The notes below the pieces were generated by a model. The model was not told the DNA's origin. It ran no database searches and saw only the letters and a program-made list of their open reading frames with translations. The translations under genes were made by a program, and so were the position numbers. This document shows, one piece after another, positions 1-51,252 of a stretch of 51,252 nucleotides of DNA. Source of the DNA: Patescibacteria group bacterium (GTDB lineage: Bacteria; Patescibacteriota; Doudnabacteria; UBA920; O2-02-FULL-48-8); NCBI GenBank assembly GCA_036278915.1, contig DASUKB010000003.1, positions 1 to 51,252 of the forward strand, given 5' to 3'. Within the stretch, counting starts at the first letter, position 1. Each line of letters starts with the position of its first letter.

Positions 1-165
1 AACAGCGTGGATGTTATGACCGTCTACGCCGAGTTTTTGGGAAGCGACGGCAATCTGGAATCAGCCAAAGAGTATTGGCAGAAGGCCATAGCCGCCAACC
101 CGGCAGGGAAGGATCTTTACCAGAAAGAGATCGACCGGCTGGACAATTTGATGAAACAACAATAG
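1..165 (+). CDS. 3' end of a CDS entering from upstream (helical, TPR-like C-terminus), partial
   Basis: Frame 1 is open from base 1 to TAG 163-165 (..YAEFLGSDGNLESAKEYWQKAIAANPAGKDLYQKEIDRLDNLMKQQ*). It is too short for the ORF track, and only its composition suggests a helical repeat. Confidence 0.4.
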   Translation, partial: NSVDVMTVYAEFLGSDGNLESAKEYWQKAIAANPAGKDLYQKEIDRLDNLMKQQ

Positions 166-216
166 CGGTTGCGTTTAAAGGCAGCGCTGCGCGTATCGTG
201 GGGAAAGCGGCAGCGG

Positions 217-244
217 TTGACAAACCCAAGGCATCCTTTATAAT
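217..244 (+). promoter_or_regulatory. sigma70-like promoter
   Basis: TTGACA (217-222), 16-nt spacer, TATAAT (239-244), about 40 nt upstream of ATG 285. Confidence 0.45.
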
Positions 245-262
245 AAATGCAAATAACATTAA

Positions 263-284
263 GGCGGCGCGAAGCCGTCTTTTT
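263..284 (+). terminator. GC hairpin plus U-tract abutting ATG 285 (terminator-like or leader hairpin)
   Basis: GGCGGC(263-268)/GCCGTC(274-279) stem with one G-U pair, followed by TTTTT directly before the start codon. A near-identical copy lies at 43766-43787. Confidence 0.4.
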
Positions 285-719
285 ATGTCAATAAACAAAA
301 CAATCACAAGTTTTAGAGATTTAGAAGTATATCGGAGCTCGTACGATGCAATGTTGAAAGTCCATAAGGAGATTTTGCCAAAGCTACCGGGCAAAGAAAA
401 ATTTGATTTAGTGGATCAGCTTTCCCGTTCCACTAAGGCTATACCCAGACTGATTGCGGAAGGTTATAGCAAAAAACATCAGAATTTTGGATTTCAAAAA
501 TACATTGATGACGCTCATGCCGAATCAAACGAAACTATTGTTGGCTTGGAGCAGTGCAGGGATTTGTATAGTATAGACGCGCAATCGTGTTACGAATTAG
601 TCGATACGTACGATAAAATTTCTCGCCAGTTATACAAATTAGCAGAAGCTTGGGATAGTTTTAAAAATCGACGCCGAATGTCCCAGCCGCGCAACGACAC
701 GCACCGCGCCACCGCATAA
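285..719 (+). CDS. four-helix-bundle protein (23S rRNA intervening-sequence protein family)
   Basis: Internal ATG at 285 of ORF 75-719. MSINKTITSFRDLEVYRSSYDAMLKVHKEILPKLPGKEKFDLVDQLSRSTKAIPRLIAEGYSK.. matches the hallmark FxDLxVW/Y..A..L...IY..T..FP..E.. LxdQlrRa..SI..NIAEG pattern. Confidence 0.8.
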   Translation: MSINKTITSFRDLEVYRSSYDAMLKVHKEILPKLPGKEKFDLVDQLSRSTKAIPRLIAEGYSKKHQNFGFQKYIDDAHAESNETIVGLEQCRDLYSIDAQSCYELVDTYDKISRQLYKLAEAWDSFKNRRRMSQPRNDTHRATA

Positions 720-721
720 CG

Positions 722-744
722 AAAACCGCCTTGCGGCGGTTTTT
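722..744. terminator. bidirectional rho-independent terminator
   Basis: Perfect 9-bp stem AAAACCGCC/GGCGGTTTT with TTGC loop, A-run on one side and T-run on the other, between convergent genes. Confidence 0.75.
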
Positions 745-1129
745 ATTTGCTCAATATTTTTTTCACTTCTTCCAGTATATCTTCTGTCGTGTGGTAGGCT
801 TTCACCATGAATTGTTCGATGGAAAGTTTCTTGGTGCGCTCGATGTCGTCTTTGCTCCAGAGGTTGGAAAGGATTATGACTTTTGTGCTGGCCAGCCTCG
901 TGTCCGGGCTTTTGCGCATAGTCTCCAGCACGGTGAAGCCGTCCATCTCGGGCAGCATGAGGTCCAGCAGGACCAGGTCGGGTTTTTCTTTGGTCCAGAT
1001 GGCCACGGCTTTTTTGCCGTCGTCGGCCTCCACGACCTTGAACCCTTCGGACATAAGTTTGGCCACCACGATCTCGCGCATAGTGATGTCGTCCTCTACA
1101 ACCAGGACTTTTTTGGCATTTTCTGGCAT
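743..1129 (-). CDS. single-domain response regulator (CheY-like receiver)
   Basis: KKVLVVEDD...PDLVLLDLMLPEMDG...KVIILSN...K pattern of the REC domain. There is no output domain. Confidence 0.9.
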   Translation of the reverse strand: MPENAKKVLVVEDDITMREIVVAKLMSEGFKVVEADDGKKAVAIWTKEKPDLVLLDLMLPEMDGFTVLETMRKSPDTRLASTKVIILSNLWSKDDIERTKKLSIEQFMVKAYHTTEDILEEVKKILSK

Positions 1130-1291
1130 ATTTTTGGGTATCGGGACTATTTTTGTCTCAAGTGGATAAATATAAAACGCAAGCTTATTATAGTACGAAA
1201 TTTGCTTTTTGGAAACCAGCCTTGACGCAACCCCCCCAATTGCTATAAATCCAGCTATTTTTGTTTATTTGGGTCTGCTACAATAGTCCTT

Positions 1292-1909
1292 ATGAACGTT
1301 GCTGATAAATACAATAAAATATATTCTGAGAATAAGGTTGTGTTTGGTGTGGGTAAGCCAGAGGGGATAGTGGAAAAGATTTTGGATTTTGGCAAAACGG
1401 GGACTGCGCTTGAATTGGGAGCTGGTGAGGGCCGGAATTCATTGTTTCTAGCATCCCACGGGTTTACCGTCCGTGCCGTGGACATTTCCGAAATCGGTGT
1501 TTCCAAAATTCGCACGATCGCACAGAAACAAAATTTGCCATTAGAAGTAGAGGTGGCGGATATTACTGCATTCATTTGGGATAAAAATTATGACGTAATT
1601 GTCTCCACATTTGTATTTCATCATTTACCTAGAGCAATTGTGTTGAATTTAGTACATCAAATGCAGGCACATACAGCCGACGGTGGCTTCAATGCAGTCA
1701 CTTTGTTTAAAGACGGCGGCGATTTTTCTCGTCATAGTTTCGGTCAGGATTTTTTTTATGTTAAAGATGACGAACTACAAGCTCTTTATGGTGATTGGGA
1801 AATTCTTAAATATTTTGAACGTGAACGGCCAGCTTTCGATAAGAACTCTGACGGTACGTCTATGGTGAATACCTGTGCTTATTTACTAGCCAGGAAAAGG
1901 AATAGTTGA
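1292..1909 (+). CDS. class I SAM-dependent methyltransferase (TehB-like)
   Basis: Motif I LELGAGEGRNSLFLASHGFTVRAVDIS, followed by DVIVSTFVFHHL. Confidence 0.8.
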   Translation: MNVADKYNKIYSENKVVFGVGKPEGIVEKILDFGKTGTALELGAGEGRNSLFLASHGFTVRAVDISEIGVSKIRTIAQKQNLPLEVEVADITAFIWDKNYDVIVSTFVFHHLPRAIVLNLVHQMQAHTADGGFNAVTLFKDGGDFSRHSFGQDFFYVKDDELQALYGDWEILKYFERERPAFDKNSDGTSMVNTCAYLLARKRNS

Positions 1910-1974
1910 ATTAGGACTTATCACGTGGGTTCAAAAATTGGTTTATTGATAATGCTGTTGTTTAGGAAATAATT

Positions 1975-2796
1975 ATGCACAAATATGATTTGAAAATTGG
2001 AACGAAAAAAATTGGTGGGATATTTTCGTTTTTAGATTACAATGATAAAATACAAAACCGTGAAGAGTTTGTGAAAAGTTTCGTGAGCAAAATTAAACCC
2101 ATTATGGGTTTTGGTTATGCAGGTTTTAGCCACGAGATTTATTTAGAATCAAAGCTTCAAAATTCGATTTTTGATATACCCGCTGACAAAATAAAAAAAT
2201 TTACTGTACCAGAGAAAGAAATAATAGATCTTCTAAAAACCCAAATAAAGTTGGTTATGCCAACCCTACCCCTAGAAAAGTTGAATATTTATGTTTTTCC
2301 GACATTTAGTACTTTCGTGAAAAAGAATATGGGCGGGACCACGGGTACAACTCCTTGGAAAAACACAATGTTAGTATTTATCGATCCGAAAAAAAACTGG
2401 AAAAAGTATCTGGCGGGTACTTTTATCCACGAATACAATCATGCAGCCGCATTCCAATACCACACGTGGACGTCGCTTATTAATAAATTGGTTTTTGAGG
2501 GTTTGGCCGAAGTCTTCCTCGAGGAAATAGATCCGCATGCTCCTTTGAAAATAGGACCGATGCTTTCGTTGCAGCGAAGCAAAAAAATCTATAGTGGAAT
2601 CAAATCGAAATCGAATTCCAAATCCGTCAAGTTATATAATGAAATTTTTTATGACAATAAAAAATACCCTCTGTGGGCAGGGTACTCGATCGGCTATTGG
2701 ATAGTTAAAACGTTTCGTGAGAAAAATCTAACATTATCCTGGAAGGATATCTTAAAGCTTAGCCATAAGACTATACTGAAAGAATCAAAGTTTTAA
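1975..2796 (+). CDS. putative Zn-dependent protease (DUF2268-like, HExxH)
   Basis: 273-aa ORF with FIHEYNHAAAF (HExxH) and a downstream FEGLAE. The family call rests on motif memory only. Confidence 0.55.
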   Translation: MHKYDLKIGTKKIGGIFSFLDYNDKIQNREEFVKSFVSKIKPIMGFGYAGFSHEIYLESKLQNSIFDIPADKIKKFTVPEKEIIDLLKTQIKLVMPTLPLEKLNIYVFPTFSTFVKKNMGGTTGTTPWKNTMLVFIDPKKNWKKYLAGTFIHEYNHAAAFQYHTWTSLINKLVFEGLAEVFLEEIDPHAPLKIGPMLSLQRSKKIYSGIKSKSNSKSVKLYNEIFYDNKKYPLWAGYSIGYWIVKTFREKNLTLSWKDILKLSHKTILKESKF

Positions 2797-2801
2797 AAAG
2801 A

Positions 2802-2831
2802 GGGCGGATCCAATTTAGGTTGAATCCGCCC
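2802..2831 (-). terminator. rho-independent terminator of the Gly-rich micro-ORF
   Basis: GGGCGGAT(2802-2809)/ATCCGCCC(2824-2831) 8-bp stem. On the minus strand it is followed by TCTTTTTAAAA. Confidence 0.65.
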
Positions 2832-2841
2832 GTGTCGTGGA

Positions 2842-2958
2842 CTACCGCTTCCCGCCGCCGCTGCTTGAGCCGCCGCCGTTGTTGGAACCACCAGTGGAGC
2901 TTCCACCCTGGTTGCCACCACCTTGGCCACCGCCGTAAGCGCCGCCTTTGTCTCCCAC
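2842..2958 (-). CDS. 38-aa glycine/serine-rich micro-protein
   Basis: AGGAGG (2964-2969) lies 5 nt before GTG 2958. The product is (M)GDKGGAYGGGQGGGNQGGSSTGGSNNGGGSSSGGGKR*. It has its own terminator at 2802-2831 and a candidate TTGACG -35 (complement of 3011-3016). Confidence 0.55.
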   Translation of the reverse strand: MGDKGGAYGGGQGGGNQGGSSTGGSNNGGGSSSGGGKR

Positions 2959-3025
2959 TGAATCCTCCTCAGATTGGGTTTAGGCATAGCTTATATAAGA
3001 TTTCTGGAAACGTCAAGGTTTTAAA

Positions 3026-3054
3026 TTGATTTTTTGCTGGGGTTGTGGTAAAAT
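3026..3054 (+). promoter_or_regulatory. extended -10 promoter of the dehydrogenase operon (near-leaderless)
   Basis: TTGATT (3026-3031), 17-nt spacer, TGgTAAAAT (-10 at 3049-3054). ATG 3064 lies only 9 nt after the -10 and no SD is present. Confidence 0.5.
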
Positions 3055-3063
3055 ATTAAAGCA

Positions 3064-4131
3064 ATGTTGAAGTATGACAAGGTCAGCGAATACGACCACC
3101 ATAGGCTTGTAGTTGACTTATCTGACAAAAAAAGTGGTCTGGATGGCTTTATAGCGATCCACAACAATAACCTGGGATCCTCTGTGGGAGGGACCAGGAT
3201 TTTTCCATATAAGAATAAACGGCAGGCCTTATCTGATGTACTACGGCTTTCTGCAGCTATGACGTATAAATGCGCTATCGCCGGGTTGCCTTTTGGCGGT
3301 GGTAAGGGAGTGATTATTGCGGATCCCAAGAAGCAGGACATGAAAAAAATCCTGAAAGCTTACGCGGAAAAAGTTGGTAGCCTGGAAGGCAAATTCTACA
3401 CCGGTGAAGACGTGGGTTTAAGCGAAGCTGATGTGCAGTACATGCTCCAGTTTGCGCCATATTTTATAGGTAAAGAAAACGCCGCTGGTGATCCTTCGCC
3501 ATTTGCGGCCACAAGCGCTTTTTATTGCATTAAAGTGGCAATTGAATTTGTGTTTGGGAGTCCAGAAATAGCAATGCGCAGTTTTGCAGTAAAGGGGATA
3601 GGGAAAACCGGAGGCGCCTTGGCCAGATTGCTATTGGATCACCACGGGAAAGTTTTCGTGGCCGATCTGGACAACGATCGTGTGCAAGCGTTTGCCCGCC
3701 ATAATCCGAAGGCAGTGGTGGTGCCGTTGTCCGAAATAGATAAATTGAGCGTTGATGTGTTTTGCCCCTGTTCTATGGGTAATGAAATTACAGACAAAAA
3801 CGTTCACCAGCTAAAGGCAAAAATCATAGCTGGTACAGCCAATAATCAACTGCAATCAGGCAAGCTTTCTGCGGTATTGTTTAAGGATGGCATTTTGCAC
3901 GTTCCTGATTATATAGCAAATGCCGGCGGGTTACTGGATGTTGCGGACGAACTCTTGCCTGGCGGCTATAGCAGGGCTCGAGTGATGGAAGGGATCGAAA
4001 AGTTGAAAGGCGTTCTGCGTACAGTCCTTTCGCGTTCGGCACGAGAGAAAATAAATCCGGATTGGGTGGCGGATGAAATGGCCGAAAAAATACTTCATAA
4101 AGTAGTCAAAAAAGAAAAACTAGCCATTTAA
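3064..4131 (+). CDS. Glu/Leu/Phe/Val dehydrogenase family (leucine/phenylalanine dehydrogenase-like)
   Basis: GGTRIFPY...ALSDVLRLSAAMTYKCAIAGLPFGGGKGVIIADP catalytic-Lys motif, and GIGKTGGALARLL Rossmann motif. Confidence 0.85.
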   Translation: MLKYDKVSEYDHHRLVVDLSDKKSGLDGFIAIHNNNLGSSVGGTRIFPYKNKRQALSDVLRLSAAMTYKCAIAGLPFGGGKGVIIADPKKQDMKKILKAYAEKVGSLEGKFYTGEDVGLSEADVQYMLQFAPYFIGKENAAGDPSPFAATSAFYCIKVAIEFVFGSPEIAMRSFAVKGIGKTGGALARLLLDHHGKVFVADLDNDRVQAFARHNPKAVVVPLSEIDKLSVDVFCPCSMGNEITDKNVHQLKAKIIAGTANNQLQSGKLSAVLFKDGILHVPDYIANAGGLLDVADELLPGGYSRARVMEGIEKLKGVLRTVLSRSAREKINPDWVADEMAEKILHKVVKKEKLAI

Positions 4132-4133
4132 TT

Positions 4134-5138
4134 ATGAATCGAGAAGACATTGATCCCAAAGAAATGGAGAGGCTTACGAATCCAGAGGCTAAGCTGCTCT
4201 TTTTATTAAAATATGCAAGTATTGCGCCTTCAAGCCACAATACACAGCCGTGGCGTTTAAGAATAAATAGCAATACAATTGAGATTAAACCGGAATTTAA
4301 GCGGCGCTTAGTTTATTCTGACTCGAAAGATAGGCAACTGTACCTAAGCCTGGGTACATGTATTGAAAATTTATTACTGGCCTCAAAGGCTTATGGTTTT
4401 ACGTTTGATCTACAGATAAAAAACGATGAGTCTTCGGTATATGCGTTAATAAGCTACAGCAATTTGCAGCTTAATCTCATAGATTATACCACCTTAGAAT
4501 CAATCATTGCCCGAGCCAGCAACCGTGAATTGTTTGAAGACAGGCCTGTGCCGGATGAGTTTGTTGAAAAATTAAAATTGATAGCTGGATCAAAAGCAGA
4601 AATTTCATTTGTTACAGATCAAGCACAGAGAACCAAAATTATCGACGTTGTTGGGACTTCAATTCAGGATGCATTCTTAGACAAACAATTTACAAATGAA
4701 CTTTCGGGATGGATTAAACCTAGTCTGAAAAAATACCAGTTAGGCATGCCGGGATATAATGTGGGAATACCTTGGCCTTTATCATTTGTTATGCCGTGGG
4801 TGATTGGACATGTCAAAATGGATAAAACTCAAAGAAAAATGGATGAAGCACCTTTGAGGGCAGCGCCGATGTTCGTACTGCTATCAAATGATTCGGATGA
4901 GCCAACAAGCTGGATACAGGTAGGCCAAGTTTTTGAAGAAATAGCAGTTGAGGCCGATAAGATTGGTTTAAAAATTGGGATCCAAGGAGCTCCGATAGAA
5001 ATTGGTGATCACTATAAAACCCTTGGGCAGTTATTTGGTGCAAAAGGTAGACCGATGATATTCTTTAGAATTGGTTTTACTAGTAAAAACAAGCCAAAAA
5101 GTCCCCGGTTACTCGTGAATCAACTTATAGAACAATGA
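4134..5138 (+). CDS. nitroreductase-fold protein (two-lobed, Acg/Rv1355c C-terminal-like)
   Basis: ASIAPSSHNTQPWRLRI signature. The start lies 3 nt after the upstream stop. Confidence 0.75.
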   Translation: MNREDIDPKEMERLTNPEAKLLFLLKYASIAPSSHNTQPWRLRINSNTIEIKPEFKRRLVYSDSKDRQLYLSLGTCIENLLLASKAYGFTFDLQIKNDESSVYALISYSNLQLNLIDYTTLESIIARASNRELFEDRPVPDEFVEKLKLIAGSKAEISFVTDQAQRTKIIDVVGTSIQDAFLDKQFTNELSGWIKPSLKKYQLGMPGYNVGIPWPLSFVMPWVIGHVKMDKTQRKMDEAPLRAAPMFVLLSNDSDEPTSWIQVGQVFEEIAVEADKIGLKIGIQGAPIEIGDHYKTLGQLFGAKGRPMIFFRIGFTSKNKPKSPRLLVNQLIEQ

Positions 5139-6616
5139 ATATTCTTGACGAAATAAAAAATAAAAATTCAAATCATTGGGAAAGTATGCGTGAGGCGAAT
5201 GCCTTGCAATTATTTACCAACGCCTCAAAAAGGGTCCCGGCGTATAAAGATTTTTTGAAAAAAAATAATATTAATCCCGGGAAAATAAAAACTTTTCAGG
5301 ATTTCCAAAATATTCCGCCTGTAAGCAAGAAAAATTACCTCAGGCAATACGAGCTTAAGGATTTGCTTTGGGATGGTAATTTCAAGAAGCCGTTGGTGTT
5401 TACCTCTACCACAGGCTCTACTGGGGAACCTTTTTATTTTCCGCGGTCTCACGCTTTAGATAAGCAATATTCCTTTCTAGCAGAACTTTTTTTGGAACAT
5501 GGTTACCGGGATAAGCAGAAAGGACCAACACTTATCATTGTAGTCTTTGGTATGGGTGTTTGGATCGGAGGCCTTCTTACTTACCAAGCCTTCGAAATAG
5601 CAGGGAGAAGGGGTGATTATCCAATTTCGCTTATAACTCCCGGTATAAACAAGGACCAAATTTTTGCAATCCTTAAGAAACTAGCCCCACAATTTAAGCA
5701 GACAATAATCGCTGGCTATCCACCTTTTGTTAAAGATATAGTAGATTCGGCTTTGGACATAGGTATTGACCTTAAGAAGCTAAATTTAAGACTATTATTT
5801 GCAGCCGAATCGTTTAGTGAAAAATTTAGAGACCATCTTACTTTATCTGCAGGTATAAGGAACGCGGAGCTTGATACCTTAAATATTTACGGTACTGCAG
5901 ATATTGGGGCTATGGCATGGGAAACTCCTACTGCAATTTTTACTCGAAGGCAAGCAACTGAAAATCAAGATGTTTTTAGGAAAATTTTTGGGACTATTAG
6001 AAAAACGCCTACGCTAGCTCAATATAATCCCAATTTTATAACTTTTGAAGCTCCGAATGGGGACATCTTACTTTCGGGTGATAATAGTATTCCGCTGGTC
6101 CGTTATGAGATAGGTGATAGGGGTAGAACCATGTCATTTAACGATGTTAAAGAAGTCTTTCAATCCGAAGGATTGGATTATTTGGATTTATTTAACAAAG
6201 CAAAATTGAGTGGCTATATTTATCAGTTGCCCTTTGTTTATGTTTATGAAAGAAGCGATTTTTCAGTAGTTTTATCTGGTGCTAATATTTATCCAGAAGA
6301 GATTAAAGAAGCTTTGATTTCAAAAAAGTTAAAACAGGTTTTTACTGGAAAGTTTACGATGGAAATTGGTTATACCCATCGATTTCATGAGACTCTAACT
6401 ATAAACTTGGAACTTAAACCAAACCAAAAATCCAGTAAACAATTGTCGCGATTGGCCCTGTCAGTAATTACCGAGACCCTGCTTGAAAAAAATTCTGAAT
6501 TTCATGCCATACATACAGGTAAGGTTAAAGGTTCAACACCAATTATAAAACTTTGGCCTTATGAAAGCCCTAACTATTTTAAACCAGGGATTAAACAGAA
6601 ATGGGTAAAAAAATAA
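5135..6616 (+). CDS. adenylate-forming ligase (phenylacetate-CoA ligase / coenzyme F390 synthetase-like)
   Basis: FTSTTGSTGEPFYFP P-loop-like AMP-binding motif and YGTADIG. ATGA overlap with the upstream gene. Confidence 0.75.
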   Translation: MNILDEIKNKNSNHWESMREANALQLFTNASKRVPAYKDFLKKNNINPGKIKTFQDFQNIPPVSKKNYLRQYELKDLLWDGNFKKPLVFTSTTGSTGEPFYFPRSHALDKQYSFLAELFLEHGYRDKQKGPTLIIVVFGMGVWIGGLLTYQAFEIAGRRGDYPISLITPGINKDQIFAILKKLAPQFKQTIIAGYPPFVKDIVDSALDIGIDLKKLNLRLLFAAESFSEKFRDHLTLSAGIRNAELDTLNIYGTADIGAMAWETPTAIFTRRQATENQDVFRKIFGTIRKTPTLAQYNPNFITFEAPNGDILLSGDNSIPLVRYEIGDRGRTMSFNDVKEVFQSEGLDYLDLFNKAKLSGYIYQLPFVYVYERSDFSVVLSGANIYPEEIKEALISKKLKQVFTGKFTMEIGYTHRFHETLTINLELKPNQKSSKQLSRLALSVITETLLEKNSEFHAIHTGKVKGSTPIIKLWPYESPNYFKPGIKQKWVKK

Positions 6617-6617
6617 T

Positions 6618-7802
6618 ATGAATATAGAAGAACAACTTAAAAAAATTAATATTGAATTTGATTCTCACCCAGCCATATTTGATTTGGGCAACGAAAAGGA
6701 TCAAAAAATAGTTGCAGAATTATTTGACCAAAAAAAGATTTTGTCTGTCATGGATGATTACAAGGAACAACTTCACGAATTGTTTGCTATAAAAAATCCT
6801 ACTTTGGTTTACGCTCCTGACTTTGAAAAAAAATTCGATGAATATTATTCTACAATAGAGAAGGAAAAATCTATTCAGCTACATGGTAAATGGGTCTACT
6901 TTCCGTGGCTGTTCAATCTAGTCCATATTCTAGACAAAGAAGATTTTTTATCAGTCCGTACTGCCCGAAATCGCTATCTCATTGATCCCGAAGAACAAAG
7001 TAAATTTTATAATACTACTATTGGTATTGCAGGATTAAGCGTAGGTAATAGCGTTGCCTTGGCGATAGTGATGCAAGGCGGGGGAGGTAGATTGAAGCTT
7101 GCAGATTTTGATCGTTTTGCTTTGACCAACACAAATCGAATAAGAGCCGGAATAGAAAATTTAGGCCTTAGGAAAGTTGAAATGGCGGCAAGACAGATTT
7201 ATTGTATTAATCCCTATACAGAAATAGACCTATTTTATGAAGGTCTAACAGACCAGAATATTGAAAAGTTTTTTGGTGACCCAAAACTAGATATTGTAAT
7301 AGATGAATTAGACAGCATGGCCATTAAGCTCCGCATCCGAGAATATGCAAAGAAATATAAAATTGCCGTAGCGATGGGAGCAGATAATGGCGATAATGCT
7401 ATTATAGATATTGAAAGATACGACCTGGATTCGAATATCAAACCATTTCAAGGCAGGTTGGGCGATATTACGTATGATGAACTTAATAATTTAGATAAGT
7501 TTGGCGTTGGTAAAACAATTACAAAGTTTTTGGGACCTGAAAATATTACAGAAAGGATGCTTTACTCGCTCTCAGAGATGGGTAAAAGTATTGTTTCTTG
7601 GCCACAACTGGGCGGAGCGGCCCTTTTAAATGGCATTGCGGTTGCTTATTGCGTCCGTAAAATTCTAAACAAGCAATCTGTTATAGATAACCGTAGCCTT
7701 ATGATTGTTGATGAGCTCTTGGATCCTGATTATAATTCCGAGGAAAATAAAAAAAGGCGAGCAGAAAAGTCAGACAAATTCAAACAAATGTTCAATTTAT
7801 AG
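6618..7802 (+). CDS. ThiF/E1-like protein, Rv1355c (MoeY) N-terminal family
   Basis: HGKWVYFPW..LVHIL...RNRYLI..EEQ..F....IGIAGLSVGNSVA..IV..GGGG.LKLADFD.F.L.N.NR resembles the Rv1355c ThiF-like half as I recall it. Confidence 0.7.
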   Translation: MNIEEQLKKINIEFDSHPAIFDLGNEKDQKIVAELFDQKKILSVMDDYKEQLHELFAIKNPTLVYAPDFEKKFDEYYSTIEKEKSIQLHGKWVYFPWLFNLVHILDKEDFLSVRTARNRYLIDPEEQSKFYNTTIGIAGLSVGNSVALAIVMQGGGGRLKLADFDRFALTNTNRIRAGIENLGLRKVEMAARQIYCINPYTEIDLFYEGLTDQNIEKFFGDPKLDIVIDELDSMAIKLRIREYAKKYKIAVAMGADNGDNAIIDIERYDLDSNIKPFQGRLGDITYDELNNLDKFGVGKTITKFLGPENITERMLYSLSEMGKSIVSWPQLGGAALLNGIAVAYCVRKILNKQSVIDNRSLMIVDELLDPDYNSEENKKRRAEKSDKFKQMFNL

Positions 7803-9446
7803 ATGCCAATAATTACCATAATTCACATCATTGCTATAGCCATAAACATAATTCTAGCTATAGTGGTGATTCGAAATAGGCATAATCCAGCGAATATAAT
7901 ATTCGCTTTTTTGAATTTTTCCATTGCTTTTTGGACGATGGCAAATATCGAAACATCTCTAGTGGAATCTGCTAGCATGCAGCTATTTTGGGTGAGGATG
8001 GTCATGTTTTCCGCTGTTGTTTTATCCTCACTTTTTTACCTTTTTATTAAAACTTTTCCTGAGAGAAAATTTAAATTAAACAATTCAGAAAAAATATTTT
8101 TTTACCTTGTTGTGCCTCTAGTCGCTCTATTTACTCAGACCAGCTACGTATTTTCTGGAGTAACCAAGGCACCTGGCCAGCTTATACCAACGCCAATAGT
8201 AGAACCTGGTATAAGTATTTTTGGTATAACAGTATTAATTTGTATTGGATTAGGAATCATTCTGCTTGCAAGAAGGTACAGATTTTCAACTGGAGAACTC
8301 AAAGCTCAAATGAAGCTGCTTCTAATAGGAGTAGGGTTAATGTTTGCATTAATATTAAGCTTTGACTTCTTCGCTGTTGTTGTATTCCACGTAACTTTTT
8401 TTATCAGTTTAAGTCCGATTTACACAATGGTATTTCTTCTTTTGGCAACTTATGCCATTGTGAAATATCATTTGTTTAATCTTAAAGTTATTGGAACAGA
8501 AGCACTTATTGTTGGGATATCCATCGCATTATTTTCTCAACTTTTCACTGAAGATAATCCTTCACAGCGATGGGTTGAAGGTTTTATTTTAGTTTCTACA
8601 ATCTTGCTAGGTTATTTGCTGATTCGTAGTGTCAAGAAAGAAGTGGAGCAGAGGGAGCAGTTGGAAATTTTAGATAAGGAGCTTGAGGCGGCGAATGAGA
8701 AGCTTAAAGTCCTAGACAAAGCGCGGGCGGAGTTTATCTCCATTGCGTCTCACCAGCTGCGCACGCCGCCGGCAACTATCAAATGGTACCTGGCTGCGGT
8801 CACGGCCGGGGACTTCGGACCCGTGCCGGAAAAAGTCCAGAAGGCAGTCTCCACGGCCGAGATGACCAACAACAGCCAAATTTCGCTTATAGACGATTTG
8901 CTCAACGCCAGCCGCATAGAGCGAGGCAAAATGGAATTTGTGTTTGAGCCCACGGACATTCTCAAAATTACGCAGATCACCGTGGACCAGCTCACGCCCC
9001 AAGCTTTGCAGCGCAAGCAAAAATTACTCTACACGCCTCCCAAGGGCGAATTCCCGCAAGTCAACGCAGACCGGGAAAAGTTGCGGCAAGTTATAAATAA
9101 CCTCGTTGACAATTCCATCAAATACACGCCGACTGGCGGGTGGATTAAAGTTGAATTGGCTAAAACCGCAAAAGACGTGCAGATTCGGGTTTCCGACAAC
9201 GGCCGCGGTATAAAGCCTGGCGAGGAGAAAAACATTTTTACCAAATACGATCGCGGCGGCAAGAAAATGGATTCGCAGGGTCTGGGGCTTGGGCTCTATG
9301 TGGCGAAAGTCATAATCGAACAGCACAAGGGCAAAATCTGGGCCACATCGGATGGCGAAAACAAAGGCGCGACATTTACCATAAGCCTGCCGCTTAAGAC
9401 TGACCTCAAAAATTCCACCTTTGACCTGGCCAAACCTGCCAAATAA
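7803..9446 (+). CDS. sensor histidine kinase with multi-TM N-terminal sensor
   Basis: About 7 predicted TM helices, a coiled coil, H-box FISIASHQLRTPP, and N/G boxes (NLVDNSIKYT, DNGRGI, GLGLGLYV). The start is adjacent to the upstream stop. Confidence 0.9.
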   Translation: MPIITIIHIIAIAINIILAIVVIRNRHNPANIIFAFLNFSIAFWTMANIETSLVESASMQLFWVRMVMFSAVVLSSLFYLFIKTFPERKFKLNNSEKIFFYLVVPLVALFTQTSYVFSGVTKAPGQLIPTPIVEPGISIFGITVLICIGLGIILLARRYRFSTGELKAQMKLLLIGVGLMFALILSFDFFAVVVFHVTFFISLSPIYTMVFLLLATYAIVKYHLFNLKVIGTEALIVGISIALFSQLFTEDNPSQRWVEGFILVSTILLGYLLIRSVKKEVEQREQLEILDKELEAANEKLKVLDKARAEFISIASHQLRTPPATIKWYLAAVTAGDFGPVPEKVQKAVSTAEMTNNSQISLIDDLLNASRIERGKMEFVFEPTDILKITQITVDQLTPQALQRKQKLLYTPPKGEFPQVNADREKLRQVINNLVDNSIKYTPTGGWIKVELAKTAKDVQIRVSDNGRGIKPGEEKNIFTKYDRGGKKMDSQGLGLGLYVAKVIIEQHKGKIWATSDGENKGATFTISLPLKTDLKNSTFDLAKPAK

Positions 9447-9477
9447 ACGCCTCGGATGAGTCTGAGGCGTTTATTAT
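9445..9477 (+). terminator. rho-independent terminator
   Basis: AAACGCCTC(9445-9453)/GAGGCGTTT(9464-9472) followed by a T-rich tail. Confidence 0.65.
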
Positions 9478-9501
9478 CATTGGTGTTAGCTGGTTTTAAG
9501 T

Positions 9502-9509
9502 TGTATAAT
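9502..9509 (+). promoter_or_regulatory. extended -10 element (TGTATAAT), likely leaderless mRNA
   Basis: TGTATAAT ends 7 nt before ATG 9517 and there is no SD. Confidence 0.4.
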
Positions 9510-9516
9510 TCACACT

Positions 9517-10104
9517 ATGAAAAATGATTGGCAGGAGTATTACAACCTAACGCGAGACAGGGCGCCTTCAAAGCTTTTAATGAAAGCGTTGGGATACGTA
9601 AAGGATAAAGGTAGAGCCTTAGATTTAGGAGCTGGTGCGTTGAACGACACCAGATATTTGCTGAAGCAAGGTTTTAGCGTGTTGGCAATCGATAAGGAAC
9701 AACTACCCAAGGATGTATTGAAAAATATAACTTCCGCAAAATTCGTATTTAAGAAAAAACAATTTGAACAGTTTGAAATCCCTCGCAATCGATTTGATTT
9801 AGTGAATGCACAATACTCACTACCTTTTGTGAATAAAAATAATTTTGCGCGATTATGGCCAAAAATAGTTAACAGTTTGCGCCAAGGCGGAATTTTTACA
9901 GGTCAATTTTTTGGCATTGGTGATGACTGGAATGATAAATCAGGCAAGATGAGCTTTTTTGATCGCGAAGGTGTCCTCAAAAAGCTGGAATTTTTTCATA
10001 TTATAAGCTTAAAAGAAACAAAAAAAATAGCGCCTTTGGCACTTGGCGGTTCAAAATTTTGGCACTTGTTTAATATAATAGCGAAAAAAAGTGACGGGGA
10101 CTGA
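9517..10104 (+). CDS. class I SAM-dependent methyltransferase
   Basis: ALDLGAGALNDTRYLLKQGFSVLAIDKE motif I and a TehB-like layout. It appears to be a paralogue-like relative of 1292-1909. Confidence 0.75.
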   Translation: MKNDWQEYYNLTRDRAPSKLLMKALGYVKDKGRALDLGAGALNDTRYLLKQGFSVLAIDKEQLPKDVLKNITSAKFVFKKKQFEQFEIPRNRFDLVNAQYSLPFVNKNNFARLWPKIVNSLRQGGIFTGQFFGIGDDWNDKSGKMSFFDREGVLKKLEFFHIISLKETKKIAPLALGGSKFWHLFNIIAKKSDGD

Positions 10105-10128
10105 TGAAGCCCCCGCCGGTATTGTGGC

Positions 10129-10497
10129 TTAGATGTTCAACGCAACGACTGGTCCCTTGGTGGGCTTGCATGTCGTGCATGGCCGACGCGAACATTTCGA
10201 TCCCGACTGGGTTTCCTGCGAAAGAGGTTCATGGTGCAGGTAGTAGCCAAAGATGTTTTGGCAATCCCGCATGTAGCATCGGCTGTTCAGCATGTGCCGA
10301 TGCCATACTTCGTCCGCATCGGGTGTTGGTGACAATTCCTGTTCCGGATGATTTTTGCATGCGGTCAGGAATTCCCTGTACTCCTGGGCTGCTGTGAAGA
10401 AACGGGCAGGAGTCCAGTGGGCGTACTCTGTCTTGGCTGCGAGCTGCCGGAGGATGTCCGACAAGTCGAGCCGTTCGATTACGTCGTGGCTACACAT
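10129..10497 (-). CDS. hypothetical protein with GRDP/DUF1399-like DxVWHxHxL motif
   Basis: 122-aa ORF in a locally GC-rich patch. PDADEVWHRHMLNSRCYMRDC resembles the DUF1399 core. The overlapping plus-strand ORF looks like a shadow. Confidence 0.5.
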   Translation of the reverse strand: MCSHDVIERLDLSDILRQLAAKTEYAHWTPARFFTAAQEYREFLTACKNHPEQELSPTPDADEVWHRHMLNSRCYMRDCQNIFGYYLHHEPLSQETQSGSKCSRRPCTTCKPTKGPVVALNI

Positions 10498-10563
10498 AAA
10501 TTCCCCCTTTGGAATTTAACTAAGGATATCAGGTTTCAGACTTCAAGTAAAGGAATAAGAATT

Positions 10564-10592
10564 TTGACTTTTTGGTATCTTTTACTTATAAT
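10564..10592 (+). promoter_or_regulatory. sigma70-like promoter of the pilus operon
   Basis: TTGACT (10564-10569), 17-nt spacer, TATAAT (10587-10592). Confidence 0.55.
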
Positions 10593-10636
10593 AATTCAGT
10601 AAATTACTCAATAGAAACCCAAAACCAAAGCAAATT

Positions 10637-12394
10637 ATGGCAATTGAAGCACAGGAACTCAAGAAAGTCCTGGTCGCCAAAAAAATCGTAGCCGCCAAAG
10701 CCTGGGATGACCTGGCGCACGAGGCTGAAACCAAACACGAACAAATCGCGGATCTTTTGGTGGAGAAAAAGGTTATCAACGGCGAAAAATTGGCGCAGGT
10801 CATCGCCGCATTCTATGACGTGGAATACACCGACCTCACCGATGGTGCCCAGATTCCCAAGGACTTATTGCTGCTGGTGCCCGAACCCATAGCCCGCCGC
10901 TATGGGATTATTGCGTTTGGCCGCGACAAGAATAAACTCAAGCTGGGCATGACTGATCCAGAGGATTTGCAGACTCGCGAATCCATTAAGAAGAAAACGG
11001 ACCTGCAGATTGTGCCGTACTACATCTCCAAACAGTCGCTTGAGGCAGGACTCAAACAGTACCACAGTTCCCTGGAGGCGGAATTTGCCAAAATTGTAAG
11101 CAAGCAGGACACGGAGAAGGACAAAGACAAGGACAAAGACGCATCCGTCAACGACAAACTCCGCGAGATGGCGCAAGAGATCCCGGTCGTGCGCGTGGTG
11201 GACACGCTTTTGGAGTACGCGATCTTTGAAAAAGCCTCAGACATCCACATTGAGCCGCAGGAAAAAGAAGTCATGGTCCGCTACCGCATAGACGGCGTGC
11301 TTCACGACGTCATGACTCTGCCCAAAGTCATACAGCCGGCGCTGACGGCGCGCATTAAAGTTATCTCAAACCTCAAAATCGACGAACACCGCCTGCCGCA
11401 GGACGGCCGGTTTAAACTGGAGAAGGACGAATACAAAATTTCCTTCCGCGTGTCCACGATCCCAATTTTTGACGGGGAAAAAATCGTTATCCGCTTGCTG
11501 GACGAATCCGCAAAGGCGCTTAGCTTGGAAGAGCTGGGATTTATCCATCACAACTATGACGTCATTATGCGCAACATCAAAAAGCCCCACGGCGCGCTGT
11601 TGGTCACGGGTCCTACCGGATCCGGCAAATCCACGACCCTGTATACGATTTTGTCCATGCTCAACACCAAAAACGTCAACATCTCAACGATTGAAGACCC
11701 GATTGAATACCATATGACCGGCGTCAACCAGATGCAGGTTAACCCAAAAATCGGCCTGACATTTGCCATGGGACTCCGCGCACTTCTGCGGCAGGACCCG
11801 AACATTATAATGATTGGTGAAATTCGCGATGCTGAAACCGCGGAAGAGGCCGTGCACGCGGCCCTGACCGGACACATCGTGCTGTCCACGATCCACACCA
11901 ACAACGCCGCTGGCGGCGTGCCCAGACTTTTGGACATCGGCGTGGAACCGTACCTTATAGCATCCACCCTAAATGTAATCGTGGGCCAGCGCCTGACCCG
12001 CCAGATCTGCCCGGATTGCAAGGAGGAATACAAGGTAGACCATGACTTTGAGGAAAGCCTCAAGAAAGAATTCAATCTCCCCCAGCTTTTGGAAGTTCTC
12101 AAGCGCGAAAATTTTATTGATAAAAAAGCCAGCGGCTTGGCTGACCTTAAATTTTACAAAGGGAAAGGCTGTGAAAAATGCGACCATAGCGGTTACCGCG
12201 GCCGAAAAGGCATATACGAAGTGCTTGAGGTAACCACAGAAATTCAGGAATTGGTGCTCAAGCGCGCCCCAACTTCGCAGATTCAGGAAAAAGGACAGGA
12301 GCAGGGAATGATTCTTATGTGGCAGGACGGATTCATAAAATGCTTACAAGGCATGACCACGATTGAAGAAGTATTAAGAGTATCTAAAGAATGA
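10637..12394 (+). CDS. pilB: type IV pilus assembly ATPase PilB (GspE family)
   Basis: N-terminal T2SSE_N-like domain, Walker A GPTGSGKSTT, Asp box, Walker B IIMIGEIRD, His box, and tetracysteine CPDC...CEKC. Confidence 0.92.
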   Translation: MAIEAQELKKVLVAKKIVAAKAWDDLAHEAETKHEQIADLLVEKKVINGEKLAQVIAAFYDVEYTDLTDGAQIPKDLLLLVPEPIARRYGIIAFGRDKNKLKLGMTDPEDLQTRESIKKKTDLQIVPYYISKQSLEAGLKQYHSSLEAEFAKIVSKQDTEKDKDKDKDASVNDKLREMAQEIPVVRVVDTLLEYAIFEKASDIHIEPQEKEVMVRYRIDGVLHDVMTLPKVIQPALTARIKVISNLKIDEHRLPQDGRFKLEKDEYKISFRVSTIPIFDGEKIVIRLLDESAKALSLEELGFIHHNYDVIMRNIKKPHGALLVTGPTGSGKSTTLYTILSMLNTKNVNISTIEDPIEYHMTGVNQMQVNPKIGLTFAMGLRALLRQDPNIIMIGEIRDAETAEEAVHAALTGHIVLSTIHTNNAAGGVPRLLDIGVEPYLIASTLNVIVGQRLTRQICPDCKEEYKVDHDFEESLKKEFNLPQLLEVLKRENFIDKKASGLADLKFYKGKGCEKCDHSGYRGRKGIYEVLEVTTEIQELVLKRAPTSQIQEKGQEQGMILMWQDGFIKCLQGMTTIEEVLRVSKE

Positions 12395-12398
12395 TGAT

Positions 12399-12470
12399 AA
12401 ATTGACCTAATTACTAATTGACCTAATTTCTAAATTTTAGGTTAATTAGAAATTAGGAATTAGAAATTTC
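12399..12470. repeat. dispersed AT-rich palindromic element (TAATTAGAAATT family), copy A
   Basis: CCTAATTTCTAA (12422-12433) pairs with TTAGAAATTAGG (12446-12457). Both arms are duplicated: AATTGACCTAATTACT then AATTGACCTAATTTCT, and TAATTAGAAATT 12443-12454 then GAATTAGAAATT 12457-12468. Confidence 0.7.
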
Positions 12471-12474
12471 AATT

Positions 12475-13689
12475 ATGCCAGATTACGCCTACGTTGCCAA
12501 AACCAAAGAAGGGGGAGTGGAGAAGAATACGATTTTTGCGCTGAATGAAAAAGCCGCCGTGGATGTGCTGCGTTCAAAGGGGCTTTTACCCGTTTCGGTA
12601 TCAGTGTCCAAAAAGCAATTCGATGTCGGACAGTGGTTAAACTCCTTGTCATCCATAAAATTGCTGGATAAAATCACTTTTTTCAAAAACTTGTCAGTTA
12701 TGATCAAGGCCGGGCTGCCGGTTTCGCGCGCGCTCAAGATTTTAGCGGTGCAGACGACCAGTCCCAAACTTCAAAAAATTATCCTGGACGTTTCAAGAGG
12801 CGTTGAGTCGGGCACGAGCTTTTCGGACTCTATCGCCAAGTATCCCGGAGTTTTTCCGGACATTTCTGTAAGCATGATCCGCGCCGGTGAGGCTTCTGGA
12901 AATCTGGAGGCCAACCTTGAGTATCTTTCCGAGCAGATGCGGCGCGACTACGACCTCATCTCCAAGGCCCGAGGAGCCATGATCTACCCGATCGTGGTCA
13001 TAGTTGCGCTGCTCATTGTCGGATTTATAATGTTTACATTTATCCTACCCAAACTCACGGAAACGTTTAAGGAGTTCGACGTGGCCCTGCCATTGACTAC
13101 GCGCATCGTCATTGGCGTGGTCGATATTTTTGCCAAGTATGGGTTTTATATTATGGGTGTAGTTCTAGTCGGCGTGGGAGGATTTGTTTACTGGCGCAAA
13201 ACGCCAGCAGGCAAAGTCGTCGTACATAAAGCCGTGCTTTACATGCCGATTATTTCTGATATCGTGAAAAAAATTAATGTCACGAGATTCCTGCGGGTGT
13301 TTGTATCACTCATTAAATCCGGCATGCCTATGGTAGAGGCGCTTGAGGTTTCATCCAAAGTCGTGGGCAACATCTACTACCAGAAGGTCATCCGGGACGC
13401 GGCGAGCAACGTCAAAGTCGGACAGTCGGTGGTGACCGCGTTTAAAAAAGAACCAAGACTGTTTGCCACGCTGATTGTGGAAATGATGGAAGTCGGAGAG
13501 GAGTCGGGGACCACGGACGCGGTGCTTGGGGAAGTGGCAAATTTTTACGAAGCGGACGTGGACCAGACCATGAAAAATCTCTCGTCAATTTTGGAACCGG
13601 TGCTCATGATGATCATCGGCGCGGTGGTTGGTTTGCTCGCCGTGGCGCTCATAACGCCAATTTACTCAATTGGCCAGGGTATTAACTAA
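12475..13689 (+). CDS. pilC: type IV pilus platform protein PilC (GspF family)
   Basis: 404 aa with two T2SSF repeats and 3 TM segments. Typical FSDSIAKYPGVFP and ..EPVLMMIIGAVVG motifs are present. Confidence 0.92.
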   Translation: MPDYAYVAKTKEGGVEKNTIFALNEKAAVDVLRSKGLLPVSVSVSKKQFDVGQWLNSLSSIKLLDKITFFKNLSVMIKAGLPVSRALKILAVQTTSPKLQKIILDVSRGVESGTSFSDSIAKYPGVFPDISVSMIRAGEASGNLEANLEYLSEQMRRDYDLISKARGAMIYPIVVIVALLIVGFIMFTFILPKLTETFKEFDVALPLTTRIVIGVVDIFAKYGFYIMGVVLVGVGGFVYWRKTPAGKVVVHKAVLYMPIISDIVKKINVTRFLRVFVSLIKSGMPMVEALEVSSKVVGNIYYQKVIRDAASNVKVGQSVVTAFKKEPRLFATLIVEMMEVGEESGTTDAVLGEVANFYEADVDQTMKNLSSILEPVLMMIIGAVVGLLAVALITPIYSIGQGIN

Positions 13690-13691
13690 AA

Positions 13692-13700
13692 TGGTATAAT
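13692..13700 (+). promoter_or_regulatory. extended -10 promoter element upstream of pilM
   Basis: TGGTATAAT at 13692-13700, followed by the conserved leader described in the findings. Confidence 0.45.
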
Positions 13701-13783
13701 AAATTGAATTTATTCACCCCACCTCCGGCTCCTCCCCTCAAAAGGGAAGGAGGGTTCTAAGTTGAAGGAAACCAAAAAGCAAA

Positions 13784-14863
13784 ATGTTTGGACTATTTGA
13801 AAAAGATAAAATCAACGGCTTTGGCCTGGATATAGAGGAAACCTTGGTTAAGGTGGTCCAGCTTTCGTCTGCTTCCGGAAAAATTTCCGTGGCCGGTCTG
13901 GCCAAATCCGATTTGCCGGAACAGATTATAGCCAACCACGCGATTATCAATCCTGACAAGCTTTCGGCCTATATCCGCAAAACCATGCAGGAGGCAAAAA
14001 TCACGACGCCGTATGTGGTAGTGTCCATACCAGAAGCCAAATCGTTCGTCCGCCAAATCCATTTGCCGCAGATGGAGGAAAAACAAATTGAGACAGCGGT
14101 TCCTTTTGAATTTGAGCAAAACATTCCCGTGCCCATAGATCAGATTTATTTTGACTGGCAAATCCTGACGCAATCCGATGCCGGTTATGAGCTGCTCGTT
14201 ACGGCCACACCCCGAGATTACGTCGATTCATTGATAGATGTTCTGTCTCGGACCAAACTCAAACCTATCGCTTTTGAACTGGAATCCCAGTCCTCGGCCA
14301 GGGCGCTGTTGTCGGAAAAAAATGCCGGCGAAGCCGACCTTGTAATTGACATCTCGGAATTGCAGACTAGTTTCCTGCTCGTAGAAAAAAACAATCTTCA
14401 GTACACTTCAAGCGTTCCGATCGGCGGAAGGTCGTTTACGGAATCAATTTCGCGCAATCTCGGAATCCCGCTTCCCGAAGCCGAAGCAGCCAAACGCGAG
14501 CAGGGCCTCGTGGCCGATAGCAAGAAGCGCAATATCCGCCAGGCGATCTTGCCTATACTGGATAATATCGTGGACGAGATTAGGAATGTTATTCGGTTTT
14601 ATGACGAGCATTACAAAAGCCACCTGCCGTTGAAGCAAGTGCTCATCGTCGGCGGGGGAGCCAAGCTCATGGGGTTGTCGGATTATGTTTCCGCCCGTCT
14701 GAACTTGGGTTCCGTGCATGAACAGAGCCTGGTGACTTTGGGCGATAGCCTCAACCATCTGACGCCCGGGCCCACCCTCGCCAAGGTAGACGGCTTGACC
14801 TACTGCACGGCCATTGGTTTGGGTTTGCGCGCCTTGGGATTTAAAATTGACCTGGAAATGTGA
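13784..14863 (+). CDS. pilM: type IV pilus assembly protein PilM (actin-like ATPase fold)
   Basis: 359 aa. GLDIEETLVKVVQL start, position after pilC, and PilM-like ...VIDIS......LLV / IVGGGAKL motifs. Confidence 0.85.
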   Translation: MFGLFEKDKINGFGLDIEETLVKVVQLSSASGKISVAGLAKSDLPEQIIANHAIINPDKLSAYIRKTMQEAKITTPYVVVSIPEAKSFVRQIHLPQMEEKQIETAVPFEFEQNIPVPIDQIYFDWQILTQSDAGYELLVTATPRDYVDSLIDVLSRTKLKPIAFELESQSSARALLSEKNAGEADLVIDISELQTSFLLVEKNNLQYTSSVPIGGRSFTESISRNLGIPLPEAEAAKREQGLVADSKKRNIRQAILPILDNIVDEIRNVIRFYDEHYKSHLPLKQVLIVGGGAKLMGLSDYVSARLNLGSVHEQSLVTLGDSLNHLTPGPTLAKVDGLTYCTAIGLGLRALGFKIDLEM

Positions 14864-14864
14864 G

Positions 14865-15425
14865 ATGAAAGTTATAAACCTCCTCCCCAAAAGCCAAAAG
14901 AAAGAATTGGAGCTGGAATTCATAAGCCATCAGATACTGGTGTTTTGGATTATGGTTATTATCACTTTGGTGATGTTTGTGGCCGTGGCCTGGGTGTTTA
15001 AATTTTATATCGCGCAGGTTATCGCAAGCAATGACCAGCTCGTGGCCGAATCTCAGGCTAAAGTCGGGTCTGCGGAATACAAATCTTTGCATGATCAGAT
15101 TATCGGACTCAATGGCTCTGCCGCTGACATCAAAAATTTGGCGCGGCACCATTACGACTGGTCCGGTGCCCTTTACCAACTATCAGGGTTAGTGCCGGCA
15201 GAGGTGCAGCTGAACGACCTGCAGTTTGACGCAGCGACCGGAAAGGTCGATATAGACGGCCAGGCCAGAACCCGCCAGGATGTGCTGGACCTTTGGGCCA
15301 ATATTACCAATTCCCAGTATTTTTCTAAAATCAACTTTCCGCTTAGCAATCTTGAAAAGCCTGTTAATAGCAATTTCAGCTTTAGCTTTTATGCCAATAA
15401 GGATAAATTTATTGACCAGCAATAA
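14865..15425 (+). CDS. pilN: PilN-like pilus assembly protein
   Basis: ATG 14865 lies 2 nt after the pilM stop. MKVINLLPKSQKKE.. followed by a single TM is the typical PilN N-terminus. Confidence 0.7.
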   Translation: MKVINLLPKSQKKELELEFISHQILVFWIMVIITLVMFVAVAWVFKFYIAQVIASNDQLVAESQAKVGSAEYKSLHDQIIGLNGSAADIKNLARHHYDWSGALYQLSGLVPAEVQLNDLQFDAATGKVDIDGQARTRQDVLDLWANITNSQYFSKINFPLSNLEKPVNSNFSFSFYANKDKFIDQQ

Positions 15426-15434
15426 CTTTTGCCT

Positions 15435-16040
15435 ATGAATTCTCTCACGAAAATTATAATCACAAGCGTCTGTGCATTCATTGGGGCCATGGCATTGGTA
15501 CTGTTTTTGGCTAAACCGATTTTGGCCCAGATCGGGAGCTTGCACATTCAGGAGGGCAAACAGCAATCCCAATTGGCGCAACTCAACTCCCAATTGGACG
15601 CTTATGACCAAGCTAAAACCGAGTTGAAACAGGCAAATTACCAGGATACTTTGGATGCGGCCGTGCTCGCGCGCGAAGATTTGGCAGAGGTCCTAACAGA
15701 AGTCGAAGCCGACGCGGCCAAGACTTCGGTTACTGAAACGATCACCATAGATGATGCGGCAACTGCCAACACCGGCGCCAAAATCGCGCCAATTGTGCCT
15801 GGCGAGAAAAATCTCACCGAGGTTCCGTACACGCTCCGCTTCAATGCGACCTTTGGAGATACGGTGACATTTCTTCAATACCTGGAGCATCTGTCACATT
15901 TTACCGAAGTTTCTGGACTGGACTTTGCCGCGATAAGCGAACCAACGGACAATCCGGACGTCATCCCGCACGCGGACAACATATCTGGTACGATCTCGGG
16001 CGTATTTTTCGTTAAAAAAGAAACCGTAACTTCTAAATAA
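15435..16040 (+). CDS. pilO: PilO-like pilus assembly protein
   Basis: Single N-terminal TM followed by a coiled coil (QLAQLNSQLDAYDQAKTELKQ). Its position after pilN supports the call. The track ORF starts at TTG 15429. Confidence 0.6.
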   Translation: MNSLTKIIITSVCAFIGAMALVLFLAKPILAQIGSLHIQEGKQQSQLAQLNSQLDAYDQAKTELKQANYQDTLDAAVLAREDLAEVLTEVEADAAKTSVTETITIDDAATANTGAKIAPIVPGEKNLTEVPYTLRFNATFGDTVTFLQYLEHLSHFTEVSGLDFAAISEPTDNPDVIPHADNISGTISGVFFVKKETVTSK

Positions 16041-16044
16041 CAAA

Positions 16045-16320
16045 ATGGCCAGCCTCCCAAACGTCAAATTGCCGCACTTAAGCTTCCGTACAATCACATC
16101 AGCCGTGTTCATTTTGATCGTATTGGTGGAAGTTGGTTTGACACTTAATTATATTTACAAATATTTGAGTCCGGCACCGGTGCCCGGACCTACCCAGCAG
16201 ATAGTCTCTGCGGATCTTAAGTCTTACAATGAAATTTTTACTGATCTTCGCAATCGCGCCAACTATGAACCTCAAGAATTCAACTACGTCAATCCCCATC
16301 CGTTCAAATACGGACCCTAA
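16045..16320 (+). CDS. hypothetical single-TM protein in the pilus operon
   Basis: 91-aa ORF with one TM helix (AVFILIVLVEVGLTL), tightly spaced within the operon. Confidence 0.5.
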   Translation: MASLPNVKLPHLSFRTITSAVFILIVLVEVGLTLNYIYKYLSPAPVPGPTQQIVSADLKSYNEIFTDLRNRANYEPQEFNYVNPHPFKYGP

Positions 16321-16711
16321 ATGCCGGAATGTTCAGGCTGGCATGTCGCTGATTGAAGTCGTGGTCAGCCTTTTTTTGGTGCTGGTTTTGCTGTTGGTGT
16401 ATGTCGCAGCCTTAAATACCGTGGCACTGGTCAAACGGAATAATTATTCCGACTTGGCCTTTCGAGTAGCGAGCAAGCAGATGGAGACATTGCGCGGTAC
16501 GCCTTTCGGATCGCTTGGCGATACCTCCGGCACTGCTATTTCGGACGCGATGCTCTCGCAAATCCCGTCTGGTGCTGGAACATATGCCATATCGGATGAT
16601 CCCGATATGGATGGAGTCAAGGACATTACAGTCACCGTAACCTGGAACGACGGCAAGGATAAGTCGGCAGTACTCCAGACACGGGCCGCAAGCGGAGGAC
16701 TGAACCCATGA
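16229..16711 (+). CDS. prepilin-type minor pilin (start codon uncertain)
   Basis: QAG/MSLIEVVVSLFLVLVLL is a class III signal (G-1, E+5). The only in-frame ATGs are 16229, 16265 and 16343. See the finding on the out-of-frame ATG at 16321. Confidence 0.65.
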   Translation: MKFLLIFAIAPTMNLKNSTTSIPIRSNTDPKCRNVQAGMSLIEVVVSLFLVLVLLLVYVAALNTVALVKRNNYSDLAFRVASKQMETLRGTPFGSLGDTSGTAISDAMLSQIPSGAGTYAISDDPDMDGVKDITVTVTWNDGKDKSAVLQTRAASGGLNP

Positions 16712-17262
16712 GGAAGTTTTCACGAGGGCAATCCGCATTCACCTTGATTGAGGTTATTATCACAATCGCGCTTACGGTAATGATCGTTGCAGTAATAGCA
16801 AATATGTTCTTGACCCAAAGCAGGCTTTATCGCTCTCAAAACGCAAAGCTTGATACTTCAGCTTCCGTGCGCGCGGGGTTAGACAGCATCGACGACGATG
16901 TCCGGGCCGCAGACCAGGTGCTGGCGTCGTATTCAACGTTTACAGCCTCAAGTCAGACTCTAATTCTACAAATCCAATCGGTGGATTCAACCCAAGCCTT
17001 AGTCGCCGACACTTATGACTATGTCGTTTATACTTTGTCCGGCACGGATTTGACTCGGCAAATTTTTCCGGATGCGGCAAGTGTAAGAATTGCCACCACG
17101 CGGACCGTGGCCAGACATGTCAGCGATTTGTCGTTTGTGCTCAACAGCGCAGATTATGCTGACGTGACCGAAGTGGCCACCAGCCTTACTTCAAGTGAGT
17201 CAACAGGCAACCAGACTGTTGCCTTTACCTCGGATTCAAATTCTAAGCTGCGGAACAATTAA
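16708..17262 (+). CDS. prepilin-type minor pilin / pseudopilin
   Basis: MRKFSRGQSAFTLIEVIITIALTV, an N-terminal cleavage/methylation motif. ATGA overlap with the upstream gene. Confidence 0.8.
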   Translation: MRKFSRGQSAFTLIEVIITIALTVMIVAVIANMFLTQSRLYRSQNAKLDTSASVRAGLDSIDDDVRAADQVLASYSTFTASSQTLILQIQSVDSTQALVADTYDYVVYTLSGTDLTRQIFPDAASVRIATTRTVARHVSDLSFVLNSADYADVTEVATSLTSSESTGNQTVAFTSDSNSKLRNN

Positions 17263-17264
17263 TT

Positions 17265-19055
17265 ATGCATAAACACGCAAATCATCCGCAAACCAGCGAA
17301 CAGGGGCAGATCATAATCATAGCCTTAGTGTTTGTGCTGATTACGATAAGCTTGGTCGGTTCGCTGGTGGCGTACACGTTTATCCAGGTCCGCGCGCAAA
17401 AACAGTCGCAGGCCAGACTTGAAGCCCTAAACATCGCGGAAGCGGGCATCGAGGCAGCGCTTTGGAAACTCAACAACCAGGCTGGATACGCGGGAGAAAC
17501 CGGCACGTCATTTGGCGCTGGCGTATATGATGTGGCGACTACAGACATTTCTGGAGACCAAAAACTCCTTACTGTGGACGCTTATGTCCCAAATTCTTCG
17601 GCGCCGCTGGCCCACCGGATAGTCAGTGTAACTGTAAGCACCGGTACGACCGGCGTTGGCTTCAACTACGGCGTGCAGGTCGGACAGGGAGGGTTGGATA
17701 TGGATGGCAGCGGCACTATTAACGGCAATGTCTATGCGAACGGTCCTATTACAGGTGATAGTTCCTCTGTCATCACCGGCACGGCCATCTCCGCCGACAG
17801 TCCGGCTTTAAGCGCCGACCAAAGCAATGGCAGCGGTACCCCGGCAAACAATATTGCTTTTGCCAACGCCAGCGCCACGCAGGATATCGCCCAAAGTTTC
17901 AGTCTTACGGGCTCCGATCCTTTGAATGAAATCCAGCTTTATATAAAAAAAGTCGGATCTCCCGCTGACGCCACGGTCAAGATAGTCAATGATGCCAGCG
18001 GAAACCCGGGCACCACGGTTTATGCCAGCGGCACACTCTCGTCAGCAAGCGTCACGACATCTTATGGGTGGATCAACGTAACATTTACTTCCAACCCGCT
18101 GCTTAATCCCGGCACTACTTACTGGTTGGTCGTGGATGCTGCCAGTAACAGCTCCAAGTACTATATGATTGGCGCGGACGGCGGCGGAATCTACGCCAAT
18201 GGTATGGCAAAAATCGGACGAATGGGAAGCACCTGGAACAACACCACACCTTCGGGAATTGATTATTTTTTCAATATATTTTTGGGCGGCGTTAATGGAT
18301 TGATTGCCGGATCGTCAGGCAGTCAATATAACCAGTTGCATGTAGGAACGGTTTCCGGCACGGCAGAGGCCCACACAGTGAATTACACGAATGCCACTGG
18401 TGAAATTTTTTGCCAAACCGGTACTGGCAACAATAAATCATGTTCGGCGCTTGCCTCGGATCCGGTGTATGTGGATTTTCCGGTGTCTGACGCCAATATT
18501 GCGCAGTGGGAAAGCGAGGCCGAAGCCGGCGGGACTTACAATGGCAATTATACCGTGGGTTTTGCCGGAGCATCTTTAGGCCCGCAAAAAATAGTCGGGG
18601 ATCTGACGGTTTCAAATGGCGGCACGCTCACTGTCACTGGGACATTGTACGTAACGGGGAATATTACCTTAAACGGCGGAGGCGAAATCAAACTCACCCC
18701 GGGATACGGAAGTAACGACGGAGTCATTGTCGCGGATGGCACTGTAACTGTTTCTGGAGGAGGGCACGCCACGGGCTCGGGAACATCTGGAAGTTATATA
18801 ATGATGATCTCAAATGATTCCTCAACCAGCGCTATGTCTGTGGCTGGAGGAGCGGGCGCTGTGATTATGTTTGCTCCTAAGGGGACTTTGGCCGTTTCGG
18901 GAGGCGCGTCATTGAAAGAGGCGACCGCGTACCGATTAACCGTCGGCGGCGGTTCCAGTGTTACTTACGAGTCCGGTCTGGCTAATTCGGAGTTTTCGTC
19001 CGGTCCGGGCGGCAGCTGGGTCCTCCAGGCCCAATCCTGGCAATTATTAAGGTAA
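17265..19055 (+). CDS. large PilX-N-like pilus-associated protein (putative tip or adhesin component)
   Basis: GQIIIIALVFVLITISLVGSL..Q.......EALNIAEAGIEAALWKLN resembles the PilX N-terminal domain. The rest is a long Gly/Thr/Ser-rich beta-type region. Confidence 0.7.
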   Translation: MHKHANHPQTSEQGQIIIIALVFVLITISLVGSLVAYTFIQVRAQKQSQARLEALNIAEAGIEAALWKLNNQAGYAGETGTSFGAGVYDVATTDISGDQKLLTVDAYVPNSSAPLAHRIVSVTVSTGTTGVGFNYGVQVGQGGLDMDGSGTINGNVYANGPITGDSSSVITGTAISADSPALSADQSNGSGTPANNIAFANASATQDIAQSFSLTGSDPLNEIQLYIKKVGSPADATVKIVNDASGNPGTTVYASGTLSSASVTTSYGWINVTFTSNPLLNPGTTYWLVVDAASNSSKYYMIGADGGGIYANGMAKIGRMGSTWNNTTPSGIDYFFNIFLGGVNGLIAGSSGSQYNQLHVGTVSGTAEAHTVNYTNATGEIFCQTGTGNNKSCSALASDPVYVDFPVSDANIAQWESEAEAGGTYNGNYTVGFAGASLGPQKIVGDLTVSNGGTLTVTGTLYVTGNITLNGGGEIKLTPGYGSNDGVIVADGTVTVSGGGHATGSGTSGSYIMMISNDSSTSAMSVAGGAGAVIMFAPKGTLAVSGGASLKEATAYRLTVGGGSSVTYESGLANSEFSSGPGGSWVLQAQSWQLLR

Positions 19056-19104
19056 AAGAAAAATCCTCAATCTTGCGCTGCGAATCCAGCCAAACAAAAG
19101 AAAA

Positions 19105-19132
19105 AAACGGAACAAGTCCGTTTCTTTCTTTT
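19105..19132 (+). terminator. rho-independent terminator of the pilus operon
   Basis: AAACGGA(19105-19111)/TCCGTTT(19117-19123) followed by CTTTCTTTT. Confidence 0.65.
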
Positions 19133-19138
19133 GGCTCG
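19123..19138 (+). repeat. island-flanking direct repeat (left copy, putative att core)
   Basis: TCTTTCTTTTGGCTCG compared with TCTTTCTTGGCTCG at 25824-25837, in the same orientation. Confidence 0.5.
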
Positions 19139-19279
19139 CATATACCGATGACTTGAGAACTCTGGGAGAATACGCAATATCTAGAATCTTGCAACTGCAA
19201 GGATTGCTTAAGGCTGTTTAGCTCCGCCTTCTTTTTCTTTTTCCAATATAGTCTGTTCTGCTTCTATTTCTGCCGCCGA

Positions 19280-19786
19280 TTAAGGTTCCAGCTTGAAAAT
19301 TAGATCGCCCAAGGGAGTACTGATCGGATTAACGTCTAGCTTTTCTAGTTTGTTCTCCTTTGTAGACAGAATGACGTTTAGCATAGGATTCAAGGTCTTG
19401 GAAATACCAATATTAAGACTACTTTTTAAATACTTGTTGTCTCCTTTTCCTATTATTAAATTTAACCGATGCGACCCTAGATCATATCCCTTAACCCCAG
19501 AAATTCGTTTAAGGGTCTCGTGCATCACATAATGCCCATGCTTTTCAGGGTTTGTGTATCCTAATTTTTTTGCAATCCCGACTCTGCTATTTGACCAAGT
19601 GGAATTATAGTTCGGATTTGAACTCGTAAAGATTATTTCTTTTCCTTCTAGATGCAAGCTCCAATGTACACCCTTCCAATGAATCCACCGAATTATAACC
19701 TGATCACCTCTTTGGAACACCTCAATAACAGGAAATTGCTCTTCGTTATATTGAATTGAAATTACTGAATTTTTCATATTATTCAT
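19280..19786 (-). CDS. hypothetical protein (168 aa), translationally coupled partner of the 540-aa gene
   Basis: The ATG overlaps the stop of the upstream gene (GATGAATAATATG). I recognise no domain. Confidence 0.6.
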   Translation of the reverse strand: MNNMKNSVISIQYNEEQFPVIEVFQRGDQVIIRWIHWKGVHWSLHLEGKEIIFTSSNPNYNSTWSNSRVGIAKKLGYTNPEKHGHYVMHETLKRISGVKGYDLGSHRLNLIIGKGDNKYLKSSLNIGISKTLNPMLNVILSTKENKLEKLDVNPISTPLGDLIFKLEP

Positions 19787-21401
19787 CGTCTACGGTTGGA
19801 AGCCCTAAGTCTTCTGTATAAAATTCGTGAAACTTGCGATCTAGGAAGTTCCCAATGGCCGGTGGCCCTGAGTTATTTTCCTTATAAACCTTTGAAATCT
19901 CATTGCTGACCCCGGTTGCGGGATTAGCCTTAACCCTCTTTATGATTTCATCTACTTCAATATAATCCTTTACAAAATAATACCCTTCAAGTTCTTCTAT
20001 TGAAATCAAATAATATTCCATATCCTGTATTCCTGGATTATTCTCTTCAAGTCCAGTTAAAGCTTTTTTTATATCTTCATCATATATACTAGTGGACAAA
20101 AGAGGCACATCATAAAAAATGCCTATACAAATTATTTTTTTATCCTTGAGTGATTTTAATTCTTCGTAGTTAGGTATATCCCTAACCCGATCATACATTT
20201 GCTTAATAGTTTTAATTATCTTGCTAAAAATTTCTTTCCGTATTAACGCTGGATCACCTGTTTGTAGGGTTGGTAATGGAAACTGGTATCCCTTAGCCTC
20301 AATTAAAATAACAGAATCATCTCGGTCAACTATCCAATCAAAAAACTCTTTCTTGTCGTGGCTACTACCATACTTAAAACCTGGTTTTACATCGGACTCT
20401 CCGTAAATATCGGACAAAACAAGACCCACATATCGTTCAAACAGTAAACCAAAATATTCACGAAATTTAGCTTTTAAATCATTTTCAAATATCCAATATA
20501 GGCCGCGAAACGAAGCTTTTACATAAGCACTCAAACTTGGAATAATATAATCATTTGCCCCAACCTGAATTACTGGTTTTTCCCAAAGTGGATTATACCG
20601 ACTTTTTGTATATTCTGACGGCAAATTATTACTATTGTATTTGGAATCTAAATCCCGAAATAATTCTGGCGTTACTGATAATTTATTGAGGATGGATCTC
20701 ATTTTCTCGTCTTTCAGAACCTGACTAAGACCGCCGGTTATTGTTGACTCTGTAAATCTACCCAGGTTAAATCTTGGGCTAGACATTCCTGCCGCAAAGA
20801 TTGCGAAGCTCAATTTTATATATTCATCTATGCTAATACCGTATTTGTCTTTTAAAACCTTATCTAAGTCTAACACTAAATCACTAGGTAATTCAGCGGG
20901 AATCTTTTCAAAGATTAACCATTGTCTTATGAATACATCCTTAATATCCATTTGACTAGTAAATTGCTGAAAATACATTGGAACCAAAAAAGAAGAAAGA
21001 TTTCTCACCCTCACCCCTTGCACAAGTCCATTATGATATATGTTAAATAATGCCAAAATATTATCACGATCTTTAATACTTAAGCTTTTGTAATTGTTTG
21101 CACCTGAAATTATAAATGAATTTGCAATATATTCTAATGCAAACTCAGTGATAAATATTTTAGTCAATTTGTGAATAATAAACCCGCTCCTTTCCTTTTT
21201 CAAAGCTTCGTTCTCAAGGAAATTTTTATCGTTAAGCTTCATTGAAATTTCTCCTAATACCACTAACGCTTCGTCTAATTTATAACCCTTAAGAGCATTA
21301 CAAAACTGCTCCTGGGTAACCTTTAGTTCACCGGAGTTACATAATGCCGAGAGTCTTGCATCGGCTTCTAAAATATAATTCCCCAATTGATCTCTAAACA
21401 T
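19779..21401 (-). CDS. hypothetical 540-aa protein with C-terminal PD-(D/E)XK-like nuclease motif
   Basis: Long clean ORF. FERYVGLVL ... EFFDWIVDRDDSVILIEAKGYQF fits E / D / ExK spacing of the restriction-endonuclease fold. I do not recognise the N-terminal ~330 aa. Confidence 0.6.
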   Translation of the reverse strand: MFRDQLGNYILEADARLSALCNSGELKVTQEQFCNALKGYKLDEALVVLGEISMKLNDKNFLENEALKKERSGFIIHKLTKIFITEFALEYIANSFIISGANNYKSLSIKDRDNILALFNIYHNGLVQGVRVRNLSSFLVPMYFQQFTSQMDIKDVFIRQWLIFEKIPAELPSDLVLDLDKVLKDKYGISIDEYIKLSFAIFAAGMSSPRFNLGRFTESTITGGLSQVLKDEKMRSILNKLSVTPELFRDLDSKYNSNNLPSEYTKSRYNPLWEKPVIQVGANDYIIPSLSAYVKASFRGLYWIFENDLKAKFREYFGLLFERYVGLVLSDIYGESDVKPGFKYGSSHDKKEFFDWIVDRDDSVILIEAKGYQFPLPTLQTGDPALIRKEIFSKIIKTIKQMYDRVRDIPNYEELKSLKDKKIICIGIFYDVPLLSTSIYDEDIKKALTGLEENNPGIQDMEYYLISIEELEGYYFVKDYIEVDEIIKRVKANPATGVSNEISKVYKENNSGPPAIGNFLDRKFHEFYTEDLGLPTVDDE

Positions 21402-21466
21402 AAGCTATAAATTATTTATACTATTTACAAAATACAAAAGCCAGGCCGCCTAACCTAGCTTTGTTC

Positions 21467-21624
21467 TATTCCCACCTATTCCCACCATCTTTCCGCTCTT
21501 TTCCGCCTTTTTCCGCCATCTATAGTTCCCAGTGATTTCCAGTTATTTAATGGCATAAAATCCACCATTTTCCACCATTTCAAATTCCGTGATTTTCAGT
21601 GAAATTTTCCACGTTTTTCCACGT
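21467..21624. repeat. array of 10-bp-period tandem word doublets with TTCC (minus: GGAA) core
   Basis: TATTCCCACC x2 (21467-21486); (T/C)TTTCCGC(C/T) x3 (21489-21517); TTCCCAGTGA/TTTCCAGTTA (21526-21545); TCCACCATTT x2 (21561-21580); TTCCGTGATT/TTCAGTGAAA (21585-21604); TTTTCCACGT x2 (21605-21624). Confidence 0.85.
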
Positions 21625-21633
21625 ATTTTTCAG

Positions 21634-22746
21634 TTATACTTTTGCTTTACTTTCCAAATAAAAGCTAAATTGCTTTAAGTCTGTCCCGTCAATTAACCTA
21701 ACATTGGCTTTATGGGCCAATTCTTTTGCTGATTTCGTAAACATTGAGTTTGTTATGACCCAACCCTCATCTGCACCATAAAACTGAACCGCACTGGCGA
21801 CTTCTTGAACGGCTTTATTCCCAACGGTTCCGTCATACCTTTTGGCCTGGATGATTATAGTCTTACCATTTCGTTTAGCAATCAAATCTGCTCCCTGGTC
21901 TCCTGTAGCCGGTGTTCCAGCAATATCCGTAAAGCCATTTTCCTTCAGGAGCCGTGCCAGGTAAGTTTCAAACTCCGTGCCCGACATAGGTGAAAAATCA
22001 ACTTGCGTAATGGGTCTACTTTTTTTAGTCTTGTATTCTCGCTTAAATCTTTGCTCTAAGTAGGCAGATAGCTTTTTTAACTCCTCGGGCATTGACCAAT
22101 CATACTTTGACCATCTTTTAAATTGATCTTCATCGTACCGCTCTTTTTGAGCGATTTTTCGTATCACTGTCTCAATTTCTTTTGGTAATACATCCCAGTG
22201 TTCATCTCCGTAATCATCTATGACTGAAACCTTACGATAAGTGACTTCCAAAAATTGAGATATTAGATCAGAATATTTTTCTTTAAATAAATCAAATTTT
22301 GTTTCTATTTTCGCTTGAGCTTTTTCTCGTTGCTGCTCTTCAAGTTTCTGGTGATAATCTCTGAATCGTTTTAGTAAATTATCTTTAAGTTGTAAATATT
22401 CTGAATTAGCTCTTCGTTGCCAGTTGGATAACCATTCATAATTAGGTGACATATTTATATCACCTTCGGCTTCAGCAATGTCTCTTATACAATCCCGAAC
22501 TGAATTTTCAATGTAATAAGAACGATGGTAGCCGTGATTAAGTTTTTTTAAATGAGATTGGATGATATCCTCATTTCGTTCTTCCAGTGTTTTGGACTTA
22601 TCAATTAACCTGTCACTCCATTTTTCTTTTGCCTTTAAAGCTTTCTCTTTGTTGTTTTTTGACGCATTAAGAGAACTGGATGCAGATGATATTGCCCAAA
22701 AAATAGCCAAAACTATAAGAAATAAGATCCCTATTACTTCTTCCAT
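21634..22746 (-). CDS. membrane-anchored Mrr-type restriction endonuclease domain protein
   Basis: N-terminal TM (GILFLIVLAIFWAI), a long charged coiled-coil region, and C-terminal SGTEFETYLARLL...GDQGADLIA...IIIQAKRY....VGNKAVQEV (Mrr_cat D...(Q/E)xK core). Confidence 0.8.
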   Translation of the reverse strand: MEEVIGILFLIVLAIFWAISSASSSLNASKNNKEKALKAKEKWSDRLIDKSKTLEERNEDIIQSHLKKLNHGYHRSYYIENSVRDCIRDIAEAEGDINMSPNYEWLSNWQRRANSEYLQLKDNLLKRFRDYHQKLEEQQREKAQAKIETKFDLFKEKYSDLISQFLEVTYRKVSVIDDYGDEHWDVLPKEIETVIRKIAQKERYDEDQFKRWSKYDWSMPEELKKLSAYLEQRFKREYKTKKSRPITQVDFSPMSGTEFETYLARLLKENGFTDIAGTPATGDQGADLIAKRNGKTIIIQAKRYDGTVGNKAVQEVASAVQFYGADEGWVITNSMFTKSAKELAHKANVRLIDGTDLKQFSFYLESKAKV

Positions 22747-22778
22747 ATAGTTAAATTATAACCCAATTAGCCTTAGAA

Positions 22779-22994
22779 TTACAGCTTGGGGTTATCCCTT
22801 AACTTATCCTTCTTTGAAACTTCAATTTTCGGCAAGAAACTAACCCGAACTTCATTATCAGCAAACGGTTTGTCTATAAATTTAGTGGGAGTTTTTACGC
22901 CTCGTTTCTGTAATTCCTTGTTGAACTTGGCCCAAAAGTCCCTACCTGTCAATTTATTTTTAGGTGGGATTGAATCGTCGGGAATATTGGTCAT
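22779..22994 (-). CDS. hypothetical small basic protein (71 aa)
   Basis: ORF 32 nt upstream of the Mrr-like gene on the same strand. No domain recognised. Confidence 0.45.
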   Translation of the reverse strand: MTNIPDDSIPPKNKLTGRDFWAKFNKELQKRGVKTPTKFIDKPFADNEVRVSFLPKIEVSKKDKLRDNPKL

Positions 22995-23033
22995 AACAGA
23001 ATTCCTTTATGATTTAATTATTGCCCAGTCTGA

Positions 23034-23186
23034 TTAGGTTAGTTCCTGTTTGAGGTTTTCTTCAGCCTTCTCGTTGTCGCTGCGACTTGTATTATACGCA
23101 ATCTCGGCCAGATGTCTTTCAAGATGACGAGCGATATACGCAATCTCCAGGGCAATAGCGATTAAAATCCAATCGGTTACAGTCAT
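23034..23186 (-). CDS. hypothetical 50-aa single-TM protein (short version of ORF 23034-23309)
   Basis: GGAAAGGAAA lies 4 nt before ATG 23186. MTVTDWILIAIALEIAYIARHL.. The upstream 41 codons of the track ORF coincide with four GC-rich hairpins. Confidence 0.4.
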   Translation of the reverse strand: MTVTDWILIAIALEIAYIARHLERHLAEIAYNTSRSDNEKAEENLKQELT

Positions 23187-23232
23187 AAAATTTCCTTTCC
23201 GCAAGTATGACACAAAAGGCCACCGCTTGCTT

Positions 23233-23344
23233 GGCTCTTGCGAGCCTGCCACCCTTTCGGATGGCAACCATTGGAATAGTAGCAAGACGATGACCGTCTC
23301 TATTTCCAATGGTTTTGTTAGCCGTGCTTCGGGAAGATCCGAAG
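23233..23344 (-). ncRNA. candidate structured RNA / leader: four adjacent stem-loops
   Basis: On the minus strand: CTTCGG/CCGAAG (23327-23344); CCATTGGAATAG/CTATTTCCAATGG with inner GACG/CGTC (23268-23312); GCCAUCC-GAAA-GGGUGGC (23248-23265); GGCUC-GCAA-GAGCC (23233-23246). Two loops are GNRA on the minus strand only. Confidence 0.4.
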
Positions 23345-23410
23345 TTTAGGCCGCTAATTATGGAGTAATTTTACCACAAAATCCGCCGAGATGGTAGACG
23401 GTAGGCGGGA

Positions 23411-23438
23411 TTGACAAACTTCCCGGATAGGGTATACT
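23411..23438 (+). promoter_or_regulatory. sigma70-like promoter inside the island
   Basis: TTGACA (23411-23416), 16-nt spacer, TATACT (23433-23438). No ORF follows for about 530 nt. Confidence 0.45.
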
Positions 23439-23973
23439 GCTTCCAGATTCGTTTCAGAAGAAATATTTTTAGCTGGGTGAAATTCGCCAGCAACGGCTAA
23501 GTCCGCAGGTTCATATATATTTTAGAGATTTATAAGTTCGTCTAAATTTCTACAAGTATCTATAGATCTGCGGTTTTTTGTTTGCCAATTTTTTTATACA
23601 GCTCATTTTAATTAAAATTGTTACTCTTGCAAAAGCCTGTTTATTTTTGGCTGGACTTAGCAAGAGTTGCCAGCCAGAAATAAGTAGGTTTTTCTTTTGT
23701 CTGAGTGCGTAATAAATTCGTTCAGACAAGCGAAAAACGCTTGCGTCGCCCCAACTCCCTACTGGAGAGCCTGCGGACGCTAAATGGCAGGTAGCAAGTG
23801 TGCCAGATAACGGATTCCTCACAAGACCGAATATCACACGCCTATGAGCCCAAACGAGATTTTGGGCGGCAGTAAATTAACCACTGTAACTAAAACCTAA
23901 CTAAATAACATTCGGGATTGAAGGAAACGGCTCGTGGGTGGTGGGGTAAGGCAATGGCGATAGTAATTACAAT

Positions 23974-24129
23974 ATGAAAAATCTTCACTACAAAAACAGG
24001 AACTTCAGGGCAGACGATTCAGTTTGGGAACAGTTCAAGATTGAACGACGCAAATCAGCTCTTTCTTGGAACTTGTTTATCAAGCTTCTAATCCGTTTGG
24101 TAAAAAAATATGGAACCCATCAGGACTAA
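23974..24129 (+). CDS. hypothetical 51-aa protein (possible ribbon-helix-helix-like)
   Basis: MKNLHYKNRNFRADDSVWEQFKIERRKSALSWNLFIKLLIRLVKKYGTHQD*. Its beta-strand plus two-helix pattern and position upstream of the recombinase suggest the fold. It is below the ORF-track cutoff. Confidence 0.4.
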   Translation: MKNLHYKNRNFRADDSVWEQFKIERRKSALSWNLFIKLLIRLVKKYGTHQD

Positions 24130-24262
24130 CGAATCACTCTCTCCGCCGCCATTGACCGACTTTGAGATTGCCAGGCTCTCAAGGTTGTTTGATTTGCTCC
24201 TCAAACTTGAGAAGCGACAGAAGGAGAGTAAGGATGACCTGCGAACTGACAACCCAAATTAA
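24110..24262 (+). CDS. hypothetical 50-aa protein
   Basis: MEPIRTNESLSPPPLTDFEIARLSRLFDLLLKLEKRQKESKDDLRTDNPN*. It overlaps the previous small ORF by 20 nt and ends 30 nt before the recombinase. Confidence 0.3.
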   Translation: MEPIRTNESLSPPPLTDFEIARLSRLFDLLLKLEKRQKESKDDLRTDNPN

Positions 24263-24291
24263 GTAATCTATAATTAAACCAATCTAATTTT

Positions 24292-25905
<1,614 letters not shown>

Positions 25906-25991
25906 ACACGAACGAAGTCTAACATTTTGATACAAATTTTTCAAGCCGACCAGGGTTGAAGTGAGGAGAATAGGAGCTCGGACCTGTTTGG

Positions 25992-26000
25992 TGGTATAAT
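25992..26000 (+). promoter_or_regulatory. extended -10 element TGGTATAAT
   Basis: TGGTATAAT lies 24 nt upstream of ATG 26025. Confidence 0.4.
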
Positions 26001-26024
26001 GAGAAAAATTACTTCTTAATCCAG

Positions 26025-26408
26025 ATGCAGAACTACAACTCTAAAGTTAATGCTTACATTAAAAAGTTTCCCCTGTGGCAGCAGGATATATGCAATAATA
26101 TCAGAAAGCTTATCCACCAAGCTGAACCCATGATTAAGGAGGAAATAAAGAGAAGCGTCCAGCCATACTTTACATTTAGGGGAAACGTCGCGGCTTTATT
26201 AAATGCAAAAGATCATGTAACTGTTTTTATCTATGACCCAATTGCTCCTGATCCCAAAGGCCTAATTAATCAGGGCAAAAATAACCTTACAGGACGCGCA
26301 ATACAAATAAAACAAGGTGGTGTCATTAATTCCAGAGCGTTTATCCAACTTATCAAATCAGTTGTTAAGAACAATAAAGCTGGTGGCTGGCGGAAACTAA
26401 AAAATTGA
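26025..26408 (+). CDS. DUF1801 (YdhG-like) domain protein
   Basis: VNAYIKKFPLWQQDICNNIRKLIHQAEPMIKEEIKRSVQPYFTFRGNVAAL is the typical DUF1801 layout. Confidence 0.7.
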   Translation: MQNYNSKVNAYIKKFPLWQQDICNNIRKLIHQAEPMIKEEIKRSVQPYFTFRGNVAALLNAKDHVTVFIYDPIAPDPKGLINQGKNNLTGRAIQIKQGGVINSRAFIQLIKSVVKNNKAGGWRKLKN

Positions 26409-26468
26409 GGTAACAATTAAGTCGTATGTATTTGAACAAGGGTATTAGCATAACATGAAAGGAATGCC

Positions 26469-27035
26469 GTGGGAAAAGTAATTGCAGGCATGACTATATC
26501 TCTGGATGGGTTTATCAATGACCGTAACGGAAGCGTGGATAAACTTTTTTCGGATTTTACTGAACTTCATGATGTCCCAACTTTCAAGGAGATGATCAAA
26601 AACACCGGCGCTGTGATTATGGGAAAGAATGTATATGAGATGGCCGACCCTTTTATGTGGGCCAATGATGATTATGAATTCCAAACTCCCATATTTGTTT
26701 TGACACATACGCCGCCAGTAAAGTATCCCCAAGGAAATGGCAGGCTTAAGTTTACATTTGTAATTGATGGCATTGAGAGTGCGGTTTTGCAGGCAAAAAA
26801 AGCCGCGGGTGACAAGGATGTTCAGGTAATAGGCGCAAACACCATACAGCAATGCCTTAACGCGGGACTTTGCGATGAATTACAGCTAGATATCATACCT
26901 GTTCTCTTAGGAAAAGGAATAATACTGCTTGAAAACATAGATATAGATAAGATACAATTTGAAAGAACTAAAGTAGAAGAAGTTACCTCAATTCGAATAA
27001 GTATAACCTTCGCCGTAAGGTATCCAAATAATTAA
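26469..27035 (+). CDS. dihydrofolate reductase-like (RibD C-terminal domain) family protein
   Basis: GTG start with AAAGGAA SD. KVIAGMTISLDGFINDRNG...IMGKNVYE pattern. Confidence 0.8.
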   Translation: MGKVIAGMTISLDGFINDRNGSVDKLFSDFTELHDVPTFKEMIKNTGAVIMGKNVYEMADPFMWANDDYEFQTPIFVLTHTPPVKYPQGNGRLKFTFVIDGIESAVLQAKKAAGDKDVQVIGANTIQQCLNAGLCDELQLDIIPVLLGKGIILLENIDIDKIQFERTKVEEVTSIRISITFAVRYPNN

Positions 27036-27052
27036 ATTATTAAAGGAGATAT

Positions 27053-27658
27053 ATGCGAAAAATAATTGTTCAGGAGTTTATTACATTAGATGGGGTGATG
27101 CAGGCGCCGGGCGGACCGGACGAAGATACTTCCAGCGGCTTCAAATATGGCGGCTGGACCGCACCTTATTTTCGCGAAGCCGATGACGCGTCCGCCGATT
27201 TTATGGCAAGGTGGATGCAGTCCACAGATATTCTTTTGGGTCGGAAAACCTATGATATTTTCGCCGCGTTTTGGCCTAAACACGCGGACATGTGGCCGGG
27301 TATTCAAGACGTGAAAAAATACGTTATGTCCAAAACTTTGGCCGAGAACAAGTCGGACTGGAAAAATGTATCGTTCTTAAACAGCGCTGATGATATTAAA
27401 AAGCTTAAAGCATCAGAAGGCGGTGACATTAAAGTCCACGGCAGCGGTAATATGGCACAGACGTTGTTTAAACACGATTTGGTTGATGAATTGCTGCTAA
27501 TGACGTTCCCGATCACGCTCGGTACAGGCAAGCGTTTGTTCGGAGAGGGGACGATTCCTGCGGCTTTTACGATGACCGACAGCCTGGTTACGAAAAATGG
27601 GGTGATTTTTGCCAATTACAAGCGGGCCGGGGAAGTCAAAACCGGCACTGTCGGATAA
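27053..27658 (+). CDS. dihydrofolate reductase-like (RibD_C, YyaP-like) family protein
   Basis: MRKIIVQEFITLDGVMQAPGGPDEDTSSGFKYGGW....LLGRKTYDIF..FWP. Confidence 0.85.
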   Translation: MRKIIVQEFITLDGVMQAPGGPDEDTSSGFKYGGWTAPYFREADDASADFMARWMQSTDILLGRKTYDIFAAFWPKHADMWPGIQDVKKYVMSKTLAENKSDWKNVSFLNSADDIKKLKASEGGDIKVHGSGNMAQTLFKHDLVDELLLMTFPITLGTGKRLFGEGTIPAAFTMTDSLVTKNGVIFANYKRAGEVKTGTVG

Positions 27659-27669
27659 CCAGGAATTTT

Positions 27670-28221
27670 ATGAAAAAACTTATTATGTGGAATGTCGTCA
27701 CGTTGGACGGGTACTTCGAAGGTGAAAAGCCTTGGGATCTGAATTTCCACGCTCTTGCCTGGGGTAAAGAGCTTGAAGATTTTACCGCGGAACAGCTGAA
27801 AACTGTCAGTATTTTAGTGTTTGGCGAGAGGACTTTTAAAGGCATGGCTGAGCATTGGAGCAAAATCAAGGGAGAGACGGCCGAATATATGAATAAGCTG
27901 CCGAAGATTGTATGCTCGAAGACATTGTCAGCGGTGGATTGGAACAATACAACGATTGTCCATGACGCCGTGGCGGAATTATCGAAACTGAAACAAGAAG
28001 GTGACGGAAATATATTTGTATTTGGCAGCGGCAATTTGTCCGAATCGCTTATGAAAGCAAATCTCTTCGATGAGTACCGTTTGTGCGTTGCCCCGGTCTT
28101 TCTCGGGCAAGGCAACAGGCTGTTTAAAGAAGGCCTGCCTTACCAAAAACTAAAGTTGCTTGAGGCGAGAATGCTGCAAACAGGCGGAGTTATATTGAGG
28201 TACGCTCGTAATTTAGAATAG
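27670..28221 (+). CDS. dihydrofolate reductase-like (RibD_C) family protein
   Basis: KLIMWNVVTLDGYFEG...LVFGERTFKGM...IFVFGSGNL. Confidence 0.8.
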   Translation: MKKLIMWNVVTLDGYFEGEKPWDLNFHALAWGKELEDFTAEQLKTVSILVFGERTFKGMAEHWSKIKGETAEYMNKLPKIVCSKTLSAVDWNNTTIVHDAVAELSKLKQEGDGNIFVFGSGNLSESLMKANLFDEYRLCVAPVFLGQGNRLFKEGLPYQKLKLLEARMLQTGGVILRYARNLE

Positions 28222-28272
28222 GATAATCTATAATAAGTACAAAGGCCGGTGTGATTAACTCTCACAAAAACA

Positions 28273-28428
28273 ATGATCAAAGGTAACTTTCTTGGTGCGG
28301 CAATAGTCGCAATCATCTACACAATCTACATTCTAATACATCCGTTCCCAACAAAAGCGGGAAATGTGGTGGCTCTGGTTATTCTTAATGCTCTAACTAT
28401 CGTTTTGATGGCATTTGCATTCAAATAA
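28273..28428 (+). CDS. hypothetical 51-aa two-TM peptide
   Basis: MIKGNFLGAAIVAIIYTIYILIHPFPTKAGNVVALVILNALTIVLMAFAFK*. It lies upstream of terminator 28464-28495 and is below the track cutoff. Confidence 0.35.
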   Translation: MIKGNFLGAAIVAIIYTIYILIHPFPTKAGNVVALVILNALTIVLMAFAFK

Positions 28429-28463
28429 TAAAAAAATTATTTTTTGCCAAGCGACTCTCGGCC

Positions 28464-28495
28464 CAAAAAAAACACCACGCGAAGTGGTGCTTTTT
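28464..28495. terminator. bidirectional rho-independent terminator
   Basis: CACCAC(28473-28478)/GTGGTG(28484-28489) flanked by an A-run and a T-run. Confidence 0.6.
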
Positions 28496-28502
28496 GTAGT
28501 CG

Positions 28503-28859
28503 TTAACCGATTAGTCCAGCTAGGTGGAGCAACCAAACGCAGAGACTGAGTTCGACGAAAAATAATCCAAGCCCAATAGGACTGCCCCAGGAAAACCAGG
28601 AGCCCCAGGCGCGCCAGTTCATGAGCGGCCAGTTTTCGTCGCGATGTTTCTGGTGTTGTTCGTTTATATCCATATTTTTGGAATTGATTGGTAATTCGAC
28701 CTTTGGTTGCCCAAAGGATGGACGGGTGCGGCCTTGGCTAATCTTGGGAAGATTAAGGTTTGAATATGCACCACTTATATCCGTACCAATTATATCATAA
28801 TTAGCGCAAGCTGGTGTTTTTTGGTTATAATTAATGCATGTTCCAAGTATTCCATTCAC
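28503..28859 (-). CDS. hypothetical protein with Trp-rich C-terminal TM (start uncertain, possibly ATG 28673)
   Basis: The ORF ends 8 nt before the bidirectional terminator. C-terminal WRAWGSWFSWGSPIGLGLFFVELSLCVWLL. No SD is seen. Confidence 0.35.
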   Translation of the reverse strand: MNGILGTCINYNQKTPACANYDIIGTDISGAYSNLNLPKISQGRTRPSFGQPKVELPINSKNMDINEQHQKHRDENWPLMNWRAWGSWFSWGSPIGLGLFFVELSLCVWLLHLAGLIG

Positions 28860-29929
28860 ATTACCAAAAGGTGAGGGCTTTCTACAAAAAGTATGAAAGT
28901 TTTTTTATGCCGGCCCTTATTATCTGGGGATTCTTTTACCATTACATCACATTCAAGCTTATTCCCATTACCGACGTGCTATATTTGGTGTTCGGTTATC
29001 TGGCACTGGCCACGCTGACGATTATTTTCGTCCATCTGTATGATGAGCAGTTCATAACACAGAAGCTTCGATATGTGCGCCTGTTTGCACCGCTCCTCCT
29101 GCAGTTTACTATAGGTTCCATGATCGGTGGAGTTTTCATATTTTATTGGTTTTCAGGAAGCATTTTGGTCAGTTGGCCATTTATAACATTCATAGTGGTC
29201 CTGCTGGTAGGCCTGGAATTCTACAAGCATTATTTGGAAAACCCCATTGTTCAGTTCGCACTGTACAGTCTGGCTGCATTCTTGTTGTTTGCCGTAGCGC
29301 TGCCTTTCTTTTTTACATCCATAAATCCATTGTTGTTTATAACGGCCGGATGTATAAGTTTGGCACTGGCTTTTGCGCTCATCTGGCTTCTCAAAAAATC
29401 CCAGGCAATAGCAATCCGCAAACATAGAATTATAATTGCTTGCGTTTTTGTGTTTGCCGTTATGAATGTTTTTTATTTTTATAATTTTATCCCGCCGGTG
29501 CCGCTTTCCATACGCGATGCGGGAGTTTATCACAATGTGTCCAAGTCCGGCAGCGATTATGTGGTGGAATTTGAACCGCGAAGCTTCTGGCAGCGCCTGA
29601 GTTTAATTCCAACCATACATTTGGCCTCAGGCGAGCAGGCCTTTGTTTTTACATCCATCTATTCGCCCTCGGATCTGGACACGGATATCGTCCACGACTG
29701 GCAATATTTCGATCCGGCCCAGAACAAATGGATAAGCGAATCCAAAGTATCATTCCATCTTATAGGCGGCAGGCAAGACGGGTACCGCGGGTATTCTTAC
29801 AAAACAAATGTCACACCCGGCAAATGGCGGGTCTATACGGAAACTCCGCGCGGCCAAGTTCTGGGCGTGTCTGAATTTAAAGTGGCCAGCGTAAATCTGC
29901 CGCCAGCTTTGCAACAAGAAACAAAGTAG
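28838..29929 (+). CDS. multi-TM protein with C-terminal DUF2914-like domain
   Basis: About 7 TM helices, then DWQYFD...GGRQDGYRGYSYKTNVTPGKWRVYTETPRGQVLG, resembling DUF2914. Confidence 0.65.
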   Translation: MFQVFHSHYQKVRAFYKKYESFFMPALIIWGFFYHYITFKLIPITDVLYLVFGYLALATLTIIFVHLYDEQFITQKLRYVRLFAPLLLQFTIGSMIGGVFIFYWFSGSILVSWPFITFIVVLLVGLEFYKHYLENPIVQFALYSLAAFLLFAVALPFFFTSINPLLFITAGCISLALAFALIWLLKKSQAIAIRKHRIIIACVFVFAVMNVFYFYNFIPPVPLSIRDAGVYHNVSKSGSDYVVEFEPRSFWQRLSLIPTIHLASGEQAFVFTSIYSPSDLDTDIVHDWQYFDPAQNKWISESKVSFHLIGGRQDGYRGYSYKTNVTPGKWRVYTETPRGQVLGVSEFKVASVNLPPALQQETK

Positions 29930-29942
29930 GTTTTGAACCTGT

Positions 29943-30146
29943 TCACTTTTTGAATTCCAAAATGTCTCCAGGCTGGCAATCCAAAGCTTTGCAGATTGCT
30001 TCAAGAGTGGAAAAGCGAATCGCGCGGGCGTGTCCGTTTTTGAGAATCGAAATATTAGCCATGGTGATGCCGACTTTTTCCGTAAGTTCCGTGACGCTCA
30101 TTTTCCGTTTGGCCAGCATGACGTCGATGTTGATGATTATTGACAT
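29943..30146 (-). CDS. XRE-family HTH transcriptional regulator (YozG-like)
   Basis: IINIDVMLAKRKMSVTELTEKVGITMANISILKNGHARAIRFSTLEAICKALDCQPGDILEF is the diagnostic short HTH_26-type protein. Confidence 0.9.
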   Translation of the reverse strand: MSIIINIDVMLAKRKMSVTELTEKVGITMANISILKNGHARAIRFSTLEAICKALDCQPGDILEFKK

Positions 30147-30149
30147 AAG

Positions 30150-30602
30150 TTATTTGACTGCGGCATTTGGGATTTTTTTCCCAAGCTTCCCTGCGGCTAC
30201 GGCCACAATGAGCGAACCAAAAATGATAAGTATACCCAGAGTAAATGCGCCTGTGGCATCATCGTTGCCATGAGTGGACATGATGAATATTTCCTCGGCG
30301 ACAACAAAACCAATGACAGTCATGGCGCAATATTTAATCGTCCGCAGGGCTTTTACCGCCTCCGGCGAGGAGGCTTTATTTTGTCCGGCCAGTCCTAGCG
30401 CCTTGAATGCTTGGTAGACCCCAATGAAAAATGGAACAGATCCGATATAGACAAGCGCTATAAATGGGTCAAGATAGACTTCAAAAAAAGTTGAGTTCGC
30501 ATTCACGCCCTCCAGGTGGGGTTCCCAGAGCAGAGCAGAAAGCACGCCGATACCGATGATCACAACCACAATTTGAAAAAATATTGTTAAGCTTTTTTTC
30601 AT
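30150..30602 (-). CDS. DUF2975-like membrane protein
   Basis: 4-TM protein directly upstream of the yozG-like gene, the classic pairing. Confidence 0.65.
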   Translation of the reverse strand: MKKSLTIFFQIVVVIIGIGVLSALLWEPHLEGVNANSTFFEVYLDPFIALVYIGSVPFFIGVYQAFKALGLAGQNKASSPEAVKALRTIKYCAMTVIGFVVAEEIFIMSTHGNDDATGAFTLGILIIFGSLIVAVAAGKLGKKIPNAAVK

Positions 30603-30611
30603 AAAGTTAAT

Positions 30612-31094
30612 TTAGATAGTCAAATCGTTTTCGGATTTAATATTAATCGCACTCTGCAGAAGTTTTTCCAATACCGCGGCAAATGTTGCCACCACAAGCG
30701 GGCTGCTGGCAAAGGCCAGAGCGATAAGCCCCAGACCTGGCGCATCGTCCAACTGGGCAACGTGAAATAAATAGGGGATACCAACGGCATAACAGATGCT
30801 CATGGCGATGCTGCAATATTTGATTGACCCAAGAGCGTTCACCGAAATTTGCGAAAAAGCCCGATTGCTATCGATGTAATTTAGAAGTTTCCAAGCCTGG
30901 TACAGCGCAATAAAGAATGGCACCACAGATATGGTTATGCCGGCTATCAGAAAGTATAGTAAAACCCTGGCCCCAGGATATTCTGATGATGCGCCTCTAA
31001 AAATTGGAGGCAGCCCAAAGACGCAAACCGCGGCTGCGATGAGCCCTAATAACACGAGCACGGCTCGTAAAAACCATGTTGAACCCCTTTTCAT
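30612..31094 (-). CDS. DUF2975-like membrane protein (paralogue)
   Basis: 4-TM protein with the shared motif ...FFI(A/G)(L/V)YQA(W/F)K(L/A)L and ..A(L/V)..IKYC(S/A). Confidence 0.65.
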   Translation of the reverse strand: MKRGSTWFLRAVLVLLGLIAAAVCVFGLPPIFRGASSEYPGARVLLYFLIAGITISVVPFFIALYQAWKLLNYIDSNRAFSQISVNALGSIKYCSIAMSICYAVGIPYLFHVAQLDDAPGLGLIALAFASSPLVVATFAAVLEKLLQSAINIKSENDLTI

Positions 31095-31180
31095 ACAAAA
31101 GTTCCTTCCGTATTTTACTGGTGAATTTATGATAAATTACTATTTATCGTTTGTCAATATATAGTTATTATTGAAATCAG

Positions 31181-31207
31181 CAAAAAAAAACTGATCTTCT
31201 CGATCAG
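31181..31207 (-). terminator. rho-independent terminator of the ABC operon
   Basis: CTGATC(31191-31196)/GATCAG(31202-31207). The minus strand has a run of 9 T afterwards. Confidence 0.6.
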
Positions 31208-31226
31208 GATTTTTTAAATTAGGTTA

Positions 31227-31973
31227 TTATGTATTCCATTTAAACCACTTTATGCCGATCCAAGCGAATAAGCTGCCATAAACTAAGGTGATAAGCAGGG
31301 CCAGCCAAGCCTGGCCATTCCATATATGCGGCTGCATGCTAGCGTTTAAAATTTCCTTGACCGTGCCGTAAGGCGACCAGGTTATGATGTCGCCTATGAC
31401 TTTGCCCAGAACGCCGAATTCTCCAAGTGCCCCAAGCAGGATAATGGCTATATACAAAAATCTAGAAACGGAATTAATTGTCTCCGCGGAAGTAATAAGC
31501 CCCACAACCGCTTGTCCCAGTCCCAGATAAACCATGCCGCAGATGAGCGCGATAACCAAAGTAAACAGATAGGCAAGCGGCGACAAGGCGATTTTGTCCC
31601 AGTAATACCCGACCGCGAAAGCCACCACTGTCATGATTGCGATCTGTGCCAGCTCTACAGTCAAGCGGCTGGTCATAATGTTCCAGGTGCTGGCTGGCGT
31701 CACTCGCAATCTTTGGAACACGCCTCTTTCGCGATCTCTGGCCGTGGTGTTGGAATAGCCCATAAGCCCGACTGCCACCACTCCGAAAGTGATACACATA
31801 GACAGGGCGAACGGTCCGCCGAATTGCTTTACGACTTGTTTCCAGGCAATCAGAATTATGATCGGCAGCAGCACAGTTACGGCGCCTGCCCGGCGGTTTC
31901 TCCATTTCGCGAGGAAATCCGCCTTCAGCAGGGATCTGTATATCTGCGATTGTTTGGGGATTATTATTTCCAT
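31227..31973 (-). CDS. ABC-2 type transporter permease
   Basis: 6-TM protein. Start chosen at ATG 31973 (MEIIIPKQSQIYRS), 5 nt after the ATPase stop. The track ORF extends to 32024. Confidence 0.8.
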   Translation of the reverse strand: MEIIIPKQSQIYRSLLKADFLAKWRNRRAGAVTVLLPIIILIAWKQVVKQFGGPFALSMCITFGVVAVGLMGYSNTTARDRERGVFQRLRVTPASTWNIMTSRLTVELAQIAIMTVVAFAVGYYWDKIALSPLAYLFTLVIALICGMVYLGLGQAVVGLITSAETINSVSRFLYIAIILLGALGEFGVLGKVIGDIITWSPYGTVKEILNASMQPHIWNGQAWLALLITLVYGSLFAWIGIKWFKWNT

Positions 31974-31977
31974 AAAG

Positions 31978-32784
31978 TTATCTGCGGACTGTTTCGCCCG
32001 TGAGGCCAATAAACACGTCTTCAAGGGTAATTTTGCCGCCTCGGGAAACTTTAATTACGCGCGGATCTTCCCGGTGCTGGTCTATAAGTCCGGCTGGCGT
32101 GTTCGTGGCCAGAATTTTGCCATGGTCGATAATGGCGATGCGGTTGCATACTGCTTCAGCTTCTTCCATGGAGTGGGTGGTGAGCAAAACGCTTTTGCCG
32201 GAACCGCGCAGCACTTCGATGCGGCCCCAGAGCTGGCGACGGGATTGCGGATCGAGTCCCACAGTGGGTTCGTCCAAAAGCGCGAGCGTCGGATTGTGTA
32301 TAGTGGCGATGACCAGCGAAACCCGCTGCTGCTGGCCGCCGGAAAGCTGGCCAAAATGTTTCTTGGCGTCGGATTCAAGCTGGATGTCCTGCAAGATACT
32401 TTTAATTTTTTCCGCTGTCAGCGGCACGCCATAAAGTCCGGCATAGAGATTGAGAATTTCCAGGACGTTGAGCTCCGATTGGAAACTCGTGCTCTGAAGC
32501 TGCACGCCCATGTTGGCCCGCGCCCGCACCGGATCGGTTTGGATATCGTACCCGGCGATGTATATCGAGCCGGATTGGGGAGTGATGAGCCCTTCGATGG
32601 AACTTAGGGTGCTGGTTTTACCCGCGCCATTTGGTCCGAGCAGGCCGAAGATTTCGCCGTGTTCAATGCTAAAACTGACATCCGAAACCGCTTGCTGGCT
32701 GCCATAATAGACATTTAAATTTTCAACCTTCAGGATAGGTCCGGAAGAAGTATTTTCCATAAAATTACTTGGTAAGTATACCAT
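31978..32784 (-). CDS. ABC transporter ATP-binding protein
   Basis: Walker A GLLGPNGAGKTST, signature LSGGQQQRVSL, Walker B LALLDEPTVGLD, H-loop TTHSMEE. The start may be the internal MENTSS. Confidence 0.92.
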   Translation of the reverse strand: MVYLPSNFMENTSSGPILKVENLNVYYGSQQAVSDVSFSIEHGEIFGLLGPNGAGKTSTLSSIEGLITPQSGSIYIAGYDIQTDPVRARANMGVQLQSTSFQSELNVLEILNLYAGLYGVPLTAEKIKSILQDIQLESDAKKHFGQLSGGQQQRVSLVIATIHNPTLALLDEPTVGLDPQSRRQLWGRIEVLRGSGKSVLLTTHSMEEAEAVCNRIAIIDHGKILATNTPAGLIDQHREDPRVIKVSRGGKITLEDVFIGLTGETVRR

Positions 32785-32821
32785 ATTTAAACGCCATTTG
32801 GTGAATTATAATATATAAGCC

Positions 32822-32850
32822 TTGACTTATATATTTATCTGATTTATTAT
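32822..32850 (+). promoter_or_regulatory. sigma70-like promoter, leaderless arsR-like mRNA
   Basis: TTGACT (32822-32827), 17-nt spacer, TATTAT (32845-32850). ATG 32857 lies 6 nt after the -10. Confidence 0.5.
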
Positions 32851-32856
32851 ATTAAC

Positions 32857-33201
32857 ATGGATTTATTTCAAGCATTGGCAGAGTCAAAAAGACGGCATAT
32901 CGTAACGCTTATTGCCCAGGAAGGGCAGCTGACCGCCGGGGCGATTACCCGCAAATTTAAGATTTCCCAACCGGCTGTTTCGCAGCATCTGCAAGTTCTG
33001 CGTGCATCCGGCATTTTGCACATGGAGAAGTGGGGAAGGGAGCGCGTCTACCAGGTTGAGCCCAAAGCTTTGGCAGAGATCGAAGATTGGATCCATGACC
33101 TCAAAAAGCTCTGGCACGGCAGGCTCGACAGACTCGGGGCATTGCTTGAGGTCGAATCCAGGAAAACACGGAGGCATAATCGCGGTCCAGTACGTACTTG
33201 A
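32857..33201 (+). CDS. ArsR/SmtB-family HTH transcriptional regulator
   Basis: FQALAESKRRHIVTLIAQEGQLTAGAITRKFKISQPAVSQHLQVLRASGIL. Confidence 0.88.
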   Translation: MDLFQALAESKRRHIVTLIAQEGQLTAGAITRKFKISQPAVSQHLQVLRASGILHMEKWGRERVYQVEPKALAEIEDWIHDLKKLWHGRLDRLGALLEVESRKTRRHNRGPVRT

Positions 33202-33251
33202 AAGGCGAAAAAGTTAAAATAATTAAATTCCATCCCGGATGAAGTCCGGGG

Positions 33252-33749
33252 ATGGACAAGGAGAATGAAAGCATGGCACCAATTAAGGAAGTAACGTTTG
33301 AGAAAACATACGATGCGCCAATCGAGAAAGTTTGGCAGGCCTGGACCGACCCAGAAATGTTGAAGCAATGGTGGGGACCAGAAAATGTGATAATCCCAGA
33401 ATGCGAAGTGGACCTGCGCATTGGGGGTAAATTTTATATAGTGATGGAAGCCGGGGAGGCCATGGGCCCATACAAAGGCACGAAGTGGCCCATGGATGCA
33501 AAGTTTACGGTGGTGGAACCTAAATCAAAATTAGCCTACAGTTCCAAAGCCTGGACCGAGGGGGCTGCCGATGAGATGATGATTGAGCAGGATACGCAGC
33601 TTGAGCTGTCCGAGGAAAACGGCAAGACGAAGCTGAAGCTTAAGGCGTCTGTAAATAAGATCGGGCCGGGCGCGCAGATGGCAACCCAAGGCATGCAAGC
33701 CGGGTTTACCCAGCAACTCGACAAGCTGACCAACTTCCTGGCAAAATAG
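33252..33749 (+). CDS. SRPBCC-superfamily protein (AHSA1/Aha1-like domain)
   Basis: FEKTYDAPIEKVWQAWTDPEMLKQWWGP..., and the classic pairing with ArsR. Confidence 0.85.
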   Translation: MDKENESMAPIKEVTFEKTYDAPIEKVWQAWTDPEMLKQWWGPENVIIPECEVDLRIGGKFYIVMEAGEAMGPYKGTKWPMDAKFTVVEPKSKLAYSSKAWTEGAADEMMIEQDTQLELSEENGKTKLKLKASVNKIGPGAQMATQGMQAGFTQQLDKLTNFLAK

Positions 33750-33798
33750 CATTATAAAAACACTGGCCACAAGCTAGTGTTTTTGTTATTATCCAAAT

Positions 33799-34524
33799 AT
33801 GAATAAAAATATTACCATAGCAGGCGCGCAGGCCTATCATACTTATCCGGATGACGGCCAGAAGCATCCGGGACTTGTGCTCATCGAGGAGGTTTGGGGC
33901 GTAAATGAACATATCCGATCGGTGGCTGACCGGTTTGCAAATGTCGGCTTTAGCGTAGTCGCCCCGGAGTTGTTGCCGCCGGGCTTGCTTGAGATGGCCA
34001 CGCCGCAAATTCAAAAAGATTTGTTTGATCCGGTAAAGCGCGACGAAATTCAGCCCAAACTTCGCGAAGCCATGGAGCCTATAAGGCAGCCGAAATTCGC
34101 GTCGGGCGCGATCGTGATCCTTAAAGCCTGTGTTGATTATCTCATGGCAGATGAACATGTGAATGGCCGGATTGCGGTGCTTGGATTTTGTTTTGGCGGT
34201 ACTTATGCTTATCATCTGGCTGCGCAGGATTCCCGAATCAAAGCCACAATCCCTTTTTACGGCCAGCCGCCCAAAGATGATGAGATCCCAAAAATTATTT
34301 GTCCGGTGCTTGCCTTTTATGGCGACCAGGACGCGCATCTTATGGAAACTCTGCCGAAATTAAAAGAGACTATGCAAAGTCAGCATAAAAATTTTGAAGC
34401 AGTTGTGTATCCGAATATTGGGCACGCATTCTTTAACGACACGAACACTCGTATGTATAACAAACAGGCCGCAGACGACGCCTGGCAGAAAGCTGTAACT
34501 TTTCTTGAAAATAATCTAAAATAA
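33799..34524 (+). CDS. dienelactone hydrolase family protein
   Basis: PGLVLIEEVWGVNEHIRSVADRFANVGFSVVAPEL, nucleophile elbow GFCFGG, and C-terminal GHAF. Confidence 0.88.
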   Translation: MNKNITIAGAQAYHTYPDDGQKHPGLVLIEEVWGVNEHIRSVADRFANVGFSVVAPELLPPGLLEMATPQIQKDLFDPVKRDEIQPKLREAMEPIRQPKFASGAIVILKACVDYLMADEHVNGRIAVLGFCFGGTYAYHLAAQDSRIKATIPFYGQPPKDDEIPKIICPVLAFYGDQDAHLMETLPKLKETMQSQHKNFEAVVYPNIGHAFFNDTNTRMYNKQAADDAWQKAVTFLENNLK

Positions 34525-34526
34525 AT

Positions 34527-34706
34527 ATGAAACGACCACTTTGGGTTTATATAATCGGAGTAATTATTGCTTTGATCATCGTTAACTACATATCGTATCT
34601 GATTGGCGGAACGGATAGGTTGCGTATGGTTATGGACGTTTCAATCGGATTTTTGCTGGGCATGCTTGCTATGTATATAGCGGTGCATCTTTACACCTGG
34701 AAATAA
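34527..34706 (+). CDS. hypothetical 59-aa two-TM peptide
   Basis: MKRPLWVYIIGVIIALIIVNYISYLIGG..VSIGFLLGMLAMYIAVHLYTWK*. The start lies 3 nt after the upstream stop. Below the track cutoff. Confidence 0.4.
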   Translation: MKRPLWVYIIGVIIALIIVNYISYLIGGTDRLRMVMDVSIGFLLGMLAMYIAVHLYTWK

Positions 34707-34729
34707 ACATTTAAAAAGGAGAAATAATC

Positions 34730-34906
34730 ATGTGGCAACAATTTGTTAACGGTTCGCTCGGTGTGGCAAGCATATTTGCGCTGTACCCATATGCTTCCTC
34801 CGAGACCGGTCACGTACTGGTTGTGGTTTTTGGCGTGCTTGTCGCGATCTTTGGGTACTGGGGCGGAGCGGTTGCGCGCAGGCACAGAAACCAGATAATT
34901 AAATAG
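34730..34906 (+). CDS. hypothetical 58-aa two-TM peptide
   Basis: AAAGGAGAAATAATC precedes the ATG. MWQQFVNGSLGVASIFALYPY..HVLVVVFGVLVAIFGYWGG... A terminator follows. Confidence 0.45.
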   Translation: MWQQFVNGSLGVASIFALYPYASSETGHVLVVVFGVLVAIFGYWGGAVARRHRNQIIK

Positions 34907-34922
34907 ATACTTTGGGTTAAAT

Positions 34923-34952
34923 AAAAAACCTGACAGGAATGTCAGGTTTTTT
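34923..34952. terminator. bidirectional rho-independent terminator
   Basis: AAAAACCTGACA/TGTCAGGTTTTT 12-bp stem with GGAA loop. Confidence 0.75.
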
Positions 34953-34963
34953 AGATTGTGAGC

Positions 34964-36025
34964 TTATTTGGGCGGTGGTGGCAAGCGGGTGCCGGAAGAT
35001 TGGGTGTGCGCTGGTACCGGGGTGCCGCGAAAACATCCGATCGTATACGGGTATTCCCGCGTGAGCACATAATGGTACATATTTACGGTTTTGCCGTTCC
35101 AAGAAATTTCGCTGGTGATGCCGTGACATTCATCCAGATCGGCATTGGCATACTCGCGCCCATTGGCGTCATAAGGGCTAAATATTCCAAATCCGTCCAA
35201 GGCATATCCGACTAAGGCATTGTTTTCGTGTTCGTGGGGCATGCAGGAAGAAGGCCCGTGGTAGTGATATTCACCAGCGGATTGCGGGTGGCCGTTGCAG
35301 GAATCCTGCACTTCGTGAGCTACGGCGTCACGTCCCGCATCATCGAGTGCGTTGTATATGGCTACGCCGTTGAGCGCAAAACCGATGGCGCCCATGGGGA
35401 CGCAAGAGGGAGTGGCCGCGATTGTCGGATTTGCCGGCAGGGTAAAGTTGTCCTTTTGCGTTTCAATTGAATTTGGATTACGGTCGTATTGATAGGCCGG
35501 GTCTGTGGTCTGAATGGGAAAAATACCGGTAATAGCATTTACCGGCAGGCCGTTTCCCGATAAGACTCTGCTTATTCCACTTTGGATTGCGGAAAACACG
35601 GCATTGGGCCAAGCTACGGATCCTTGCACCGAGATCTTTTTGGTCAAATCCCAGGTAGTGCCCGAAATCCAACTGCCGGCATGATCGGCGCCTCCGCCAT
35701 TGAAACTGGTTTGGCAGCTGTAGACGTAACCTGATTTTGGAAATGAGGAGACCATGCCGTCTCCGAGCGGCAGAGCGTGAATATCTAAAACATCGGTTTG
35801 TACAATTTGCTTTTGTGTTACGGGTGTTTGCGGAGTGGTTTGTGGTGTTGCGGTTTCAGATGATTCCGGTTGCGGATTAGCAGGGGTTACGATCGGCAAA
35901 ACCGGTAATTGATTGCTACTTTGGGTTTGCGATTGCCTGGACCTTCGGCTGGTCGCAAACACAACAGCGCCGATTAGGACAACCAGACACAAGGCAGCAA
36001 GAGTGTATAAAGTAACTTTGTTCAT
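34964..36025 (-). CDS. YHYH-domain secreted/anchored protein
   Basis: N-terminal TM or signal, a Pro/Thr/Gln linker, and DSCNGHPQSAGEYHYHGPSSC, the YHYH signature. Confidence 0.8.
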   Translation of the reverse strand: MNKVTLYTLAALCLVVLIGAVVFATSRRSRQSQTQSSNQLPVLPIVTPANPQPESSETATPQTTPQTPVTQKQIVQTDVLDIHALPLGDGMVSSFPKSGYVYSCQTSFNGGGADHAGSWISGTTWDLTKKISVQGSVAWPNAVFSAIQSGISRVLSGNGLPVNAITGIFPIQTTDPAYQYDRNPNSIETQKDNFTLPANPTIAATPSCVPMGAIGFALNGVAIYNALDDAGRDAVAHEVQDSCNGHPQSAGEYHYHGPSSCMPHEHENNALVGYALDGFGIFSPYDANGREYANADLDECHGITSEISWNGKTVNMYHYVLTREYPYTIGCFRGTPVPAHTQSSGTRLPPPPK

Positions 36026-36161
36026 ACGTTAATTTTAGCAAAATAAAATAGATATGCTAAACAAGCTGGGCTGGCAGAAGCATTCGACCCTTCAATGGAG
36101 AAACTATTGAAAAAAGGTTTGTTTTGGGTTATTCTAAATCTGCAATAATTAAAACAAACAT

Positions 36162-36572
36162 ATGCACAAACAAACATTGCGCGAAGTGGCCAAATTTTTG
36201 GCTGGGCTTATAGCGGGGGATTTCCTGGCACTGCTTTGGCTTTATATGAGCGGCAGCTTGCCTTTTGATTTTATGGGGGTACAGTTCGACCAGCGGGCGG
36301 CGGCTTGGGGTATGGTTTTCGACTTGGTAATTATGTCGTTATTTATCCATTACGCCTGGTATTACAAAGACAAGCCGCGAAATACTTCCCGGCAATTCCA
36401 TGCGCTAATCGGGATTATCTTTGCGATCGTTGCAATCCTCCATCTGTCGCGCCTGATTTTTGGCTGGCAGCTAGAAGTTGGAAGCTGGATGGCACCTTAT
36501 TGGCTCAACGCCGTGGGAGCCGTGGTTGCGGCAACACTCTCGTACATCAGCTTCCATTTGGGTAGAAAGTAG
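36162..36572 (+). CDS. hypothetical 4-TM membrane protein
   Basis: 136-aa ORF with 4 hydrophobic helices. A terminator follows. Confidence 0.55.
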   Translation: MHKQTLREVAKFLAGLIAGDFLALLWLYMSGSLPFDFMGVQFDQRAAAWGMVFDLVIMSLFIHYAWYYKDKPRNTSRQFHALIGIIFAIVAILHLSRLIFGWQLEVGSWMAPYWLNAVGAVVAATLSYISFHLGRK

Positions 36573-36595
36573 TACAATATTTACGGAAAGATAAA

Positions 36596-36625
36596 ACAGT
36601 CCAACCTCGCGCTTGGGCTGTTTTG
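36596..36625 (+). terminator. rho-independent terminator
   Basis: ACAGTCCAA/TTGGGCTGT (one G-U pair) followed by TTTTG. Confidence 0.55.
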
Positions 36626-36861
36626 TTTGTGTTATCCATATTTTTGACCTAGCTTTTAACGCAGGCTATAAAATTGTCCCCGCTTTTAGCAAATTATTTG
36701 TGCCATTTGGCTATTGGTACGGGTTTATTTAAATCTTATAACATAGATAAGCAATAGTTTATATTTAATTCACCCTCACCCCGGCCAGCTCTCGGCAGCT
36801 GAAAGGTAGAGAATTTCTCTCCCGGATCGGGAGAGGGGGGTACTGAAAGGTGGAAAACCAA

Positions 36862-39318
36862 ATGAAAAAATTGTTTGCAGTAGGGGGGATGATCGGTTTG
36901 TCATTAATGTTTGTGGTTCCGAAAGCCAAAGCCTCTGGCGCGTACCTTTTGCTTTCTTCATACAGTGGTCAGCCCGGAAGCATGACGGAGGTTTCCGGCG
37001 CAGGTTTTGCGTCGCTTGATTCAGTGTCTATATTTGTAGGCACAAACACTTCACCCGCGGCTGTGACGCAAGCGTCAACCGCAGGTGACATAGCGCCGAT
37101 TGCGATTATGATTTCTGGCAACGTCCCGCCTGCGGCATCCATAGACATCACTGCCAAAGGCTCCTCGGGGCTTGAAGCTTCGATTCCGTTTTTTGTGAAT
37201 GGATATTATCCAACACTTACGATCGCGTCCACCGGCAACACGCCGGGCAGTACCGTTACAGCTACGGGCAGCGGTTTTGCGCCGAGTGAAAATATAAGCC
37301 TTACAATGGGTGATTTTGTGGCGCAGAATTTGTCTTCGGACAGTTCCGGCAATCTGGCCGCAGTAAGTTTTCAAATTCCGGAAATTGCAGCAGGTTCCTA
37401 TACGATCAACGCCCAAGGCGCGGTCTCGCAAACTCCGGCTACCGCATATTTTTATGTCGGCGGATTTTACCCGAACGTTTTCCCTTCGGCATTTTATTTG
37501 ATCCCCGGCCAGACTATAAACTTCAGCGGCGGGGGATTTGAACCAGGCGAGAGCGTCCAGGTGCTGGCTGGCTCATCCGTTGTAGCTGAATTCGCCACGG
37601 ACAACACCGGAGCTTACAAAAATGCCGGTACTTACACGATTCCTGTAACCACGCCAAGCGGGCCGATGTCATTTGTGCTTAAGGGCAGTTCAAGTGGAGC
37701 TTCAGTTTCGGCAGACATTACAATCGGCAAATTTAACCCGCAAGTATTTCCATCTTCTTACTTCCTGCTGCCCGGAAATATCGTTTCTTTTTCCGGCATC
37801 AACTTTGCCCCATATGAAGCAATCCGCATTTACGAAGGCGAAAATCCCGTAAGCCTCAATACTGTGATGGCCGACGCGCAAGGAAATTTTCCCGTCGACA
37901 GTCTGGGATTTGCCATACCCGCAAGCTTCGCCTCAACTAAACGCACGATTAAGATCGTGGGCGACGTAAGCCAGCAGCCGGTAACTTTGACTTTGGCTAT
38001 CGGTTCGTACACACCGCAGCTTGCCCCTTCAAGCTACTACATCAAACCCGGGCAGGATATAACCGTGGATGGCTGGGACTTTTTGCCAAAGGAAACGGTG
38101 GATGTCTGGCTGTCCAATATCGCTCAATCCAGTTTGACCGCAAACAGTACGGGTAATATAAAAATCGGTCCGGTAACCGTACCGTTTCACTTGCCAACAT
38201 TAAGCTTCAAAACTTACGGCGAGCAAAGCGGAGGCACCGCCAGTCTTGATATTCCGATTAGTAATTTATTCCCGACTGTCACTGCCAGTTCCTACTACGT
38301 TACTCCAGGGGCAAGCGTGTCGTTTTCCGGCGGAGCATTCGCAGCAGAAGAAGTTGAAGTCAGCGAAGAGGATGCCGGAGGGAACACGCTGCAGCTTGGC
38401 ACTATCCATACCAATCCGGACGGATATTTGCTGGACAACAGTTTTCCGATCGGTTTGAACACGCCAGCCGGTGATGATGTCTTCACATTTAAGGGCCAGA
38501 GCAGCGGCGCAGAAAATTCAGTGACAATAAGCATTGCCAACTTTATCCCCCTGCTTTCTTCGGATAATTATTATCCAATGCCCGGCAGCACCATTCATAT
38601 TTGGGCCAGCGGATTTGGACCATTGGAGAATTTAGATGTTTCAGTGGATGGGCAAATCGTAACTCAAGCCATGGCTGACCAGGTGGGGAGCGCCGGACCA
38701 ATTGCTGTGACATTGCCGCTTCGCGAAACTTCCACTGTCATAAGCGTGCTGGGAGAGGCAAGTGCTGCCACGCAAAGTATGACCTTGGGATTGTCAACAT
38801 TCAGCCCAGTGGTTTCGGCCTCAACCTACTACACGCTTCCGGGTACACAAATTAGTTTCAGCGGCTGGGGTTTTGCGCCAAATGAAAATGTGTCCATTTC
38901 ATCACCAGATGGAAGTATAGCTACAGTAGTCACCGACAGCGATGGAAAATTCACATCCGATAAGTTCACGATTCCGTTTGGAGCCAAGAATTCAATTTCT
39001 TACACCATTGTCGGCGACCAGTCAGTGCAGTCCAACACGATTACTGTTTCTCTGGGCAGCTACACGCCATATCTGTTGCTTAGCCTCTACTACGGTAATG
39101 CCGGCGCAAGTTTAACTGTTTCAGGAGCCGACTTTGCCCCGGGCGAGACTGTAAGCGTATCGTTCGGCGGGCAAGATTTGGGTACGGCCACAACCGATAC
39201 CACAGGCCAATTTGCCCTGGACACAGCAGTACCGGCAGGTTCTGGAAGTGTCTCGGTTTCCGCATCAGGAGCATCAAGCGGCGGCGTGGCGAGCACAACG
39301 TTTACATTTGCCAATTAA
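36862..39318 (+). CDS. secreted surface protein with 9 tandem ~90-aa Ig-like (IPT/TIG-like) repeats
   Basis: Signal peptide MKKLFAVGGMIGLSLMFVVPKAKA. Nine repeats of F.P.(V/L).PS.YY..PG..I.FSG.GF.P.E.V. Start placed at ATG 36862 (GGTGGA SD); the track starts at GTG 36850. Confidence 0.8.
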   Translation: MKKLFAVGGMIGLSLMFVVPKAKASGAYLLLSSYSGQPGSMTEVSGAGFASLDSVSIFVGTNTSPAAVTQASTAGDIAPIAIMISGNVPPAASIDITAKGSSGLEASIPFFVNGYYPTLTIASTGNTPGSTVTATGSGFAPSENISLTMGDFVAQNLSSDSSGNLAAVSFQIPEIAAGSYTINAQGAVSQTPATAYFYVGGFYPNVFPSAFYLIPGQTINFSGGGFEPGESVQVLAGSSVVAEFATDNTGAYKNAGTYTIPVTTPSGPMSFVLKGSSSGASVSADITIGKFNPQVFPSSYFLLPGNIVSFSGINFAPYEAIRIYEGENPVSLNTVMADAQGNFPVDSLGFAIPASFASTKRTIKIVGDVSQQPVTLTLAIGSYTPQLAPSSYYIKPGQDITVDGWDFLPKETVDVWLSNIAQSSLTANSTGNIKIGPVTVPFHLPTLSFKTYGEQSGGTASLDIPISNLFPTVTASSYYVTPGASVSFSGGAFAAEEVEVSEEDAGGNTLQLGTIHTNPDGYLLDNSFPIGLNTPAGDDVFTFKGQSSGAENSVTISIANFIPLLSSDNYYPMPGSTIHIWASGFGPLENLDVSVDGQIVTQAMADQVGSAGPIAVTLPLRETSTVISVLGEASAATQSMTLGLSTFSPVVSASTYYTLPGTQISFSGWGFAPNENVSISSPDGSIATVVTDSDGKFTSDKFTIPFGAKNSISYTIVGDQSVQSNTITVSLGSYTPYLLLSLYYGNAGASLTVSGADFAPGETVSVSFGGQDLGTATTDTTGQFALDTAVPAGSGSVSVSASGASSGGVASTTFTFAN

Positions 39319-39327
39319 TTAGAAATT
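39316..39327 (+). repeat. TAATTAGAAATT motif, copy D
   Basis: Exact 12-mer overlapping the stop codon of the surface-protein gene. Confidence 0.5.
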
Positions 39328-39330
39328 TAC

Positions 39331-39360
39331 AAAAAGCGCTGGATTATCCTTGCGCTTTTT
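39331..39360 (+). terminator. rho-independent terminator
   Basis: AAAAAGCGC/GCGCTTTTT stem with a 12-nt loop. Confidence 0.65.
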
Positions 39361-39363
39361 GTT

Positions 39364-39666
39364 ATGATACGTTTTGTTATGAAGATATTTTCTCGGAGAG
39401 TTGAAGATTTCGTTTGCGCCAATTGCGGGTTTAAAGTTTCTGGCAATGGCTATACCAATCATTGCCCGCGATGTTTGTACAGCAAGCACGTCGACATAAA
39501 TCCCGGCGATCGGGCGCATTTCTGCGGCGGACTCATGGAGCCCGTGGGATATGATGCCAAAAAAGGAATTTTGCACCGCTGCGTGGTTTGCAAATTTGAA
39601 CGGTACAATAAACTGCAGGAAAACGATAATTCTGATAAGATAATAGAGCTTTCCGCCCTGGTCTAG
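39364..39666 (+). CDS. RNHCP domain protein (zinc-ribbon)
   Basis: FVCANCGFKVSGNGYTNHCPRCLYSKHVDINPGDRAHFCGGLMEPVG...CVVCKF. The start may be ATG 39379. Confidence 0.75.
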   Translation: MIRFVMKIFSRRVEDFVCANCGFKVSGNGYTNHCPRCLYSKHVDINPGDRAHFCGGLMEPVGYDAKKGILHRCVVCKFERYNKLQENDNSDKIIELSALV

Positions 39667-39684
39667 AATTAGTCAACTTAGCAT

Positions 39685-39759
39685 GTCTCCGTGGTGAAAT
39701 GGATATCACAACGGTCTTCGGAACCGTTATTGGGGGTTCGAATCCCTCCGGGGACACCA
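39685..39759 (+). tRNA. tRNA-Arg (anticodon TCG), CCA encoded
   Basis: Manual cloverleaf: acceptor GTCTCCG/CGGGGAC (one G-U pair), D-arm GTGA/TCAC, anticodon arm ACGGT-CTTCGGA-ACCGT, T-arm GGGGG-TTCGAAT-CCCTC, discriminator A, CCA. Confidence 0.88.
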
Positions 39760-39763
39760 ATGT

Positions 39764-40255
39764 ATGTCGGACAAAAACCAAGCCTTTACGTTAATTGAAC
39801 TTTTGGTAGTTATAGCTATCATCGGAATTTTGGGGACAATCGTGCTCGTGGCCTCAAGGACTGCCACAGGCAAGGCTCGCGATGCCAGGCGCAAAAGTGA
39901 TCTTGGCGAAATTGGAAAATTTCTTTCGGGCTCCGACTGCTATATCCCAAACGCCGGAGTTGGAGACTACGACATTGCTGCGCTTGTACCAGAGCTTAAG
40001 GCCAAGTACTCGCAATACTCGTCGTTAATCTCAGCGCCCAAAGATCCCAAGTCCGGCACGGATGCAGAGACTAATTACCGCTACGTTGTTTCGGATACAA
40101 ATCACTGCGTGCTTTATGCCAATTTGGAAAATGAAAATGAACAGATAACACTGGCATCATTGAATGCCCCCACGGCAGGGGGAGGCACTGGAGTTCTGAA
40201 GGGGTCGGCAACTGGGCCAAATGGCACAAATATTTATTATCAAATTGGGAAGTAA
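39764..40255 (+). CDS. type IV pilin / prepilin-type N-terminal methylation domain protein
   Basis: MSDKNQAFTLIELLVVIAIIGILGTIVLVA class III signal. At 163 aa it is a likely major pilin candidate. Confidence 0.85.
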   Translation: MSDKNQAFTLIELLVVIAIIGILGTIVLVASRTATGKARDARRKSDLGEIGKFLSGSDCYIPNAGVGDYDIAALVPELKAKYSQYSSLISAPKDPKSGTDAETNYRYVVSDTNHCVLYANLENENEQITLASLNAPTAGGGTGVLKGSATGPNGTNIYYQIGK

Positions 40256-40284
40256 TCTGCTATAATAACTTTATGAATCCGTTA

Positions 40285-40310
40285 GAAATTCGGACCAAGT
40301 CCGAAATTTC
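40285..40310 (+). terminator. hairpin downstream of the pilin gene (weak terminator)
   Basis: GAAATTCGGAC/GTCCGAAATTTC stem with one bulge and a CAA loop. The U-tract is poor. Confidence 0.35.
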
Positions 40311-40367
40311 GCATAATTTAAATTTAAACGGGGAGCAACAATAATTAAGGATTATTTATCAAACGGG

Positions 40368-40949
40368 ATGAAAACAGTAGGAATTATAATCGTAACTTTG
40401 GTCATCGTGTTTGGCGCCGCGTGGCTTCTGTTCACCAAAGGCAATACGTCGCTTGATCAAAAGCTGGCCAACCAGCCGGGAGATTTTTCCCACGTACCAA
40501 GTGATGACGAGCTGATGGCCGGACTCAAAAACGCCGGGCTGGCCGCACTTTCGGCAGAAGGCACGGTCATGCACATCCACCAGCACCTGGATATTATTAT
40601 CAACGGCCAGGCAATCGTCATTCCGGCGGACATTGGCATAGGCACGACATTTATCTCTCCGATACATGTCCACGACACGACCGGAGTCTTGCATGTGGAA
40701 TCGCCTGTGGTAAAAGATTTTACATTGGGCGAGTTTTTCACCGAGTGGGGAGTTAAATTTGACGACAATTGTGTCTCCACATTCTGCGCTGACGATACCC
40801 ATAAACTGATCGTAGCAGTCAACGGCCAACCGATTACCAATGCGGCCAATTATGTGCTGAAGGCTCACGATGAAATTGAAGTCTGGTACGGGCCAACGGA
40901 TCAAAACCCTACGTTTATACCAAGCTATACATTTGCCGCCGGCCTCTAA
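40368..40949 (+). CDS. hypothetical exported protein (N-terminal TM anchor, His-rich core)
   Basis: MKTVGIIIVTLVIVFGAAWLLF, then HIHQHLDIIING....ISPIHVHDTTGVLHVES. No family name recalled. Confidence 0.6.
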   Translation: MKTVGIIIVTLVIVFGAAWLLFTKGNTSLDQKLANQPGDFSHVPSDDELMAGLKNAGLAALSAEGTVMHIHQHLDIIINGQAIVIPADIGIGTTFISPIHVHDTTGVLHVESPVVKDFTLGEFFTEWGVKFDDNCVSTFCADDTHKLIVAVNGQPITNAANYVLKAHDEIEVWYGPTDQNPTFIPSYTFAAGL

Positions 40950-41001
40950 GCCTCCGATAAGACACCGGATTCTTCCGGTGTTTTTAAATTTGTGAATATT
41001 G

Positions 41002-41010
41002 TGGTATAAT
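41002..41010 (+). promoter_or_regulatory. extended -10 element TGGTATAAT
   Basis: TGGTATAAT lies 33 nt upstream of TTG 41044. Confidence 0.4.
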
Positions 41011-41043
41011 AAAAAGGTTCAAGAATCAAAATAGGAAACCAAA

Positions 41044-42711
41044 TTGGACATAAATAAAATCAAACAAATCATCAAAGGAGATGTTGAGTCAGACGCAAAA
41101 ACTCTTTCAGACTTCAGCCGCGATGCCAGCATTTACCGGCTCAGGCCGCAGGTAGTGGTGTTTCCCAAAGACGTAGATGACATCAAGGCATTGGTCAAAT
41201 ACGTGTCTGAGCAGAAAGAGGCAGGGCAGGATATTTCGCTCACAGCGCGCTCGGCCGGCACGGATATGACCGGCGGTCCTTTGAGCGAGTCCATAGTTTT
41301 GTCCATGACCCGCTACTTCAACCACATCAAAAAAATCGGAAAAGATTTTGCCGTGGTTGAGCCCGGAGTTTACTATCGCGATTTCGAAAAAGAAACCTTG
41401 AAACAGCATCTGCTTTTGCCCAGCTATCCGGCCAGCCGGGAACTGTGCACCGTAGGGGGCATGGCCGCCAACAATTCCGGCGGCGAATTGAATTTGCTGT
41501 ATGGCAAAACGGAAAACTATGTCCAGGAACTCAAAATGGTTTTGCGCGACGGTCGAGAATACACATTCGTGCCATTAAACCATGCGCATCTGCAAGCCAA
41601 AATGTCGCAAGGCGATGTGGAGGGTGAGGTTTATCTCAAACTTTATGATCTTATTGATAAAAATTACCACGAGATCAAAGCAGCCAAGCCCAACGTCTCC
41701 AAAAATTCCGCCGGATATTATCTCTGGAATGTTTATGACCGGCAATCAGGGACGTTTGATATTACCAAAGTCATAGTCGGCTCCCAGGGGACATTTGGCA
41801 TTATTACGGAAATTAAATTTGGCCTGGTCCGTCCGAAAGCTCGCGAGCACCTGCTGGTGGTATTTTTAGACAGTCTCCACGACCTGGCCCCTATAACCAA
41901 CCACCTGCTTCAGTTCAAACCGCAATCCATAGAATCTTACGACGACCACACTTTTAAGGTGGCGATTAAACTTTTGCCGGATATTTTATCCCGCTTGCGC
42001 GGCAATGCCATCAAATTAGCATTCAGTTTTTTGCCAGAACTCTGGATGACCATAACCGGCGGTGTGCCCAAACTGGTGCTTTTGGCGGAATTTTCATCGG
42101 ATGATGATGCAGATGCCATAACTCGCGCCAAGGAAGCGCAAGAAAGCTTGCGAGAATTTTCCGCCAAAGGCGGATCCGCCTTTGGCGGACACCTTCGTAC
42201 GAAACTGGTACTGGCCGAATCCGACGCGCAGAAGTATTGGGTCATACGCCGCGAAAGCTTTAACATGCTCCGGCATCACGTTCGCGGCATGCGCACCGCG
42301 CCGTTTATAGATGATTTTGTGGTCCGACCGGAAGTTCTGGGTGAATTTTTGCCGAAACTTTATCAAATTCTAGATAAATATAAATTGCTCTACACAATCG
42401 CGGGCCACGTCGGCGACGGGAATTTCCACATTATCCCGCTTATGAAAGTTGGTGATCCGAAAGCCTCCGAAGTCATCAAAAATTTGGGCGAGGAGGTTTA
42501 CGACCTCGTGCTTGAGTACAAGGGTTCGATCACCGGTGAGCATAATGACGGTCTGGTGCGCGGGCCATATTTGGGGAAAATGTATGGTCCGGCTGTGGAG
42601 GAATTGTTTTTGGAAACCAAGAAAATTTTTGACCCGGACGACATTTTCAATCCGGGTAAGAAGGCCGAGGCTTCGCTTGAGTTCGGTCTCAAGCATTTGG
42701 ACTTTAGTTGA
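41044..42711 (+). CDS. FAD-linked oxidase (GlcD / D-lactate dehydrogenase-like)
   Basis: TTG start. PQVVVFPKDVDDIKALVKY, ARSAGTDMTGG FAD-binding PCMH motifs, and C-terminal GSITGEHNDGLVR and IFDPDDIFNPGK. Confidence 0.85.
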   Translation: MDINKIKQIIKGDVESDAKTLSDFSRDASIYRLRPQVVVFPKDVDDIKALVKYVSEQKEAGQDISLTARSAGTDMTGGPLSESIVLSMTRYFNHIKKIGKDFAVVEPGVYYRDFEKETLKQHLLLPSYPASRELCTVGGMAANNSGGELNLLYGKTENYVQELKMVLRDGREYTFVPLNHAHLQAKMSQGDVEGEVYLKLYDLIDKNYHEIKAAKPNVSKNSAGYYLWNVYDRQSGTFDITKVIVGSQGTFGIITEIKFGLVRPKAREHLLVVFLDSLHDLAPITNHLLQFKPQSIESYDDHTFKVAIKLLPDILSRLRGNAIKLAFSFLPELWMTITGGVPKLVLLAEFSSDDDADAITRAKEAQESLREFSAKGGSAFGGHLRTKLVLAESDAQKYWVIRRESFNMLRHHVRGMRTAPFIDDFVVRPEVLGEFLPKLYQILDKYKLLYTIAGHVGDGNFHIIPLMKVGDPKASEVIKNLGEEVYDLVLEYKGSITGEHNDGLVRGPYLGKMYGPAVEELFLETKKIFDPDDIFNPGKKAEASLEFGLKHLDFS

Positions 42712-42760
42712 CTTAGGCAATCTTGTATTTTATAATAATTTTGTGAATTAAGATCGAAAT

Positions 42761-43426
42761 ATGCGAAATAAATTCAAATGGATTTCCGCACTGTGTTTGG
42801 TAACTATGCTTTTTGTGTCTGCCCAGGCTTATGCGGATGACTCCGGGGTATTGCAAGATGATTCAAGCAGTTCCCGCGTTATTCTCGACCCGCTTCCGCC
42901 GAGGCTTCAGCAGAGCCAGACTCAAACTCAGACGAAGCTTTCAGCAGCAAAGGCCAAATTGCGCCAAGGTAGGATTGTAGCTATCGGCAAGGTGTATGCG
43001 GCCCAGATTGACCGCGCGCAAAAAGCGCTGGACCGCATGCAGGAAATTATGGACCGGCTCCAGGCCCAGCGGGCCAAACTCACCGGCGCCACGGATGCCG
43101 ATCTTGCAGCCATTGATGCGCTTATAAGCCAAGCTCAAACCCAAAAACAAACCGTAGTTACGGATTTGGCAAACGTTAAGTCCGCGGCCGATGCTATAAA
43201 AACTACTCTGTCGCAGATTAAATCCGACACGGATAATTCCGACGATACGTCCACGACCAACATTTCCAATCTTAAACAGCAGGTTAAGGATTTCCAGACC
43301 AAAGTCAAAACCCTCAAAAAAGATCTTATAACGCTTCACCAAACACTTACGTCAATCTTGCAGAAGATGCGTGCCGCACAAAGCAGTAAAGCCACCACAC
43401 CAACTGCAGGAGAGGAGAACCAATAA
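42761..43426 (+). CDS. hypothetical secreted coiled-coil protein
   Basis: Signal peptide ...MLFVSAQAYA followed by Gln/Ala/Lys-rich heptad-like sequence. Confidence 0.55.
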   Translation: MRNKFKWISALCLVTMLFVSAQAYADDSGVLQDDSSSSRVILDPLPPRLQQSQTQTQTKLSAAKAKLRQGRIVAIGKVYAAQIDRAQKALDRMQEIMDRLQAQRAKLTGATDADLAAIDALISQAQTQKQTVVTDLANVKSAADAIKTTLSQIKSDTDNSDDTSTTNISNLKQQVKDFQTKVKTLKKDLITLHQTLTSILQKMRAAQSSKATTPTAGEENQ

Positions 43427-43702
43427 ATGAAAACCAGAATTAGCATAGCCGTTGCGGTTTTGGTACTGGCAGTTGTGTTCGGGTTTATTTTCTGGAACCA
43501 ATTCAGTAATTCTCAGCAGACGCTGGCCGGAGCCAATCCGAACCCTGTTTCTTCAAATTCCAATTCCTCCAATCAGGCTGCGATCAAGTCCGATGTCCCG
43601 ACAAACGACAGTCTGGACGCAATCGGTACGGATTTGTCCGGTGTGGACACCAACATAGACAGCGATTCCAGCCAAATGGATGCTCAGCTCAACGGGTTTT
43701 GA
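43427..43702 (+). CDS. hypothetical single-TM protein
   Basis: The start abuts the upstream stop (TAAATG). TM segment IAVAVLVLAVVFGFIFW. Confidence 0.5.
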   Translation: MKTRISIAVAVLVLAVVFGFIFWNQFSNSQQTLAGANPNPVSSNSNSSNQAAIKSDVPTNDSLDAIGTDLSGVDTNIDSDSSQMDAQLNGF

Positions 43703-43710
43703 AAATTCGC

Positions 43711-43739
43711 TTGACGGGAATTTAAATCAGGAATAAGAT
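43711..43739 (+). promoter_or_regulatory. sigma70-like promoter
   Basis: TTGACG (43711-43716), 17-nt spacer, TAAGAT (43734-43739). Confidence 0.4.
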
Positions 43740-43765
43740 AATTTTACAATTTAGATTTTAGACAA

Positions 43766-43787
43766 GGCGGCGAAAGCCGTCTTTTTT
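43766..43787 (+). terminator. GC hairpin (GAAA loop) plus U-tract abutting ATG 43788, twin of 263-284
   Basis: GGCGGC(43766-43771)-GAAA-GCCGTC(43776-43781) followed by TTTTTT and then ATG. Confidence 0.4.
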
Positions 43788-44033
43788 ATGCTCGAACAAA
43801 TTAATGAACCAATCGAAGTTGTGACAATTTTTAGGCAAGGCAAGGCCGTGCCATTTAAGTTTCTATGGAACAGCAAAGAGTATTTAGTTAAAAAAGTTAA
43901 CCTTTCATATTCATCGCGCGAAGGCCAAGGCAAAATCTACTACTTTGCCGTTTCCGACAGTGTAAATTACTTTAAGCTGCAGTTTGACACCGAGACTTTA
44001 AATTGGACACTGCTAGAAAGTTATATAGAATAA
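43788..44033 (+). CDS. hypothetical 81-aa protein
   Basis: Clean ORF with beta-rich composition. No domain recognised. Confidence 0.5.
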   Translation: MLEQINEPIEVVTIFRQGKAVPFKFLWNSKEYLVKKVNLSYSSREGQGKIYYFAVSDSVNYFKLQFDTETLNWTLLESYIE

Positions 44034-44097
44034 ATTGACCTAATTTCTAAACAGGGCGCTAGTTTAGATCAATTAGAAATTAGAATAATTAGCAATT
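44032..44097. repeat. dispersed AT-rich palindromic element, copy B
   Basis: AAATTGACCTAATTTCTAAA (identical 20-mer to copy A), with arm CCTAATTTCTAA 44039-44050 pairing TTAGAAATTAG 44073-44083. Followed by TAATTAGCAATT 44086-44097, directly before ATG 44101. Confidence 0.7.
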
Positions 44098-44100
44098 TTT

Positions 44101-45408
44101 ATGCAAGAATCTTTTCCTAAAATCATGCTGGTTGATATGAATTCGTTTTTTGCGTCCGTGGAACAGCAGGCTAATCCCAGATTTCGCAACCGTCCTTTGG
44201 GCGTTGTGGCGTCAATGCATCCCACCAGCTGCCTCATTGCCGCATCCAAGGAAGCCAAGCTTTTGGGAATTAAAACCGGCAGTTTGATTTATAAAGCCCA
44301 AAAAATTTGTCCGGAAATTGTTCTAGTGCAGGCCGAGCCGGAAAAGTACCGCGAGGTCAACCGGCGGCTCGTCGAAATTTTCTGTGATTATACAGACAAG
44401 GTGGACGTTTACAGCATTGATGAAGCGTTTTTGGATTTGAGTTATTCTGGCAGTAGTCCACTGGCAATTGGTACGGAGATCAAATCTCGGATCCGAGATG
44501 AAGTCGGGGAGTGGTTGACTTGTTCCGTGGGAATTGCGCCAAATAAATTTATGGCCAAGCTGGCCGCGGATTTGCAAAAGCCTGACGGCCTGTCCGTTGT
44601 TTGGCGATCCAACTTGCCTGAAATTTATAAACACAAGAATTTTACGGATCTGTGGGGAGTGGCGCGCGGGTGGAGTAGGCGCTTAAATAGCCTTGGTTTG
44701 CAAGGACCGTCGCAGGTGTTGTCGTATCCGGTTGGAAATTTGGTCGCCGCATTCGGCAAACCGGGATTTTACATTTGGCAGCGCATCCAGGGCCTGGAGA
44801 TAGACAAGATCTCCTCATCGAATAGGTTAACGTTAGACGGCAGCGCGGAGCGTATCGTAGAGCGTCTTACGGAGGACGGTTCCGAACCGTTTGGTCCTGC
44901 CGTAAACCCATACGCGCAGCCCGGACCGATACCGTCGGCCGATCGCCCCAAGTCTTTTGGCCACTCCTGGGTGCTCAACTTCCGGACAAAAGACAAATCG
45001 CGGCTGGCACCTGTAATTTTACGCCTGGCGGAAAAAGGAGCCCGCCGCATGCGGGCCAAGGGCTTTCAATCAAGATTAGTTTTTTTGAGCGCTACTGATG
45101 TAGTTGGAAATTTTTTCCGTATCTCCAAGAAACTTGACTACAGCATCAGTACCGGGCAGGAGTTGTACGAGCTGGCGCTCAAACTCTGGCGAAACTGGCA
45201 ATTCCGACACGATATTATGCACATTGCCGTGGGATTTGGCGGTTTACTTCGGCAATCCCAGCAGTTGGACTTGTTCGGCAGTAGAAATCCCGCGCTGACC
45301 CGTACCCTGGACGCCATCAATGATAAATATGGGGAATTTACAATCCGTTCTGGACTTTTGACTCGCACTGCTGACTTTGCGCCCGATGCTATCGCCTTCG
45401 GGCATTAA
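44101..45408 (+). CDS. dinB: DNA polymerase IV (Y-family, DinB)
   Basis: IMLVDMNSFFASVEQ, SIDEAFLDL catalytic motifs, and IAPNKFMAKLAADLQKPDG. Confidence 0.9.
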   Translation: MQESFPKIMLVDMNSFFASVEQQANPRFRNRPLGVVASMHPTSCLIAASKEAKLLGIKTGSLIYKAQKICPEIVLVQAEPEKYREVNRRLVEIFCDYTDKVDVYSIDEAFLDLSYSGSSPLAIGTEIKSRIRDEVGEWLTCSVGIAPNKFMAKLAADLQKPDGLSVVWRSNLPEIYKHKNFTDLWGVARGWSRRLNSLGLQGPSQVLSYPVGNLVAAFGKPGFYIWQRIQGLEIDKISSSNRLTLDGSAERIVERLTEDGSEPFGPAVNPYAQPGPIPSADRPKSFGHSWVLNFRTKDKSRLAPVILRLAEKGARRMRAKGFQSRLVFLSATDVVGNFFRISKKLDYSISTGQELYELALKLWRNWQFRHDIMHIAVGFGGLLRQSQQLDLFGSRNPALTRTLDAINDKYGEFTIRSGLLTRTADFAPDAIAFGH

Positions 45409-45721
45409 AATTGGTCAAGTTGTTTAAATTTTTATGGGGAAAAGGGCCTTCCTTTGTGATAAATATCCATTGTTAAATATAGTCTATTTCCGGATAATGT
45501 ATGTACCTCCTGGGTTTGCAAGAAAGAATAATATTTCCAGGACGGTCGTTATTTAAGCGCAACGCGCATAAGAAAGGGGTGAAGGAATTACAATTGAATA
45601 GTGCTTAGGTCTTCTTTATAAGGAGTATAGTGGGCTTGTAATAAAGACCGAAGAAGCTTTGAATCCGGGCACGTAATGTGTCGGGATATATACTCTGAAT
45701 TTTCAGATGGATGGAAAAAGC

Positions 45722-45761
45722 AAAACCTCCGTCCGCCAGCTGGCGGATAAGCGGAGGTTTT
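45722..45761. terminator. two-tier GC hairpin with flanking A/T runs (orphan terminator)
   Basis: AAAACCTCCG/CGGAGGTTTT outer stem enclosing the palindrome CCGCCAGCTGGCGG (45733-45746). Confidence 0.5.
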
Positions 45762-45941
45762 GATTTAGTCCACAGATAGTAGTGAGCCTTAACAAAAATA
45801 GAGCTTCGGATTTTGTTTTTGATGTAGGAATTGCTCGTGGCGCAAATTTATAGTTCTACTAGAATACTCTCAGATGGTAGTTGACTCAACCCGGTTGCGA
45901 TCATATCAATACTAGGTTGAGCCATTACCGTATTTTTTTGG

Positions 45942-45978
45942 AAAAAAATAAGGCTGCAGTGCTTAGCGCTACAGCCTT
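45942..45978 (-). terminator. rho-independent terminator of the lipoprotein gene
   Basis: AAGGCTGTAG/CTGCAGCCTT (one mismatch) followed on the minus strand by ATTTTTTT. Confidence 0.6.
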
Positions 45979-45994
45979 GATGCTACTTCGTTGT

Positions 45995-46495
45995 TCAGCA
46001 CGAGTAGGGAGAGGAGCAGGGGAGTCCGTAGTAGAAGTCAATTCGGTCTCCGGCATTCACTTGCACGTTTTCAATTGAATTATAGAAAAGGTGCTGATTG
46101 CCGATTCCCACCACCCATCCCACATTTGTTTTCTCACCGAGGACGTTGATCATTTCCGGTCCCGTGTCCCCATTGACTGTCACCACGGCATACCCCTTCA
46201 ATACGGCTCCGGTCACACGGTCATTCTCATACTTGTGTGTGCCAATGACGATGTTCCTCAATTGAGGGAGTACATCGAAGTACAAGTTTCCGTTTATCGG
46301 GGAAGTTACCGAGTAATTCAATTGACCGACTTTGTTTGGATCGATCGTGACGCTTGAGGTGTTTGAACCCGGTATGGAAGTGGGTAAGTTGGTCGGTTGG
46401 ATCGGAGACGAATTTGATCCACAACCGGTCAACTCTAAGATTGATCCGCCGAAAATTGCAATTGCCGTTGCTTGTAACATTTCTCTGCGATTCAT
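45995..46495 (-). CDS. hypothetical Tat-signal lipoprotein
   Basis: AAGGAGG SD. MNRREMLQATAIAIFGGSILELTGC has a twin-Arg motif plus a lipobox Cys. Confidence 0.7.
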   Translation of the reverse strand: MNRREMLQATAIAIFGGSILELTGCGSNSSPIQPTNLPTSIPGSNTSSVTIDPNKVGQLNYSVTSPINGNLYFDVLPQLRNIVIGTHKYENDRVTGAVLKGYAVVTVNGDTGPEMINVLGEKTNVGWVVGIGNQHLFYNSIENVQVNAGDRIDFYYGLPCSSPYSC

Positions 46496-46507
46496 CGGAT
46501 CCTCCTT

Positions 46508-46548
46508 GGATCAGAAAAAAACCTTCTCCCGGACAGGAGAAGGTTTTA
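46508..46548 (-). terminator. rho-independent terminator (minus strand)
   Basis: AAAACCTTCTCC/GGAGAAGGTTTT 12-bp stem. The minus strand has TTTTTTT afterwards. Confidence 0.7.
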
Positions 46549-46782
46549 AGTTTGTAATTAGTAATTAGAAATTAGTAATTAGAAATTTTAAAATCCCACT
46601 CCTGCTCGGGAGTAAAGACTTGATTTTAGAAAGGTTCAGGTGCTCCGACTTATGATTTCTCAGCATATTGAGAAGTCAATTACGGTTGCGGCACAGCGGA
46701 GGAATTAAAAGTCCATATTGGATTTCGCACCTCGCTTCCCCTGAAGCAATCTTGATTTCTAAGGAACTAAGTACAAGTATCT
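46516..46782 (-). ncRNA. candidate ~260-nt non-coding transcript (promoter-to-terminator unit without ORF)
   Basis: Minus-strand TTGACA (complement of 46812-46817), 17-nt spacer, TAAGAT (complement of 46789-46794), and a strong terminator at 46508-46548. The longest enclosed minus ORF is 33 codons. Long-range complementarity exists (TTAGAAA..TTCAGG near the 5' end with CCTGAA..TTTCTAA near the 3' end). Confidence 0.35.
46555..46588 (+). repeat. TAATTAGAAATT motif tandem, copy C
   Basis: TAATTAG (46555-46561), TAATTAGAAATT (46562-46573), AG, TAATTAGAAATT (46576-46587). Confidence 0.7.
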
Positions 46783-46855
46783 TACTTAAGCTAATTCTTT
46801 TTGTCAAATAAAATTGACCGGTACGTTTCGTCGGGAAAACAAAATAAAAACCAGG

Positions 46856-46883
46856 CGAGAGAACCTGGTTTTTATTTTTGGTG
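46856..46883. terminator. bidirectional hairpin terminator
   Basis: AAAAACCAGG/CCTGGTTTTT 10-bp stem. Confidence 0.6.
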
Positions 46884-47045
46884 AAGCGAGTGCTTGCAGA
46901 CAATTGCGATTTTGGCAATTCCGCGTAACGCTTGCTTCTAATATTCCCCGTCCAGAACAAATCTTCGGTGGTTAAGCCTAACGATTGTGTCCCAGGCCGG
47001 AAATAGACAATTGTTAAATTACGTTCATCTGGATGGTGACGTTTT

Positions 47046-47085
47046 TCAAAAAAATAAACCGCCTCGCATATGATAGAGGCCGTTT
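47046..47085. terminator. hairpin terminator (orphan)
   Basis: AAACCGCCTC/GAGGCCGTTT (one mismatch) with an A-run and a T-run flanking. Confidence 0.4.
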
Positions 47086-47312
47086 CCATTTTTGATTAAC
47101 GTATTCTGATTTTCATCTTTGCGTTTTTGTTTCGGGGTAGTTTGTACTACATATACATTATAGCAAATTTTTGGGTACTTGGCAAGATAGCTTTTCCTGA
47201 ACGAAAAATGGGTTGTAGCAACCCTAACTATACACTTTTCAAACTTTGATCACACTCGCATCTGTATTACTTTAACTTTAAGGAATACGAGATGAATTTT
47301 TAAGCTTTTAGA

Positions 47313-47341
47313 TTGACAAGCTGCCAAAAATCAGGTATAAT
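47313..47341 (+). promoter_or_regulatory. consensus sigma70 promoter of the giant surface-protein gene
   Basis: TTGACA (47313-47318), 17-nt spacer, TATAAT (47336-47341), a perfect consensus. Confidence 0.65.
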
Positions 47342-47351
47342 ACAAGCGAGA

Positions 47352-47363
47352 TCGGATATCCGA
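47352..47363. promoter_or_regulatory. 12-bp perfect palindrome at about +5 to +16 (operator candidate)
   Basis: TCGGATATCCGA, embedded in the direct repeat CGAGATCG..CGAGATCG. Confidence 0.35.
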
Positions 47364-47427
47364 GATCGCAATTTGGCTCAAAAATTAAGCCAAATTTGAA
47401 ACCAAAATAAAAACAAAGAGATAAAAA

Positions 47428-50400
47428 GTGGAAAGCGAAAACCCCGAAAAAATCGGAGGTTTAGAGCCTGTGCAACATTTTGAACAGCCAGAGAAGCCTC
47501 AGGAGTCTAAACCACAAGAATCTGAATCTGTCCTGCCTAAAGCACCAGGATACCAAACAGATAAAGAACCATCCCAAACTGATGCAGATTTGTCGCATCC
47601 GGAAAACATAGAACCAGAACAACCAAATCCCGAAGTACAATCTCAAATCAATACGACAGACATAACCTCTCCTTACCACCGGGTTGAAGCACCCGGGAGT
47701 GAGGGAGGTTTTTTGTCCTTGGCTCAAGCGGCAGAACTGACGGGATATCACCAGGATTATTTGGGACAATTGGCTCGTGCTGGAAAATTGCCAGCACAAA
47801 AAATCGGACGCAATTGGGTGACCACAATTGAGGCGGTATATAAACTCAAAGAGGGACAGGATCCGTCTATCGGGTCAAATATGGTTTCGGATGCAGTAGA
47901 AGAAATCACAGAGGCACCCGCGCCCGCAAAACCGGAAATTACTCCCGAGGCACTAGATCAAATCAAGGTGCAACTTGACGCGGTGCAAAGTAAAATGAAA
48001 GCCCATGATGAAAAAATTGATGAGCAAAAGATTAAAATTGAAAAACAACGCGAAAAGATTCTGGAACACGAAGAAAAGTTTGCACCAAAAGAAATACCAC
48101 AAAACGATCACGCACGCGTTCAATCGCTGAATTTGCGTATCGCGCACCATAGACCCAAGGACTTCATCCAGCATGAAGTTTTCGATCCGGCTTCAGCACT
48201 CCCTGCGGGATTCAGTCGCCACTCGATACACACACCCAAACTCGCGATTGCGTTTCTGCTTTTGTGCGGAAGTTTTGCATTAGCGTCCGGCGCGTTGTAT
48301 TTGGAGCATGATACCGCTCTTCCCGACAGCAAAAATTTGGTAATCAATTATCTGCCGCGAAATTTTGCAAACGAGGGACGAATAGCGGCGGCTACGCAAA
48401 CACAATCGCAACCCTCGATGATTACTCAAATAATTTATAAAATTATAAACCTCGGCAATGGCAGCAAGGGTGATAAAGGCGATAAGGGCGACATAGGTCC
48501 GGTAGGACCTATCGGTCCGGCAGGGCCGGTGGGACCGGCGGGTGCGCCTGGAACCTCGGTCAGTTATGTGCTTCCAACTTCTCCCGGATCCACGCCGGGA
48601 AGCATTGCAGGGTTTACGTATTTATCGTCAAAAGATTTTATAACAGATACGGCGAAAGTTACCACCCTGACTTTTGCAGACGGAACCAGCATGTCTACGG
48701 CTGCGATATCTGCTTCAAACTTTGACACGGACATTACGCTCAACGGACAATCCGATTTGCGATTTGCAGATGCGGACTCTTCAAATTGGGTGGCATTCCA
48801 GGCACCAAGCGTAGTAGGCGCAAACGTCACTTGGACTCTACCGGCCGCTGATTCTGCGGGCTGTCTGCAGTCGGATGGCGCGGGCAATTTGTCGTTTGGT
48901 TCCTGCGGCGGCGGATCCGGCGCGCTTTCTGGTTTGTCTGCAGCTGTTGCTACTAACACTTTGAATAATGGCAATAACTCTCAGATTTGGAACTGGAATT
49001 TAAATACAGATAAGGCGGCATTCATTTTTGGAGAAAATGCGGCTTCCACTGGCGGTACAGGCAGCCAATATATTTTGCAGGCGGCAAGCTTGGCTGGTTC
49101 AACGGCTACTCCATTGGATGTTAAAAATTTCGGGGATGCCAATTCATTTGAAGTTGACGATGAAGCAGCGGACCCAACCCCGTTTATAATTGATGCCTCA
49201 GGCAATGTCACTGCCGGCGGAACTTTCAACGGCGCAACCATTTCTGGCGGAACGTTGTCGGGCGGTGCTGTTTCGGGAGGCACACTTACTGCCGCGGCAG
49301 TCAATGGAGTTACCACCTCAGATATCATTCAATCTACCGGTTCATATGCTGACCCGTCATGGGTCACTTCATTGTCGGGTGCAAAAATCACCGGCAATAT
49401 TTCCGGCAATGCGGCCAATGTCACTGGGACTATAGTGGTAGGAAATGGCGGCACGGGTACGAATTCATTTACGGTCAATGGCGTGTTGTACGGCAATGGA
49501 TCAAATGCCGTGCAGTCCACCGCCGCGGGCACGGATGGCCAATTGCTTTTGGGGGCAACATCCGCAGCACCGCATTTTGTGGCGCTATCTGGAGACGCGG
49601 CACTCTCCAACACAGGCGTGCTCACGATCGGCGTGGGCAAGGTAACATCTTCCAACATTCTGGATGGCACAGTTGCAAACAATGATCTTACCAACTCTTC
49701 CATCACAGTTAACACTTCTTCTCCTCTGGGAGGCGGGGGAGCAGTATCTCTGGGTGGTGCTCTGACATTGACCTGTACCACTTGTCTTACCATAGAATCA
49801 GATACTCTCTCTTCAGTCACAGCAAGAGGGAATACCACCTCCTCAGGCATCTCTCTGACTGAGAATGGCAATACATCCACATCCTATGGCTTGTATCTGA
49901 AGAGAAACACAGACACCTCACCTGCAGGCTTCCTCATACAGGCCCAGAACAATGCAGCCAATACCAACCTCTTTACAGTAGATACAGCAGGGAACATTAC
50001 ATCCGGCACAGTCAATGGTTCAACCCTAACCGGCGGTTCTCTCTCTTCAACCCAGGTCAATGGAGTCACCACATCAGATATTGTCCTATCCACCGGATCC
50101 TATGCTGATCCTTCATGGATTACATCCCTGGCAGGTTCCAAGATCTCAGGAGATATCTCAGGCAATGCTGCCAATGTCACAGGAACTGTAGCAGTCGGGA
50201 ACGGGGGAACAGGAGTTGGAACATTTGGCGGTAATAATACTCTGCTCTACACTACCGCTGCTGATACGTTAGCCTCTTTGGTCACTGGCAACAACGGTGT
50301 CTTGGTGACCAATGGCAGCGGGGTGCCGTCAATTGCAGCAACCTTACCGAATGCTGTGGAAGACAACATCACAAGATTTGGAGTCATCGCTTCGGGCTCA

Positions 50401-51252
50401 TTTGCCAATGCCGCATTGAAAGTAGCAGATACAGATGCTTCCAACACCCTGGCTATTGTCCCTGGTTCTGACCTGACGCTCGACAGGACTTTAACTGTCA
50501 TCACTGGTGATGCTTCCCGGACGATTACATTGAATGGCAATCCGACTTTGAATGATTGGTTTGACCAATCTGTCAAAAGTTCTGATTCGCCGACTTTTAC
50601 GGATGCAACGTTAAGCAGTTTGGCAGGCGGCGGCACACAGTGTCTGGAAGTTGACAATACTGGAACCGTCCACGTGACGGGATCAACCTGCGGAACAGGC
50701 GGAGGCGGCATAAGCTCGCTGACTTTGGCCGGAAGCTCAGGAACGCCTCAAACGTTAACAGACGGCGATACAATTACGATTGCGGCAGGCGCGGGCGTCA
50801 CAGCCATCGCGGGCGCCACCGACACGGTAACCATCGCTTCCACTTTGGGCACATCGGTGGATTTGACTTCCGAGGTCACGGGGGCACTGCCTTTGGCTAA
50901 CGGCGGCACGGGCGCCAATCTCTCGGATCCTGGAGCAGACACTTTGTTTGGCTTCGACAACACAGACAGTTCTACTGTCTTTTTCACCATTGGTTCCAAC
51001 CTTTCTTATGACCACGCCACTCATACATTGTCTGCCACAGGGGGCGGGGGAATGACTTCCTTTAGTGTGGCGGGATCATCCGGGACCCCTCAGACTATTA
51101 CTGACACAAATACACTCACCATTGGCGCAGGCACAGGCATTACCACAACAGCTGGAGCCACTGACACTGTCACAGTAGCTATTGATTCCACTGTAGCTAC
51201 TCTGACCGGGTCCCAAACATTGACCAACAAGACTCTCTCGGGTTCATCCAAC
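47428..51252 (+). CDS. giant membrane-anchored surface protein, 3'-partial: N-terminal HTH_17-like domain, TM, collagen-like GXY run, tail-fibre-like repeats
   Basis: I translated this frame by hand. It is open from GTG 47428 (alternative GTG 47470 with GGAGG 10 nt upstream) to the last base, 1275 codons. FLSLAQAAELTGYHQDYLGQLARAGKLPAQKIGRNWVTTIEAV; TM LAIAFLLLCGSFALASGALYL; GSKGDKGDKGDIGPVGPIGPAGPVGPAGAPG; repeated NGGTG and SGTPQT(L/I)TD modules. It is absent from the ORF track because it has no ATG start or stop within the window. Confidence 0.85.
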   Translation, partial: MESENPEKIGGLEPVQHFEQPEKPQESKPQESESVLPKAPGYQTDKEPSQTDADLSHPENIEPEQPNPEVQSQINTTDITSPYHRVEAPGSEGGFLSLAQAAELTGYHQDYLGQLARAGKLPAQKIGRNWVTTIEAVYKLKEGQDPSIGSNMVSDAVEEITEAPAPAKPEITPEALDQIKVQLDAVQSKMKAHDEKIDEQKIKIEKQREKILEHEEKFAPKEIPQNDHARVQSLNLRIAHHRPKDFIQHEVFDPASALPAGFSRHSIHTPKLAIAFLLLCGSFALASGALYLEHDTALPDSKNLVINYLPRNFANEGRIAAATQTQSQPSMITQIIYKIINLGNGSKGDKGDKGDIGPVGPIGPAGPVGPAGAPGTSVSYVLPTSPGSTPGSIAGFTYLSSKDFITDTAKVTTLTFADGTSMSTAAISASNFDTDITLNGQSDLRFADADSSNWVAFQAPSVVGANVTWTLPAADSAGCLQSDGAGNLSFGSCGGGSGALSGLSAAVATNTLNNGNNSQIWNWNLNTDKAAFIFGENAASTGGTGSQYILQAASLAGSTATPLDVKNFGDANSFEVDDEAADPTPFIIDASGNVTAGGTFNGATISGGTLSGGAVSGGTLTAAAVNGVTTSDIIQSTGSYADPSWVTSLSGAKITGNISGNAANVTGTIVVGNGGTGTNSFTVNGVLYGNGSNAVQSTAAGTDGQLLLGATSAAPHFVALSGDAALSNTGVLTIGVGKVTSSNILDGTVANNDLTNSSITVNTSSPLGGGGAVSLGGALTLTCTTCLTIESDTLSSVTARGNTTSSGISLTENGNTSTSYGLYLKRNTDTSPAGFLIQAQNNAANTNLFTVDTAGNITSGTVNGSTLTGGSLSSTQVNGVTTSDIVLSTGSYADPSWITSLAGSKISGDISGNAANVTGTVAVGNGGTGVGTFGGNNTLLYTTAADTLASLVTGNNGVLVTNGSGVPSIAATLPNAVEDNITRFGVIASGSFANAALKVADTDASNTLAIVPGSDLTLDRTLTVITGDASRTITLNGNPTLNDWFDQSVKSSDSPTFTDATLSSLAGGGTQCLEVDNTGTVHVTGSTCGTGGGGISSLTLAGSSGTPQTLTDGDTITIAAGAGVTAIAGATDTVTIASTLGTSVDLTSEVTGALPLANGGTGANLSDPGADTLFGFDNTDSSTVFFTIGSNLSYDHATHTLSATGGGGMTSFSVAGSSGTPQTITDTNTLTIGAGTGITTTAGATDTVTVAIDSTVATLTGSQTLTNKTLSGSSN

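Follow-up and report, generated by a model that had tools for sequence, protein, structure and literature searches.

The window, a stretch of 51,252 nucleotides from a Patescibacteria group bacterium, contains two overlapping genes on the minus strand that a first-pass annotation had proposed as an undescribed two-gene defence system, and the locus raises the question of whether these genes belong together and what the larger of them encodes. Both reading frames and their overlap are confirmed in the ORF list: the first encodes a protein of 540 aa (19779..21401, -) and the second a protein of 168 aa (19280..19786, -), or of 165 aa from its second ATG at 19777. At the junction, gacGATGAATAATATGaaa, the TAA stop codon of the large gene (19781-19779) lies inside the ATG-AAT-AAT-ATG of the small one, with an overlap of 8 nt if the first ATG is the start; in the public annotation the gene starts at the second ATG, giving 165 aa and a 1-nt spacer, and coupled translation of the two genes is compatible with either choice. 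Relatives were found for both frames (29 in a word-indexed search, plus 46 loci, for the 540-aa ORF; 64 in an exhaustive HMMER search at E<=1e-3, its own entry not counted, for the 168-aa ORF), and both are therefore genuine genes and not chance ORFs. GC3 is low and alike in the two (0.30 and 0.37).

The 540-aa protein has no match in Pfam, PADLOC or PHROG, and searches of PDB sequences with it and with the 168-aa protein gave nothing useful. The NCBIfam model NF047931 antiphage_GapS1 ("GapS1 family protein") matches it with an E of 6.9e-26 and 91.1 bits, residues 104-425 of 540 aligning with profile positions 55-369 of 455. This score is significant yet far under the curated NCBI cut-off of 320 bits, which places the protein outside the curated GapS1 subfamily. 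The 29 relatives from the word-indexed search share 33-63% identity with it; all 25 members of the alignment of its clade (A2) match the same model, the best at 4.9e-29 and every one sub-threshold, as do remoter plasmid and genome relatives. The homology to GapS1 reaches past the nuclease core, with ~320 residues matched against a core of residues 311-407 only, and takes in much of the N-terminal stretch of about 330 residues that had previously been considered unassignable. These profile matches make the 540-aa protein a divergent relative of the known single-protein defence family GapS1, and its clade appears to be a separate, deep and Patescibacteria-enriched branch within the GapS1 (GAPS1) superfamily.

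GAPS1, described in 2023-24, is a one-protein system whose PD-(D/E)xK domain is C-terminal and whose anti-phage activity has been validated experimentally (bioRxiv 10.1101/2023.03.28.534373), and homology to it over some 320 residues means that the term "undescribed" does not hold for the larger gene. Defence is lost in the D313A and K328A mutants of GAPS1 (Mahata et al., bioRxiv 10.1101/2023.03.28.534373). The Vibrio protein is triggered by the T7 major capsid protein Gp10 with dormancy as the outcome, and single-protein homologues from E. coli still protect although they share just 24-29% identity with GAPS1 (bioRxiv 10.1101/2023.03.28.534373). A mention of GAPS1 in an anti-defence encyclopaedia preprint turned out to be a text artefact. 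The 540-aa protein resembles GAPS1 in consisting of one chain of some 450-550 aa that has its PD-(D/E)xK domain at the C terminus, in a profile match that includes non-nuclease regions, in the distance of 15 residues between catalytic Asp and Lys, and in lying on a mobile genomic island beside other defence genes. It differs in belonging to a separate deep clade known from sequence (91 bits against the 320-bit cut-off) with members in Patescibacteria, Zixibacteria and Cyanobacteria, whereas GAPS1 is found mostly in Klebsiella, Vibrio and E. coli; in its carriage by a tRNA-targeting serine-recombinase island rather than a GMT island; and in the overlapping small gene that follows it here. An anti-phage role for the 540-aa protein is thus something that we infer by analogy, carried over a deep divergence from Proteobacteria to Patescibacteria.

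The AF2 model of the 540-aa protein (pLDDT 89.6, pTM 0.89) has a mostly helical N-terminal and middle region followed by a C-terminal PD-(D/E)xK nuclease domain with a restriction-endonuclease-fold core, which alignments and model together place at residues 311-407 (20181..20471, -). The E/D/ExK arrangement pointed out in the first-pass annotation is present and conserved, in that Asp-355 (codon 20337-20339, -), Glu-368 (20298-20300, -) and Lys-370 (20292-20294, -) are invariant in alignments of 27 and of 25 sequences, while position 322 (20436-20438, -) is Glu in 26 of the 27 and Glu or Gln in all of the 25. In the model Glu-322 sits on helix 311-333, Asp-355 on strand 351-359 and Glu-368 and Lys-370 on strand 363-373, followed by helix 384-407, and the order of elements is the canonical alpha-beta-beta-beta-alpha. 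The spacing of 15 between Asp-355 and Lys-370 equals that between Asp-313 and Lys-328 of GAPS1, and this spacing together with the profile coordinates suggests that the two pairs are equivalent. The protein is thus, as had been claimed, a PD-(D/E)xK-fold member of a defence-type family.

All Foldseek matches to this model are nucleases of the restriction-endonuclease fold (Upx, Nt.BspD6I, Can2/Card1, R2 endonuclease, McrC and Shedu). The best of them is Upx (PDB 9wuf, E 3e-4, probability 1.00), a single-protein defence nuclease of 1212 aa that is switched on by a phage protein and has N- and C-terminal PD-(D/E)xK domains joined by a regulatory middle domain (PMC13099982). Both proteins have a canonical PD-(D/E)xK core at the C terminus, but the TM-score is only 0.28 on the query and 0.16 on the target, there is no match at the sequence level, and the 540 aa with just one conserved nuclease motif set, against the two nuclease domains of Upx, speak against membership of that family. 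With Shedu (DUF4263) and Mrr-type (PF04471) proteins the 540-aa protein shares the restriction-endonuclease fold and a defence-island setting. Weak Foldseek matches (E 0.2 or worse) include McrC and the nuclease domain of Shedu, and an assignment to Shedu was rejected, with no DUF4263 match in Pfam or PADLOC at E<=1 and an E of 0.2 for the Shedu structure. Nor does the protein match Mrr_cat in Pfam; the true Mrr_cat domain of the island lies in a separate 370-aa neighbour.

Whether the pair recurs was read from HMM scans of the window and 54 loci, each translated in six frames. Both families are present together only in the window, one of 65 sources (the window and 64 fetched loci). None of the 45 other GapS1-like loci, about 34 of which are distinct and extend 700 nt or more downstream, has a gene of the 168-aa family within about 6 kb, and none of eight loci of the 168-aa family has a GapS1-like gene; ten further loci of that family have no neighbour of GapS1-like size, the contexts read for the family being 18 only, with many contigs short. 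The pair does not co-occur elsewhere, the observation that the first-pass annotation had itself named as telling against its proposal, and the two-gene module is therefore not supported.

What follows the GapS1-like gene at other loci points the same way. In the closest homologue (L001, 63% identity) a different, non-homologous gene overlaps the stop codon, and three others at 42-55% identity (L002, L010 and L016) have no downstream partner gene at all. At the approximately 34 distinct loci there is no next gene, or it is convergent or lacks homology to those at the other loci, and the downstream products, of 249, 382, 344, 357, 354 (HNH_5), 233, 213, 183 and 266 aa, are mutually unrelated. 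These proteins were compared with each other, with the 168-aa protein and with Pfam, PADLOC and NCBIfam (L028 lying outside the profile searches); one pair recurs, that of L001 and L035, and there is one HNH_5 match. A GQPGIGKT Walker A-like motif makes the L028 protein a probable P-loop NTPase, and Rx4-6H (HEPN-like) strings in several of the partners were discounted, as by our own estimate about one is expected per 300-residue protein. A tightly linked downstream gene, differing in kind, is present in twelve GapS1-like loci, about a third of the homologues, and the family could often work with interchangeable partners. On the genomic evidence, the GapS1-like gene has no obligatory partner.

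Transcription signals at this locus nonetheless keep the two genes together. A hairpin that resembles a terminator, proposed from a consensus scan and the sequence, lies between the genes for the Mrr-type and the 540-aa protein (21437..21462, -) and would leave 35 nt or so (21402-21436, with TATAAAT) for a putative promoter of the pair's own; the array of 10-nt repeats that precedes the 540-aa gene is not kept upstream of homologues. The consensus scan gave no minus-strand terminator-like site between 21401 and 19280, and about 150 nt past the stop of the small gene the repeat and terminator scans place a hairpin with 17-nt arms that are 94% complementary (19095..19133, strand unassigned), likely a terminator common to the chromosomal 596-aa gene and the pair. 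The 168-aa gene is thus probably co-transcribed with the 540-aa gene in this genome, and a functional operon in this lineage would agree with the 8-nt overlap, the lack of a terminator-like site between the two and the similar low GC3. They would also suit a lineage-specific two-component variant, in which the GapS1-like nuclease has gained the 168-aa protein as an accessory (say, an antitoxin or inhibitor keeping the nuclease inactive, an adaptor for a wider range of triggers, or a second enzymatic effector), with translational coupling fixing their ratio; the stop/start overlap or 1-nt distance, the single hairpin after the pair and the twelve loci with some linked downstream gene all favour it. 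We consider this unlikely, given that the pairing is confined to the window among 65 sources, that the closest homologue has another partner and three more have none, and that GAPS1 and its E. coli homologues act as single proteins. Tight spacing is frequent around these genes, so that the overlap by itself says little for the fixed stoichiometry that had been read from it.

The relatives of the small gene bear on the same point. The 168-aa protein had looked like an orphan in the word-indexed search, a view overturned by the 64 relatives from HMMER. Alignment A3 reveals invariant His-41, His-45 and His-83 within the motifs H-x-[TS]-[LIV]-H and [KR]-H-G-x-Y, and from these the protein can be placed as a member of a separate, uncharacterised histidine-triad family. 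Its AF2 model, of very high confidence (pLDDT 95.6), has no fold counterpart in the PDB (best Foldseek E 0.08, TM about 0.2), and a BFVD search returned one unnamed viral protein (TM 0.52); Pfam, PADLOC, NCBIfam and PHROG gave no match, and neither did tblastn against phage and plasmid sequences. The H-x-T-L-H string had brought 2H phosphoesterases to mind, a class whose pseudo-symmetric, two-lobed fold carries a pair of H-x-[TS]-x motifs; there is only one H-x-[TS] motif here (His-41-x-Thr/Ser-43), His-83 belongs to a different motif, [KR]-H83-G, and no 2H structure is among the PDB fold matches, and the assignment was rejected. Elsewhere, family members lie tight behind other genes (from a 4-nt overlap to a 9-nt gap), including one for a trypsin-like protease, and some are near GmrSD-type or type III restriction genes, which lends something to the two-component variant. 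Against it, the upstream neighbours are unrelated to each other and in part housekeeping- or membrane-like, which suggests that the tight spacing mirrors compact genomes. It is quite unlikely, in our estimate, that the undescribed histidine-triad family is a portable accessory coupled behind varied effectors, which it would modulate or complement, with the present pair a two-component GapS1-type variant in Patescibacteria. The effectors on that account would be the GapS1-like nuclease here and a trypsin-like protease or a DUF4160-like protein elsewhere. We conclude instead that this is not a new two-gene defence system and that the 168-aa gene is a passenger in a variable distal slot of the island, not a required subunit.

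The two genes are cargo of a serine-recombinase island of ~6.7 kb at tRNA-Asn, and the context that had been claimed, an integrative island at a tRNA with an adjoining Mrr-type nuclease, is borne out. The large serine recombinase (526 aa; 24292..25872, +; Pfam Resolvase, Recombinase and Zn_ribbon_recom, NCBIfam CcrB/XisF-like) runs with its 3' end antisense into the integration target, tRNA-Asn (GTT) (25831..25905, -; ARAGORN; Rfam tRNA 72.8 bits). An att-like direct repeat marks the left island end (19091..19138, +), where it finishes with the 7 nt that close tRNA-Asn (TGGCTCG), and recurs over the tRNA 3' end and the C-terminal codons of the recombinase (25787..25837, +). The repeat was seen by gapped local alignment, a plain repeat search having found none, and scores 38 against 17.7 +/- 2.2 for shuffled sequence (0/300 shuffles reach 38); the same approach gave nothing significant in L001, L004 and L009. 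GC falls from 0.52 to 0.33-0.40 over 19-23 kb. The Mrr-type protein (370 aa; 21634..22746, -; PF04471 Mrr_cat E 1.5e-32) has an N-terminal hydrophobic segment, a long charged region and the C-terminal Mrr_cat domain, and matches the ZorD nuclease domain, PDC-S02 and mREase_IV in PADLOC; no homologue was found in other GapS1-like loci, and we regard it as independent neighbouring cargo. A full-length LOOT RNA motif (Rfam RF03000; 23233..23352, -; 74.3 bits against a gathering score of 46.4) recurs in seven related loci and is part of the island backbone rather than of the gene pair. The island holds no helicase, ATPase or methyltransferase, in agreement with the first-pass annotation.

Homologous recombinases flank GapS1-like genes in at least eight loci (L001, L002, L004, L009, L010, L016, L024 and L033). 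This recurrent linkage to islands with a backbone of recombinase and LOOT RNA, and a sub-threshold GapS1 score in a clade known only as sequences, would fit a nuclease that serves the mobile element instead of host immunity, through addiction, exclusion or DNA processing in island transfer, with the GapS1 similarity reflecting common ancestry only. We hold this to be very unlikely, since many homologues have no recombinase nearby (L003, L006, L007, L008, L012, L013 and L036, for example), plasmids from unrelated phyla carry some of them, the island also has an Mrr nuclease of the classic defence type, and the validated GAPS1 homologues are themselves mobile-island cargo, on GMT islands (bioRxiv 10.1101/2023.03.28.534373).

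The reading that we favour, and regard as likely, is that the 540-aa protein is a divergent, self-contained anti-phage protein of the GapS1 superfamily and recurrent island cargo, with the 168-aa protein an independent passenger. If the 540-aa protein works as GAPS1 does, its helical N-terminal and middle parts would detect some phage component, detection would activate the C-terminal PD-(D/E)xK phosphodiesterase (Glu-322, Asp-355, Glu-368 and Lys-370), and its activity would halt the infected cell or the phage cycle; sensing of a trigger and dormancy as the outcome are both modelled on the GAPS1 precedent. The gene recurs as cargo on small serine-recombinase islands whose integration sites are tRNA 3' ends, and in this case the Mrr-type nuclease is an independent second cargo.

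An apparent new two-gene system is in this way reduced to a known single-gene defence family and a passenger, and a false lead is removed. The 168-aa family, conserved, predicted to be well folded and with no relative in the PDB, makes a sensible structural-genomics target, be it related to defence or not. The curated GapS1 model is remote from the 540-aa clade, and sequences of this clade could widen detection by models such as those of NCBIfam, DefenseFinder and PADLOC. The finding extends GapS1-like proteins to the Patescibacteria (CPR bacteria), a group whose immune systems have been little mapped and which appears to obtain the gene via small tRNA-targeting serine-recombinase islands.

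The 540-aa protein (19779..21401, minus strand) matches NCBIfam model NF047931 ("antiphage_GapS1 / GapS1 family protein") with an E-value of 6.9e-26 and 91 bits, well below the curated cut-off of 320 bits. The match spans residues 104-425 (profile positions 55-369 of 455), and so reaches into the N-terminal part that the first-pass annotation could place in no family; at the sequence level it is highly significant, with coverage far beyond the nuclease core. NF047931 is likewise matched by 25/25 diverse relatives of the protein (best 4.9e-29) and by remoter ones from Pseudomonas and Streptomyces plasmids, Nostoc and Herbiconiux. Pfam, PADLOC (2023) and PHROGs contain no match to the 540-aa protein, and a comparison with PDB sequences found nothing.

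The E/D/ExK motif proposed from the first reading is borne out by the alignments, as D355, E368 and K370 are invariant among the aligned relatives (sets of 27 and 25 sequences) and position 322 holds E in 26/27 sequences of the first set and either E or Q throughout the second (25/25). In the AlphaFold model (27 input sequences, pLDDT 89.6, pTM 0.89) a helix carries E322, two consecutive strands carry D355 and E368/K370, and a further helix comes after them, which is the canonical arrangement of a predicted restriction-fold core. A Foldseek search of this model against the PDB, as had been suggested, returned restriction-fold nucleases only, with Upx (9wuf, E 3e-4) at the top, followed by Nt.BspD6I, Can2/Card1, the R2 endonuclease, McrC and Shedu. 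All of these matches have a TM below 0.3, and the full architecture is therefore absent from solved structures. The profile match, the matches of the relatives, the motif and the fold core together place the 540-aa protein in the GapS1 superfamily, as a divergent member.

GAPS1, from the Gamma-Mobile-Trio paper, is one protein with a C-terminal PD-(D/E)xK domain; its protection is lost in the D313A and K328A mutants, its trigger is the T7 capsid protein Gp10, activation leads to dormancy and not death, and E. coli homologues with just 24-29% identity to it also protect (bioRxiv 10.1101/2023.03.28.534373). The spacing of 15 residues between D313 and K328 recurs between D355 and K370 of the 540-aa protein, and from residue 104 onward the helical N-terminal and middle region of this protein is homologous to its counterpart in GapS1. 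By analogy, the 540-aa protein would be a self-contained sensor-effector, in which the helical N-terminal and middle regions would recognize a phage product, recognition would release the C-terminal Mg-dependent PD-(D/E)xK phosphodiesterase, and the activity of the latter would arrest the infection. We regard fold, motif and GapS1 homology as established, while trigger, substrate and outcome would be carried over from GAPS1 by extrapolation. The protein is new as a deeply divergent member, and the single-gene defence family itself is already known. One fetched locus (L033) holds a second, very divergent GapS1-like paralogue of ~600 aa (5278-7083, minus strand), directly after the first GapS1-like gene in convergent orientation, which matches the HMM of the 25-member GapS1-like clade (E 3e-13) and NCBIfam GapS1 (E 2e-6).

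The 168-aa ORF (19280..19786, minus strand) follows directly, and both ORFs and their overlap are as first described. At the junction, gacGATGAATAATATGaaa, the TAA of the large gene lies within the ATG-AAT-AAT-ATG of the small one, giving an 8-nt overlap if the first ATG is taken as start; in the public gene annotation translation begins at the second ATG (165 aa), and a single base then separates the genes. The pair is set off from the Mrr gene by a terminator-like hairpin (21437-21462), the junction of the two genes themselves holds no terminator-like site, and a strong hairpin (19095-19133) lies downstream, so the pair is probably one transcript. Short overlaps are recurrent around both gene families, however, and the overlap is thus weak evidence for the fixed stoichiometry read from it.

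The first-pass annotation had proposed an undescribed two-gene system, and had named beforehand the absence of the pair elsewhere as a point against it. The comparison drew on 46 loci with relatives of the 540-aa protein and 18 with members of the 168 family. Both family HMMs were run over the window and the first 54 of these loci, translated in six frames, and the two families occur together in the window only; none of the 168-family loci added later has a GapS1-like gene as neighbour. Taken with the GapS1 homology, this leaves that proposal unsupported. In L002, L010 and L016/L018 the GapS1-like gene is followed by nothing or by a convergent gene. Elsewhere unrelated same-strand genes follow, encoding 249 aa (L001, 4-nt overlap; homologue in L035), 382 aa (L004), 344 aa (L008), 357 aa (L026), 354 aa (L039, HNH_5), 183 aa (L028, probably a P-loop protein, with a motif resembling Walker A) and, in further cases, 233, 213, 266, 205 and 141 aa. 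L001 carries the closest homologue of the 540-aa protein (63% identity), and a different partner overlaps there. This 244-249-aa protein (L001 7617-8366, L035 928-1662; copies 43% identical) overlaps the GapS1-like stop, has a Cys-rich N-terminal motif (CxxC...SHI[IV]P) and no match in Pfam, PADLOC or NCBIfam, and is the sole recurrent downstream partner found among GapS1-like loci.

Members of the 168 family lie behind a DUF4160-like 308-aa protein, an 85-aa protein or a secreted-looking 175-aa protein (4-nt overlap each), behind a trypsin-like protease (9-nt gap), 395 nt downstream of a GmrSD-type enzyme, adjoining a type III restriction-modification pair, or in housekeeping-looking neighbourhoods. 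A 343-aa protein adjoining a family member near a type III restriction-modification pair (L047 6298-7329, minus strand) resembles at its N terminus, by eye and not by formal alignment, the 344-aa protein directly after the GapS1-like gene in L008 (7601-8635, plus strand) and L038, a likeness which suggests island cargo genes shuffling from a shared pool.

A word-indexed search with the 168-aa protein returned the query as sole match, and exhaustive HMMER against 1.84 billion representatives gave 65 proteins at E<=1e-3, the query's own entry included, and 21 at E<=1e-10, nearly all of 160-200 aa. H41, H45, A72, H83 and G160 are invariant and Y86 nearly so, within the motifs H-x-[TS]-[LIV]-H and [KR]-H-G-x-Y; the three histidines point to a possible catalytic or metal site. 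The AlphaFold model reaches very high confidence (pLDDT 95.6), has no significant match in the PDB (best E 0.08, TM about 0.2) and one viral structural match, to an unnamed protein (TM 0.52); a Pfam search of family members gave no match of note. The family is real, conserved and structurally unplaced. Most probably the 168-aa protein is an independent passenger, possibly enzymatic in function, and there is only a slim chance that it is a lineage-specific accessory.

The Mrr-type neighbour, integrative element and tRNA described at first reading were all recovered. The 370-aa protein upstream of the 540-aa gene has a C-terminal Mrr_cat domain (E 1.5e-32), and in the PADLOC check it matched ZorD-nuclease, PDC-S02 and type IV REase. 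Profile matches identify a 526-aa large serine recombinase (24292..25872, plus strand), and tRNA-Asn lies at 25831..25905 (minus strand). GC content, about 0.52 outside, drops to 0.33-0.40 across 19-23 kb. Gapped local alignment revealed an att-like imperfect direct repeat of ~50 nt (19091-19138 versus 25787-25837; score 38 against 17.7 +/- 2.2 in shuffles, reached by 0/300), containing the last 7 nt of the tRNA (TGGCTCG) and adjacent sequence beyond, which delimits a ~6.7-kb island. The recombinase ORF runs antisense through the 3' part of the tRNA and its last codons overlap the repeat, so that the element's attachment site lies within the end of its own recombinase gene; the tRNA/recombinase overlap is also seen in L001, L004, L009 and L024. 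Recombinase homologues flank GapS1-like genes in at least 8 other loci, several with the 3' end overlapping a tRNA as in the window. The relatives of the 540-aa protein come mostly from Patescibacteria MAGs (Saccharibacteria, Staskawiczbacteria, Paceibacterota, Falkowbacteria), with a few from Zixibacteria and Cyanobacteria, which makes a Patescibacteria genome the probable source of the window as well.

Between the Mrr stop codon and the terminator-like hairpin, at 21466-21628, are five successive, different 10-nt units, each in tandem 2-2.8 times and all related to (A/T)GGNGGAAA (minus strand); protein-binding sites are one possibility, and no equivalent array was found upstream of homologous genes. 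The left chromosomal flank (10637-19055) resembles, judged by eye from translations, a type IV pilus/pseudopilus cluster, with a PilB-like ATPase, a PilC-like platform protein, PilM/N/O-like proteins, small proteins of prepilin type and, stopping just short of the island, a Gly/Thr-rich protein of 596 aa.

The island also carries a full-length LOOT RNA motif (23233-23352, minus strand; Rfam RF03000, 74 bits), as do 7 other GapS1-like loci (L001 5790-5911, L004 4748-4870, L009 5429-5550, L010 4591-4714, L022 2990-3109, L024 2686-2818 and L026 3463-3581). Wherever a scanned locus has both a tRNA and a serine recombinase on the corresponding side, LOOT is present; it lies between recombinase and cargo, in either orientation, and is absent from the recombinase loci L002, L016 and L033. 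All 8 copies are followed on the same strand, about 20-65 nt 3' of LOOT, by the start of a small ORF whose product is a peptide of hydrophobic, transmembrane or signal type, which suggests that LOOT is the 5' leader of an island-borne small membrane-protein gene; the main text of the paper that reported LOOT does not mention the motif. These data locate a GapS1 superfamily member in an under-studied phylum, on a recognisable type of island, and the remaining interest lies in the structurally unplaced 168 family, the Patescibacteria island family and the LOOT RNA of those islands.

What the first reader, a model, noticed from the sequence alone, without database searches (positions are those of the whole stretch)
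21467..21624. 160-bp array of different 10-bp words, each tandemly doubled, all sharing a TTCC/GGAA core in helical phase
The 232-nt spacer between the Mrr-like gene and the 540-aa gene contains six consecutive blocks. Each block is a distinct 10-mer repeated head-to-tail: TATTCCCACC x2, TTTTCCGCC x3, TTCCCAGTGA/TTTCCAGTTA, TCCACCATTT x2, TTCCGTGATT/TTCAGTGAAA, TTTTCCACGT x2. TTCC (or one-off variants) starts at 21469, 479, 491, 501, 511, 526, 537, 560, 570, 585, 595, 607 and 617, mostly 10-12 bp apart, on one face of the helix and all in one orientation. I do not recognise this word-doublet grammar as any standard feature. It is too short for CRISPR and not a simple satellite. Several words (TTTTCCACG, TTTTCCACC) are one mismatch from the DnaA-box consensus TTWTNCACA, and an AT-rich stretch follows at 21405-21465. 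An origin-like or DnaA-titrating site for the excised element is therefore one hypothesis. The alternatives are a ParR/centromere-like or iteron array, or a cooperative operator controlling the 540/168 module.
Basis: seen in the sequence. Interest (0 to 1): 0.7.

Follow-up and report, generated by a model that had tools for sequence, protein, structure and literature searches.

The report
Array of doubled ten-base words
A 160-base spacer between two defence genes on a small mobile island of an ultra-small (CPR) bacterium is made of six different ten-base words, each repeated head-to-tail. They are most likely docking sites for a protein that reads direct repeats one DNA turn apart (MraZ-like), and a similar layout recurs on two other such islands.

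Summary
The array is real and far from chance. All three exact 10-bp tandem doublets of the 51-kb window, and 5 of 7 one-mismatch doublets, lie in 21466-21628. All 13 units carry TTCC or a one-base variant on one strand. The 'one face of the helix' claim holds only within blocks.

On the strand of both flanking genes the words read (C/G)GTGGAAAA, ATGGTGGAAA and GGTGGGAAT, plus GCGG/CTGG/ACGG variants. Three doublets are therefore GTGG-N6-GTGG, the box grammar of MraZ operators, and the same words occur in verified mraZ operators of other phyla.

The array is absent next to 6 homologues of the downstream GapS1-like gene and 4 of the upstream Mrr-like gene. A module ACGTGGAAAA x2 ... ATGGTGGAAA x2 recurs on two unrelated CPR elements that carry a large serine recombinase. 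One of them (L201) shows the same grammar, five different perfect 10-bp doublets.

No perfect DnaA box is present, and the base before GTGG is never T. No replication or partition gene lies on the island.

Best reading (about 0.4): a regulatory pad of two-unit tandem binding sites for an oligomeric direct-repeat reader. The binder is unproven. The main rival is a functionless, decaying minisatellite. This is a new variant of a known kind, of moderate interest.

The parts
21605..21628 (-). Block F: minus strand ACGTGGAAAA x2 (+ partial third copy). This is a GTGG-N6-GTGG pair and forms part of the module shared with L201 and L077.
   Evidence: TRF period 10, 2.4 copies; GTGGNNNNNNGTGG hit; alignment A1
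21585..21604 (-). Block E: minus strand CACTGAAAAT / CACGGAATTT, a degenerate doublet (7/10). It lies where L201 and L077 have no sequence, so it is an insertion relative to them.
21560..21580 (-). Block D: minus strand ATGGTGGAAA ATGGTGGATT. This is a GTGG-N6-GTGG pair, and the same word forms verified mraZ operators in L083, L137 and L152.
   Evidence: TRF
21526..21548 (-). Block C: minus strand ACTGGAAATC ACTGGGAACT (CTGG in place of GTGG). As a 20-mer it is related to block E.
   Evidence: TRF period 10, 2.0 copies, 90%
21488..21519 (-). Block B: three units, minus strand ATGGCGGAAAA AGGCGGAAAAG AGCGGAAAG (GCGG in place of GTGG).
   Evidence: TRF period 10, 2.8 copies, 88%
21466..21486 (-). 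Block A: minus strand ATGGTGGGAAT AGGTGGGAAT, a GTGGG-N5-GTGGG pair.
   Evidence: TRF period 10, 2.1 copies, 100%
21437..21462 (-). G+C-rich hairpin followed by a T-run. It could be an intrinsic terminator of the Mrr-like gene or an attenuator in a leader, and it lies between the array and the next start codon.
   Evidence: terminator scan, 11 pairs, tail TGTATTTTGT; RNA fold
21402..21436 (-). AT-rich 35 nt with a TATAAA(T) -10-like box about 13 nt before the ATG and no Shine-Dalgarno sequence. It is a possible near-leaderless promoter of the GapS1-like gene (inferred).
   Evidence: read from sequence; not listed by the promoter scan
21633..21638 (-). TATAAC -10-like hexamer overlapping the Mrr-like stop codon, 12 nt upstream of the first box. 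It is a possible promoter that would place the boxes in a leader, as at mra promoters (inferred; the -35 is weak).
   Evidence: read from sequence; layout of verified mraZ operators
21634..22746 (-). Upstream gene: a 370-aa membrane-anchored Mrr-type nuclease.
   Evidence: Pfam Mrr_cat E 1.5e-32; PADLOC
19779..21401 (-). Downstream gene: a 540-aa distant GapS1-family protein.
   Evidence: NCBIfam NF047931 E 6.9e-26, below cut-off

Best explanation
The spacer is a DNA-level pad of tandem protein-binding sites. Each block is a minimal two-unit (in block B, three-unit) site. Its units lie exactly one helical turn apart, head-to-tail. This arrangement is read by proteins that bind as head-to-tail oligomers in successive major grooves.

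Read on the strand of the flanking genes, the units are [C/G/A][T/C]GG(G)AA followed by A/T. Three blocks are GTGG-N6-GTGG, the box grammar of the MraZ operator. The other three would be weaker extension sites filled cooperatively.

The most likely reader is the host's MraZ or another oligomeric beta-sheet (swapped-hairpin type) regulator encoded outside this contig. Bound protein would repress or insulate transcription running from the Mrr-like gene, or from a promoter at its end, into the GapS1-like defence gene.

The perfect doubling is best explained by 10-bp unit duplication and contraction under selection for at least two units per site.

Shown: the anatomy, its non-randomness, its recurrence on two other serine-recombinase elements of CPR bacteria, and the identity of words with verified mraZ operators.

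Inferred: protein binding, the identity of the binder, the promoter positions and the regulatory effect.
For: - Exact 10-bp period, one orientation and a shared core in all 13 units.
- All three GTGGNNNNNNGTGG matches of the window lie in the array.
- Literature:
  - The B. subtilis operator is GTGG[A/T]G x3 (bioRxiv 10.1101/2022.02.09.479790).
  - AbrB binds bipartite TGGNA with 4-5 bp AT-rich spacers, also as direct repeats, and long sites hold many TGGNA (PMC3738160).
  - Streptomyces PhoP needs at least two direct-repeat units, and complex operators hold up to six, some degenerate (PMC2275107).
- A scan of 185,579 species genomes for GTGGAWAA x3 at 10-bp period put 23 of 122 matches directly upstream of an MraZ-like ORF.
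  - These include CPR genomes (L057, L063, L085, L107).
  - They also include operators spelled with this array's own words: GGTGGAAAAT x3 in L083, L137 and L152, and GTGGAAAAACGTGGAAAA in L106.
- In those operators GTGG lies on the sense strand upstream of the gene, as it does here.
- The module ACGTGGAAAA(N)CGTGG ... ATGG(TGG)AAAATGGTGGA recurs in L201 and L077.
  - Both are elements with a large serine recombinase.
  - The L201 recombinase is only 25% identical to the window's, and blastn found no wider DNA homology between either element and the island.
- L201 has five consecutive, different, near-perfect 10-bp doublets just upstream of a TTTACT-17-TATAAT promoter.
- The L201 array is unchanged in 7 assemblies.
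Against: - The invariant part of the 13 units is GGAA, not the GTG that MraZ contacts. Only 6 of 13 units have GTGG.
- Verified CPR mraZ operators read TGTGGATAA, whereas these arrays read (C/G)GTGGAAAA.
- Three of the five L201 doublets (AAAAGTTGAT, AAAACCTGAT, AGGTTAATAT) are not GTGG boxes at all. One reader therefore cannot explain every doublet.
- No MraZ, AbrB, MazE, SpoVG or TerS-like gene lies on the 51-kb contig. The small island ORFs have no recognisable DNA-binding domain.
- The array is absent from all ten homologous gene neighbourhoods examined.
- A terminator-like hairpin separates the array from the gene, and no good promoter was found by the scan.
- There are no binding or expression data. 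Only one DNA run holds the sequence.
Confidence: 0.4

Rival explanations
1. A functionless relic. Either an old 10-bp minisatellite of (T)TTTCCNNNN units is decaying by point mutation and small indels, with occasional single-unit duplications that make neighbours identical, or there have been repeated slippage events in a T/C-rich spacer.
For: - Neighbouring units are more alike (7.75/10) than distant ones (5.5/10), as in evolving tandem arrays.
- The array is absent from all homologous gene neighbourhoods.
- Homogeneous (GTGGAAAANN)n satellites exist in many genomes.
- No binder has been identified.
Against: - Only period 10 is seen, not a spread of lengths.
- All units have one orientation, with an invariant 4-base core.
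- Irregular inter-block spacers argue against simple decay of one array.
- Two of the words recur in the same order on two unrelated serine-recombinase elements.
- L201 shows five perfect doublets of unrelated words, again all 10 bp.
Confidence: 0.2
2. A multi-reader pad. Each perfect doublet is the minimal operator of a different tandem-binding regulator (host MraZ plus other small host or rival-element regulators). The spacer would then integrate several inputs at one point of the mobile element.
For: - Doublets are identical over all 10 positions but differ between blocks, both here and in L201, where three words lack any GGAA or GTGG core.
- Earlier unchecked notes of this scan report many paralogous mini AbrB-fold regulators with paralogue-specific phased boxes in Patescibacteria, including this genome.
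Against: - It needs five or six different proteins for 160 bp.
- In this window all words share GGAA, which fits one reader better.
- The mini-AbrB boxes reported earlier are 12-bp phased, not 10.
- None of those genes lies on this contig.
Confidence: 0.12
3. A DnaA-box cluster, acting as a DnaA-titrating site, a DnaA-dependent promoter control, or a host-DnaA-driven origin for the excised circle.
For: - TTTTCCACG x2 and TTTTCCACC are one mismatch from TTWTNCACA.
- About 100 of the 122 phased GTGGAWAA triplets found in genomes are TGTGGATAA-type DnaA-box arrays, some with inverted TTATCCACA beside them. DnaA boxes therefore do occur as 10-bp-phased direct repeats.
- A tandem box pair, then a G+C cluster, then an AT-rich stretch lies at the end of the array.
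Against: - The array has no perfect box, and the window as a whole shows only chance-level counts.
- The mismatch is always at the stringent ninth position.
- In 14 GTGG boxes of the three related arrays the preceding base is C or G, never T.
- 10 of 13 units are two or more mismatches away.
- The island has no replication genes.
Confidence: 0.08
4. An RNA-level element. The array would be transcribed as the long 3' UTR of the Mrr-like gene or as a leader of the GapS1-like gene, ending at the hairpin and U-run. Its 11 GGA motifs would bind an RNA-binding protein (CsrA-like), or the mini-ORF M(V)ENGG would act as a leader peptide.
For: - A terminator-like hairpin lies directly after the array on the gene strand.
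- GGA density is comparable to Csr/Rsm sponge RNAs (my own knowledge).
- Block D encodes MVENGG... in all three loci.
Against: - There is no Rfam match.
- The fold is no better than shuffles (z -1.3).
- The motifs are not in hairpin loops and lack the A at -2 of CsrA sites.
- An exact 10-nt period has meaning on B-DNA, not on RNA.
- Direct repeats cannot pair.
- The same word occurs in DNA operators upstream of mraZ.
Confidence: 0.07
5. Iterons, a centromere or a packaging site of the excised element, that is, binding sites for a Rep, ParR or small-terminase-type protein.
For: - Short direct repeats are typical of such sites.
- In L201 the array lies directly after a gene with weak similarity to the DNA-binding N-terminus of small terminase subunits (Pfam Terminase_2, E 1e-4).
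Against: - This island has no rep, par or terminase gene.
- The repeats are different words, not copies of one iteron.
- BLAST finds no similar stretch in 72,556 plasmids or 50,697 phage records.
- The shared module was not found in IMG/VR.
Confidence: 0.05

Closest known systems
MraZ-binding repeats (MBRs) of the mra/dcw promoter (E. coli, B. subtilis, Mycoplasma; PMC12957436, bioRxiv 10.1101/2022.02.09.479790)
   Same: - Direct repeats at a 10-bp period with a GTGG core and an A-rich spacer.
- GTGG lies on the sense strand upstream of a gene.
- Blocks D and F use words found in verified mraZ operators.
- Oligomeric binding tolerates 2+2 boxes with longer spacers.
   Different: - The array is not at mraZ.
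- Boxes come in pairs of different words rather than three or four contiguous like boxes.
- Half of the units have GCGG, CTGG or ACGG.
- The invariant core here is GGAA.
- There are 13 units over 160 bp with irregular spacers.
- It lies on a mobile island between defence genes.
AbrB bipartite TGGNA sites (B. subtilis; PMC3738160)
   Same: - TGGNA-N5(AT-rich)-TGGNA in direct orientation.
- Long binding regions hold multiple TGGNA.
- 8 of 13 units are TGGNA and 4 more are CGGAA.
   Different: - AbrB accepts all four orientations, whereas this array is strictly head-to-tail.
- AbrB itself is a Firmicutes protein.
- No AbrB-fold gene lies on this contig.
Direct-repeat operators of OmpR/PhoB-type response regulators, e.g. 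Streptomyces PhoP DRus (PMC2275107)
   Same: - Two head-to-tail units form the minimal site.
- Complex operators hold up to six units, some degenerate, filled cooperatively from conserved core units.
   Different: - The unit there is 11 nt with one consensus per regulator.
- No response regulator or matching consensus is known here.
DnaA-box clusters (oriC, datA-type titration sites)
   Same: - The TTTTCCAC core.
- Phased direct repeats of TGTGGATAA exist in many genomes.
   Different: - There is no perfect box.
- Position 9 is always wrong.
- There are no inverted anchor boxes.
- The island has no replication genes.
HsdC controller sites of Mollicutes restriction-modification operons, (GTGTTAN5)2 (PMC5282649)
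   Same: - A two-unit direct repeat at a period of about 11 bp controls a defence operon.
- MraZ can bind the HsdC site in vitro.
   Different: - The controller gene sits in the operon it controls, and there is a single doublet on the promoter.
- Here there is no controller gene and there are six blocks.

Membership tests
MraZ operator (MraZ-binding repeats) | GTG(G/T) boxes as direct repeats separated by six nucleotides | tested here: inconclusive
   Three blocks (A, D, F) are GTGG-N6-GTGG, and these are all three such matches in the window. The other 7 units have GCGG, CTGG, ACGG or CTGA.
MraZ operator (MraZ-binding repeats) | Three or four contiguous boxes in one 10-bp register | tested here: not met
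   GTGG boxes occur only in pairs. Blocks are 11-23 bp apart and not in one register. L077 does have five units in register, four GTGG and one ATGG.
MraZ operator (MraZ-binding repeats) | Location on the promoter or leader of mraZ / the dcw cluster | tested here: not met
   The array lies between an Mrr-like and a GapS1-like gene, and no MraZ-like ORF is on the contig.
MraZ operator (MraZ-binding repeats) | Bound by MraZ | not testable with these tools
   This needs EMSA or footprinting.
DnaA-box cluster / replication origin | Several 9-mers matching TTWTNCACA | tested here: not met
   There are 0 matches in the array. The window has 7 matches against 6.05 expected, none nearer than 21170.
DnaA-box cluster / replication origin | Adjacent unwinding element and replication genes or autonomous replication | tested here: inconclusive
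   An AT-rich 35 nt follows a G+C-rich hairpin. No dnaA, rep or helicase gene is on the island. Replication cannot be tested here.
Plasmid/phage iterons | Multiple near-identical copies of one 17-22-bp word next to a rep gene | tested here: not met
   The units are 10 bp and form six different words. There is no rep gene, and there is no BLAST match in plasmids or phages.
ParR/ParG-type centromere | Array of like repeats beside a parMR/parFG-type operon | tested here: not met
   No partition genes are among the island ORFs, and the words differ between blocks.
AbrB-type bipartite site | Two TGGNA motifs 4-5 bp apart with an AT-rich spacer | tested here: met
   Blocks F, C and A are TGGNA-N5-TGGNA in direct orientation. 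In block D the second unit is TGGAT. Block B is CGGAA-N5-CGGAA. This is a 4-base motif, so the match is weak evidence.
AbrB-type bipartite site | An AbrB/SpoVT-fold protein available to bind | tested here: inconclusive
   None is on this contig. Earlier unchecked notes report such genes elsewhere in this genome.
CRISPR array | Identical repeats of 24-48 bp separated by unique spacers | tested here: not met
   The units are 10 bp and adjoin one another without spacers.
Known RNA family | Match to an Rfam covariance model | tested here: not met
   Only chance-level hits, E of 1.5 or more and far below the gathering scores.

The most novel reading that the evidence does not exclude
Arrays of different, perfectly doubled decamers may be a shared control feature of the serine-recombinase mobile elements of CPR/Patescibacteria. 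Each doublet would be the minimal operator of a different tandem-binding regulator. The conserved pair ACGTGGAAAA x2 / ATGGTGGAAA x2 would be read by a host factor such as the division regulator MraZ. The element could then tie expression of its recombinase or defence cargo to the host's division state and to rival elements, or could sequester MraZ.
Probability: 0.12. Interest if true: 0.75.

Novelty: new variant of a known kind. Interest (0 to 1): 0.5.

Why it matters
Gene regulation in CPR/Patescibacteria is almost unstudied, and these organisms have very few regulators. If a mobile defence island carries a pad of MraZ-type boxes, the conserved cell-division regulator would have targets outside the dcw cluster. 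Mobile elements could then sense or perturb host division.

The grammar itself is a compact, testable example of how head-to-tail operators arise by one-turn duplications: different words, each exactly doubled at one helical turn, recurring on unrelated elements. If the array turns out to be a decaying minisatellite, it remains a useful caution about reading function into short repeats.

Tried and rejected
  - Six GapS1-like homologue loci (L001, L002-5, L006, L261-263) have no array.
  - Four Mrr-like homologue loci (L007-L010) have none either. In two of them the Mrr-like gene is followed at once by the recombinase.
- **Sequencing runs.** Only the source soil metagenome holds the stretch, and only as contigs, so there is no read-level copy-number variation and no RNA data.
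- **Viral scans with the exact words of blocks F and D.**
  - Block F gave a chance-level count.
  - The block D hits are mostly coding: the 17-mer encodes VENGG, often in small-terminase-like proteins.
  - The three-locus module was not found in IMG/VR.
- **BLAST** of the spacer against plasmids and phages found no match.
- **Intrinsic curvature.** TT/AA periodicity power of the array is not among the top windows of the contig.
- **RNA readings.** No Rfam match, and the fold z-score is -1.3.
- **Island-encoded binders.**
  - The 71-aa ORF is an orphan with no relatives among 1.84 billion representatives.
  - The 51-aa ORF (23974-24129) looked ribbon-helix-helix-like by eye. Pfam, PHROGs and PDB sequence searches gave nothing, and a single-sequence AlphaFold model is one long helix of low confidence. 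It was dropped as evidence.
- **Other readings.**
  - Target-site-duplication footprints were rejected because bacterial transposon excision does not normally leave intact duplications.
  - The att core of the island (TCTT(T)GGCTCG) is unrelated to the words.
- **Broad pattern scans.** These mostly returned eukaryotic or giant-virus satellites and putative origin-type DnaA-box pairs.

Full report
**Setting**

The window is a whole 51,252-bp contig of a soil-metagenome Patescibacterium. An earlier unchecked note calls it Doudnabacteria-type.
- A low-G+C island of about 6.7 kb (about 19123-25905) sits at tRNA-Asn. It carries a large serine recombinase (24292-25872, +).
- Its cargo is on the minus strand: small ORFs, a 370-aa membrane-anchored Mrr-type nuclease (21634-22746), a 232-nt spacer, a 540-aa distant GapS1-family protein (19779-21401) and a 168-aa ORF.
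- The finding is the spacer.

**The observation**

- Tandem Repeats Finder splits the stretch into five separate period-10 arrays of 2.0-2.8 copies. The sixth block is a 7/10 doublet.
- In the whole contig only three exact 10-bp doublets exist, and all lie here. Five of the seven doublets with at most one mismatch also lie here. Periods 9, 11 and 12 show nothing here.
TTCC or a one-base variant is invariant, all on the + strand.
- TTCC-N5-8-TTCC-N5-8-TTCC occurs three times, all here, against 0.22 expected.
- Six independent doubled words all holding TTCC has a chance of about 1e-6 at local composition.
- A second, independent assembly has the same letters.
- The claim of one helical face fails. 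Spacing is exactly 10 within blocks but 12, 15, 11, 23, 15 and 12 between them. The phase coherence of the 13 anchors is only 0.28-0.40, and blocks C and D lie about half a turn from the others.

**Reading it on the gene strand**

Both flanking genes are on the minus strand. There the array reads: ACGTGGAAAA x2 | CACTGAAAAT CACGGAATTT | ATGGTGGAAA ATGGTGGATT | ACTGGAAATC ACTGGGAACT | ATGGCGGAAAA AGGCGGAAAAG AGCGGAAAG | ATGGTGGGAAT AGGTGGGAAT. It is followed by a G+C-rich hairpin with a T-run (21462-21437), then 35 AT-rich nt and the ATG.
- The invariant core is GGAA followed by A/T. The three bases before it vary.
- Neighbouring units are 7.75/10 identical against 5.5/10 for distant ones.
- Blocks A, B and D resemble each other (ATGGYGGRAA), as do C and E as 20-mers. 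The array therefore has a history of unit and doublet duplication.

**What reads direct repeats one turn apart**

[quoted passage not shown] 2+2 boxes with a longer spacer still bind at high concentration (PMC12957436). See also the B. subtilis GTGG[A/T]G x3 and the Mollicutes (AAAGTGKN3)3.
- AbrB binds bipartite TGGNA with 4-5-bp AT-rich spacers, also as direct repeats, and its long sites hold many TGGNA (PMC3738160).
- Streptomyces PhoP needs at least two direct-repeat units. Its complex operators hold up to six, some degenerate, filled cooperatively (PMC2275107).
- A restriction-modification controller of Mollicutes uses a single (GTGTTAN5)2 doublet (PMC5282649).
- Blocks A, D and F are GTGG-N6-GTGG. 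They are the only three such matches in the window.

**Test against real operators**

I scanned one genome per species (185,579 species) for GTGGAWAA-NN-GTGGAWAA-NN-GTGGA.
  - Among them are Saccharibacteria (L057, L107) and Staskawiczbacteria (L063, L085).
  - Some operators are spelled with this array's own words: GGTGGAAAAT x3 (L083, L137, L152) and GTGGAAAAACGTGGAAAA (L106).
- In these operators the promoter lies just upstream and the boxes lie in the leader. Here a TATAAC hexamer overlaps the Mrr stop codon 12 nt before the first box. That is an inference with a weak -35, and the promoter scan did not list it.
- Most other matches are TGTGGATAA arrays, that is, DnaA-box-type repeats, some with inverted TTATCCACA beside them. 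The DnaA and MraZ grammars therefore overlap.

**DnaA**

- No unit matches TTWTNCACA.
- Three units are one mismatch away, always at position 9.
- In the 14 GTGG boxes of the three related arrays the preceding base is C or G, never T. That is seven independent words in AT-rich DNA, roughly 6e-4 by composition (my own estimate).
- This argues against DnaA. It also shows a wider constrained core, (C/G)GTGG(A/G)A, which differs from the TGTGGATAA of CPR mraZ operators.

**Conservation**

- The array is not an attribute of either flanking gene.
  - Six GapS1-like homologues (47-63% identical) have ordinary upstream regions.
  - Four Mrr-like homologues (56-61%) are followed at once by a serine recombinase or by other genes.
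- A metagenome scan for two separated GTGGAAAA double boxes mostly returned satellites and putative origin-type DnaA-box pairs. It also returned L201.
- At L201 3109-3251, Tandem Repeats Finder reports five consecutive period-10 doublets: AAAAGTTGAT x2, AAAACCTGAT x2, AGGTTAATAT x2, AAAACGTGG(A) x2.3 and AAAATGGTGG x2.5.
  - They lie about 40 nt upstream of a TTTACT-17-TATAAT promoter that heads a structured leader and a large serine recombinase gene.
  - The last two words are blocks F and D of the window.
- L077, a Saccharibacteria genome, has CGTGGAAAAA x3 followed by CCATGGAAAATGGTGGAATT in one 10-bp register. It also lies on an element with a large serine recombinase.
- The three arrays align over ACGTGGAAAA(N)CGTGG ... 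ATGG(TGG)AAAATGGTGGA. Block E of the window is an insertion between the two conserved parts (alignment A1).
- The L201 recombinase is only 25% identical to the window's. blastn found no other DNA homology between the island and L201 or L077. The shared words are therefore unlikely to reflect recent common descent of the region.
- The L201 spacer is identical in 7 assemblies. In an eighth it differs at 4 positions, none in the array. These copies are near-clonal, so this says little.
- Among 1.86 Mb of fetched loci, only the window, L201 and L084 (a repeat-rich Acidobacteria spacer) showed several distinct 10-bp doublets outside obvious satellites.

**Weighing**

For a DNA-level, protein-binding pad:
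- the exact one-turn period
- one orientation
- an invariant core
- two-unit minimal sites
- identity of words with verified operators
- recurrence on unrelated mobile elements

- GGAA rather than GTG is invariant, and half of the units lack GTG.
- Three L201 doublets are not GTGG boxes.
- No swapped-hairpin gene, and no other shared DNA-binding gene apart from the recombinase, lies on the contig.
- The small ORFs of the island are uninformative.

I therefore commit to 'tandem-site regulatory pad read by an oligomeric direct-repeat binder, MraZ the best named candidate' at about 0.4. Its effect would be repression or insulation of transcription entering the GapS1-like gene.

The rivals, in order:
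- a functionless decaying minisatellite (0.2)
- a pad for several different regulators (0.12)
- a DnaA cluster (0.08)
- an RNA element (0.07)
- iterons, a centromere or a pac site (0.05)

**Novelty**

Head-to-tail direct-repeat operators are well known. An array of different, perfectly doubled decamers is a variant I could not find described, in the papers read or in the plasmid and phage collections. What sets it apart is its position on mobile elements between or before cargo and recombinase genes, with two words conserved across unrelated elements.

**Limits**

- No RNA or read-level data exist.
- Earlier AI notes on MraZ operators in Patescibacteria were used as leads and only partly re-tested.

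Noticed in passing
L201 2880-3260 and 2522-2648 (Ga0066639_10020167): Besides the five doublets, the intergenic regions of this serine-recombinase element hold further short phased words: GAAAACATAG x2.5, AACCTAATGA-type triplets, and TAGTTAAY words about 11-12 bp apart upstream of a small-terminase-like HTH gene. Repeat-rich spacers seem to be a general style of the element.
   Followed up: partly
L017-L042 (IMG/VR contigs): In many of these viral contigs the 17-mer TGGTGGAAAATGGTGGA (block D) lies inside genes of small-terminase-like HTH proteins, where it encodes the motif VENGG. It is also a GTGG-N6-GTGG pair. I treated this as coincidence, but pac sites often lie inside terS genes.
   Followed up: partly
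L091, L117, L133, L151, L162 (Firmicutes MAGs): A conserved phased triplet GTGGAAAAGTGTGGAAAAC(A/G)GTGGA lies upstream of large ORFs of 384-426 aa. In L091 and L117, whose sequences I read, the ORF is SbcD/Mre11-like by its N-terminal motif. This may be a non-mraZ target of a GTGG or DnaA-box reader.
   Followed up: no
L084 1500-2100 (Candidatus Acidoferrum MAG): An ORF-poor stretch packed with different short tandem repeats: GGACCACG x4, GGGTGCANNT x5, CACRAGAAGG x3, TAXGTCGAGA x2, GGTGGAAAAA x3-4 and GAAAGTTGACA words. The end motif recurs on another contig of the same genome (L088) and in L123, so it may be a repeated element.
   Followed up: no
L166, L189, L190, L192, L198, L206, L217, L228, L231, L235, L237, L241, L244: Two TGTGGAAAA double boxes about 24 nt apart are conserved across many contigs of about 47-51% G+C. 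They look like paired DnaA boxes of an origin. The gene context was not examined.
   Followed up: no
window 23974-24129 (+): A 51-aa ORF before the recombinase has a pattern (FRADDSVWEQFK...ALSWNLFIKLLI) that looks ribbon-helix-helix-like by eye. Pfam, PHROGs, PDB sequences and a single-sequence AlphaFold model give no support.
   Followed up: yes
L007 3001-5578, L008 163-2759: In the closest relatives the Mrr-like gene is followed within 2-4 nt by a large serine recombinase gene. The nuclease seems to travel as a standard partner of such recombinases in CPR islands.
   Followed up: partly
window 21881-21854 (-): A strong sigma-70-like site, TTGCTA-16-TATAAT (10/12), lies inside the 3' part of the Mrr-like gene and points towards the array. 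A transcript from it would end at the hairpin about 410 nt later.
   Followed up: no
L077 4372-4632 and L201 2193-2522: Both other array-bearing elements encode SpoVG-family small proteins (Pfam E 1.8e-11 and 8.6e-5). The window's island encodes none.
   Followed up: partly
L016 11890-12040 (-), IMG/VR phage contig: The divergent promoter region before a small-terminase gene of a G+C-rich phage holds TTCCACGTTTTTCCACG plus several TTCCGC/TTCCCGC words on one strand. They are not 10-bp phased.
   Followed up: partly
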